NCBI GenBank assembly: GCA_020137815.1
Contig: CM035350.1
Location: forward strand, 4,402,001-4,466,000
Length of the DNA: 64,000 nt
Origin: Hormiphora californensis
Taxonomy: Eukaryota > Animalia > Ctenophora
Direction of reading: 5' to 3'
Shown: piece by piece, positions 1 through 64,000 of the stretch
Numbering within the stretch: position 1 is the first letter of the stretch
Layout: every line of letters starts with the position of its first letter
Notes under the pieces: model-generated
Told to the model about the DNA's origin: nothing
Seen by the model: the letters and a program-made list of their open reading frames with translations, nothing else
Database searches by the model: none
Position numbers and translations under genes: made by a program

Positions 1-400
1 CAAACAAATGGAGAAGAGTTTGAATGGAGCTTATACTCGTATGTTGAGAATGGCACTTAACAAGAACCAGTGGCAACTCCGCATGACTAATGGCACGTTG
101 TATGGTATTGGAGGGTTACCCATTCTCAGCACTAAAATAGCGGAACGAAGACTACGACTTGCCGGACATGCACAACGCCATCCTGAGCTGACCCTCCACA
201 AAGTCCTTCTTTGGGAACCGCTCCATGGTCAAGCCAAACGTGGCAGGCCCTCGAAAACCTTTGTGGATGTTCTACGGCAAGATACGGGTCTGGGAGACGT
301 GAAGGAGATAGCTTCAGTTATGGAGGAACGTGATGCGTGGAGAAAACTTGTTCAAGGCGTTCGGGAATTCCACCCGCCTTAAGTCAAAGTAAGTCAAGTG
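1..400 (+). mobile_element. 3' end of an RTE-clade-like non-LTR retrotransposon (C-terminal part of RT ORF plus short tandem tail)
   Basis: ORF 8-382 has RRLRLAGH...R...LLWEP.HG...RGRP..T...L..D.G....A..M..R..WR, typical of RTE ORF C-termini. The stop is followed by an AAGTC/AAGT repeat tail (381-399). Confidence 0.8.
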
Positions 401-472
401 ATAATAATGACATGTTTTCATTAGAAATGGTGATCCGATCTTGCCCTTTTACTTCTAGAAACACTCGAGAAT

Positions 473-522
473 CAAATAGAAACAAGTTAGTTAGTCATGA
501 CTAACTAACTTGTTTCTATTTG
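473..522. repeat. Perfect 50-bp palindrome
   Basis: caaatagaaacaagttagttagtca|tgactaactaacttgtttctatttg; the arms are exact reverse complements. Confidence 0.9.
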
Positions 523-629
523 TATTTGCTCTCACCCTGTGATAGAGCACTGTCGGCACCCGGTACACTGCAACTGTAACACTCGAGAATCCATCATTGA
601 CCCTTTCCTATACTACCGAGAACTTTGTA

Positions 630-993
630 GAGTAACACGTGTAACGTACCTCTGCCATTGAGTAACACGTGTGTAACGTACCTCTGCCATTGAGTAACAC
701 GTGTAACGTACCTCTGCCATTGAGTAACACGTGTAACGTACCTCTGCCATTGAGTAACACGTGTAACGTACCTCTGCCATTGAGTAACACGTGTAACATA
801 CCTCTGCCATTGAGTAACACGTGTAACGTACCTCTGCCATTGAGTAACACGTGTAACGTACCTCTGCCATTGAGTAACACGTGTAACGTACCTCTGCCAT
901 TGAGTAGCACGTGTAACGTACCTCTGCCATTGAGTAACACGTGTAACATACCTCTGCCATTGAGTAACACGTGTAACGTACCTCTGCCATTGA
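630..993. repeat. 30-bp tandem minisatellite, about 12 copies (left half of an interrupted array)
   Basis: Unit gagtaacacgtgtaacgtacctctgccatt, nearly identical copies. On the minus strand each unit contains the exon end/donor GAG|GTACGT of the CAT gene. Confidence 0.95.
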
Positions 994-3015
994 GTGTGTG
1001 TGTGTGTGTGTTTTGCACCGCCCGTCATTCCTCCCACTTTACTGCCCCACAATGGTCGGCAGACAACCTATATTAATATTTGGCCACATTGATGCCTGAG
1101 TGAGATCGAGGTCGCGCAGCGACCGAGATCGATCTCACATCTAGGCCTCCGGCGCGTTATTGATTTTAGAGCAAACTTTTTCAAAGACCTGGCTGCAAGG
1201 AACTACCGAACCGATTTGCATCTCGTTTGTTGCTCCTGGCAGATAATTGTCTCTAGTTTTACGGAAAATACCCGCGAGTATCAGCATTTGAGGAATAGTG
1301 GGTCAAAATTGACGCTAAACATGAGCAATTCTTTAAAGACCTGGCTGCAAGCTCCTACTCGGTCCTGGGACAATCTGCGGGTACTGGGGGAATCGTCATG
1401 GCCTTGTGAGTATGGGAAAATACCCGCCGATTCATCACGATGCGAAATGAGGCCATAATTGATCTTTGAGCAGTGCTAGGTCAGCTAAAAAGGTCTCCAA
1501 AAACGGTCTATCACGCGCGATCTGCTGAAAACGTGCTTTAATATCGCGCGCACGTGAGTTCTTGCTCTCAACGGACCGGGATCCTATTATTCGCGGAGCG
1601 AGAATAGGATGCGATGGATCCAATATTAATATCACTCTTCGCCACCGTCCCCCACACGTAGGGATAATGTTGATGTTGTTCCGGTTTGGGTCCTGGTATT
1701 TTGTCGAGCAAGCTCAACATTTCCCTCGAACCTTCGCCGGCATCACAAGAAGAGTATTTGATACAGTGAATCTAATATTAGACTGACATACCTATATTGT
1801 CAGGACAATGGATGGAATTTACCTGTCTCACAGACTGGTCTTTGGTTACTACTGCTCCAGGGAGCTGTAGAGGTAGGTGGGTTGCCGGATATGACAATAC
1901 CGTGGGTTCACCATCTAATCGGTGACGGCTGAAATATCTTATCACACCTCAGGTCTTTGGTCAAAACCGCTAGCAGTACTTATCAGCATGCAACCTGGGG
2001 GTCCGGACAGCTAATTTCTTAGCAAGCACAGATAAGCATGAAAAACGCTTATGTAAACTTCTGGTGAGCATTTGGCAAATTATCAGCTCCCAGGGGTTGC
2101 ACTATTGCGGGGTAATTACTTGCCATACGGCGGAGTTGGCCCTTTGTTATGGCCCAGACCTGCCCTACCTTAATAGTGGGTCCCTTATGATGTGGTTTTG
2201 TTGGAATCCCCCGGCCGTAGCGATTCTTGCCCTGTGGTTTGCTACTTCTTTCAGGTCGGGATAGTTAGGGATGGTTTAATCGAATAGGTTACTTTTGGCT
2301 ATTAGTTTGGAGAATTTTACCAAATCAAGTGTGTTGCTTGATCTGTTTGTTAGTGAGGAGGATTGTTCTAGATATATTGCAAAGGTAGTATGTGGCAAAA
2401 ATTTGGGCAGAGGTTCCCCAGGGGAATAACCCCTATTTTTGCGAGAGAAGGTAACCTCCGTCCGATCAATATGGGATGTTGGACAGGAGGGCTGTTTTAA
2501 AGGCTACAGCTGCCGGGTGATTACAAATCATGGGTTGCCATAATTGAGGGAGGCTAGTTCTCTGGCGTAGAATTTACCCCCATAATTAAATGGGAGACAG
2601 CCGAAGGGTCATCAGGCATGCCTAGTAGGCAGAGGCCCTCGGTGATTACAAATCATGGGTTGCCATGTGTAACAAGGTTACTGGCTGGGGTGAGATTATC
2701 AGTTCAACCGGGATCCCCACTAAGACTCAGCCCGACGACCGACCGACAAACGATCGATCAACGACTGATATCAATCGTCAACCAACCGCTCATCAATCGA
2801 CCGCCGAACCAAATCCCAGCAGGGACCAGCCGCACTGCAAGAGCTCGGTGCCATAGTTGAGTTCGGCAAGGTCTCTGGCAAAGTTTACTCCCCAAGATTG
2901 GGGAGAGAGCCGGTGTGATTTGACCGTAATCACTGGACCATCAGCCAACCAGGTCCACGGCAACGGGACTGAGCTCGAAGAACTCAGCTGGCACGAAGAA
3001 CCTGAGTTCCCCCCG
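994..3015 (-). mobile_element. About 2-kb non-coding insertion splitting the 30-bp array; (CA)n 3' tail; putative non-autonomous retroelement (may hold a nested piece at ~1072-1631)
   Basis: Flanked by ctgccattga at 984-993 and 3016-3025. (GT)8 at 994-1010 reads gcaaaa(CA)n on the minus strand. Blocks at 2491-2643 and 2844-2911 match 63878-64000 in reverse complement. No convincing ORF. Confidence 0.6.
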
Positions 3016-3662
3016 CTGCCATTGAATAACACGTGTAACGTACCTCTGCCATTGAGTAACACGTGTAACGTACCTCTGCCATTGAGTAACACGTGTAACG
3101 TACCTCTGCCATTGAGTAACACGTGTAACGTACCTCTGCCATTGAGTAACACGTGTAACGTACCTCTGCCATTGAGTAACACGTGTAACGTACCTCTGCC
3201 ATTGAGTAACACGTGTAACGTACCTCTGCCATTGAGTAACACGTGTAACGTACCTCTGCCATTGAGTAACACGTGTAACGTACCTCTGCCATTGAGTAAC
3301 ACGTGTAACGTACCTCTGCCATTGAGTAACACATGTATTGTACCTCTGCCATTGAGTAACACGTGTAACGTACCTCTACCATTGAGTAACACGTGTAACG
3401 TACCTCTGCCATTGAGTAACACGTGTAACGTACCTCTGCCATTGAGTAACACGTGTAACGTACCTCTGCCATTGAGTAACACGTGTAACGTACCTCTGCC
3501 ATTGAGTAACACGTGTAACGTACCTCTGCCATTGAGTAACACGTGTAACGTACCTCTGCCATTGAGTAACACGTGTAACGTACCTCTGCAATTGAGTAAC
3601 ACGTGTGTAACGTACCTCTGCCATTAAGTAACACGTGTATAACGTACCTCTGCCATTGAGTA
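3016..3662. repeat. 30-bp tandem minisatellite, about 21 copies (right half), starting inside the CAT exon end
   Basis: Same unit as 630-993. The outermost copy overlaps codons YSMAE and the donor at 3647. Confidence 0.95.
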
Positions 3663-6022
3663 GATGACTCGGACGGTAGTGGTGAGTGTACAGAGTCCAC
3701 AGGAGAAAACCGTGAATATCAAACCAGCTATCTCTATGTACTGGATTACTACTAGACCTGAAGGAGAGATAGACGTGACGGGAAGATGAGTAAAATTCAA
3801 GTCGGTGAATGTCCCTGGCAAGAGAGAAAGGGGCCTACACGGAGTCTTTAGGACACAGATAAAGAGGGGGACTAAATATGATAACCTACCTTTTTCTTGA
3901 AGTGCTCCGATGAATCCCGTAGTCCCGTCAATAGAGTACCAGGGCACAAAGTAGGCGATGGAGAAGGCTGTGAGAGCGTAGAACACCAAGACAAACAGGA
4001 AGGATATAAAAGTGGCCCGTGGTAGGTCTCGTTTGGGGTTCACTGCCTCCTCTGCTAGACACACTACCGATTCCAGTCCGACAAAGGCAAAGAATGCCAC
4101 CCCTGCCCCTGACACAATGCCACTCAGACCGAATGGTGCGAACCCAGTCCGACCACTAGCAGGGTCAACCACTTTAGAGAGGTTATCCACGTCCCCGTAA
4201 ATGAGGCCAGTTATAATGAATATAGTGAGGGAGAGGGAGGATATAGCTAGAATTGCCGTGTTTAGCAGTGCCACACCCTTGATCCCCACTATATTGATCG
4301 CCATGAAGATGATCATAACGGCCACTGCCAGCAGGTCCGTATGAAGCATCCAGCTGGGGAAGGTGGACTCCTGCCAGGTGGACACTGTTCCATTCAGCAG
4401 GAACCTATCCAGGTTATCCGATATACCCAGAGTTAGGATTGGAGGTTGGATAATAAGCTCTCCAATCAGGAACATGCCCACCACGGCTGAGGCGAACTCG
4501 CCCAGAGAGAAGTAACTGTACACGTAGGCACTGCCCGTACATGTGTACCTGAGAGAGGATGATACATGTGTCAGAAGTTGGTTACGAAGTCACCCCTTTT
4601 ATTGCAATAATAACAGAGGGGTAATTTCATTACCAATGTCAGAAGGAGGGTCTTGAGAACAAGCTAGAACTTTGAAAGGAATCACTCCCAATCCCATTGC
4701 TCCCCGTTATACTAGAGAGGCCGGATTTTACTTCCACATGGCACCTACCAGGTAGGTGTGGTAGGTCCTACCTTGATGCGAGGTCTGAGTAGCATAGGAC
4801 GGATAACCCAGCAGCAATTCCAGAGAGAAGGTAGCTGATACAGGTGGCAGGTCCAGCTACCGTTTGTACTATCGTCGGGGTTATCACAAATATACCTGTA
4901 GTAGAAGATGTCTAGTTACAAATAGATCTGGTAGTATGGGATGTAGTGTGTCTCCCCCACTCAGCATGACATAATAATGGATGGTTATTTAGTGGGTGGT
5001 AGTACACCACCCACGGTACCCCCATGCCACCCATGCTGGTAATATCACTGATAAAATACTCGACGACGCAACGAATTAATTAAATATCATCTTTACCAGA
5101 CATATAGAATTGACAGTGACAACTCGCGTTCTCCTCCCCTCCCTCCTATTTATCATTAGTTTCTTTGCAGTGTAAAAAACAAGGAGGACATCATGATAAT
5201 TGGGGACATCTCAAGACACGAACCTGAACCTCAATAACTAGGTAAATTTCCCAGACACCCTTCCACTGATGGTGCCCCCTATAAATGATTTGCTACGTAA
5301 GACCACCCACCATGATTTGATTGAGTTGTACCCTTGTCATGAAATAAAACTAAAAATTCAGATTCAAGTGAGTGGAATAACACTGATTTCGCAGTGTCAC
5401 TCATTGAAGGGTACCCACTCGAATATGTATCAAATATGGCGGACCCCGTTTGGGTTCCTAATCTGAACTAATATCGGGTCGGGTCGGCACCGTCAGACAG
5501 CTCATTTATCAGTCCCAATTATCATCTTTCTCACAGTCTAACACAGGCCTCCCTATATTGTCTCATTAAAAACCGCTCTGATCTCATGTTCTCTATTCGC
5601 TAAATATCACACCTCTCCAGTTTTAGGTGCTACAACAGACTCATAGTTGCACCAGTTGGTGTACATTGTACACTGTACATGGAAATTGGGAAATGTTTCC
5701 CAATTCCCAAAGTTACACTTTAGTGGTTATGGGGTGAATCAGGATAGTACTATACAATCTACATACCAGGAACCGACAGAAACAAGTAAGCAACCAATCA
5801 GAAATCGTTATTTAGGCCACGTGACTGGTTATCAGCCAATCAGGGACCAGTATTTCCTGATTCGGTCGGTTCCTGCTACATACCTGCACCCAGCATGTGG
5901 GCTAGTCCCTGAACAATAAGGGGCATGAGGGTGAGGCACTTGCTGAGCTTGTTTGAACTCCCCCGATCCTCCCTGACCTGTACCATACGCTCCCCGATAC
6001 TTGGGGAGCCACAACGAAACAT
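3648..6022 (-). CDS. Cationic amino acid transporter (SLC7A1-4/CAT family, APC superfamily), 5' exons; the remainder is not found in the window
   Basis: Exons 6022-5884 (LSKCLTLMPLIVQGLAHMLGAG), 4895-4772 (IFV...AGPATCISYLLSG...LCYSDLASR), 4548-3890 (GSAYVYSYFSLGE...GFAPFGLSGIVSGAGVAFFAFVGLE...AEEAVNPKRDLP) and 3757-3648 (RVIYSMAE). GT-AG boundaries are phase-compatible. Confidence 0.85.
5767..5875. mobile_element. 109-bp hAT-type MITE
   Basis: TIRs caggaaccgac...gtcggttcctg; 8-bp TSD ctacatac (5759-5766 and 5876-5883). Confidence 0.9.
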
Positions 6023-6602
6023 AACACACTTCTGAGAGAGACACACACAATTAAAAATAAGACAAAGAAGGAGAGAGGTAGAGAGAGATAGAGAGAGAGA
6101 GAGAGAATTAAAAAGACAAAGAAAGATAGACCACCTCATGGAGAGACGAGATGAAAGAGAAGACAATGTGTATCTATACAATAATACACGTGAGGGGAGC
6201 TGTACATTGTACAATGTACAATGTACAATATGGTACAATACTATACACACACTGCATAACGTGCTCGTGAGCACACGGCTATATATTTCTGATATTTGCA
6301 ACTCAAGACCAAGATTTGGTAAATGTGACTATTTTATCGTTATTCAATAGGAGCAGCTGGGGAAAAGCTGGCTCAACAGGCCCCAGCAAATGTAAAGGTA
6401 AAAGGAGGGTCAGAACATAACATATAACAAGAAAAAGGGTAATTTTAAAGGAATATTAGCACGTATAGTCGAAACAGATCGGCTGCTCGGTAGCACGATG
6501 ATAAAAGGAGTACAATAAGAAGGGAGAAGGGAGCGGTAAAGCTAAAACGGAAGGGGAGGCATTGTACTTAAACACCATCTATCTTTTTTCTTTTGTTTCT
6601 CT

Positions 6603-6606
<4 letters not shown>

Positions 6607-6680
<74 letters not shown>
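6607..6680. repeat. (TC)n microsatellite
   Basis: Direct reading. Confidence 0.95.
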
Positions 6681-6684
<4 letters not shown>

Positions 6685-8841
6685 TCTCTCCCTCTCCCTT
6701 TGTAAGCTGGCCTAACTACACTTTGATAATCCTGAATCCGGAAAAGAGTGAGAGAAAATGAGGTCTAGTAGGTCGGGGTAAGCGAGAGCAAGATACAAAA
6801 TATGCAACTACTAATTATAATTAGCTTGATTTGTAAGCCCCCAATGGGTATTGGTGGTAACGAGACGAGAATTCGAGCAGTTGACCAAGTAGTTCAAAGA
6901 GACAACGGCTGGTTATTTCACATAATTTCACAGGGCAATGCAAGGAGTAGGTACAAATAAACAAAAGACAAAATTCCATCGAGCAATAAATAATTCAAGC
7001 CATTCTTCTAAATTTGGTTCCTACTGCATGTGAATTTGATCACTAATTATGAGTTTGTGGAACTCAGGGGCTGTGATATATTGATTTTCTCCCCTGCATT
7101 CTCTCTGACTCTCTCATCTTCGCTCTCGTTGCTCTCAAATTATCTGTCCCGCTTTATGATCCCCTCTAACCACTGCTGCCACCAACAGGTGGTAGCTATG
7201 GAGTTGTGCAATCTCTGCATTTTCTATTTCTCTCCCTCTCTTTCTCTCCCTCTCTTTCTCTCCCTCTCTTTCTCTCCCTCTCTTTCTCTCCCTCTCTTTC
7301 TCTCCCTCTCTTTCTCTCCCTCTCTGGCCAACTTCTTTTTCTATCTCTACAACATAACCTAGTATCTACATAACTTTTTGATGTGAACCGAAACAGAAGT
7401 GGCGTTCAACTCCCTGCATGCTGTGACGTTCACATTTATTATAGCCCTCCTCTACCCCCAGCCTCAAAACCATCTCTGACCTGCTAACCATCACCCCCGC
7501 CATCACAACAACCCCCCCCCCCCTGACAGACCCCCTGCCTACCATCTCATCCCTTCTGACAGCACCCCCACCCCCTGCCAACTCAACCTGACATCTGCAC
7601 GACCACCCCCCCCCCCCCCCAGTGGAACATGACAACAGCTTATTACGCAACCCAAGAATCGGTCAAATCAATAAAGCCGGGATGAACAAATTACAGAGGG
7701 ACAACTCTATTACCCCACTTTAAAGAATCACATCTAAATGACCATATTTGTTCAAAATATGATGTTTTGCGCGATTGGGGGAGCTGCTTGACGTTCCGAT
7801 ATTTAATGGTATTGGGAAACCATTGAGATCAGAGTAGTCCATTTCATATATATATATATTAGAGCTGGGATAGCTATCGATAGACAGAGAGAAAGGTAGA
7901 GAAGGCTGCGAAGGATAGAGAAGGATAGTTTAATATCCTTATCGTTTTGAAAGGACGATTGGAAAAGGACAATTTAATGATATATGCAGCCTGCAGCTAT
8001 CTCCAGTGAGGAGGGATATCATTAGGGAAACTAGATAGATAGAGGTGCCGGCCTTATAATGAAAGTGCTCAGGAACATCTCGGGATAGCAAGGTCCAACA
8101 CATAAATTGGACGCTTGTATAGTGGTAATGTGAAGTGATGTCAAACAAAGTAATGTCCTAAGATATGTACTGAAAAGCGGAGTACAATATATAATCCATG
8201 GGGATAAAATGAACCTATCCGCTTATATTGTTGCTTTGTACATCTCAATTGTCCATATCATTACAAGTTGTAATATTATATCTGATATAGCTTGATTGTA
8301 ATAGGACAATTGAGACTCGGTCTCGATATGATACATGTGTTCATAAATTACATATAAAAGGAGGGATATACAGATGGCCTTTAGTTATGGGGCATGAGAA
8401 TATAGAAGTAGTAGTAGTGAACTGTACTTCTTGAAGGAGCATACAATGGTAGTTAATTCTGAGAAAAAGAGTTAATCAAGTGAAACACACAGCAGCTATA
8501 TAAGAACAATGAATTGTAGTGTATATCGAGCCAGCAGCAGGAGAATCACACAGTCACCAATAACACACATCACTACAAGAGACAATGCAGGGATGCTGGC
8601 CACGTGGTAGCACTGTGCATGTGGGCACCCTTCCCATCCATCTTATGTTCTGTGTTTCAGGTATATATCGGTGATGTGTAGATGGAAGTTATATTTGGGC
8701 CCCAGACCAAATAAAAGAAGACTCTCGATGAATAAACTGTAGGTAAGTGCAGTAATGGAACTCGAGCTTGAGAGACGAGACAGTGATTGAAAAAAAGACA
8801 GCAAGATCGATTAAATAGTCATAGAGCAAGGGGGTGTAAAT

Positions 8842-9180
<339 letters not shown>

Positions 9181-9864
9181 AAAAAACGAGTTCAATGTTT
9201 GTTTTAGGAAGTCGTTTAGCTACATGCAGAGTGGTTTAGTTTACTTGACATGTTGTCGAACTAGACGGCAACAGATTTGTGTCTAATTGCGAACTAAATT
9301 GTTTGGATAACCGGTATAATTTACTGCTCAGCTACTGCTCAATTACCAATTACAATTATCTCGCCAATTTTTGTCCCTATCTTAGGAATCTGGACTATTA
9401 CAATCAAACATCACGGAATTTTGCTCAGAGTACAAGTAATAATAATGCTGAAACGGATAAAGAAACATCTGAAAGTGCATTCACTGGCAATGAGACCCAA
9501 CACTGATAGATCCCTCTTTCTCGGGACTCGGTTAATGCACAAAGAAAAGAAAATATTACAACAAGGCTCTTGGGGTGACGAAATTCTAGGAAATCAAGAT
9601 TATTCTCCCACAGCTCACAAGCAAGTCATTTCTCAGTCACACTCTGATCTTCTGCTAAGGTTATATCTGATTCCAGGAAATTATCCAACCTAGTTAGTGT
9701 CCAAGCCAAGGTTATTTCCTCACTTCACAGCTATCCAAACAAATCCAGTTCCAGGAACACACCCACCCCTAACATTCCCCGGGAATCTCCCGTTCCAAGA
9801 ACAGCAACTGGGATTCCGGAAGTCCAAGTTCTGACAAAATGTTCCAAAAAGTTACAAGACACTG

Positions 9865-10887
9865 CTAAGATCCACCCCTAAAGACGTCTTCTAATAGCAC
9901 ATACACAACAAATAGTCCTGTAAGAAAGAGGCCCCCAATTAAAAATGCAATGTAGGAAAACGTGGCAGCTGTTTTGGAGTGGATCCTTGCATTGGGCATA
10001 TCGGAGTGTTTTCTGTATTGTCCTGCCTTCTTGGAATGATGCCAGGCCAGGCACCCTAAGGGAGGGCACACTATCAGAGCCAGGATGGCCAGATGAATGT
10101 TTGTTCGAGGGGTGGGAAGTTTGGATTCCTGGGCGTTCTGCATCGAGAGTAGAGCAGAGAGAACCTTCCTCTTGATCACTGGGGAGAGTGTAGCCACTAA
10201 CCTGCTAGCAGGTACAGCTGCAGGGGCCCTCTCACCCCTCCCACTACCGGGCTGCCCCATCACGATCCCATCAAATGAAAACCTACTCTTCTTACTAGGG
10301 GATATATCCAGGGCGATTGACATGTCATTGTCACTAGTTGAGTTCGTGTCGGCCGTCTGAAAGTGTGCTGTTTTGGAGGCACTGATCGGTGGTTTTCTGG
10401 TTCGTTCTGATTGTAGGGCGGTGGGTCTGGAGGAGGGAGCGGTGTCATTATCAGGTTGTGTTGAACCACGGGACTTTTGTCGCTTCGAGGAAGACTTCCC
10501 GGGACCAGGCTTCTTGGGTCGGGTTACCTACAAATGAAATGACATAATATGACAAATTGTGGAGGACAAGGATCATGATCATGTGTAAGGGGATGTGGCG
10601 GATGGAGGGGAAAACTGATTTGTTTGATCTCATCATTGAATAGGTGATTACTTTATGTAAACAGCCTATTGCTGTTTACATAAAGTACTCACCTATTCAA
10701 GGATGAGATCAAACAAATCAGTCATGATCATGGTCCACAAATGAAAATGTAACAAATATTTGTTGAGTAAACAAACAAGTGTTCTAGTATTTACCCGTTT
10801 AGGAGGTGTTGAGGCTTCATCAGCAGGTTTGATTTCCTCTGAGTCGGACAGTGCAGTTGTACCTGTTCGAGGAGAGGGAGGTAACAT
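9865..10887 (-). CDS. CD225/dispanin-family (IFITM/PRRT/SynDIG-like) membrane protein
   Basis: C-terminal PRTNIHLAILALIVCPPLGCLAWHHSKKA...SDMPNARIHSKTA...TM fits the CD225 pattern. The open frame extends to an acceptor at 10528. An upstream phase-0 exon ends at 10795 (…PPKR|gtaaat). The true start is uncertain (ATG 10887 or acceptor 10863). Confidence 0.75.
10614..10721. repeat. About 108-bp near-perfect hairpin (tiny MITE-like) in an intron
   Basis: actgatttgtttgatctcatc...gtaaacagc / gctgtttac...gatgagatcaaacaaatcagt; arms of ~51 bp, 5-nt loop. Confidence 0.85.
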
Positions 10888-11206
10888 AGGGGAAGGAGAG
10901 GGAGGTAATACCAGGCCATAGGGAAATAATAGGGCTGTCTGGCACCACTGACCCCATCTTAGCGCACTGTCGCTCAGATTTGAGAATACAATTTGGGTCT
11001 GGCGCCGCCAGACAGGGCTACCTAGGATGACAATAGCAAACTACTATTTACTAAATCCAATATCAAAATTAAACTACGACGGGACTACTACCTAAGTTTT
11101 GATCACGACGGAGTTTGAGTTGTTCAAAGTAAATTGAGTTGAGAATGTCAAGGTTTCCTGGCTTCATTACACATCATACACCACCGAACGTGTGGGAAAA
11201 GAGAGC

Positions 11207-11355
<149 letters not shown>

Positions 11356-11553
11356 GTAAAAGAAGAACCAATTACCAAGTACGTAAGCACCATGAGGTAC
11401 CAGTGATTAAGTCACATGTGTATGGCTAATTAAACGCAATTAAAATCTCCCAGAAAAAAGCCCACACTGTATGCAAGACTAATGTGAATGCAAAAAGGCT
11501 ACGTAAAAACACACGTGTAAAATGTGTAGGGAGCCTAATTGGAAGCAGCTAAC

Positions 11554-12308
11554 GGGGGGGACGTCACCTTTTTTTTTGCCCACTGCCCACATTATTCTTA
11601 AATTTTGAATTTGCCCACATGGGCAAAAGTGGGCAAAAGTGGGCAAAAGTAGGCAAAAGTAGGCAAAAAATTTAAATCCATAAAAAATATATGCTATCAA
11701 CCAGGTAATCGTCTGTGACAAAGGTTTTTCACCACCAATGTTCTCCTAGAGGTCCCCCCTATCGATTCCAACCGATAATTTATTTGCTCAGGGTTGATAA
11801 GGCTCCATATCCAACTGGGAAAATGGGCAAAATATGTTGGCAAAATTAGGAAAATTGATCATTTTAGGCACGTTTCTCACATGGTTGGAGTGGAAAATTT
11901 TTCTGGTTTTTCTGGGACCCCATTGGAGTACAATGCAAGTGGAAAACCTTTGTTATGTATCAGTTCCCTAAATAGCCCCAAAATGACGAAAAATCACTGG
12001 CCTTTGCCTAATTTTGCCAAATTTTTTTGCCCACTTTTGTCCAGTCGGACATGGAGCCTTATCAACCCTAAGTCATAAGTAAGTACATTAATTATCGGTT
12101 GGAATCGATAGAGGGGACCTCTTGGAAGACATTGGAGGTGAAAAACATTTGTCACAGAGGGTTTTCTGGTAAAGTTTTGATGCTTATAATATTTTTGCCC
12201 ACTTTTTGCCCACTTTGCCCACATTATACCTGTTTTTTGAGATTTTGGTTTGCCCATGTGGGCAAATGTGGGCAAAAGTGGGCAAAAAAAAAGGTGACGT
12301 CCCCCCCC
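11554..12308. mobile_element. Non-autonomous DNA transposon with long TIRs (MULE/Merlin-like)
   Basis: Termini gggggggacgtcaccttttttttt / aaaaaaaaaggtgacgtccccccc. Imperfect TIRs of about 290 bp contain gggcaaaagt repeats. TSD cagctaac (11546-11553 and 12309-12316). Confidence 0.85.
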
Positions 12309-12808
12309 CAGCTAACCTGTATCATCAGAGACAAAGATTTTTACAGTCTCGTGTCCACCTCCTGACCTGCCCAGAGTCTGACCGCTAGATGAACTCATGA
12401 TCTTAACAAGGAAAACAAAATGTTGCGGAGAGAGAATAACAATCAGATAGTGAACAAAAGTTGGCCTAAAGTCAGATTGCTTCCTCTCTCACTCTCTCCC
12501 TCTCTCACTCTCTCCCTCTCCATCTCTCTCGTCACCAGGGTAGGCTTGGGAAATTATGGATCAAAATATAAATTCACAATGACTCATTTCCTTCATCAGA
12601 TCTCTGATCTCTGTGTCTATCCGTCTCTAATTGTCGGAACTCCACCATTTTGGACAGTTTGAGAAAAAGGGAAGTGCAGGGATTACACAAAATTAGTGGC
12701 AACTTTTTCTGCTTTTCCGCAACTGCGTGTATAATGCGGCGATGTAACAGTTTAATTTGGACGGTAAATATCACTATCCTCCTTCAATATAATAATGGTT
12801 GCTCTAGA

Positions 12809-13713
12809 TCAAGATGTCACGGCTGGAAGTTGATCTTCATCAGTCAGGAGGATTTGAGACCCAAAAATCTGAGAGCCAACTGTGTTTCTGAATTCTTTAG
12901 GTAGGCGAATAACTTTAGCCTGTACTTGAAGGGCTTCTTTCCTTGTGTTTTGCTCCTGAAAAAAAAAGCAAATTTTGCTGGTTAGCACTCCCGTTCCATC
13001 GGGTAAAAAAATAACCGCAAGAATACTTCAAATATGCTGCAAAATGATTGCAAGGCGGGGTCACTAAGTTGTCACTAAGTTGCACCTTAAACTATCAAAA
13101 ATGACAGAAAAACGCTACCTCGCCCAAATAAATATCTTCCCAAGAACCTATCAGCTTATGAGGTATAACAGTTCAAGTTTAACAATTTCATAGTTGTCAA
13201 GCATCGCGCTGACAGTGAACTCAATTTGCACTGACTTGGGTGGGAAATAGCTGTAGGGATCGTTTCACATCTCGAACTAGCTCTTTCTTCTTGTACCCCT
13301 GAATTGGTATCGCTCTGCCGTTCTTGAACTTGGATGTGGTGTAACGCAGTTGCACCTACAGAACAAGTCATTATAATCAAAAAGGAGAAATCTGGGGAAG
13401 TCATTAAATATACGACGAGGAAGAGAGGGAACTAAAACGATCTGTCAATAAAGAGACGGGTTATAACCTGTATAAATACCTTGCAAAATCCTTCTAGCTC
13501 TCTGATTGGGGGTTGAGAGAGGAACTTGTGGGTGAAATAGTAACTGGAGTTGCACTCCATCTGATAGAATGCACTACCCCGGACCGTCAAATCCTGGCCA
13601 CCCCTAGAAGAGGAGGGGGTCCCCTGCGAGGAGGAGGAGGAGGAGGGCTGATCTGGTGACTCTGGAATTAGACATATCTCGGAGGCAGCAGAGTATAAAT
13701 CTTGAACCTTCAT
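12809..13713 (-). CDS. Putative small 3-exon gene, product unknown
   Basis: Three phase-0 compatible open exons with GT-AG borders: MKVQDLYSAA...FCK(VFIQ) / VQLRYTTSKFKNGRAIP...FPTQ / EQNTRKEALQ...LPAVTS*. No family recognised. Confidence 0.35.
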
Positions 13714-15281
13714 ATTGTCTGATCTGAACAAAGGAAAGTTTACATGTGATTAGTAACGGTGTAGTAATCTCCCTGTCTGGCCCCCAGACCACGTTTTGAT
13801 TTGACAGTGCTTTCCGGCTCAGCTCGGATCGGCGCCGCCAGACAGGTGATACATATATTACTGTTCAGTATTAGTGTTCAGTTACATGGCTGCTCCACAC
13901 ACCAAGAACTAAAATAAACGGTCATAAACACACTCTCCTAATAAACTGAACAGTGTCAAGGTTGCACTGTCAGTGTCAACAAATGTACCGCCCTTCAAAC
14001 ACTACAAATCCTGCATCTCAAAACATTTATATGGGACGCAGTGTCATAGACTCATCATATTCGTACACAAATTATAATCTCTATATTGCTTCACAAAGAC
14101 ATGATACAATGAGATATCGAGGGTGCTTGCAACTCACGGGGGAGGAGAATCATCGGAGCGATTCATTTTTTTAGAAACTTCCCGATACTTCCAAAAATAG
14201 AGTCCGAGCTATCACACAGCAGAATATAAAAGAGATCAATTAAAAGGATGGATATATGGTTTTTTAACATTTAATCTTACAAAGTGAGCGAGAAGGAGAA
14301 AGTGAGCGCAGTTATACTTTATAGAAGGCCCGACGAGAAAAGTTTAAAAGGAACAGAGACAGAAATACATGGTACCGCCAGTGCAGCGGCCAATATCAAA
14401 CGAGATAGAGCCGCGGATTTTGAGAGCAGTAAATCAATAGAACAAAAGGGAACCAGTTGGTACCGGCACTATGTGCGTGTTGGGTGTGTGTAATAGGATT
14501 TATGAAATGTGATATAGGTCACACAAACTCTCACATCCTTATGTATCCATCCCTGCACGTGAAATGTTTCCCCTTTTAATAACTTTGTGGTGATTGATAG
14601 AGTTTTTCGGATATATTCACATATGTTTTTTGCTTGCCAAAAGCTTTTTCACCACACTGAAGAGAGATTGCAGTGAACTAACCACAGGATAGAAGTATCC
14701 ACTAATTGTGGTCGGTAATATAGTGATGAATGTAGTTTGATTTATTGTATAGTTGTATAATTCACTTGGTAACATCTCGAGTCGTCTATGCCTGATGCCA
14801 CGAGCGACCACCACACAGGGATCACCCCCTCCACATGGTCAAATTGATATTATTAGAAGATTCCTTTCCATTCTGTTCACCACACAATCCTCTGACAAAC
14901 TGATGATGAGTTTAATTCGTTCTTCAGAAATGATTAACCCAAGCAACACATAAATTAAATAAGTCATCTTTGAATCCCAGTCCCCAATCCCTTGTCAGCG
15001 CTGGTCTCGACCGTGGGAAAAATATAGCGCGCACTTTCTCACGCTCCTGGATGGGAGGAGTTGTGTCGCGCACAAACATGTGTACTTTTTATTTTTACCA
15101 GACCCCGCGCCCTACGTTTACTAAAACAGGCCCAGACCAACGCCGACAAACTTTCTGAAACAAGCGGAAAATAGGTACACTGTGTTTGTGGTATATCAAA
15201 TAAAAATGCATATTTACATTGTTATCTTCACTCTCTCTTAGGTCAACAACGAGTTATTACCAACAAACAATAACAGTGTAA

Positions 15282-16228
15282 TAGTAGAGTCGATAAGAAC
15301 ACTCACCTCCTCCGATTTCAGTAAAACTTCTCACATGCTAAAATATGATAATGGAGGTACAAATACCGCTTATTTTAGGTCCAAAAAGTTTTTGGTTCGT
15401 TAATTATCGCTAATTGAAAAACGCCAAAAATGGGCTAAAATGGCCCTTAAGGTGGATTTGAAATTTTGGAGTTGGAACTCCAGACTTCGTACAGGTGTCC
15501 GCTAGGATGCCAATATGCACCACAGGCGGGCTCAGGCCTAAATTCGTCCGAATTTTTGCGTAAGACCGGATGGCGTAAATCTTGGTCACGTGACCTCGGC
15601 TAACTTCTGAACCGCTCAAGTAAGGGATGTTTATAACCTGCTTAATCGATGCAGAATATGATGAAAATGACACGTTTTGACATCATTTTTCATCCCAGAC
15701 GCACAGGAAAGACACAAATCGCCTTACAAAATTGACGCCATCTAGTCTCCCGCTCTTTTTTTGCAAAACTCTAACTTCTGAACCGTTGAAGTAAGGGAGG
15801 TTAATAGCCTGCTTAATCGATGCAGAAAGAAAAATAAATGAGAGGAAATGGCCTTATTTTTCATCTCCGGCGTGCAGGAAAGGCACAAATAGCAAAAAAC
15901 TGATTTTTTGCCCAAATCACGTGACCAAAATTCACGCCATCCGGCCTTACGCAAAAATTCGGACGAATTTAGGCCTGAGCCCGCCTGTGGTGCATATTGG
16001 CATCCTAGCGGACACCTGTACGAAGTCTGGAGTTCCAACTCCAAAATTTCAAATCCACCTTAAGGGCCATTTTAGCCCATTTTTGGCGTTTTTCAATTAG
16101 CGATAATTAACGAACCAAAAGTTTTTCGGACCTAAAATAAGCGGTATTTGTACCTCCATTATCATATGTTAGCATGTGAGAAGTTTCACTGAAATCGGAG
16201 GAGGTGAGTGTTCTTATCGACTCTACTA
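15282..16228. mobile_element. Fold-back MITE with near-perfect TIRs of about 330 bp
   Basis: tagtagagtcgataagaacactcacctcc... / ...ggaggtgagtgttcttatcgactctacta. Flanked by TAA on both sides (PIF/Harbinger-like); a TA TSD reading is also possible. Internal direct duplication at ~15600-15720 and ~15770-15890. Confidence 0.85.
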
Positions 16229-16554
16229 TAAACTCTTTGGCGTGTCACGCGGTTATAGGGTCACATACTTTATAGTAGAAAATAAACTTAGGATGCGGAT
16301 TGGGGTTCTCTTTATCTCTCTTTTTTTCAACAAAAACATTATCAATCACGGGAAGTGATGTGTAGAAAAGTGTAGCGGGGGATAAAAATCTTCAAAAAAG
16401 AAAAACAACACACACAAACATGACACCAATCACTTCAATCAAACCATGAATTATTTTCTCTCTCCCACTCTCTCTCTCCCTCTCTTTCTTTCTTTCTCTC
16501 TCTCTCTCTCTCTCTCAACACGATACTTTTTGTCCAACTAACTATCTCCCCTCG

Positions 16555-18947
16555 TCACCAATAAAGTGACTTGCTGATGTAGCTCCCAATGCCTCCAAGC
16601 CAGCCACCAGCGTTGTCGTTATCTGTCTCTCCCATCTTACGGACCCTCTGAGGGGGAGGGATGTTAGAAAACTAGGAAGTGTAGTAGGGGATATATTTCA
16701 ACATGCTAAAATCATTAAAACACATGCTTTGTAAAACGTAACAAGACACAATCAAGTATCGACAGTGGCAGAAGTGATAAGCTATGATTTAATAGGTACA
16801 ATGTAATTACAAGTGTACACACGACTAGACAGGTCATATCATCGCGTCACTGCTGCTGCAGTGTACTATCATACAACATTTATACAGCATTTATAATGGT
16901 ACACTGATTTGTTCAGCTAATTATCAGCAGTATTTGGGTACGGTACCTGGACTGAGTAACTACTTGAGCCTCCCTGAAAATACAATGTACAGATTTAGAT
17001 TGGGTGATCAGCAATACATCTTTATACGCACAGTCATCTCACATGTCCATACAGCCATCTCACATGTTCAGACATTTCTTGCATTTTCTGGCATATTATT
17101 GCATATCTCACACAGAGGGAGGGGAATCAATCGGTCATTGTCTCCAGCTTGTTTCACGTGGCTTGTTTTGATATTCTTCTCACAAATTCTTGATTCATTC
17201 TTTCTCTCTCTCTCACACAAGTATGCATTCCGCCCAAATTCCAGCGCTTAACTTTTTCTATCGTACAGTTCTCACCGTCACAATTCCATACAACACTCTC
17301 TTTCTCTTCACTCTTCCGTAGTTATTTTGTGTGTCTTCCGCAAATGTGTTCCTCTCTCGGCACACACAAATTACACATCCCTACTACTACACATACACAC
17401 AGCTACATGTGATAATAATACACAGTAGTATATTTAGCAACTAAGTACACTACCACCCCACTATATGTACAGCTATAGTGCACTGTATCAGTCACATACA
17501 CATCCACTAACTAATGCAATGCACTACACTCCTACTGCAGCCGACTAGAGGATATGTGGGTGTGTGTTCAGTGTTGACAGAATGAGAGAAGTGTCATACA
17601 TACATTACAACACACCGTCAGGACACCGTCAAGTTGGGCACTTTGCCAGCGCTCTGAAGTTTCACATTCTCACTGTTACCCACACACACACTGTACATAT
17701 ATACTGCAAAACACACGGTATTGGCGGAGCAATCAACCAATTAACGAACTGTATAATGGTGTCATGCAGTGACCAATGTATTTTGAGTGTGTGGCGGAAA
17801 ATAACCCGTGAGAGACGGTGAGGAAGTGGGGGTATAATAAGTGAAGTACAAAATGGGGAAAATTAGTAGGATGATTATTTCTATGCCAACTCACACATAC
17901 ACTTATGGAAGATGGTAAAGAAAAAGAAAAAGAAAAAGAAGAAGATATCTTGTTATCACACACACAGTTTTTTGTTGTGCTTTATCTTCTTGGAAAACAC
18001 ACACTTTTTCAAAACCCCTCGCATGCAAACACAAAGTTCTGCTATTAGTCACACACACTAAACACACACATATTTTGGAGATCTCCAAATGCACTCAGAC
18101 ACACAACCACTCCAATGCTCTCTCTCTCTCTCTCTCACGACTATCATGGGGCCCAGACATTTTCAAACTTTCTCACAAAAAGGCTTTCTTTACTTTGGAA
18201 CTCTCAGGAAGGAAAACACGCACTGTAAACACACACTTTAACACACTTACCTTTCCCTGCATATCGTAGTCATCTTCGTCTTCTGGTAGGTAATCCGGGT
18301 AGTCGGGCATATTCTGAAATAAAGAAGAGAGTTGGAGAGAGGGAGGACGAGAGATGTGGGAGTAAGAGAGATGTGGATACTAAAACGTTATCCTCCAGGG
18401 GGCGAAGAAATGGTAAAATGTGGTAGAGATAGAACTGCAATGAAACTGAAGAATACACTCGTCAAACATACTTCTTGATCGTATTCATCGCCATATTTGA
18501 TAGAGATCTCCTCTCCAGCCTCATTCTTTACGATTTGTGAGGCGGATATAGTTTTCACCTTATTAATCTGGTTTATCACACGCTGAAACAAGAGATGGAG
18601 TTTGAGGGGGTGCTTCAGAGGGGGGGGGTCATGTTACAAAGGAGATGCCAAGCAAACCCCATTGCCAAAGTCCAAATCAGCACTTTATCTAGCCCATTAT
18701 ATTGTCGCCCTGAAACACGCATTATAACCCCCTACCACCCATGATAACCCTCGATATTTATCATGTACTCACCTCTGCTGTAATATCTGCCCGAGTTCTG
18801 ATGGTGTAACGACGTTTCAATTTATCAAATGTAAAACTGATAATTCCCCTGATTTTCAACAGCTCGTCTTTGATTGAGTCTTCTGTCGTGGGAGTAAAGG
18901 TTCCAGCAATGTCGGCAATATACACCTGATACACAGTGTGTTAGAAG

Positions 18948-19032
<85 letters not shown>

Positions 19033-20061
19033 CTGTGAGACATTTTCAGAACAATACAATAAACCATGGGAACAAAAGATAGATCAACTACTGTAGTGTG
19101 TGTATTCTGTGTCTGGTGTGGGTGTTACACCCAGACACAGAATACACACACACGTCTAGTCGAGGTGTATCACTATTTTACTACTTGGTCCTTACCCTTG
19201 CATTTTTGTTGCCCTGTCCAAGAAAGAAAGCTCCCCGTCCTGTTGCGCTAGGTACACCCTTCACACTAGGAATGAATCTGTTTCACATCAGCAGGACAAA
19301 CAGACACAGTAATCAGTATTATACACAGGAAAAGAAATGAGAGGCAAAAAGCGGTGTGTTTTGGGATATAAAAGCGGGTTCAGTGATTCAGGCTTCATTA
19401 GAATCTCTTGCACTCATACATACGCACACACACACACACACATACAATCGCACAGGGAAAGAGAAAAAAGTGCACTTGCTTGTATTTTAAAGGGTAGATT
19501 AAGAAAAAAGTGTACAAGTATAGCTGACTCTCTCACCTTGGTGTACTAGGACCCGCAATCCTGGATTACATGTGTTATGTTTCCTGATTATATAGAGAGA
19601 GATACAATTTTACCCTCCCTAGAATTGGAATACTTACACTGGCGACCCGGTGGTTTTGGCTTGTTTGGCAGCCCTTGCAGGAACCAGGGTGTTGTGTATC
19701 TCCTCGGCAGCTCGCACAATCTCTGCATTCTCGTGACTGGACAATGTCTAAAGGGTGGTAATTTGTTTAGCAGCAGTTAGTTGGATACGAATATGACTGA
19801 CTCTACTTCGGAAAAAAGGAACTGACTACTGACCTGAAGACTTGGAATCATTCCCATGTGGTTCTTCATGTAAGGGCGGTTAGGGGAGTAGATGGTGAGA
19901 TATTTCAGTGCTTCTAAAGATGTCAGTATTATGACAGGGTCATCATTTCCCAGACACAGCACGAGCCCGGACAGTGAGGCCTCATCTTTAGCAATGGCCG
20001 ACCTATTCTGGGGGTCTTTGGACAGGTCTCGTAACCGTGTTACAATAGCGTGAACATCCAT
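16555..20061 (-). CDS. ARMC1: Armadillo repeat-containing protein 1
   Basis: Exon 20061-19834 (IVTRLRDLSKDPQNRSAIAKD...LEALKYL...NRPYMKNHMGMIPSLQ). Later exons give FFLGQGNKNAR, LLKIRGIISFTF, PDYLPEDE and the terminal GWLGGIGSYISKSLYW*, all matching ARMC1. Confidence 0.9.
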
Positions 20062-20607
20062 ATCTAAAGATAATGATCATTTGGCTAGAAAACTTGGTAA
20101 TAACAATAACATTATACATATTTAAATCGCTTTTGAGCTATATTAACGAATGCACGACAGTTTTATAGCGAATTCGGGACCAGTGAAACAGTGTATTTAA
20201 GGCCCCAGTTAGAGATTCGACTACTGGCGCCAGTTTCTTGATGCCAGAGATTCACTCTGCTGCTGACACTGCACACGGCGCCTACTTTCAATGCAATTTA
20301 CATCGAAATTCCTGCTAGTCATCGAAGATGTGGAACACAGCATGGTTCATCAAGGGTCTCCCAGCTAACTACTGGTGTCAGTTTCCTGCAGCCTGGTGTC
20401 GGTTTCCAAGCTGCAACTGGAGCGTAAAGAACTTGACTCATACAATTCACTGTCACATCCTCAATAAATAGTATAATGCTATTCTCGATCAGCGTCCTCT
20501 CGATAGTAGCGAGCTTTCTAAACGCCTCATCGCTGAAATAACAGACACTCGTCCTCGTCAGGCGTCGTCATAGATAATCACTGCGTCGTCATAGATAATC
20601 ACTGGCC

Positions 20608-20700
20608 TGGAATTTACTTCCACTGTCTCTAAGAGAAATATGCAACCCTTCACTTTTTTCCATTAAACTCAAGAACCACATGCTAGAACATGGAGTAACA
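20608..20700 (+). mobile_element. Short 3' remnant of a CR1/L2-type LINE
   Basis: Translates as WNLLPLSLREICNPSLFSIKLKNHML, the WN.LP...FK..LK C-terminal motif. Confidence 0.5.
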
Positions 20701-21049
20701 TAAAATATCTTCTACTACAGCTGTATCTCTATTACTAGCCCTCCAATCCTAGATTTAAGGAAAGTACAGCTGTGAAGCACTTTGCTGCACTCTCTTTCTC
20801 TCTCCCTCCCTCACTCTCGCTCTCTCTCTCTCTCTCTCCCTCATTCTCCCCTTCTCTCAAAACCTCTCTAATATATCTCTCCCTCCTGCACTCTTTCTAC
20901 TTCCTAAAACACTCTCTCCAGCATGACTATATGACGTGACTCACCGACAGGACAAAATAATCTAAAATACACAAAAATAAAATTTAATAAATCAATACCT
21001 CTAATTTATTAACTAATTTATTATCTACATTACCCTATAAATTGATTTA

Positions 21050-22270
21050 GTGTGACTCTGCGGCGTAAGCGTCTAATTAGACCTGCCTCTAATCTGCTCT
21101 ATATACAGGGACTTATATTATATATTTATATTTTTATGTGTGCTACTTTTCCTGTATATGTTGCAAATCCATATAATAATTTCCAAAATGTTAGTCCGAT
21201 AATTGTTTTCTCCCTACTCCTCCTACAGTTTTTGAGCTAGACCCCTGAAAATTTGTACACTGGTACTTTGGACCAAGGCGGGTGTAAGTACGGGCTCAGA
21301 TTTTTGATCCGATCTTTACAACAGTGACGTCACGGGGTGACGTCATTGCGACAAAAAGACTTACATTTTTCAAACGCTTCTAAGACCCTGAAAACGGCTC
21401 TAAATCAAAAAACTAACGCGATAGTGGGGAAAGAGAATCGTTTGAACTTCATTTTACTTGATCGCGATTTCCCGTAACTCAATGTTTAAGGGTCGTAAAT
21501 CGCGTCGGGAAAGTTAAAAATGCCAAAAATACGATATTTTTCACCGTAGCCACCCAAAATCTTATCCAATCGATATGAAACTTGTTCGGTATGTGAATTT
21601 TAATGTCCTTTGGCCAGGGGTTCCCGGAAAACGGATTGGCAAGATGAGAACTGACCGGAGTTCTTATAATTCACGAATTTGGAATTTTTCGTCGACTTTT
21701 TTTTGGCGACATATAACGCGAACGAGAGGAAATTTTCAATGAATTTTAAAATTTTACACTGCGCGCGTAATTTTAGGTTTCGCGCGCGGCGTAAAAAAGC
21801 AGCGCTTTTTTGGGGAAATTCGCGCGTTACAGTAAACGATTTACCCGCCTCGCCAAAATTGTAATGGCCGTTTTTTCGAAAACCCAATGTGTATCATGAT
21901 AGTAGGATTGGTTAGATCACCACGTGGTTAAAAACGCCTGCCACCCCTTTTTGCGCATTGTCATAGCTCCTCGAGGTCGCATCCAATCAAGAAATGTCCC
22001 TCAAGTTTTCGCTTCTCCTTGAGGAGATCTACAGGTTTGATGAAGGTCACTTTTGGATTGGATGCGAAATGAAGCCTTGAGAGTAACCTGAGATTAGGGT
22101 GGCGCGCGACTTTCTGCACGTACTGATCTAACCGCTCCTACTGTGAGACTGAGAGACTCGAACAAACAAATTATATTTAAAAAATCAAACACAAATGCAA
22201 TGTCACCGGTTATATGAGGATAAATTACCATTTACCAGGTCACGGGTTCCCAGCAAACGGGTACTCTAGT
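21050..22270 (+). mobile_element. Probable non-autonomous Helitron/Helentron-like element
   Basis: CG-rich non-coding block ending gggttcccagcaaacgggtactCTAG|tt, with no TIR or TSD. A second CTAG-ending block lies at ~22315-22609. The 5' boundary is approximate. Confidence 0.35.
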
Positions 22271-22814
22271 TAGTTTAAAATCAAAATCAAATGTGACCAT
22301 CCCCTCCCCCAAGCCGTACGTGCCAGAAAGCAGTAATAACTTTTTCTAGTTTTTAACCAAAAATGGCGATCTGCGACTCCCATAGCGAGGCCCCCACTGC
22401 ACCTTATGACACCATGCAGTTGCAATATGGTTCTTCAATTGCCAAAAGGTTTAAATCGCCTCCTCATCGGCTACACCTCGAAAATCGGTGTCGGGTGTAG
22501 TGAGGGTACCTCAGGGGCATTGCTGATAGACCACCAACGAGGGGGTACTCGTGTGTTCATGGAAACTCCTTGTTGGACTATGCACTGAGCCGGGGCACGG
22601 ACTTCTAGTTGTATTTTGTAAAACCGAATGAGTTCGGAGAGGCTGAAGCGTTTGTATATAATGTGGATGTCTCGACATGACTGGTCAAATTATTTTAAAG
22701 ATTGAAGATATAAACCAATTAAACCATCGGCCGCACTGGTCGGTTCAATTTCAGTTAGCCCAGCCTGGGGGCTGGGCTCCAGGCCAAAAACGTCCCTTAC
22801 GCCCTCACCGGGGC

Positions 22815-23350
22815 TGCACGGGATAAGGCAGCGCTTTTCAACGCCCCTTGGCGAACGCCGCTGGCCCCCGATAGGGATAAGGCAGCGCTTTTCAAACCTT
22901 CAGGCCGAAGGGTTTCCAATTTTCGGCGAAAACGGAAAAGAGAAAAATTAAAAACTCGACGCGATGAAATCTTTAATTATTAAATGTGCGCGGCGCAGAG
23001 AACGCGCAAATAATTCACGCGCGGTTTACTTTGTCATCTTAGCACCCGTGTCGATAGTTTTGTACAATTAAATGTACAAGTTTTATGCCCTTTTTTATGC
23101 CCTGTTTTTCCCCTGGTTTATACTCCATTTTTTTTCAACTGTTCACCCCCCAAAGTCGTGCGCGGAATTGTTTTGCGCGTCTATCACATGTTAACGTGTA
23201 GCGCGCGCAGCGTAAATTAAAATATCGCACGCGCACGAGTTGGAGGGTGAACAGTTGAATAAAAATGGACTTTACACAAAGTTTATTTCTGCGATATCTC
23301 GGGTTCCTTATAAGATGGAAACTTCATTTTGGATGCATTGGAAATCGGAA
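22815..23350 (+). repeat. Dispersed repeat family containing gggataaggcagcgcttttcaa (other copies at ~32220-32640 + and ~49300-49700 -)
   Basis: Motif at 22820, 22874 and 32247, and in reverse complement at ~49643, each followed by an AT-rich/CGCG-rich body. Confidence 0.6.
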
Positions 23351-23734
23351 ACAATTAGGATTCCCACTTCCCAGGGAGATCAGAGATGTCCATTGTCCAT
23401 ATCAGATTGAGGGAGAAGATATATTTAGACATTGAATTGGGTGAAAAGAGATTCTGAGAGATGATGACTGGTGCTACACAGATACTCGGGTGCACACTTT
23501 CAAAAGAGGGAGCAGTGCTCCGAACACTGAATAGGAAACGGCTTGTTTTGTTCAAAGGGCCGAGCAAGAAAACGTTGTGTATGGCTATCAATAATCATTA
23601 TCACATGGGGAGGGGGTGGGAACATTGGGAACAAGGCCAAAAAAGCCATATCAATCCCGGATCTTAGGGCCATGAATAGCCAAAAATTATCGGGGGTAAA
23701 AATGCCAAAAAGGCCGAGAAAGCCAGATCAAAAA

Positions 23735-24106
23735 GGTAGGCGGTAAATGTTAACCAAATCTGAGAGAAAACGTACGTGCAAAACCACGTTTTTGTCCATA
23801 ACTCAGTCATTTCTTGACCAATTTGCAAAATCTTGGGTGCGTTGGAAAGAGGACATTGAGCTCTTTCAAATGAGCCCAATAAAACTAAAATCGGCGCAAA
23901 ATGCGCGGCGTCATGGCGCAAAATGCGCGTTTTCGCCACCACGCCGCGCAATTTGCGCCAATTTTCATTTTCTTGAGCTCATTTGAAAGATCTCAATGTC
24001 CTCTTTCCAATGAGCCAAAGATTTTGCAAATTGGTCAAGAAATGGCTGAGTTATGGGCAAAAACGTGCGAAATTCTCTCAAATCTGGTTAACATTTACCG
24101 CCTACC
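23735..24106. mobile_element. 372-bp Mutator-like MITE
   Basis: TIRs ggtaggcggtaaatgttaacca... / ...tggttaacatttaccgcctacc, nearly the whole element folds back; 9-bp TSD gatcaaaaa (23726-23734 and 24107-24115). Confidence 0.9.
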
Positions 24107-24681
24107 GATCAAAAAAGCCAGATCATAAAAAGACAGTGGATCAGAGTGTGTGTAGTGATAGGGAGCTTCAGCTAGTACACGGGCATAGGGGCCTAGAAAT
24201 AGAGATACGAGACCACGGGAGGCAAGGGTCTTTTTGGCTGAAATTGAAGGTCAACGAGGTGGAGTTGGGCGGTACTATGCTAGGCACAGCTGTAAGGACA
24301 GTAACTCGCCCTTTAATTATTGACAGTTGGTGACCGGATAATATCGGGCGGATATCGACTAGGGGAAGTTGGCTGATAGGAAACTCATTTGGGATATATG
24401 AGCAGGGTATCAAACTTTTAGTGGAGATGAGAGGGCCAGGGATCTGTAAAAGGGGCTTGGAATTAGGGACTTATGAATTACGAATTAGGGATAGTTGTGG
24501 AAAGGCCAAGGTTGTTGAGTACTCCTTACTCAACAACCTTTACGAGTAAGACCAAGTTAGCAATTAAAACAGATCAGATATCGGAGGACAAATGAATTTT
24601 AATACACTTTTTACAATCATATCACTTGGTATACTGCCTCAACAAATATAATCAAACGTCACACTTTATTTCATATTCTCA

Positions 24682-27600
24682 TTAACTCATGTTGATCCGG
24701 GGAGAAACATCAGTAAACTTCTTCAGTTTAAATAACGGTTTCTCTAGTTCCTCCTCTCGTTTCTTGCTGCTCGTTAAATGCTTCGTCAGCTTTTCCTTCT
24801 GTTCCTTGTCAAATCTCTGATGGAGATTAAACAGTCAATAACTGGAGAAGTCTGGAGTGGAGGGGCGTTTATTGTACCCGTCTATGGTATAATTGTCGTG
24901 GAGAGTGATCGAAATTGCTGTTTGAGTGATGTCTATAATTGTAAGGGTTGGCTTTACAATTACACAACAAAGGCCCCCCTAGCCCCCCTGTGTAGCGGAA
25001 ATGTAGGACAATGGATATGGGGCTCGCATAACAAATTTGTTGTCACGTGACGGGTAACGTTGCTGGGGCAACGACCAATGAAATCCCGAGGAATAGTGCG
25101 CGCGCTCAACACACCACAGTTGCAACTTCAACTTAGCACAGAATCGTGCTCCCGCGCGCTACGTTTTTGTGGTCCGTTACCCACATGCACTGAACGTTTG
25201 CCAGAATGTGTGCTGGAACTTTTAAACGGTTATACCAGAGCGGGAATCGGTTCAATAACTTACTCTCTTCGCTTCCATCTTCTGCTTCCGTGTAGCGCTC
25301 ATATTCTTACTCCAATCGGCTTGGTAACCGTGTGAGAGGAGGTGGGAAAATGACACTGGCTCGCTATTTTCGCCCCTAAAACGAGAGACAGGTGAGAACA
25401 GGTGAGGGGTTATATGGTACTAAGTGACAGCTTCGTACAGCAATATGCCAGGAATTCTCGGTATCAACTTACAGTGCAGGTTTATTCACGTTAGTAATCG
25501 GGATTGATGGCTCAGGAATAGGCATGGGGGGTAATGGTTTGTTTATCTTATTCAACTCTCGTTGTTTCTGAGCGGCTCGAGTCAGGAACTGGTCCGAGTC
25601 ATTACCGTCACTGAAAAAGATTGTGGGATTTAGTGAAGAGTATAATACAAGTTGCCCAACTTGAGATTTTATGAACTCCAGGTTAGAACAGGAAACAATG
25701 GAATCTTGAGACTTCATTAGTTTTACAGCTTTAAAAATAGTTTCACAGCTTCCAATACAGGCTTCACATTGTGAAACCCCTCCCAATCTACAAAATTCCC
25801 ACCTAAAATCAGAGTCAATGGAACCTCTCCGTTTTGAATATGGGGTTTTAGGAGCACATGCTTCCTCAATAGGGCAGCTTTCTACGAGGTCAAAGGACAT
25901 TACAAACAACAAAATAGGTCACACTTTAAAGAGTTATGATTCATTCTCTTCTATGGACTTTTATCACTATCTATCTCTATCTCTCTATCTCTCTATCTCT
26001 CTATCTATCTATCTCTCTATCTCTCTATCTATCTCTCTATCTCGTTTTCTTTCTTCATTTAAAAACCTCCCCGACGGTGCGTCAGCATTCTTTGCAAGCA
26101 GACTTTGCCAATTGGTTATGTAGTGAGAGAGTCTCGCCTTCTCTCCATGTCTCTCTTCCTCACTTTCTATCTCACCATTCTATCTCTCTTCCTCCTATCT
26201 CTCTATCTCCCCCTCCTCATTCTATCTCTCTTCCTCCTATCTCTCTGTTGCATGATGCTTAACTGCCTACTTATTTTCAACTACTTCCCACTAATATTAC
26301 TATCCTCCCAAATTTCTCATTTACTATCTCTCTATTATATTAGCAGTACTACTATATCACATTATATGGCATTATTTCACTTTACATCGTCACTCTCTCT
26401 CACTCTCTCTCTCGGTATTCAATCCAAATCTCATTTCTTTTAACGTGATTCTCTCAAATAAGTAGGTGTGCAGTTACATAGTTACTTCCTCCAAAATCAC
26501 CCCCCTGAAACTCTCCCTAGCCACCAGCACAGAGTGAGATTGGGAGGTGCAACAGCACAACCCTTTTTAACATCCAGACACTCTAAACATTTCCTAGTTT
26601 TCTGATACCCCTACACCTATAATAGAACGCGGTAGAAACGATCGACGTTTTGGGCTGATAACAGTCCTGTTAACCCACACACGCACAGATCTGGATACCA
26701 CCTGATCAATACTTACTTCAAATCTAGGAATTCATCTGTGTTGAAGGGGGCCTGACTGGTAAGAAGCGATGCTTGCTTAGTCCTCCGTCCCGCCTTTCTC
26801 TGGATAACTTCATCTGAGGGGGACAAATCATCGATAGATTGTAGATTGGAATTCTAAAACTCTTCTCTCTTTCTGTCCCTCCCCTCGACCTCCCTCTTTC
26901 TGCGTGTCGATCACAATCTTACTCTCTCTGTCTCTCTCACTTTCTTAGTATCTCTGTCTCTCGCTGCCCGCCTCTCTCTTTCTAACAACAAGCATAACGT
27001 ACATGTTAGGGCCCTGTCTCTGTCGAGGCTTTCCAACGTTAGTATCTGGACTAGTGTTGGGATGATCAAACCAATCTACTCGATCGTACGCGAGCATATC
27101 CTTTGGGATCGAGTTCTCACGATACAGTAACAAGTCTGGGGAAATGATTGGTTACGAAATAACCCCTCTAAAGAGTGGATATATTGGATAGTGAAATGAT
27201 AGAGAGGAAGAATTGTGGAGAGATGAATAGAGAGAGAGAGACCTGTAAATGTTAAACAATCACCAAATCATGATTTCTAACACACCAGGTGTCAAGTCAC
27301 CAATAACAACATGTCTGTGTGTGTGTATAACAGGTGAACACGACAATACTGACCTTTTCTACCCCCAGCTTTAGCTAGTTTGATGTAGGTTGAACTGAGA
27401 CCCTCTCCACCACGACGGGGGGCTGGTTGTGGGTCTCCACCAATCAGATCACCATTCAGGAGGGGAATTTGGGAAACCGGAAGAACTGTGGCTTGCTTCG
27501 GTTGTATGTCCGGAACGTCATAGTAGTACCAAACTGAGGAGAGGGGAGAGAGAGGGAAGATTTAGATTTTAGGGTTATTTGGGACAGGGAACAGTTGGCT

Positions 27601-30600
27601 GAAGGAAGGACGAATAGAAACAAGAACACGTTGTTTTGGATGAATAAACAAATGATTTCTCTACACAAAAACTGTACAAAAAGTGGTAAAATCAGACACA
27701 TACTTCTCTTCAGTTCATCAATTATAGTATAATTATGGTTCTTTTCAATCTCCCACACACACACAGACATACACACAAACATACACACATACACTAATAA
27801 TAACTCTTGTATAAAACTTCAACAAAAAAGTATCGCCCAGCGATACGTAAACGGCTACTTTTTTTGGTTTTCTCAAAACATGTGATCAGGTTGGTTTAGT
27901 CCCTCAAAGTCTTCAAAAGATGTCAAAAATGTCTACAAAATTGTCTCTGTTATCGCCAGGGTCGTGGTGATTTTGTCTCATTTGAATTTGCATCGGAGGA
28001 GAAAATACTGGAGTATTTCCCGGAACTACCCAGGGAACTTGGTCGAAGGGTTGGGAAACCAGTTGAATTCATACCGACTTGTTCCTTGAAGTCCCGCAAC
28101 CACTCCGAATGACTGGCAAGGAGGTCTGCGGTGGATTTGTTTTTAGAGAACCAGCCATTTTGTTCCCGCTGGAACTGAGACACATGATCCTTAGGGTCGT
28201 AATTGTAGGACACGGGGAGGCACAGTGCGGATTTCTCAGCTGTAAATGACATACCATCCGGACCGAAATATGATTTCCATTTCTTGGCTAGCATGTCATT
28301 AGCTTGAACTCTAACTTGACCCCATTTTTGGTCTTTAGCAGGAGTCGAGGAGAGAATTGGTTCAGGGTAGTGCTGATCAGTACCATTCCGTTGGTTCAAA
28401 TTGTTCTGGAACATATCTAACACTGAGGAAAGTTCGCCGTTGATTTTTGAAAGAGATCTCAGAACTCGAGTCTGAGAGGCAGGACTTTTAGACCGACCCC
28501 TTTTTGAGGAAATGCCGTTCGTTTTACTGGCTCTAAAGTCTTCGGAAACGGATGAATCGGAGTCTGAAAGTGCAAGGTTGTTTTCATACTTCAACTTGTG
28601 TAACCGCTCCTTGTACGAGATCTGCTCCTTCTTCAGTTTGTGTAACTTCTTCTCGAGCACCATGGCATCCTGCGAGATCTCAGCGTTGATAGTCTCAATG
28701 AACTCAGTTGTCTCCGGTGAGGATTCCAGCATGTGATTCTCCAGTGTCTTCAGGTAACTCACTGTTTTTGAGGTATGCTCCTCTTTGTGTTTCTTGTAGT
28801 CTTGTTTCTTTGCGGATAGGTTCAGTTTGTGTCGCTCCTTGCGGAGTTTCGCCGCCATTTTTGCCTTCTCCTCGTCATCAAGTGGCGACGTCACCCGAAC
28901 ATGCTTCAACCGCTGTGACATCACCTTTAAATCATCCAGATTCTCCTCGTCAGAGTCACTCAGTGGACTTGGAATCTTGCTAACCTTTGGTTTCCGTCGT
29001 GGTTCTGACTCGTCACTTGAGTGAGCTGTTATGGCTTTGGTGGGTGTTCTAGGCTCCTGCTGGATACCATTAGTTTTTGGAGTTCCCTTCTTTGCATGTT
29101 TAAGGTCCAGTTTGAGCAGCTCAATTGAGTGATTTAGTTCTTTAACCTCCAACTGAAGATCATGTTTCTTGCTCTCCAGCTTCTTCACATCACTCTCTCC
29201 CTCAACCTTCTTGGCCTTGAGGACTGACAACTCTGCCTCGGCAAGCTTCTTGTATTCATCAGCATGGGCTTCCTCCACGCCCTGCTTACTGAGAGACTCG
29301 TTTAGTTTTCCAGTGATGTTCCTCTTTTCCGCCATCAGATCCTCGATCTCCTTGTGCATCAATTTGATCTGGCTTTGCAGTTCCAATAGTTCAGCAGTCA
29401 TCTTAAGGCTAGTACTAGCCTCAAACTCTTTTTGACTCAGCTCCATCTTCCTCTTCCTCTCAGTCAGAGCATTTTCCCTTTCCTTCAGCTCTCTCTCCTG
29501 ACTCTCCAACTGTTTCAACTCAGCGTCGTGAGCTGTCTTCCTGCTCTGAACACGAGCAGTCACGTTCTTTAGATCCTCATCAGCATCCTTTTTCTCCAGC
29601 TGAAGCATACTCAGCTCACTCTTATTGCGGTCCCTGACAAACGCCAACTGCTGCTCGTGGTCTTCCTGGATGGACTCCTTCTGTTCCCGGAACTCCTCTT
29701 GTAGTTCAGATAACAGTTCCTCCTGGTCTTTGACCACCTTGTCCTTCCTCTTGTTGAGCTCCACCTCCAAGTGTTCCACTTCCTTCTCGTGTTTCTCCCT
29801 CAACAGAGACTTCTCCTCATCTAACTCCCCCTCTAGCTCATGCTGCATCTTCAGTAGAGCTTGTTTGTGACTCAGTTCAATATCCAACTTCTTTTCTTCG
29901 AGCAATTTGTCCAAATCGAGGGACATGGACTTCATTTTCGCCTCCAGTGTGTCCTTCTCCAGTTGAGACAGTTTTGATTTTTGCTCCTCTTCGAGTTTGT
30001 CTTTGAAGGTCTTCAGCTCTGTCTGTTTCTGCTCTTCAACAGCTGCCTTGTCCTTGGATAGTTTAGTTGCTAGCTGTTGACGGTAATCACTGATGGCTTG
30101 ATCATGTTTCTCCCTCTCGTCAACTTTCAGTTTTTCGAACTCGAGATTTTGGCTGTTCTCAAAATCCTTCCTTTTCAACTGAAACTTTCGCTCAACTTCA
30201 ACCTTAAAGTTCTGGAAATCATCATCACAGGACATCTGTAAAGTTTTCTGACGTCTCTCCAGCTCAGTATTCAGTTCAGTTTCATTGCCCTGTTTCACCC
30301 GTTTTATCTCAGCTTCATGGATATCCTTCATATTCTCAATTTCCTCCTCAGTTTCTCTTTTTAACCTCCGCACTTCGAACTCCTTCATTTCCACCAGATC
30401 TGCTTTCTCCTTCTCGAGATCAGTATTGATCGCTTCCTTGAGGGCATCAACCTCACGAGCTCTAATATCAATATTCTTCGCTTGTTCGTCCTCAATTTCC
30501 TGCTCCGATTCCTTCCTGAGTTTCAAGATCCGTGCTTCCTTGTCTGTATTGATCTTTTGCTTTTCTCGTGTAAACTCCTCTTCCCTTTCTCGTCGGATAC

Positions 30601-31844
30601 GGTTTAGTTCAGCCTCATACTTTGATGTCAGCCTGTCCTTTTCCCTAGACAGTTCAGATTCCAGCTCTTTCTTTTTAGGACTCTTTTCACTTTCCGACTT
30701 CATACCCCTAGGACTGGAGATGGGGAAGGAGGTTAGGTTTAAAGAGTCTTTCAGCATGTTCGGAGGTGATTCAGGTCGATCCCTGTGGAAACTTTTTGGC
30801 AGATCCAACCCAAAATCAAGATCATCGTCGTCGTCATCTTCACTTTCAGGTTTAGCAGTTGATGAATGAGCCTGGGGCTGGGGTTGCTGTTTCTTTGTCA
30901 GTCTGTTTAGTCCTACTTTCTCGTTGAAACTAGAGCTCTCTGACTCATCGTAGGCCAGACCGATCCTGCCCGTCGGCCGCTGTTTAACCTCAGGAGTGGG
31001 AACAGGCGAGGGGATGAGTGGAGTCTTCTCGGAGAGCAACTCAGTGCTTTCCCGGAGATTGAAACTTTTGGAACATTCAGAAACATCATTTTCAGAAAGC
31101 TTTGGTTGCTTGGAAAGAGGCTGCAACTTTCCTCCCTTACCCAGACTGGGCAGTTTAGCCAAACTCTCCGATTTGCTCCGGTTCTTGGACCTAGATTCAC
31201 GGCCCTCTGAAATACTGGTGCTCTTAGTCCCCTCTCTGCAGCGTTTTTCCTTTTTCTTCTTTTCTTGGAGGTAAAGGCCTCGGTAGTATTCGTCACAAGG
31301 ATGATCCCACATGCTTTGTCCATTTTCAAAGTTAAAGTAGTAAATGTCTCCTGTCACGTCTTGTATGGGTTTCCACTCTGGAGGAAGGGGCTCCTTGATA
31401 CCCTGACGGGCTATCCACATCAGATCGGAATCCTCTGCAATATTGAGACCGAGCACGTCCGTGGCGTACTCATTGATCTCCTGTTCCGTCGGTTCATAAT
31501 TTTCATCATAATCCTCCTCCAAAATGAGCTGGTCTCCCGCTAGCATCTCTGTCGTCTTAGTAGTAGTGTATCAAGTCTGAAAGGGTAAGAAGGGTGTTAA
31601 TTAAACGTAAATAGTCACACGCTCAACAATTAGAATTTCGGATTATATGGTGAATGGTATAATACCTTGACAAGTTGCCAATGATGTCTTTCTCAAATCA
31701 TTCTAGTCCTATGGATTTCGAGATGTGAGTGTCAGGAAGAAGAAAGGAGATGAACAAGTAAAGTTGCTATTGGCAACTTGTCAAGCTAGACATGGGTTAC
31801 ATGCTTACAAGAGACATACCTTGTCCGGAGTCAATGTTGTTCAT
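24682..31844 (-). CDS. C7orf57-like (DUF5524-type) protein, multi-exon
   Basis: Exons include 31844-31820 (MNNIDSGQ), 27533-27354 (WYYYDVP...PVSQIP...[14 protein letters not shown]), ~27135-27003 (LLLY...[10 protein letters not shown]), QAPFNTD, 25882-25803, 25611-25473, 25375-25264 ([16 protein letters not shown]) and the last exon [19 protein letters not shown]. These match C7orf57 motifs DWYYH..ASQIP, YVKLAKQGGRPDLL and NFSKLISNGY..EW. One internal junction is not fully resolved. Confidence 0.75.
27950..31546 (-). CDS. CEP164: Centrosomal protein of 164 kDa (WW domain plus long coiled coil), single-exon CDS
   Basis: 1198-aa ORF. The N-terminus [24 protein letters not shown]...[46 protein letters not shown] is the CEP164 signature. 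Confidence 0.95.
31763..31777. promoter_or_regulatory. Candidate RFX X-box
   Basis: GTTGCT-ATT-GGCAAC fits the X-box pattern GTNRCY-N(0-3)-RGYAAC and lies ~100 bp upstream of the putative non-coding first-exon donor (31665) of CEP164. Confidence 0.55.
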
Positions 31845-32818
31845 TTAAAAGTCCTAAAAAAGAAGAGGGAAGTGTGAGTTATAAAATCTCATAAAAGTGA
31901 TACGCTAAATAATGGTAAATCTTTGAAACCGAAAAGAATCAGTTTCAGGTAGAGGAGCGATAAAGTATGCAGGCATCAGGCACATGAATGCAATTTTTTT
32001 CAAAACAGAGTCGATTAGAGCGAAGCAATTTTTTGGTCCACGCTGCCGGCTGCAGCTGCAGTTCCATGTATCAGTGGCCGTCAAAATAGTGCACACTATG
32101 GTCTGCAGCGGGAATCAAATTTCAAAAGTTCTTTCACTTATGCTTCAGGCCCATTTAACGCACATGAGGAGACTGCAGCACCTTCCAAACACTAAACAGT
32201 GAAAACAAACTAAACAGTTCTTGGCAAACGCTACTGGCACCAGCGCGGGATAAGGCAGCGCTTTTCAAAGACAGTTCTTTTTTCAAGCCTGCGTCACAAA
32301 AATTTCGGTGGAACCAAAATTTTACATTTTCTTTCTTGACTTTTTCGGTGGTTTTTTTTTACGCTGCATTTGTCTTGAAAAGTGCGCGAACGCGAAATTT
32401 TTTTCTTAACTACGCTGCAAAAATAAAGACGCGCGCGTGAAACTTGGATCTCTTGGTTGTTTGCGGAGGACTTCATTTTATTTTGTGTTTTTTAGATTTC
32501 GAAATGTCGTGTTTTTTAGATTTCATGTTTTTTGTTGTTTTTAACCTTTTTTTACAAGTGAAATAGACAGACTGCTCTGAGTCGTGAAATGATCGATAGA
32601 CGATGATCATTTATATTTCATTGCATGGCCGTAAAATCGTTTTTGAATTTCAAATAAGTATTTGACTAAATCACTAATTATAGTAGAATTAAATGTACAT
32701 ACAGGCTACATTATCAATCATGTGACTCTCACTCCACTCTCCGAATTGAACTGTCTTACTAGTGTGACACTGCAGAGATTTTTCTCCACTCTCGTTTCTC
32801 CGAAGCGAACTGTCTTGA

Positions 32819-33904
32819 TCACACTGCAGAGTTTTGAGTTGTGCTCACAATTTTATTGGAAACCTTCACATGCCTGGTAAGGACCAAGTATATTACAGGG
32901 TTTAGAAGAGAGCACAGGATGGGAGAGATTATTCCATAGAACAGGACAGATACGATGACGTAAGGTGATGCATCACCTCCATTTGCTAAGACCTGGTGAC
33001 TCACAATTGTTTTGTTGACCATTGCAAGGAATGTGATAAAACTTCCCAGATTAAACAGTAATACCTTAATACTTCCCTTCAGACTCCTTGTCTGGTTTTC
33101 ACTCAGGGCCGGTTTCATGTACATCTTTAGTAGCTCCACCACCGTTAGTGTGGATGCTGTTAGACCTATTAACTGAAACACAACGACAACTATATTGCCA
33201 GCCATATATACTGCTATGATAGAACACAAGTCGAGCCCGAAAAGATAGCCGTAGGTAATTTTATTTGTGCAAGTTGAAGCATTACTACGTGTAGCATCTG
33301 CATTCACAAATACATTTTGTGCTATGACGTAATAAAAGGCCGTGTCGTCATCATCCTTATACCGGAGTAGTTCCCAGTTAATTACCATCTTGTATAAGGT
33401 ACATGCCAGCATGACAAAGAAAACTCCCCGTGTGGAAATGTGGGTGAAGGGTTGTTTGATTTGGATGTACCGGGTTAGTGAGAGACAACCCGTTATAACA
33501 CAAGGAGCATAGGCCACGACCCATATAAACACTCCGGAGTATCTCTCCAAGGTTGATGGGTTAAGATAACCCCAATTGATGTAGCTCTCGTTGAATGATC
33601 CTTCGTTAATCTGACTGACAAACTCAGATTTCCTCGGCTGCAGTGTTTTAATGCCATAGTTCAGAGGGAGAAGGAGGTTAGTAACGAAGTCGTTAATCGC
33701 TAGGGTAAGGTAAAGCATGCGGGCTGTTGAGGGAGGTTTTGAGAAGTTCCGGTAGACCACTATGGAGTTGAGGATAGTTGATGCTATTGAGGCTGAGAGG
33801 AGAACTAGGAAAATTGGGAAGTCCGGTAATGATGTCCCTCCTTCGCTTATCAGCGCCATATTGCTGTGGATCTGAACAAAAGTGGTTTTATAAAGTGCAA
33901 ACAA
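32819..33904 (-). CDS. Rhodopsin-class (class A) GPCR, intronless CDS
   Basis: Seven hydrophobic segments; TM1 ILNSIV, TM2 LAINDF, TM3-end SLTRYIQIKQPF, TM7 LNPVIY. Likely start at MALISEGG (33859). Confidence 0.85.
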   Translation of the reverse strand: MFALYKTTFVQIHSNMALISEGGTSLPDFPIFLVLLSASIASTILNSIVVYRNFSKPPSTARMLYLTLAINDFVTNLLLPLNYGIKTLQPRKSEFVSQINEGSFNESYINWGYLNPSTLERYSGVFIWVVAYAPCVITGCLSLTRYIQIKQPFTHISTRGVFFVMLACTLYKMVINWELLRYKDDDDTAFYYVIAQNVFVNADATRSNASTCTNKITYGYLFGLDLCSIIAVYMAGNIVVVVFQLIGLTASTLTVVELLKMYMKPALSENQTRSLKGSIKVLLFNLGSFITFLAMVNKTIVSHQVLANGGDASPYVIVSVLFYGIISPILCSLLNPVIYLVLTRHVKVSNKIVSTTQNSAV

Positions 33905-35113
33905 CCCCTCTCTAGTTTCCTCAACCCTCTATAATTTCGCAAAGGATGAAATAGTCGCCCTGATTTGATATTTTGGTAGAAGGGTGACAGGGACCACCGC
34001 TAAAAAGTTGGTCATGCAATGACCCCTACGCAGAGCATTAGAACAAAGTCGGTATTGGAGTAAGTAATGAAAGTACCTCTCAACGCAAGCTCCCGAAGGC
34101 CGAAGTGTAATAGCGGTGACTTCCGGACTTCGTTACCAAGGATTTGAGGAGCTAGTTAAATTACCAACTATAGAAAAGTTGGGGAAATGGAAGTTTTCAG
34201 CTTTGGAAATGAAAACTATAACTGAGGCAGATAAAGGCACTGATCTAATTGTTAGTATGTTGCTGTGGAGATTATGGTGGTGTTGACACCTGTCTGGGGC
34301 ACGTGGGGGAGAGAGTTGGGCGGAGAGAGGGAAAGAGAGAAGGATAGGTATAGGAGGGGTAAGAGAGAGAGAGAAAACGAAATAGCATCTTCCCACCTGA
34401 ACTGCACGTGTGGATAATTATCAGCGTTCTTTAGCCTCGACGTTCTATTTCTCCCACTGGTTCTAAAGAAAGATAAATAGTGTAGACTGGGGCAATTTGG
34501 TTAGTTTTTCGGTGGACAACACAATTAACACATGATCAGACCATAAAATGGATCTACTGACCACCACAACAGCTGTAATAGCTTCCGGCTCCGATCATAA
34601 CTATTTCTCACACGACAGCCGCGATGAGAAACGTCACACTTTGAGGAGGCACCGAAAAAAACATCATGACCCCCATGACAGGATTGTACCACCGAATATA
34701 GAATAGAAGGTAAACGAAAAACTCCGTTGCTCCTTACTCAATAAGTTGCTCCCCCTCTGTTTGACATGTCACCAGTCTGTCGGCGTCCATTATGAAACGC
34801 CATAGAAAGGGATATCAGCTTTCAGGCCAATGCTCTGACCACAGTTCTCGTGCGCTCCGCCAATGCTCTGACATTGGATTTATCAAGGTCGCCTTACTGC
34901 GGTTTTAACCATGCTCCACCTAGGTGCACCTTCCCCATTGAGTAGTTGTGTAACAAATACACATGCCTTATACATGCTGTCTGAGCGCACTGAGAATCAA
35001 ATGGGGTATGGCGCCGCCATACAGTATACATGCATGTAATATTGCCGTATTAATATTTCGCTAGGAAATAATTTACACTTGTCATGGGCCGTCACTGCAC
35101 ACACACACACACA

Positions 35114-35184
<71 letters not shown>

Positions 35185-35445
35185 TCTCTCCTACCAATAT
35201 CATCCGCCACTCATTACATCTTGTCAGCTGTTCCTCTGTGTACTACTTCTTATCTACTACTCTCCCCCGAGTGGTCTCCAAGCTTCTAGAACAATTTAGA
35301 ACATCTTATCTTATATCTCTTTATCCTCTTAATTATCTCTAAATAAGACCGCTACAGCCCGAGCATAATATTTCAGTTGTATAGTATTAATAGTCTTTGA
35401 CTCTTTGTTTTCGTTATGGTTTTCTTTAGCAAGCCTAGATCCCAA

Positions 35446-37255
35446 ATGAGTGACTCTCATCACTGCGAAGATAAACGCCGCAAGGTAATCTGAATTGGGA
35501 CTCCTGGGAGTTGTCAATCCCAATTCTTTGGCACTATCATCAACTCGAATATCATCTCATATGGCCTCCAAAATTAGAACTACCCTCTTTCGTATTGTAG
35601 TTTGCACTTCACAAAAATTCCTCTATAAGTGGACTGTGTCCACTAATATAGAAATCCCTAAAAATCCCTAAAAACGTGCCCTTTTTCAGTTGTCAGCCTA
35701 TTACGATATGCATCACAGGGGCAGCTGGACGTATTCGCCTACTCCCTGATCCAGTCCCTGGCTAAGGGGGATGTGTTTGGACACGAGCAGCTCCTAGTTC
35801 TCCACCTCCTGGACATCGAACAGAGCAAGGAGGCGATGGAGGGTGTTGCTATGGAGATAGAGGACATGGCCAGTCACGTGGTAGACAAGTGTGTTGTGAC
35901 AACCTCCATGAAGGAGGCATCTATCTGGTGCTGATGTAGCAGTCCTTATTGCATCTGTTACCTCACCTACCTGGCATGGAAAGAAAGGACCTGCTGAAGG
36001 CCAATGTAAGGATCTTCAGAGAGACTGGAGAGACTCTGGAGAAGTTTGGGAAGAGGAGTATTCAAAGTGTTGGTAGTGGCTAACCCCAGCAATACTAATG
36101 CTCTGGTTTGTATGGAATATGCTCCCTCCATCCCTAGACAACAGTTTACCGGGCTGAGCATGCTGGATCACAACCGTACCCTTGCCCAGGTATAAACTAT
36201 AAATATCCTATGGCCACCTGTCTTGTGATCGAGAATGCCCCCTCTGTTCCCCGAGTTGTGACTTGCTGGGCGAGATGCTGTGTCACACAGTGTGTGGAAC
36301 AAGCGTCAAGCACAGCATTTCTCCCAGTGGCCTTCATGGCGGAGTGATTAACCCATTCTCTCTACCCAGTTAGCCCCTAAGATAGGGGCCACCACTGACG
36401 AGGTGACGAATGTTGTTGTCTGGGGAAACCACTCCGCCACTATGTACCCTGATATCTCCCATGCTATTGTCCATAAAATTGACGAGGTGGTCCGCCCTGC
36501 TGCTGATCTGGTATCAAAGGAGTGGGCCCGGGACACAATGATCAAGGTAGTGATTGGGTGGTGTATTCAGTTGTTGATTGTCAGGGGTGGAAGTGAGACT
36601 AAATTATTGACAGAATTGTAGCTAGAGGGGGTTGCTGTATACTCAATTCAAGTGTGTACCTGTTATACTGAGTGTACACTGTAGTATATCAGCACCTCTT
36701 CGTCAAAGACCCTACTTGAACTCCAAAATAACACTTTCCCTCCCCAATTAGATTGTCAGGACACGGTACGCAGAGATCATGCAGAGACGAGGGATGACTA
36801 CCATGTCGACTGGGAAGGCCATTGCAGACCATCTCAAATACTGGACACGGGGGACCCCTGTTGGACAGTTTGTTAGCATGGCGGTCCCTAGTGATGGAAG
36901 TTATGGAATAGCCAAGGGGGTCTTCTACTCACTCCCAGTAAGTCCTCCCTTGCTAAAAGTAGAAAATTTATTAACCTTTCTACCTACATGGCGTGTAGTA
37001 CTGCACTATGCCCTACCCTCATCCATTTGTTCAGAATCGAGAGAGAGTACAAACTAAATGTCCAACTGTCCAATAGGAATATCTGTACAAATATCCTACC
37101 TCTCCCCCATTCAGGTACAGGTAAACAAGCACGGTGATATCAAGATCGTTGCAGATCTGAAAGTTGATGAATTCTCCAGGGAAATGATTGACAACTCATA
37201 TACAGAGCTGATGAATGAGGCGAAGGAAGCACTCTCACTCGCTGAGGTCCTATAA
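35446..37255 (+). CDS. Cytosolic malate dehydrogenase-like (MDH1 family), divergent; four +1 frameshifts in exon 2 as given (error, pseudogene or recoding)
   Basis: Exons 35446-35484(?), ~35697-36189, 36370-36546, 36752-36937 and 37115-37255. Motifs [59 protein letters not shown] and FVSMAV.SDGSYG. Confidence 0.8.
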
Positions 37256-38482
37256 CGAGATACGAACACTTTTCAAACATTTTCAAAATTTCTAATTTTA
37301 ATTTTTAATGTGTTTTTATGACGAAGATTGTAAGATATGATTGTTGCACAATATATTATATTTATGTTATTCCAAACCATCCAAAGTGTGACTTTAAAAT
37401 GTACAAATGGTACTTCAATACACGATTCAAGACAGTGTATAATTATACTATACAAGACAGTGTCACATCTGTGACGCGCGAAACCGATCGCCCAATTTGT
37501 AGACAAACCCGCGCGGATTAGCGCTGGTGAGCGCCTCAGGACAGTGTTGGCATGTTACTGACCTGACGGAACTTCGAATAAAACCGTGTTTGGTATTTCT
37601 AGTTATTCAAATAGCTCCCCCTGTCTGCATAAAACAGGTGTGTTAGCAAACTGTCCAGAAATTCTTATGATATGAAACAAATTGAAACTCATTTCATACA
37701 GTTTGGTCAAATTATAGTTAAATATTTACAGTTAACTTAGAGACAATTTGGAGAAGGGGTACACTGGTGAATATATAAGTTACAAAACGTTGCTCTTAAC
37801 ATTAATTAATTAATTAAGTTGGGGAACAAACTATAACTTCATTTCTAAGTGGGGCGTGCACGAAAAGACATTAAGGTTTTAAATACACCAGTTATATAAG
37901 TAAAGAATCTAAGAACTGTGTAAGATATATCCCATTTCATTTATCACTCTCCCTTATTACTCTCATTAGCTCTCATATAACTTAACCAATATCAAATCTT
38001 ATATTACTGAATCCTGTGTCTCTCTCCAAATTTATCTCTCCAACAGTGGTTGTTCCAAACTTAATATATTATAGTCATAACGCAAAGTCCGATTACATTA
38101 TATTATACTAGCACGTTCACACTGTAATATAGACAAATATGGGGTGACGCACACACACACACTCACTCACATGACACACACACTCGTGTTACACACGTTG
38201 TCTCTCACTCTCGAGATGAACTTGGAATTGGGCGGCTAAAAATTGGCGCAGTCCATATCTTCTTTTCTTGCTCCTGAGGAAAAGATTTATCATTAGACTA
38301 GAGAAGTGTCAGTCATAATCGGTCAATTTTTATGTGCTGACTAGTATTTTTTTAACTATGAGGGAATTCATCCGGCCCGCACGATCAACAACTTGTAACC
38401 TTTAGTGCCTATTATAGAGGTATATGTTTCAAGTTTCAACTAACCTTTAGTGCTTATAGAGGTACATATCACGAGTTGGGTT

Positions 38483-38692
38483 TTACTGGAGGGGTGCATC
38501 AGCGGGGCCACCGCTCACAGAGTCGCACTGTAGCAGCCTTACAATGCTTGGATCACTCTTGGCTCCTTCAACAAACTCGGCTAATGATAGCTTGCCATCC
38601 AAATTCCTGGAAAGGGAGAAGTGTTGTTACGTGGACTTATTTCTCAGTTTGAAATTTGCTTTGGTATGGAACGGCCCCACTCCCCCCACTCT

Positions 38693-38764
<72 letters not shown>

Positions 38765-39393
38765 ACAGAAAGGGGCCAACACCGGCAGATAGGTCGGATA
38801 TATTTCCAATCTCATGCACACACTACTGTGCAGCAGCAGCAGTACAGCTGCTACCTTGGAAATAGGCTACCGTCGGCGTTGGCCCCTATTACAAACTCAT
38901 CAAAATCGACCAAACCATCATTGTTCCTGGTTGGTAGAATATATCGAGGTCACAGACGCACTGCCTGGCAGCGCCGACCCGAGTTGAGCACTGCCAAAAT
39001 GAGGTCTGGCAGCACCAGACAGTACATACTACTATATCACTTTTCAAACTTTTTATTGTGTATCAAAGTGAGGATGGCTACAAAAGATTTCTTTGGAATT
39101 GAAACCATACCTGTCCATTTGACGGAATATCTTGTCAACACGTTTCTCCGGCGTGGACTCATCTTCAGGCATTTTCATAACAGTACCGACCATTTTGTAG
39201 ATTGCACATACAATCTCCAGCATTTCCTGGACGTGACGGAGAGGAGGGTGATTAGTAAACCCTCGCAATTACAGGCATTTTCTCTCCGCGTTTCTCTAAT
39301 CTCTATCTGTAACTATCCGCCTCCCCTCTCTTTATCGATAAATCGGTGTACACTTTGTATAATACAATGTACCGCCTCTCCTCTGTTAATAAC

Positions 39394-39439
<46 letters not shown>

Positions 39440-40649
39440 GAGGGAAGTATTATAGTAGAGAATATATGTTTCAGTCTCTGTCGCACTCTCTCTCTCTGGA
39501 CTCTGGTGATATTTGTGTATACTATACCTGCCGTGAAATGTACCCGTTTCCATCCAAATCGTACATACTGAATGCCCATCGAAGTTTGTCCTCTAGCTTG
39601 CCACGAGAAGTCACGGACAAAGCACAGATAAACTCTGAAAATGGAGGAAGGATTTACTAGAGAAGTGTGCGCGCGGCGGCCAATGTTAGAGTCCCAACTG
39701 ACAGTGGCACTCTCTGTGTGCGCGGCGCTCCTTCAACAAGCGTGTCGGTAGACCTTCTTTCTGCGCCCTACAGCTGCTGCACGATGCGAATTGTACCGCC
39801 GAAGTGGGAGGCACTGAATTTATTATGTTATGTAGCTTTGTCAGAATATAAAGTGAATACAAGGAGGGAGAGAGAGAGAAACAAGAAAAAGGTATACAAA
39901 AAAGGAGAGATAACTGCCCCCATTAAAGGAATAATGGAAGATTTACTATTCTGAGTTTCAGAACATTTTCTTTGTTGCCTGGATATTTGATTAAATTTTA
40001 GTTTAGTTTAGACGACAGCGGACAGACGCTAACGAAGCCAAGGGCACCATTCTGTTTTCCTTCACACATGTGATTGGGATAATCAATTTGGGAGTCACCG
40101 CGTCACACCGCTCAAAGAGCTTGGTAGAACGTCGGATTAGTATCACCAACCAACCAAACTGTACAAGCTGAAAGAAGACCCAGTAGCTGCAGTACATGCA
40201 TTGATATCACACGCACATGTAGTTTTGTGTGTGTAGTCGTTGCACTCAGTTGTATTGTTCAACCCATACACTATCCCTCATATACAGTGTAGCGCAATCA
40301 AATTTATAGACCAATTCTTGTTATTACCACACACCATGGACTGTGGTTATTATAGTCCATGGTTCCCCTGTAGAACTGCTATAAACCCAATCTATATTGC
40401 AGTAGTAGCATATATTCCGTTGTGCAAGTGGGGATGTATGGAGAATAGTGAGTATGTGCTTGTTTTAAACAGAGAGAGAGAGAGAGAGAGGAGATGAGAA
40501 GAGGAGAGGAGAGAGAGACTAAAGAGAGAGAGAGAGATAGGAGAGGAGAGAGATAGGCGGAGACCAGAGAGAGCGAGAGAGAGAGAGAGAGAGAGGAGAA
40601 GAAGAGAAGAAGAAGGAGAAAGAGAGAGAGAGAGAGTGAGGGCAGAAAG

Positions 40650-40725
<76 letters not shown>

Positions 40726-43700
40726 CCTATATGGACACTGCTTCTGCTAGTGCTGCACGACACACACGTAGCAGGTGTTTCATTGATTAGGTTATCCCGC
40801 CACGCTCTAATATTGTATACACAGGGGTTCCTCTACCGGTAATGAACATGCTGCAGGCAATACCAGGCCCAACCTATCAGTGTGCTATATAGCAGCTCAG
40901 TGGGTTACCTAATACTATAGCACCCTGTCATACTAATACAATGGTGTGGACTCGACTGTGCTCCCATCTCCAGGTGGCAGCCCACTCTCGAGGAGTAGAA
41001 TTGATCTACCAGCCAGTTCCCTTCTCTACTTGCTCTACGAGAGTAGTGTGCAGTGGTGAGAAACACATGCTGCAGCAGATGGTGATATATCGAAACACAC
41101 ACTCCAAGAGATGGGGTGGTGTATAACACACTGCAACCCCCCTCCCCATGAGAGAGAGAGGTAGAGGGATGGGGGAGAGAGAGAGGAGTGGGGAGGCAAT
41201 AGTAATCAGAATTCATGAAGTAGTCATGAATTAATGATCGATGGACAGGACCTTTATTTTGGGACTATTTGTACATTTTCGTGTCCCTACAATATTTCTC
41301 TCTCATCATTAATCATTCTAGAGAAAAAGTTCATTGTTTCTCAGATCGATCCTCTCCCCAGCCTCCCCCTCCCTCTCTCTCCCCCATCTCCCCAGCTTTA
41401 TCATCATTTTCTTTGTTCTAAGTAGCCAATAGGTCTCTCCATTATATGTATAGTTAATATATTTTGACTCTATATCGCCAACTATCGCAATATATCGCTA
41501 ACCACTGCACTCTTTCCATCTCTATTACACTGTCTTTATCTCTCTCTCTCTCCATCTCTATCTCTATCTCATATCTCTCTCTCTCAACCATTCTAGGTTA
41601 CTAATTGACCACCAACAATTATTGTTGCTCAGCGCCCAGACAATGGCACAAAGATACACACCACCACCTCACCCCTCAGACGCAACAAATGTGATGCAAT
41701 GGGTTTGAAGAAGTTAACGTGAGTTGAAAGGAAGGGAGGATAGAGATGAGAGAGATCGAATGTGTGGTGGAGTGGGGAAAGGAGCATGAAGGAGAGGGCG
41801 ATGTCAGGTGGAGGTAGGAGTGGGAGAGACGAGAGGGGCGCGATAGAGAGAGACGAGGAGAGAGAAGAGAGAGAGAGAGAGAAGATGGAAAGATATTGAT
41901 TAATTAAGGTTAAACAGATCAGAGTCATGAGAGATACCTCAGGTGACAGACACAAACAACCGCAGTATTACCAACTTGTAACCGTAAATGTTCATTTCTC
42001 TCTCTCCCTCTCTCGCACTGCTTCTCTCTGTCTCTCTCTCTGTCTCTCTCTCCCATCTCTCACCCTCCTCATGTGTTCTGTTGCGTGTTTCATGCGAGTT
42101 TTTAATGCGTGCCACAAAGTTAAGCATTCCAGTACGAAGCCTCTAATCATATATTATAAAGCGTCATGAATCATGGCTCATGATCAGACTAAACAGCAAG
42201 TGCGTTGTCTAACCAAAGACTGCACCTTCGACCCAGCTTAGTGAGGAACTTGAGCAGTGTGGATGACAGTCATGTAGCATGACAAGTGACTTGTTGACAA
42301 CTATTGCGGTATATAATACGGTATATAATACGAGATGAAGAACAGAACTGTTTCGGGAATTACTTTTACTGTACTGCAACTACAGCGGACCCCGATTTAC
42401 TGGAACCCCGATTTACCGGGCAAAAACCTTGTTTTGTTCAAACATTTTTATCTTATAAGGGTCGAACAAGGCAAGCAAAACCTTTCCCACGAGCATCACG
42501 GTAAATCGGGGTCCGACTGTAATTTATATAGAGTTTGCGGCTACTAAATTAAAGGTCTCTGATCGTCCTCAGGATGATTTATTGCATGTCCAGGGAAGAG
42601 AGGAGAAAGAGAAAATAAAGAGAGAGGGGAGAGAGGGGAGAAAGAGAAAGAAAGAGATTCGAAGGAGCGTTCAGGTATATCATGTAATATATGTGATTCA
42701 TATTTGCGGTTTTGATAATCGAGCAGCGTGCGAGATGTTACAGTCAGTGCCTGACAACTGTGAGCAGTTACAGTGCTGCTTGTAGTCGTATTACCGTAAT
42801 AGAAATACAGTAAGGAGACGCGCACGTTGCATAACGCGCGGCAAAAAGTGCATGTGTTCAGCACGTACTAGTGCCCGTACGTACTAGTGCACGTACTAGT
42901 GCCCTGATTGGCCACGGTTGCGCGTCGTCTTACTGTATTTCCGTTTTCCATTACCGTTTTCCCACTACAAGCGACCGTGTTAGTGTGCAACTGAATATAA
43001 AATATAAAGGGACGAGAAGGAAGGAGGAAAATTTTCGGGGGGATGAAACTGATTTACTCGGTGCAGTTTACTACATTTAGTGTTTAGCCTTAAGTTTAAG
43101 CACTTTTCCTAAACGATTCTTACACCCCTCTCTAAACTCCCTGTCACCACCAACCCCCCTCACCTCTGAAGTCAATAGAGTTGTCGCCATTCTCATCGAA
43201 CGTTCGAAACACGTGTTCTGCAAATTTACTAGCATCCCCATACGGAAAGAAATTCCCGTATATTTTCTTAAATTCGTCCACACTGAGTTTTCCACTTGGA
43301 CAATCTTTGAGGAAGCCTCGATACCACTCCTGGAAAAAAACAAGATGGTTATAGATTGGAAAAAGAATTGCACCGGCAAATATTATTCTATATTCTAGTT
43401 GTCTCCCTTATATTCTACACAGATTGCGTTACTGAATAAATTAGAGAAACAATGATGAAGCAAGAATGTAGAATATAGATCTTGGCAGAGAGTGAGCTGA
43501 GAAAAGCTTTATCCCGTAAAAGAAGATCTTACGAAGAAAGTGTTATTTCAGCTTTTAGCTCAATCCCCTAAAAAAAGGCTTGCTGTTGCACAACCAGTAC
43601 ATATATATTAGCTAAATTGTAAGGCGGGGAATGTTGGGGGTGTTTTGTGGTTAATATATCGCCATGACATCACCACATAAAATAGATGTAGATACGCCAG

Positions 43701-44126
43701 TGGACAGACAGACACACGCACCGACAAACACATATTGGTCGCTCCGAAACGCACTTGTGTTAGGCACAGTTACTGAGCCTCAAACAGGTGGCACACACAC
43801 ACTCACAATACACACTCACAACTACATACACCTGACTAATTATGTGGGTTTAGTGCCCGCTTCAAGGCATTATTAAAAAACATTCACACGTTGTTGGAAA
43901 TCAAGTGTTTTTTATTAGGATTCCGTACGTGGTGAAAATTAGAAATGATAACAACCTCATTCCATGATATTATGACAAGTAAATGTCATGTATGTTGTAA
44001 TCTGTTGAGATTAGGACAACAGGTGGGACATTTAATAATTACCTGTAATTCAGCCTCCGTGAACTCTGTCTGTGTGGATAGGGAGTGAAGTACCTCAGGT
44101 TTTAGTTTACTGTTAGGCTTGCCCAT
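38483..44126 (-). CDS. Neuronal calcium sensor, neurocalcin-delta/hippocalcin-like
   Basis: Exons 44126-44043 ([11 protein letters not shown]), 43329-43164 ([13 protein letters not shown]...[19 protein letters not shown]), 39634-39528 ([33 protein letters not shown]), 39226-39111 (EMLEIV.AIYKMV...[10 protein letters not shown]) and 38606-38483 ([26 protein letters not shown]). Confidence 0.93.
38697..38762. repeat. (CA)n microsatellite
   Basis: Direct reading. Confidence 0.95.
42383..42519. mobile_element. Tc1/mariner-type MITE
   Basis: ta|cagcggaccccgatttac...gtaaatcggggtccgactg|ta; TA TSD. Confidence 0.85.
42802..42941. mobile_element. Small TIR element (MITE-like)
   Basis: gaaatacagtaag..gacgcgca / tgcgcgtc..cttactgtatttc, with internal cgtactagtgc repeats. 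Confidence 0.55.
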
Positions 44127-46637
44127 GGTCTAGATAAAGAGGTTCAGTGGTTAATAACTGCAGTCAATACAAGGTAAACAATAAATAATGGGCTGCCAAA
44201 AGACGGGGAAGAGTATTTCTAATCTGCAGATCAAGCAAGATCAGCGCTGATCAAAAATACTAAAGAAGAAAGAAACGATTTCGACATAGCACAAAGAAAG
44301 AGTGAGCTCAAGCTCGCTATGACATTAAAATCTCTTTGTAATTGAAACCTACTCTTGGAATATTGTCTCGCTCAGTCTCGTTTTCTTGCCTCTAGTATTC
44401 GTCATGCTCTATCTTGGTTAACAACGAGTAAATGCTGTTTTACTGCTGTTACATATATAATATCATTCAATCATAATGATTAACCGATAATTCAAGGACG
44501 AAGAAATAAAACTTAATATGTAGATGCTAATTAAAATAAGAGAACTGTAATAGAGAGAATTATAATCGGTCATGAGCCGCATATTTACGAACTATTTATG
44601 ATTCAATAGCTAGTTTACCGGTCGGCAGGACTACGATATTCACAGAAAATTTACTGTACAAGTAACTAAATGGAGAGCAAGGGAAAATAGAGAGCTAGAA
44701 AGGAGAGATAGAAAATGAAAGAGATAGATTTAATCATGGAAACAATATATATATGCAGAATTAAGTACGGAACAATTAGAAACGGGAAATGAAACTTGCT
44801 TCTCCAATCTTTCTCTGTCTCGTTCCATTTCTTTCTTACTCTCTTCTTTTTCTATTTCTCATTAGCAACAGGAAAAAGATCTTGAGATACGAACTGATTA
44901 CAGGTTTGCTGTTAGGGAGATTTAATAACTAATAACCACCAGCACAACTCAAGAATCTCTCTTCTCCTATCTCTCTCTCCCTTTTGTTAACTCAAGGTTA
45001 TACAGTAAAACAAACAGTATCATCCTTCCTGACAGAGATTGGAGAGAGATTGGAGTGTTTCAAAAATGAAAAAGTTTATGGTTTCTCAGAATTTCTACAG
45101 ACATAAAACGTCAAACCACCCTCAAATTTTTTGCAAAAGCTCTTAGTATATTTAGCGGATCAAGATTCAAGCAGCATATCGTACATGCTCGCTACAAGCT
45201 GCTGTAGGAGGAAGGTCAGACATTTAATTGTTGCAATCAGCAATTAAAATATTATATTTAGACCTCGTTCAATGTTTTCTATTTTATGCTCTATTATATA
45301 ATTCACTCTCTTGCAGATTGTAAGAAGGAGTGACTTATGACCATCGAAAATTAGTACATCGAATCAAAAGTAAATCGAAAATCGAAAGAAGCAATGCTTC
45401 TTAGAAGCATACTATCATGTACAGAAAGAAGCAAAGAGAGAGAAAGAAACGCTTCTACACATGATGGTTATGTACCATGATGACGGTAAGGGTACCACAC
45501 AACATTCAACAAGTACACGGATCCATGAATGTGTCAACCTGGTGATAATCGTCATGTGTTTATTGTACAACATGATCGTGCCCAGCTGATATATGTAGTG
45601 TTACCATATTGCTAACTATGTAAGAGAGAGGCAGTTGGACAACTCTCTTCCTCCCTATCCCTGTCTCTCTCTCTCTCGAACACTATCCTAACCATCTTCC
45701 CTTCCTGGGAAATTGCCAATCATCAATTGGCCTCTATCTTATATCTATCTGGATGCATGTACAGGTTTCTCTTTCTATCTCTCTTTATATTTTCTCTTTC
45801 TCTCTTTCAATGACAAAATATCTCTCTCTCCCCCCCACTTTCTCTGTGTATCTGCTTGTTTGATACACAGCAATATAGTAAGTAGCTGCTATGAACTCAT
45901 CACATCTCTATAATAGCGCCCAGTAGCTAACAATCAACCTACACACGCAACTCCATGGTTCTATATATATTATATGCATATTACTGCTTTAATAACAATT
46001 GTTATACATAGCTAATATGTTCAGTTAAAATCTAACATAATAGTAAGGAAATTGAGAGTCCTGATTTGTTTTGTAGAACGTCGACAACACTGGAGATAGT
46101 ACTAGAGAACTTGGTCTGGCATTTTGAACCAGCACTTAACCAAACAACGAGACAGTTTAATACCTCAACACCCCTCTTTCCTATCTCTAGTAATACCTCT
46201 GTCTTTCCTCTCTCCGTCTCTCTCTATATCTCACTCTAAGGAAGCACTTCCCTCTAACTCCCTCTCTCAAACCCTTACAACATCATCACATATTCGGCTG
46301 CTTCTGCTGTATGCACATTATAATACACAGGGCAATGTATACACGTTCCGTGGTAGACCTGACAGCTAGAATGGGAGCCTGGGATTCGGAGGAACGTGAG
46401 GTAATATATGCACGTGTAGGAAAAGGAAATGTGTTCCAATATAATATCGAAACAATGACAATGCTCTCTGTCGAATTACAGGACTTCATTCGCCGATTTT
46501 GTCTCTTTATTTTTTGTGTCTTTCTGTGCCTTACTCTTTCTCAGCCTCCATCCTACCACAATAGGGCATACAAACGAGAGCTAGAGAAAATCATTATCTC
46601 GCTTTTTCTCTAACTCAGATACACTTCCTTTTAAGTA

Positions 46638-46711
46638 CAGTCGGAGTCGGACCCCGATTTACCGGGATGCTCGGGGGAAAGGGTTTTGCCCGGTATATCG
46701 GGGTCCGACTG
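46638..46711. mobile_element. Short copy of the same Tc1/mariner-type MITE family as 42383-42519
   Basis: cagtcgga...ccccgatttaccggg...cggtatatcggggtccgactg. Confidence 0.8.
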
Positions 46712-48764
46712 CAGTACTCCTCTAACAATTTCTTGAAGAGCAATTGCTTGTCTGGAGTGGGTCTTCAAACAAAGCAAGAGACCAACAAAAAGATTTAGTA
46801 GAGATTTACCGTGATATAATGTCTCTGTGTACTTCTAGGCTATGATTCTTTCTTTATCTCTCTTTCTCTTTTTTCTCTCTTTCTCTTTTTTCTCTCTTTC
46901 TCTTTTTTCTCTCTTTCTCTCGCTCTCTCTCTCTCTCTCTCTCCCTCTCTCACTATCTCTCTACCTCCTCACTATTTCTCCTTCATATTCTATCTCTTCA
47001 ATATATATTCCGCGTGTTCCTTTCTCTCGATTTCATCTCAGTAACAAAGAGAGATAGAGAGGGGAGAGAGAGAGGCGGGAGGGAGGGAGAGAGAGTACCG
47101 TCGTCGCTGGCTCTGATAAATTTTAATGATTAGCAGCTCGATAATCACGATGTGACCGGAATTGGACACAAGCTAATCAGGGCTAAATACTTCCTGTGTA
47201 ACACACTCCGAGAACGAGAGAAGAGCTGAGTGGAGGAGGAGGAGGAGGGGAGTGAGATAGATGTACAGTGAGCGAGAACGAGAGAGAGAGATGGCTGTCG
47301 AGAACGAGGAAGAGAGCGGATGACGAGGGAAAATAGCGAGAGAGATAGAAAGAAGAGTGAGAGAGTGAGAGAGATAGAAAGAAGAGAGAGAGATAGAAAG
47401 AAGAGAGAGAGTGAGATATAAAGAGAACAAGATGCGAGCCAGTGGGTAAATGGGTAGGTGAGCACGACGAGAAGAAGGAAAATATATAGAGAGAGGTAAG
47501 TAAGGAGCAAATTAGCCAGCAACAAGATCGATCTAACCGCGTGGGTAAAGCTGAACTCACACAACCGCACATGCAGAGGCATATAAGAGTGAGACATTCA
47601 AGGTATTTAGTAAGCCCATGTTATACAATATCAATGAGATAGTGGAGCCAGCCAAGTGATAAGATGTAACATAAGGTCACAACTGCTACTAAAGTTGGAT
47701 AACCTCATACCAAGGTTTCTCAGTGGATTTACAATGACATAAATTAACCGTAGATATAGTTAGGTGTGATTGGTGAGTTTATATCGGCTTTATAGCAGCA
47801 GACAAATTACATGTTCGCATCCATCAACATTATAGAGATAATTAAACTGGGATAACCAGCTCGTAGACGAACATTTGGATTAGCTGACGCACAGACTGTT
47901 AGTTAAATAATCGTTTTACTGAGAAGATGCCCTTATGACGTCAATAAAGAATCACTGCACTCGTAATTATAAAGCTACCATCCTCAGATTTCTGAGGGAC
48001 ACTCATTCCATCTCCTCGTAGATTTAACCAGTTATGAAACTAGAGGGTTCAAAAAGAATTTGAATATTTCTTGACGGATCGAAATTAAAAGGGATTGTCT
48101 CAGGAGTATTTTCGGATCGTGTTATCTCCAATATAAGTAGGCGAAGGGACAGGCCCCATATTTGAAACGTGCATTCTCCAGTTCCTCAAAAATGGTCTAT
48201 AGGCGGACATAAATTTGATCAATTTAGCAGTTGGATGGATTCGAAGTGCATGTCAACTGTTGTTTAGCAGCTAAACAACAGTCAACAGTTAAACTACCCT
48301 ATTCTCGTTCTTAGAAACGCTTTAGTGAGAATTTTTTATAAGAGCCTTTTCAATCGTAAATGACAAAATTCAAAGACACCCCAACAAAGTAAGAAACCCC
48401 TAACCTGTTTAGCTTCTTAGTTTTTGGGTTACTAACTCTTGTGGTTTCATAGAAAAAGTATCTGCTTCATGGAATCACAATTCACACGGGATCCTCTCTC
48501 CCAGCAACTTCCATTTACCTCAAATCGACTTGCACGACTGAGGCTGGATCCCTGCACTGGAAACAAGCCTATCACTTAGAGATTTTGGAGTGCTGGTTCA
48601 AGCCTTTCTTGATTGGCAGGGGCACAAAAAAAGATTGCGAGAGCGGACGCCGCAAAACATCTTGGGTCCTGTCTCCTGAGTAAGATCGGGAACCTGCTCG
48701 ACTCTCGAGTACTATTTTCCACCTAAGATTAGCTGGATATCGAGCTACTTGAGCGTTCCTTTAC

Positions 48765-48861
48765 TAGACGTACAGCGGAGTGTATTGTGTAAGGGAATAA
48801 CCTTAAACCTACAGTAGGTTTAAGGTTATTCCCTTACACAATACACTCCGCTGTACGTCTA
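48765..48861. repeat. 97-bp perfect palindrome (48-bp arms, 1-nt centre), extending imperfectly to ~48751-48875
   Basis: tagacgtacagcggagtgtattgtgtaagggaataaccttaaacctac-a-gtaggtttaagg...gtacgtcta. Confidence 0.9.
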
Positions 48862-50370
48862 TTAAAGGAACACTCTAGCAGCGGCTGCAATATCTTCAGA
48901 TCAGCTCCCTCAACCCATGAGAGATTATTCTACATATGACTGTGGAAGATGCTTCATGGTCCTAAATCCTAAAAGCGAAAATTTGGCATACGATGTGGCC
49001 GCTTAAACGGGTTAGCAGTTAGCACACGTCTCAAGCCACTCTAAAGTCCGTTTCAAGCGACTTGAGCTGCACGTTTTCCCGTTCGGAGGGCGCTCAGCCG
49101 CGACGAGTGTCAGCACTTAGTGAGGGTTTTGAGAGGCGCCCTAGGGATGTCAAGAGATTAGACCTCGAGCTACCCCGGTCCCGACTCCCGGCCTCCAAGG
49201 TCACTGACAGCGGGAATCCGAAGTGCGATCCTTTGATTTTTCAAAGTTTTGAACTTTTCAAACGCGGAAAACGGCGCGATCCGATCTTCACTTTTTAAAA
49301 ACAGCAATCCGACGCCGCGCACCAATGCAGATAAAACTTAAAATTTGCCGCGCGTTTCATAAATTTTTGGAAATAGCGACGCTATTCCCCAAAACCTTTT
49401 GAAAAAAAAACTTTTTGAAAATCGAAAAAAAAAAAAACTCAAGACTGCAAATTTGATTTTTAAAACCTGTCAGGAGCGTTCAGGCTCCAGTTTACTGAAC
49501 CTTAGCATAAAAGTACTGTAGAGCACATCATTCACTGAGTAGGTTCCCTTTAGATACCCAAAATTGAGCATTTATAAACCGCTAAGCGAGTTTTTGGACC
49601 TTCTAACAGCTGCTAGGGACCCTTAACTGTTCACTAATCGAGTTGAAAAGCGCTGCTGTATCCCGCGCTGCTATCGGGGCCAACAGCGTTTGCCAACTAA
49701 ACGAGCAACAGCTGCCCCAAGATGTTAAATTATTGGGAAACTATTGGGGTAATCGTGCACTGGGATGGGTTATGGCAATTGGTAGTGGAGCCGGTCACCG
49801 GTATGAGGTATCCAATGTGCGGTATCCGGTGACCTCTCAGTCTCATCATGAGACTCTCGTCGGTGGACGGTGCACGTTATGTCCCCGGTTCCCTTATGCA
49901 GATGATGCACAGCGTGGTTCATCTTGGATCTCCCATCTGAAACCTGATGTCAGTTTCTAGTTTGTAATTGGAGCGTAAAGAGCTGAGGTCCTTTCTCTTC
50001 CCACGCAAAGTGAATCCGTGCTCTAACTGTAACTAAAAACCATCGGCTGTTTTACGTTGCTGGTGTAAACTAACTTTGGGTTTTCCAAATTCCATTTGAG
50101 GGGTAGATAGATCGTATTGATTGCAGGGTGCTATTTTCCCTCCAAAGAAGATGCTTTTATTCATCTTGTTAGGGGCGGAGACCATTGGTGGATGTAACAT
50201 TTTAAACGATATTTCGACACTATAAATGTAAATCAGAACACAGTATTCTTTTGAGAGATGCCAATTTAGTATGTCGGCTGGCTTGCTGCCAATTGACACA
50301 CCTATATAACAATGCAATAACTCGTCCAGCTAGATGCTACACTGCAGTAGAACTGCAGAGGACTTTGTTT

Positions 50371-51660
50371 ATGGATGAATGCTTTAATCAGCCTGGTTTT
50401 TCTGAAGGCCCTCCCAAGAAAGGTAATACATTCATCGGGGGCGATCTTTCTAGCTTATTTCTAGCGTATTGCACCCCGTTTTAAAATTATAATAGAGATT
50501 ACATCATATATTGCAGGTGGTAAGGAAGCAAACTTGTTGTCAGATGATCCCTTACTCTCCAGCACTACTGAGGTACGTCACAACGGGGGGGTCACAATTT
50601 ATCAGCCCCCAAACAGATTGAGGATGTAATCGATTGTAATACAATATTGCTTGAATATACCCCACTATCACCCCTGCATCTTAAATCACACCCCAAATAC
50701 TTTTACATCCTTGATTCAGCTCTTACTCTTTCAGTGGCTAAACAAGATTGATGTGGATAGTCTGCCAGCGTCTGTTTTGCAGGTAGATCCCTAAATATTG
50801 GCAATATATATTGAGACTGAAACAAAATAGGGATAACCGGGAAGTTGGGCTTCTGAGAGCTGTCCTAATTTATTCACAGTGTAGTCATGACGTCAAACTG
50901 ATTTCGCACCGCCGCCCACCCTCTCTCAGTAACCCGAGAGTTCGCTTATCACTGCTTGCCTTTTCTTTGCTTCTTTCCTTGTAACCATGATAGCTGATGG
51001 ATACGTCTTTGTAAGTCCCACCACGCCCATTATGTTCACATAATAAATCTGTAATTAGTTCAAAATATTCACGTCAAGATGTCCCTCTGTAACTCATTTA
51101 TGTCGACTGTAATTGCTTTCTCTTTCTGTCGCTCTCTCTCTCCCCTGAACGTTAAAACAGCTCTGTGTACATACCGTCTCTGTACCATTAGCATGTGAAA
51201 ACGTAGTGTGTACACTAACTATACAATATAACAGTGTTCTAATATACTAAACACACATGAGATCAGGTAAGACAATTCTAAAAATTTGGGTCAATGCCAG
51301 GGAAATGTTTAAAACCCTTGCTTACCAATGTCTCACTGAATGCAGCAACAGTGAATCACGCCATCCGGGTTTATGCGAGTAATGTGCGATACAGGAAGCA
51401 AATTCGTTCAGAAAGTAATCTACTCATATAACAGGAATTTGGGGTTCCATTGCATCATGATCATGATAATACATCGTCTGAAGTGAAGTGAAGTTATTCT
51501 AGCCCTACTGCAGGCAAAAGCAGGTTGCAATGGAAGTGGAACATTTTCCTTTAGGATCCAGATAGGAACAGTCATGCCATTGTTCTGACGTGTTCATCTT
51601 GATTTCTCTCTTCACATACACTGTCAAGTTACTTCACATGTCTCTCGCTCTCTCTCTCTC

Positions 51661-51703
<43 letters not shown>

Positions 51704-52953
51704 ATCCATCTCCAGTGCAGCCCCGTGGCAGTGTGATCATATGACGATGCCGTTTCACTGTCTGTCTTTCTTTCTCAACTTGTTGTGTTCGTTGTGTGTC
51801 ATGAAGAGGGCTCGAGTGAGTAGCGGCACTAATACCACATTTTCTAACCAGGTTTCCGTAAATTCAGCTGACTTCTTGTTATATAATATCCCCCTCAATA
51901 TACTCTAAACACGGCCCCCTTGTTTAGGTTGAGTCCGCTCTGGACAACCCGCTACCCTACCACTTGGAGGCAAAACAACGACGTCAAATACAGCAGTACA
52001 TGTCCTCACAGCAGCTTACCCCCCATACTAACATCCTTAGCCCCTCCCGTAAGTTGCAATGTACCATTTCAACACCCTGCTGTTGTAACAGCATGTAGCA
52101 GCATAAACGATTCATGTTGGTGTTTTTTTAATAATCAGTAACTTGAAAATGATGTTTAAGGAGATATTTTCCAATGTACAATCTATGTAAATCACCTCTC
52201 TCTATCCCCCACCCAGGTCTGTCACCCAACTCGATGACCTCTGAGAATGCCCTATCGCCTGATGACATGCAGAATTTTGGTGGTTTCGAGATTGACAGTA
52301 TAGCAATAGACAGTATACTAAATGATGTTGATGAAATGACTGTAGATGTGCCTGTTGCCGGGTCTGCCGGGTCCTATCCCTACCCCAGTACCGTACCGTC
52401 TGTGCCCCATGCTCACTCAGGGGGAGTTTTCAGCTATTACCCTAGCCACAGCCCCGGCACCCCCAATTTCCAGAGTGCCAGTGTCCCGGGACACTCCAAT
52501 GCAATGTCGTGTCCCGCACACCTGGGCATGCCCAAGGAGAGCTTCAGCTTGGAGAAATATGCCAAGGACAGACAGAAAAAAGACAACCACAATGCGATCG
52601 AGCGGCGGAGAAGGTTTAACATAAACGATCGGATAAAGGAGCTGGGGGGTCTCCTTCCGAAACATGATCCGGAGATGCGACCTAACAAGGGGACGATACT
52701 GAAAAGTAGTGTAGATTACATACAGAGTTTACAAAGTGAACAGCTTCATTCAATGAAAGAACGGGAGCTCATGAGACACCGGATAACACAGTTGGAGGAA
52801 TGTCTCAGGAAACATGGGATAGGGGAGGAACACTGGCCCACACCTCCCCATTTCCCCATTGACTCCAGAACTTTTGGTGGGCCCCATCATCATCACCATC
52901 AGCAACATCTGAAAATCAAGGAGGAACCAAGTTCTCCCTACCTAGGAGAATAG
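50371..52953 (+). CDS. MITF/TFE-family bHLH-ZIP transcription factor
   Basis: Phase-compatible exons 50371-50422, 50517-50572, ~50735-50782, 51928-52048 ([26 protein letters not shown], cf. the MiT V.THLENPT.YH...QRQQVKQYLS box) and 52217-52953 ([50 protein letters not shown]). Confidence 0.92.
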
Positions 52954-53753
52954 TGCGTGTGTGATCAGTAGGAGTGAAATAAAATCTGTAAATATCCGAT
53001 TTGATGTGTTAATCCAGAAAATCAGTCCCTCATCATTTTTAACTGTTTTACACGCTTTTAATTGAAGTTAACTAAAATTTTAAGTTTTTACTGAGCCACA
53101 ACAGTTTAGTGACCTTTAGATTGAAAGTTTTGTAGGTTTTAAGAATGTGTAGCTGATGTGTAAACTAATTTGTTTAATTTGTATTCACACTGTTAACAGT
53201 TAAACCGATGGCTCTGCTACGTTTTGTTCTGAAAAACTCATCTGGAACGTTCCAAATGTTTCTCTAAAAATAGACGGCACTTGGACGGTTGGCGCGTAGC
53301 TCACCGACAAAATGAAAGAGTGTGAGTGTGCGCAGTTGGGACGCGCACTGTATACACGCTGATCTTATGGTCACGAAATCAACAATCACGTACGCAGAGA
53401 GGAGAGATGGGAGGGGTTCTGCGCGAGCACGTCCTTGAGTAATGCTCCGCGCGTTCCTGCAAGTCATTCTCGCCCGGGATGTAACTTCATGGGAAGGATC
53501 GAGAAGGAGAGGGCTCACATGGTAAAATATCTAATTAGTTCCATTTTGTAAACTAGGATGATCTAGAATGGATGAATCAGTCCGTTCTAGTGCTTTGAAA
53601 ATGTACGACAAGTGCATTATAGTGACAAAAAGAAAAACACATTTAAATAATGACATCTATCGCTTGACTATTCATAAATTATAAAACTGAATTATAGGGG
53701 AAAACATGCATAAATATTTTACATAATCATAATAAGTTAAAGGCATCATTTAT

Positions 53754-56700
53754 CTATGCAATGAGTGATCGTCCGGTCATAGCAGCAGGTTGCTTGACTC
53801 CCATTAGATTCAACACTGTGGGTGCAACATCGCACAACGCCATGGTAACATCTTCACTCAGGAAGGAGGCTGACCCGCCATCCATATAGAATGGTACTGC
53901 AAGGAAGGGGTCGAGATTATTATATTCAAGGTGAAATAGGATACAGAATAGATAACAGAATGTCACACACACACACAGACATGTACGTGACTTGTTTACA
54001 CAGCCGGGGGATTGGGGAAGTTAAATATAATAAACTACTACTAAACTGTAAACAGGAACTAGAATCAGGAAACCTTCTACATTCAGGAGTGTACTGCTAT
54101 AACAGTATGGCATTACTCTTTACTTTTATTACCTCTACTACAAGTATGGGCTGTGTGAGGTCCGCCTGATTCTGAGAGCATCTTTTCAGCATTTCCATGA
54201 TCCGAAGTGATAAGGAATACATAACCAAACTTCCGGCACGCCTCAACTATCTCACCTATACACCTGTTGAGATATATAATTGTCGCGATTACTGTATCAT
54301 TACACTTGTAGTAATATATAATTGTTGCGATTACTGTATCATTACACTTGTAGTAACATATAATTGTCGCGATTACACCTGGGATAGTATAGTATAATTG
54401 GCAAGACATGATTACTGTCTCTATAGAAACCACACACTGGGATGATTTGTCCAATTAGACATACCACGTACGTGTGCCATTACTGTTATTGTATAAAGCA
54501 AGTTAATGGATTTGAGAGCCGTATTAAATAATACAGTTCAACTGGTATAATACAGAGTGTAAGATCCATCGATAATGCATATATATAATGAGATCTTAAC
54601 TTGAGATCATAAGTAAGTGTTTCTATAAATTACCTGTCGGTTTCTGAGCAGGCTATAACGGTTGGTTCGTATTTCCCAGTGTGTCCTACCATATCAGGGG
54701 GAGCAAAGTTGCACATCACCATCTGGTGTTCTCCCTTCTCTATCTGAGCAACCATCTGGGAAGGGGAAGTAGGGGTTGGGAGAGGGGGCTGGAAGGGGCA
54801 ACCATCTGGTGTTCTCCCTTCTCTATCTGAGCAACCATCTGGGAAGGGGAAGTGGGGGTTGGGAGAGGGGGCTGGAAGGGGCAACCATCTGGTGTTCTCC
54901 CTTCTCTATCTGAGCAACCATCTGGGAAGGGGAAGTGGGGGTTGGGAGAGGGGGCTGGAAGGGGCAACCATCTGGTGTTCTCCCTTCTCTATCTGAGCAA
55001 TCATCTGGGAAGGGGAAGTGGGGGTTGGGAGAGGGGGCTGGAAGGGGCAACCATCTGGGGTTCTCCCTTCTCTATCTGAGCAACCATCTGGGAAAGGCAA
55101 GTAGGGAATAAGAGGGGCTGGAAGGGGGTGGTGGTAGAATTTAGAAAGTAGGAAATGATACAATAGGGGATACATTCTGGGTAACTGCCAACAAACGATA
55201 GACAAACAGTGGGACACGAAATAATACACTAAAAATTACAATAGGCCATAGGGACTAACAACTTACAGCTTTGGCTACTCCAGCAGCATTCATGGTCGGC
55301 TGGAGGTCGTACGTTGCAACCTTGGGAGAGGGTACCATTTCCCTGTGTTCACCGGACCATTGTTTTTCCAGGCCACCGTTAAAGAAAAATGTAACATGGG
55401 CGTACTTCTCTGTCTCTGAAGGGAATAGAAAGGTTATCAGTCAGTTAGAAAGGGATAGAAAGGTTAGCTAGCAGGTAGTAGGGGATATAAAGGTTAGCTA
55501 GTAGGGGATATAAAGGTTAGCTAAAAATAGGGAATGGAAGGTTTGAAATCATCAGATTTACACACTGGACTTGCCAGATGTGCTATAATACACTAGGATT
55601 GTTTTGTTCAAACCCGGTGTGAAAGGGTCGTGCACGACAACACTAAACCAACAACAATACCTGCACAGTGGTATTGGGAGATGTTGTGTTTGCTAAGACA
55701 CTCCGCTAGTGTGTCTTCATTCGAGGATGGTGGGAAGAGAGAGGGGAATGGGAAATCCTCCTTATACTTTGTCATTGTAACCACAGATAGATTCCCAGGG
55801 ACTTTAGCAGTTTCAAAGTGTTGCTGTATCCCAAAGGCCTCCGAAATTTGCCTCATTCGATCAGATCGGAAATCAAAGAACAGGAGAGTATCTCCATCTC
55901 CAATTCTACCCTCCTCATCCACAATGATGGGTTTCAGGAATTCGTCAGTCACATCAGCAGCATACTGATCCCTTATGAACTGGAGGACTTTATCCTTGGA
56001 AACTTGGTCACCAATTCCCTGGACCAGGCCCTCGTAGGCAAGTTGAATTCTCTCGTGTCTCTTGTCTCTGTCCATTGCATAATACCTGGTAGGGGGCAAG
56101 AATATTACATTATTGCAGTTGAATATTATAATCAAGCAGAGAATTCTCTGGAATTAGAATTGCGTGTTATAGTGTAGGAGACGATGATATGACTTATATG
56201 AGGGGGGCACGGGGCGACTTATGAAGGAAATGTGAAAGTAAACAATGTCCCTCCACCTTCGATACTACATAATATCAGAAATAATTCATGTAACATTCCT
56301 GTATCAAACTAAACCTGTTTATTCCTGTTTATTCCTGTTTATTACCTGCCTACAATGGTAGCCAGTGATCCGAACCCTAGATCATCAATGTAACCCATCA
56401 TTTCCTCTACAAAACCTACACCTGATGTGGGTTTGGTGTCTCGGCCATCAGAGAAGAAATGAAGGTAGGTGGGAGGGGCACCCAGTTTCTTCAGAGCAGA
56501 CAAGAGCCCCTTGCAGTGATCAATGTGAGCATGTACACCACCATCAGATACAAGTCCTGGAATGTTTGGAAGCCGGGTTAGACGATAGATGTATACACAG
56601 AGTTATTCATCAGACAATGATCACAGATGTTTTAGATTTCAAATTGACAAAGAAAACGAGCAGCACCCGGCAGCACTACAGCTGTACTTGAACTGTTCGT

Positions 56701-57102
56701 ACTGTCTCCGCAATCACCTCAGAGGTTGCACGAGAGAGTCTGAACAATGCACCACGCCAAATTTTATTGAAACTTACCAAGCAAATGAAATTTCTTGGCG
56801 GGTCGCTTGGCAGCAGCAACGAGCTGTTCATTAGTTTCAATACTGAGTGTTTCAAAAGCAAGGTTAATCCTCATAATGTCTTGATAGACGACCCTCCCGG
56901 CCCCGATATTGAGATGTCCTACCTCACTATTACCCATCAGACCATCAGGAAGGCCCACAGAGCGGCCATGGGCTGCCAGGGTGACTGCCTTCCCCCGACT
57001 CAGCTCATCCATGATGGGCGTGTCAGCTGCCTCGATAGCGTTACCCTCCTTGTTGTCGGAGAGGCCCCATCCATCGATAACAACAAGGCACACTTTGGAC
57101 AT
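53754..57102 (-). CDS. 2,3-bisphosphoglycerate-independent phosphoglycerate mutase (iPGM)
   Basis: Exons give [111 protein letters not shown] and LCDVAPTVL...MTGRSL. Confidence 0.95.
54718..55095. repeat. 83-bp tandem repeat (about 4.5 copies) duplicating the iPGM intron end and exon start
   Basis: Minus-strand unit = 47-nt pyrimidine-rich ...ccccttcccag plus 36-nt atggttgctcagatagagaagggagaacaccagatg. Confidence 0.95.
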
Positions 57103-57306
57103 TTCAAACACTGAAAATAGAGGAAGACGTAAAAAGGAGGGCGAGGTGGGGGAGGGTGAGTGAAGTAAAACACCGTGGTTACGAGATTAAGATGAACTGA
57201 AAGACACGCTTGAAAATATAAAAATATTCAGACCCACGAACGTAAATTTTTTGTGATTTAAAAAATCAAAAACATCAAAGTTTCTAGTCACGCTAGATTG
57301 AGTTAT

Positions 57307-58203
57307 TTAGAAATATGGCTCATCTCTCTTGTTGAGTTGCATATCAAATCGCCGGAACACCTCCATGGCGAGATAAAAGGTGAGGTTCCAAGGGATGGCC
57401 CTGCTCCAGGCAGACATTCCACCCTTCCAGAGAGCGGGTACACCTTCATTAGTAACTGTCGTCCTCATCATATCAAATATACCCCGGTAAACGACGATAT
57501 CGGGTCGACACCTCTTCTGCTGCATGATCCTCGTTTTGGCAACATCAAATGGCTGTGAGAATGCAACCCCGGCTGCTGAGCTACAGAAAGCTGCCATCGC
57601 CCATGTGGTCCAGTGGTCCGGATATCCCCGGCATCGAACAAGATAATCCTTTACGAATGTGTAGCAAGGTATCTCAGCTCCATTTACCACGGCAGCTCTC
57701 TTGGCATTAGGCCACATCCCCTGATAAAGTCCCTGGAATCCAGCACGATGGTAAACCTTGGCGAATGACTTCACGATGGTTCGCTTCTTGTTCTGTTGCG
57801 TGCTCTGTGTGATGACCTTCATCCGGTCTATCGGTGTGGTGATGATGGAGCTGACAGCACCGGAAAACATACCAAAGGCGACAGTAACGGGTAGAAATTG
57901 GTCTGATCCTCCCCTCCGATTCCACCAACTCTTCATTGAGAAGAAAATACCAAACTTCAGGGTTCCATATGTGGCCTGGCGGAGAGCACCAAATCTAACC
58001 CCGTTAAATAATGAACGTACTCCCTCCTCTGTTGATACTAAGACTATCGTATGGAATGTTCCTCTGTACTTGATTGCGGAAAAAGCTTCATCCGTCACCT
58101 GACCCTGGACTTGGAGCCTTATTTTACTTGTGTCCAAGGGGAAGCTAATTAGTTCCGCTAGCACCCCTGACAACCCGCCGTAGAGAAACGCTTCAACTGG
58201 CAT
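57307..58203 (-). CDS. Mitochondrial carrier, SLC25A14/SLC25A30 (UCP5/KMCP1)-like, intronless CDS
   Basis: Three PxDxxK motifs (PLDTSK, PIDRMK, PFDVAK); FLYGGL...AE...FP.D..K.RLQVQGQ...IKYRG..H...EEG...L.RQA.YGT.K.G. Confidence 0.85.
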   Translation of the reverse strand: MPVEAFLYGGLSGVLAELISFPLDTSKIRLQVQGQVTDEAFSAIKYRGTFHTIVLVSTEEGVRSLFNGVRFGALRQATYGTLKFGIFFSMKSWWNRRGGSDQFLPVTVAFGMFSGAVSSIITTPIDRMKVITQSTQQNKKRTIVKSFAKVYHRAGFQGLYQGMWPNAKRAAVVNGAEIPCYTFVKDYLVRCRGYPDHWTTWAMAAFCSSAAGVAFSQPFDVAKTRIMQQKRCRPDIVVYRGIFDMMRTTVTNEGVPALWKGGMSAWSRAIPWNLTFYLAMEVFRRFDMQLNKRDEPYF

Positions 58204-58344
58204 CTTTTACTTTATTCTTGCTCGGTGATAAGACATTTTACCTAGATCTTGTGAGATTGTTACAGGTTAGACGAACTGTAACTCAAAATACAAATCCAAT
58301 TTGGGTCAAATAGTCAACAATTGAATAAGAAACATTATAATTTG

Positions 58345-60474
58345 GTTTAAGTTTAAGTTTAAGTTTAATCACTATTTATCACAAAGTCAATATAAAATAT
58401 TAAAACCTTGTCCCGCTCTTACACCAAACATATTTAATATAAATAGATATAAAAAATAAGCTACAAGGCTGATGTGAAAGCACCAGCGGTTACCTAAAGC
58501 GGGTTAAGCTAGTTCACGATACAATGAGGCAGATAACATCAGCATAAACTGCACAATTAAATAACTGAGATACAACGGCTTTTGAAAAAGTGCACAAACA
58601 AACCAACACAGCCCGCAGACAAACAAAACGAACAAACAAACAACCAAACAAATAAATAAGCAAACAAACAAACAAATAAGTTAACACTAAACAGACAGGC
58701 AAACAAGAAAGTTAACAAACAAGCATACATACAAACAAACAAACAAACAAAAGAACAGTCCAGTAAATAAATAAACAAACAGGTACAAGTGAACATCAAA
58801 ATAATAACAACAGACATAATATCAGATGAGACACACAGGTAATAATAGAGTTCAGCATCACGAATAGTTTATTGTCCATACATGGCATAGTTTTTTATCG
58901 GTAAAAACGTTAAAACGGTATGTATGGATCTTCTTTCTTCTTTCGTTTCTCCCTTTAGACTCAGTCGATCTGGAACCTCATCTACTCAGACTCTACACAA
59001 ACTCGTAGGCCAAGATACACTTAAAACAGAAAAAACACACTAAGAACCTAAAATTCTCACTACTCTGGCTTGGATGATCCCTCTACTAAGTCTCATGAAG
59101 ATGTAGGAAGGACAGGGAAATGGGAAATGTAGCAGGTTAAGGAGGGAGCAGCAGGTTAGGGAGGAAGCAGCAGTGCAGGTTAAGGAGGATGTAGCAGGTT
59201 AAGGAGGGAGCAGCAGGTTGAGGAGGATGTAGCAGGTTTCAGGAGGGAGCAGTAGTGAAGGTTAAGGAGGGAGCAGCAGTGCAGGGTAAGGAGGGAGCAG
59301 CAGGTTAAGGAGGGAGCAGGAGGTTTCAGGAGGGAGCAGGAATGCAGGTTAAGGAGAATGTAGCAGTACAGGTTAAGGAGGATGTAGCAGGTTAAGGAGG
59401 GAGCAGCAGGTTGAGGAGGGAGCAGCAGGTTAGGGAGGGAGCAGCAGGTTAAGGAGGGAGCAGCAGGTTAGGGAGGAAGCAGCAGTGCAGGTTAAGGAGG
59501 GAGCAGCAGTGCAGGTTAGGGAAGGAGCAGCAGGTTAAGGAGGATGTAGCAGGTTAAGGAGGATGTAGCAGGTTAAGGAGGGAGCAGCAGGTTAAGGAGG
59601 AATTAGCAGGTTTCAGGAGGGAGCAGCAGTGCAGGTTAAGGAGGGAGCAGCAGGTTAGGGAGGGAGCAGCAGGTTAGGGAGGGAGCAGTAGGTTAAGGAG
59701 GGAGCAGCAGTGCAGGTTGAGGAGGGAGCAGCAGGTTTCAGGAGGGAGCAGCAGTGAAGGTTAATGAGGATGTACCAGGTTAACTGTTAAGGAGGATGTA
59801 CCAGGTTAGGCCTTAGGGAGGAAGCAGCAGGCTGCAGGTTAGGGAGGAAGCAACAGGTCAGTGATGCAGCAGCAGGTTCAAAGGGAAAGGAGAAGGGTCA
59901 GGGGAAATCAGCAGTCGTAGGCCATCCTAAACAAACAGGTCTTCAAAGATTTCTTGAAAGAAGACAGTGTTTCTGAGTTGCGTATCTGCTCAGGAAGGCG
60001 GTTCCACATTTTTGGAGCGGCTACACTGAAGGCTCTCTCTGTTGCTTTGTAGTTGCATGTACTGTGCACCTCTTCTAGTCTCGTTGTATCAGTATCCACT
60101 CGCAGACATTTAGCCTTTGGTTTACGCTTTTGAACCATGTCTGCCATGTATCCGGGTGTGTCGTTGTTAAGTGACTTATAGACTAGCAGACATATCTTGT
60201 ACTCGATTCTGTGTCTAATGGGTAGAAAGTGGCACTTCTTACGGAGATCAGTAACACCTCGTCTACTTCGTTGGCCAAATATAAAACGAGTTGCAGAATT
60301 TTGTAGCTTCTGCAAGCGCCTCACATCACTGTCTTTAATCCCAACGAGTAATGCGCTGCAGTAGTCAATTCTGGAATGAATTAATGAGTTGACAAGCTGG
60401 ATCTTTTGTTGTCTAGTCAGATTGCCAGCAACTCTCCACATGTTAATCAGCTGATAGTTGCACGACTGAATCAC
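58345..60474 (-). mobile_element. 5'-truncated L2/Crack-type LINE: RT C-terminus (59908-60474), long 3' region and (TAAACT)n tail
   Basis: SRIDYCSALL.G...LQKLQNSATRFI...LPI..RI.YKI.LLVYKSL...RAFSVAAPKMWNRLP...FKKSLKT.LF. Tandem gtttaa at 58345-58368 is the presumed tail; assigning the 3' extent is inference. Confidence 0.75.
59128..59880. repeat. Variant minisatellite (agcaggttaaggagggagc, 19/25-bp units)
   Basis: Dozens of degenerate copies, directly readable. Confidence 0.9.
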
Positions 60475-60551
60475 TCTAGCTATGGTAGCTATACGCTTTT
60501 TGAACTTTGAAGTGGTAACTAGTTAAGTTACATTGTCGTGAGAAGAAACAG

Positions 60552-62700
60552 GCGCCGTTACCATCTGGGTGTTTAGAGGGCTGATTACAGGTGCGCACTG
60601 CCAAAAAAGTACCCTGCACTAAAGCGGCTCTAACCGCCAAACCACTCAATCGTTTTGGCTAATCCAAAGTTTATCTGATAGGAAATGTCAAGCCCTAACC
60701 CCAACCCAAACCACAGCCCTAACCCTAACCCTACTTTAGCCCTAACCGGTAGGCGGTAACCCTTAAAAGCCACGAGTGCTGGCACTCTAAACACCCAGAT
60801 TTTAAGGTTGGCCAAACTGGCGGGCGTGATTATAATCTGGGTGCCTTGCGGCCTGTTTACAGGTGCGCACTACCAAAAGAGTACACTTAGACCGACTTTT
60901 TTCAAACGGCTATAGCCGCGGAACCACATGGCCGATTTGAGTAAACTAAACAGTAAACGGTATCTGATATAGAATCGATAGCCCTAACCGATAACCCCAA
61001 ACAAAACCCTAACGGTTAGGGCCTAACGGCTAACCCGACCCTAACAACAGCCCTAACCCGTCTCGACCGCCAAAATCGATGAATTGTTAGCAATGGAAGG
61101 CACTTAAAAAGATAAATAAAAGAAGACAACAATAAATCAATTCATCCTCGGATCCTCATGCTACGTTCTTCTCGTTCCTCTGTTCTTCAGGTCACCAGTT
61201 CAGTATTTGTTAGACTTGTGATTGCAATCTTTCTCCGATTTCCTCTTAAGGCAATAAGGCATGATCTCAGGAGGGAGAATCGTAGCCTTGTCCTCAGGTG
61301 AGCCATGAAGGCACCCAGATTTTAACGTTTTCCCGACAGTTTGTGGCAGCTAATTTTTCAAAAACTGGGATTTTCTTCAAGCAAAATTTCCAAGCGCGCT
61401 TGTGCGCGGCGTTATTTCTGGTTTTGCGCGTCACAAGGCACCCATATTTTTTAACGCGCGTCGCAAAGTCAAAAATTTTATCGGTTTTTTTAGAGCTGGG
61501 CAAAATGGGAAAACGTTAAAATCTGGGTGCCTTTCATTGCTAACAATTCGTAGTTTTGGCGCGCGCGACGGGTTAGGCCTCTGGTTAGGGTTTGGTTTGG
61601 GGTTACCGGTTAGGGCTATCGATTCTCTAACTGATACCGTTTAGTTTACACAAATCGGCCATGTGGTTCCATGGCTATAGCCGTTTGAAAAAAGTCGGTC
61701 TAAGTATACTCTTTTGGCAGCACGCACCTGTAAACAGGCTGCAAGGCACCCAGATTATAATCGCGCCCGGCAAAATGGGCCAGCGTTAAAATCTGGGTGT
61801 TTCGTGAGTGATGACGGTTTTTTAGGGTTAGGGCTTAAGTAGGGATAGGGTTAGGGTCGGGGTTGGGGTTTGGGTTGGGGTTAGGCCTTGACATTCCCTA
61901 CCAGATAAACTTTGAATTAGCCAAAACGGTTAACGGTTGAGTGGTTCGGCGGTTAGAGCCGTTCAAGTGAATAAACTTTTATGGCAGCGCGCACCTGTAA
62001 GCAGGCCACCAAACACCCAGATCGTAACGGCGCCCGGGCAAAATCGGAAAACGTTAAAATCTGGATGCCTTCCATTGCTAACAATTCATCGATTTTGGCG
62101 GTCGAGACGGGTTAGGGCTGTTGTTAGGGTCGGGTTAGGGTTTTGTTTGGAATTATCAGTTAGTGCTATCGATTCTCTATCAGATACCTTTTAGTTTACT
62201 CAAATCGGCCATGTGGTTGCGTGGCTATAGCCGTTTGAAAAAAGTCGGTCTAGGAAATAAAAGTGTAAAGTCGGATTTTTTGAAGTTGTCAGCCCCTTTT
62301 TCACGCACGGTGTCGTATTTGCGCATGACAGCCCCCACTTGCTCTCACTTTTCGGCAAAAAAGCCGCATATCATCTAGAAGAGCATAATTTTGTGAGTCC
62401 GTAGAAGTTTTGTTTGACGAAATTGGTCAAGAAACAAAGGCGTGAGAGCCAAAACAAGTGTCCGACACGTTTCCGACGTGCAAATAAAAACTCGCACGCC
62501 ACCCAGGGGGGTGACAACTTCAAAAAATCCGACTTAACTCTTTTTAGCGCACCCCTGTAAACAGGCTACAAGGCACCCATATTATAATCGCGCCCGGCAA
62601 AATCTGGGTGCCTTCCATTGCTAACAATTCATCGATTTTGGCGGTCGAGACGAGTTAGGGCTGTTGTAAGGGTCTGGTTAGGGCTTCGGGGTTATCGGTG
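60552..62700. repeat. Cluster of a ~550-bp repeat with TTAGGG-like tracts, in inverted (60552-61086) and tandem (61510-62700) copies
   Basis: Recurrent aaaatctgggtgcctt, ggctatagccgtttgaaaaaagtcggtcta and gggttagggtt blocks on both strands. Confidence 0.7.
62268..62535. mobile_element. MITE nested in the above repeat
   Basis: TIRs aagtcggattttttgaagttgtca / tgacaacttcaaaaaatccgactt. Confidence 0.8.
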
Positions 62701-62893
62701 TGGAACACTGAACAGTGAGTAACCTCTCTCCCCGAATCCCTCGCCAACTTCATAAACCCGTAACCTCTGAAGTCCCAGCCTGGAAGCTTGCGCCTTATCC
62801 ACACTGTGTTGGCTCATAGTTGTTCCATTTTCAGTTCGGTTGAACCACTATTTAGAAAAACCTGAATAACCAATAATATATCTTAGCTGCAGA

Positions 62894-63215
62894 ATGGTGA
62901 AGCAAATCGTAGAAAAGTGGAAGGTAGATGAATCAAAGCCTGTGATTGTGGAAAAATATGACAAAGTAAGAGTGTTAAACAACCAACAACACAGTTGAGT
63001 AGTTGACCACACTAGACCTGATTTCATCCCTTCTATTTATCCCACCCAGGTCGCAGTAAAGAATGGTATTGATGATCTGTTTCGAAAGATCTTCTCCTCC
63101 AAGCACGAGATAACTGAGACGTTTAGGACACGAGACACTCGACTTCTTATTTGCTTTGTTGCTGTTGTCTTCTCAGGAGTTGGGTGCCTCTACGACTTCC
63201 TTCACCCTTTCCCTG
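62894..63215 (+). CDS. SPCS2: Signal peptidase complex subunit 2, first two coding exons (the rest is beyond the window)
   Basis: Exons 62894-62965 (KPVIVEKYDK) and 63050-63215 (AVKNGIDD...DTRLLICFVAVVFSGVGCLYDFLHPFP) match SPCS2 KPVKIDKWD.SAVKNSLDD...DGRL.IC...WDY.HPFPES. Confidence 0.88.
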
Positions 63216-63368
63216 GTAAGAACTAGAAAGACACTGAACAATGAACAGTTTAATCAGTTTAATCAGCTGAGTTGTGTTTGTTAGTTTTTATTAAAGTTAG
63301 AATTTTATTTTGAAAGGTCGTCTAATAAACTTTCACGTGGGTAGATGCTCCCCTTTCTCTCTTGAATG

Positions 63369-63547
63369 ACACTAACACTCCTTTCAGAATCTAGTAAACG
63401 CTAACACTCCTTTCAGAGTCTAGTAAACACTAACACTCCTTTCAGAATCTAGTAAACACTAACACTCCTTTCAGAATCTAGTAAACACTAACACTCCTTT
63501 CAGAATCTAGTAAACACTAACACTCCTTTCAAAATCTAGTTAACACT
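63369..63547. repeat. 29-bp tandem repeat (6 copies) containing a branch point, acceptor and the start of SPCS2 exon 3
   Basis: Unit acactaacactcctttcag|aatctagtaa; AGs at 63387, 63416, 63445, 63474 and 63503; g|aa tct gives the expected ...FP-E-S. Confidence 0.9.
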
Positions 63548-64000
63548 TGCCTGGTGGGATGGAATGGTAGTGATGTGGTGCTGAACTGAGCTTCGCTCTT
63601 CTTGGCGCCATATCACTGCAAGCCCGATCAGTCAACCTCCGCGTCGGTCCATCCTGGAAACGTACTCCGCGTGTGTGGTCCGGTTTTTTGCTCGGGGTCG
63701 GGTGGTCTTTGGCCTTGTTATGGGTGGTCGTGCTCCTGGTTCCGGCCGAGATGGGCTCTCTGTCTTAGCGGGGACTGGGGTGCGGTCGTCTTGGGCGGGG
63801 TCGGGGTCTTCCCTGTCCGTCGGGTGGGGGATCGGGCTGTGTGCGTGTTGTGCGGCTAATGACTGCGGACGTGAGATGCTATCTCCCATTAAGGGAGTAA
63901 ATTAAACGCCAGAGAACTAGCCTCGCTCAATATTGGCAACCGAGGGCCTCTGCCTTGTAGGCATGCCTGTTGACCCGGCAGCTGTAGCCTTTAAGACAGC
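63548..64000 (+). mobile_element. 5' part of a non-coding element related to 994-3015, inserted at the SPCS2 acceptor array
   Basis: 63878-64000 shares three sequence modules with 2491-2643 (reverse complement); begins with the HDV-like fold. Confidence 0.65.
63556..63865 (+). ncRNA. HDV-like self-cleaving ribozyme (predicted) with extended J1/2 and P4
   Basis: P1 GGGATGG 63556-62 pairs with CCATCCT 63649-55 (G·U at the cleavage site). P2 CAGTCA 63629-34 pairs with TGACTG 63860-65. P3 ACC/GGT with L3 TCCGCGTC. GG 63656-57 forms P1.1. P4 base CGTAC/GTGCG. J4/2 G-C63856-TAA. Confidence 0.75.

Follow-up and report, generated by a model that had tools for sequence, protein, structure and literature searches.

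An HDV-type ribozyme fold begins a multi-copy insert, most likely of a non-LTR retroelement, at the apparent intron 2/exon 3 border of SPCS2 in the ctenophore Hormiphora californensis

HDV-like ribozymes are known from the 5′ ends of the non-LTR retrotransposons RTE, Baggins, R4/Dong and L1Tc/ingi, where a double pseudoknot at the start of an element inserted at ordinary loci, including introns, is predicted to release the element from the host transcript (PMC6765202, PMC3774820). The same arrangement is seen in a 64,000-nt stretch of the H. californensis genome (GCA_020137815.1, CM035350.1, positions 4,402,001 to 4,466,000; hereafter, the window), but here P4 has 84 pairs, half of them G·U, and is nearly free of A, and the flanking arrays are made of host target sequence. 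R2 elements share with this locus a long J1/2 and a variable P4, as well as 5′ junctions that carry non-templated bases and tandem duplications of target (13-28 nt) (PMC3774820), and R2 is present in ctenophores (PMC5035012, PMC13188248). In contrast to R2, however, the element described here lies outside the 28S rDNA, with SPCS2 as its flank, its P1 is not built from the array, and 6 to 21 target copies are found, on both flanks in a second element of the window, whereas R2 mostly has one extra 5′ copy; R2 identity is ruled out by the insertion in SPCS2 rather than 28S rDNA. In CPEB3, too, an intron carries an HDV-type fold of the same sense as the host pre-mRNA (PMC4836649), but that ribozyme is short and conserved across mammals, whereas this one is long and multi-copy and seems to have been inserted recently. 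Tandem repeats also arise at the ends of the RTE elements, likewise non-LTR, that seed microsatellites (PMC2887409), although theirs are short, element-encoded 3′ units and those found here are site-specific host units of 29-30 bp. Our literature search for ctenophore ribozymes returned R2 surveys and unrelated papers only; subscription papers, Repbase or supplements may list the family.

The fold occupies 63556..63865 on the plus strand (310 nt), with a predicted cut 5′ of G63556 and a predicted catalytic C63856. P1 (63556-62/63649-55) consists of 7 bp, the first of which is the G·U pair G63556·U63655, and is followed by a 66-nt J1/2 (63563-628) that contains a hairpin (63567..63619) of 22 pairs (10 G-C, 7 A-U and 5 G·U). 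P2 (63629-34/63860-65) has six Watson-Crick pairs, P3 (63635-37/63646-48) flanks the 8-nt L3 (63638-45), and the CC at 63639-40 in L3 can pair with the GG at 63656-57 after P1′ as P1.1, as an earlier note on this DNA had proposed. P4 (63658..63855) spans 197-198 nt, with 38 G-C, 41 G·U and 5 A-U pairs and 10 A in 198 nt, and in J4/2 the putative catalytic C63856 is followed by U and by A63858-59. All five helices (the set given in PMC6326823) are present in nested double-pseudoknot order, and the core bases agree with the descriptor from the same source: G1-Y, the C-C/G-G pairing of P1.1, the U, C and G of L3 and the catalytic C. Within L3, 63638-63643 matches U19, C20, C21, C23 and G24, the spacing of the reverse U·G wobble; in J4/2, the sequence C-U-A-A departs from the C-R-R-A of the design descriptor by having U and no purine after the C (PMC6326823). 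In moth R2, constraint on J4/2 is reported for the C and one A alone (PMC3774820); the roles of the catalytic C and the L3 G in this fold type are described in PMC13635239. The HDV-type fold at 63556..63865 is real: every helix and core base of the complete fold claimed earlier was recovered at its named coordinates, and J1/2 and P4 measured as long as had been claimed.

A strict descriptor returned a single match in the window on both strands (128 kb), at 63556..63865, and no match in shuffled sequence (0/200 whole-window and 0/73,811 local dinucleotide shuffles). A looser descriptor gave the same single match, but 5% of whole-window shuffles (57 of 1140) also passed it, as did 75 of the 134,423 local shuffles; the pattern by itself is therefore good but not overwhelming evidence. 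Extra weight comes from the J1/2 hairpin and the P4 rod because these fold independently of the descriptor, which ignores both (fold z -6.35 for J1/2 and -7.56 for P4). P4 reaches -103.5 kcal/mol on the plus strand against -33.6 on the other, the rod folding on the plus strand only, while all four DNA-type inverted repeats checked in the window have a G·U content of 0-4% and fold on either strand. In a pseudoknot-free ensemble (ViennaRNA, which cannot represent the pseudoknot), P1 had a probability of 0.83-0.99 and a helix at 63624-28/63643-47 was preferred over P3, a competitor that could slow folding of the ribozyme. In Rfam searches the HDV families were not matched at E<=5 or E<=10, and no ribozyme family appeared at 60000-64000, 63545-63900 or 400-3800, the matches in these intervals being below-threshold miRNA-like hairpins. 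Rfam models do not score pseudoknots, and the inserts total 260 nt.

Copies of the ribozyme were sought in three DNA sequencing runs (X1, X2 and X5, from two samples, one perhaps the source of the window), and all three gave evidence of them. Single contigs over the ribozyme exceeded SPCS2 exon contigs in depth by 3.8x in X1 (135.2/35.7), 8.4x in X2 (1955.9/233) and 10.8x in X5 (5744.9/532.5), rough ratios given that depth is not copy number. The ribozyme is multi-copy. Summed depth in X5 rises from 303 at 63480-533 to 15,411 at 63534-587, the 54-nt bin that holds the predicted cut, which places the 5′ boundary of the element to bin 63534-63587 at 54-nt resolution and agrees, at that resolution, with the earlier placement of the insert's 5′ end at the ribozyme. 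Because the depth steps up only there, the 29-bp array upstream is not part of the repeat. Multi-copy status, together with a repeat start in the bin of the predicted cut, makes the ribozyme most probably the 5′ terminus of a non-LTR retroelement, an arrangement already known from R2, RTE and L1Tc. A 769-nt X1 contig spans 63588-63998, differing at 4 of 411 letters, and carries 358 further letters, indicating that the element continues past the window; its last in-window part, 63876..64000 (plus strand), holds a structured unit and an exit segment common to the second element. A joint from 63976 back to 63888 shows that other copies carry the downstream unit in tandem. No open reading frame attributable to the ribozyme-headed element was found within its in-window part (to 64000), exact pattern scans for ribozyme copies found none in metagenome or viral contigs, and the one possible RNA run (X19) had no contigs at the locus, which is no proof of absence. 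Shares in runs X7-X17 were low (0.04-0.11) and count as evidence neither of expression nor of other species.

Fourteen variant positions were mapped on the fold, and among these listed variants four keep a pair, five break one as listed and five are unpaired. The pair-breaking variants include C63633G in P2, with no partner change visible among the listed variants, and one of the unpaired variants, confined to one diverged contig, alters the catalytic C. Several of the pair breaks and the loss of the catalytic C share the depth of one diverged X2 contig, which is likely a dead copy. Compensatory changes in P1, P2 or P3 were absent from the listed variants; in one X5 contig the J1/2 hairpin has another sequence, in which, by eye, the pairs are kept and one U-A is replaced by C-G through a double change.

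The host gene is represented by SPCS2 coding exons 1 (62894..62965) and 2 (63050..63215; Pfam SPC25, E 7e-11), both on the plus strand, so that the fold has the same sense as SPCS2, as claimed. The best homologs of exon 63050-63215 are a 195-aa protein identical across the exon and a Mnemiopsis leidyi protein at 76%, and in four of five homologs the protein continues E-S-K after exon 2. What had been described as a host tandem array, 6.2 copies of a 29-bp unit at 63369..63547 (plus strand), turned out to be six copies of SPCS2's own acceptor and exon-3 start: each unit comprises a motif that we take to be branch-point-like, the acceptor AG, intact in five of the six copies, and six bases able to begin E-S-K. 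Splicing to any of the duplicated acceptors would lead to a stop after five codons. Since the array consists of copies of the SPCS2 acceptor and exon-3 start, the insert, judged from sequence, sits at the border of intron 2 and exon 3, behind duplicated acceptors. The earlier placement in the SPCS2 intron thus stands in part: the insert is preceded by five duplicated acceptors that are intact, and the remainder of exon 3 lies outside the window, which ends 135 nt past the fold. The spacer between the array end at 63547 and the predicted cut (63548..63555, plus strand) is 8 nt, as had been claimed. In X1 and X2 the window's intron haplotype reaches roughly half the depth of the exon, and the longest X5 contig departs from it after 63275, which together suggest that the insertion locus is polymorphic.

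A relative of the element lies on the minus strand at 996..3015 (end ~1000). This second element, element 2, is about 2 kb long with a (CA)n 3′ tail, and is matched by the post-ribozyme segment at 2643-2491 of the minus strand (73% over 113 columns, 87% over 47). It lies in the same sense as its host, an amino-acid permease gene, and is flanked by minus-strand arrays of an identical 30-bp unit, 21.4 copies on its 5′ side (3016..3662) and 12.1 copies on its 3′ side (630..995), the unit being an exon end with its splice donor; the junctions of the element overlap by ~11 bp of target. It contains a G·U-rich hairpin (2705..2830, minus strand) of 59 pairs (22 G-C, 25 G·U and 12 A-U; z -12.3). A search for a second HDV ribozyme in it gave no match even under relaxed settings, and because element 2 is without a canonical HDV core, the ribozyme is not universal in the family. 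Motifs that we took to resemble twister, pistol or hammerhead ribozymes failed inspection and Rfam. Pfam gave no matches in any of the six frames; in a large-library protein search of two of the three minus frames, one had no match and the other had three short ones, two of them to the starts of unrelated Pleurobrachia gene models. Parts of its body also recur in two unrelated gene models labelled Pleurobrachia bachei. By the searches made, element 2 appears to be non-coding. A ~65-nt unit composed of a hairpin, an A-rich linker and a short stem occurs in three versions, at 63876-63945 (plus), 2536-2606 (minus) and 2846-2914 (minus), which differ in the hairpin loop; it has no Rfam match and is tandem in other copies.

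Other repeats were noted in the window. The 3′ end of an RT-encoding element, presumably RTE-like, occupies 2-382 of the plus strand (homologs with RT and endonuclease domains) and is followed by short tandem repeats to 400; it shows that such proteins are present in the genome, and no link to the ribozyme element was found. A perfect 25-bp palindrome (473-522) lies downstream of this fragment. On the minus strand, a 204-aa frame at 59908-60522 resembles, by eye and with no Pfam match, the C-terminus of a CR1/L2-type ORF2 and adjoins a 19-bp array (59131-59754). Upstream of SPCS2, 60570-62700 contains very high-copy inverted repeats with TTAGGG-like runs, probably foldback or MITE-like, and depth at 62508-62561 is up to ~3000x that of the SPCS2 exon. 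An array of five 83-bp units with an internal repeat (54718-55127) showed no link to the ribozyme element.

Given these features, we consider it probable that the HDV-type fold at 63556..63865 starts an insert present in several copies, likely a non-LTR retroelement, and we predict that the RNA of this element releases itself from the SPCS2 pre-mRNA at G63556. RNA polymerase II would read through from SPCS2 into the element, the pseudoknot would close once P2′ (63860-65) had been transcribed, and C63856 would act as general acid in a cut before G63556. The 3′ product, with its 5′-OH, could then serve as template for target-primed reverse transcription by its own or a partner's protein. A precedent for promoterless intronic elements freed by HDV-like ribozymes is found in PMC6765202. 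Like the corresponding bases in R2 elements whose cut falls at their own 5′ terminus, the 8-nt spacer may have been added without a template or may derive from the junction; the long J1/2, variable P4, non-templated bases and 5′-junction target duplications all have parallels in R2 (PMC3774820). In favour of the retroelement reading we also counted the relative in the same window, with its (CA)n tail and target overlap of ~11 bp. The effect on SPCS2 would be set by a race between splicing and cleavage, in addition to the decoy acceptors.

We regard it as unlikely that the ribozyme, while genuine, is a relic that is slow or inactive in vivo in this copy, so that SPCS2 splicing wins and other copies, or a promoter inside the downstream unit, supply the element RNA. 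Such a relic would fit the competing helix at 63624-28/63643-47 in the nested fold, the ~200 nt of P4 that must be transcribed before P2 can close, and element 2, in which the downstream unit is present and the HDV core absent. The downstream unit is also tandem in other copies, and tandem promoter monomers occur in some LINEs. Some properly folded R2 ribozymes are inactive in vitro (PMC3774820). Yet all core positions are intact in the window copy, P1 is highly probable in the nested ensemble, and the copy differs from the X1 contig at just four letters. We hold it to be very improbable that repeat DNA rich in G and U matched the fold by chance, or that the fold marks the end of a DNA transposon: the absence of an Rfam HDV match and the 5% of whole-window shuffles that pass the loose descriptor would agree with it, but no shuffle passed the strict descriptor, J1/2 and P4 are exactly where the two inserts with folds of their own are found, and the four DNA-type inverted repeats fold on both strands with hardly any G·U. 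Domestication as a CPEB3-like intronic ribozyme regulating SPCS2, which the shared sense and the position at a splice junction of a conserved gene might suggest, is still harder to credit, given that the ribozyme is multi-copy rather than single-copy as in the CPEB3 type, that the locus is apparently polymorphic, and that splicing to the upstream duplicated acceptors runs into a stop.

For the arrays, which bear on insertion and are compatible with the ribozyme either way, we lean towards the elements making their flanking arrays rather than finding them. Both of the two family members in view adjoin arrays of their own host's exon/intron junction, each junction unique; the 29-bp and 30-bp units are unrelated in sequence; and in a crude null, 0.55% of randomly placed points came to lie 10 nt or less from an array end. 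Multimerised as well as duplicated target is reported at R2 5′ junctions (PMC3774820), a precedent for elements that make tandem target copies, and arrays of this size on both flanks of an element were not found in the literature searched. With less support, the 29-bp array may have arisen when insertion duplicated host target sequence that later expanded, as may the arrays on either side of element 2. There is nevertheless an appreciable, if smaller, chance that the arrays came first and that minisatellites are where the elements insert or persist: the junction overlap of element 2, only ~11 bp, would be an ordinary target-site duplication inside one 33-copy array, and tandem arrays are many in the window (73 TRF rows). 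A short direct repeat bounds the array unit, and such repeats are a classic slippage substrate.

The base composition of the hairpins raises a further question of origin, with A-U pairs making up 7/22 in the J1/2 hairpin, 12/59 in the hairpin of element 2 and 5/84 in P4. In ctenophores, A-to-I editing occurs mainly in repeats, with a 5′ G disfavoured (PMC9989829), and the long, G·U-rich, A-poor hairpins are perhaps the product of such editing fixed by reverse transcription, for which the evidence is mixed. A first ADAR neighbour test, in which the G of G·U was counted as A, gave 6/17 against 16/66 (p 0.37) and its CpG version gave p 0.59; in a second, post hoc test, a 5′ G preceded the paired A in 14/17 cases against 27/65 for G in G·U (p 0.005). 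Among copy variants in P4, G·U was exchanged with G-C three times and with A-U once, and by eye in J1/2 with G-C once and with A-U twice, the two kinds of exchange thus being about equally frequent. Selection for RNA pairing without a DNA palindrome would explain part of the G·U pattern equally well, and no paper on an editing footprint of this kind was found in our literature search. A more ambitious reading, in which one retroelement family frees itself from host pre-mRNAs, lands in sense at splice junctions, makes minisatellites on both flanks that act as decoy or replacement splice sites, and has hairpins that drift to G·U through A-to-I editing fixed by reverse transcription, is offered as speculation that we rather doubt.

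With this ribozyme, a strategy already known among retrotransposons is extended to a ctenophore element outside the rDNA, and the P4 of the ribozyme provides a natural test of the limits of that helix in size and G·U content. If confirmed, the arrays would give minisatellites a traceable origin, each from a unique host junction at insertion, and the hairpins may record RNA editing in DNA. The SPCS2 locus, likewise if confirmed, would give a housekeeping-gene allele at which splicing has to compete with both cleavage and decoy acceptors.
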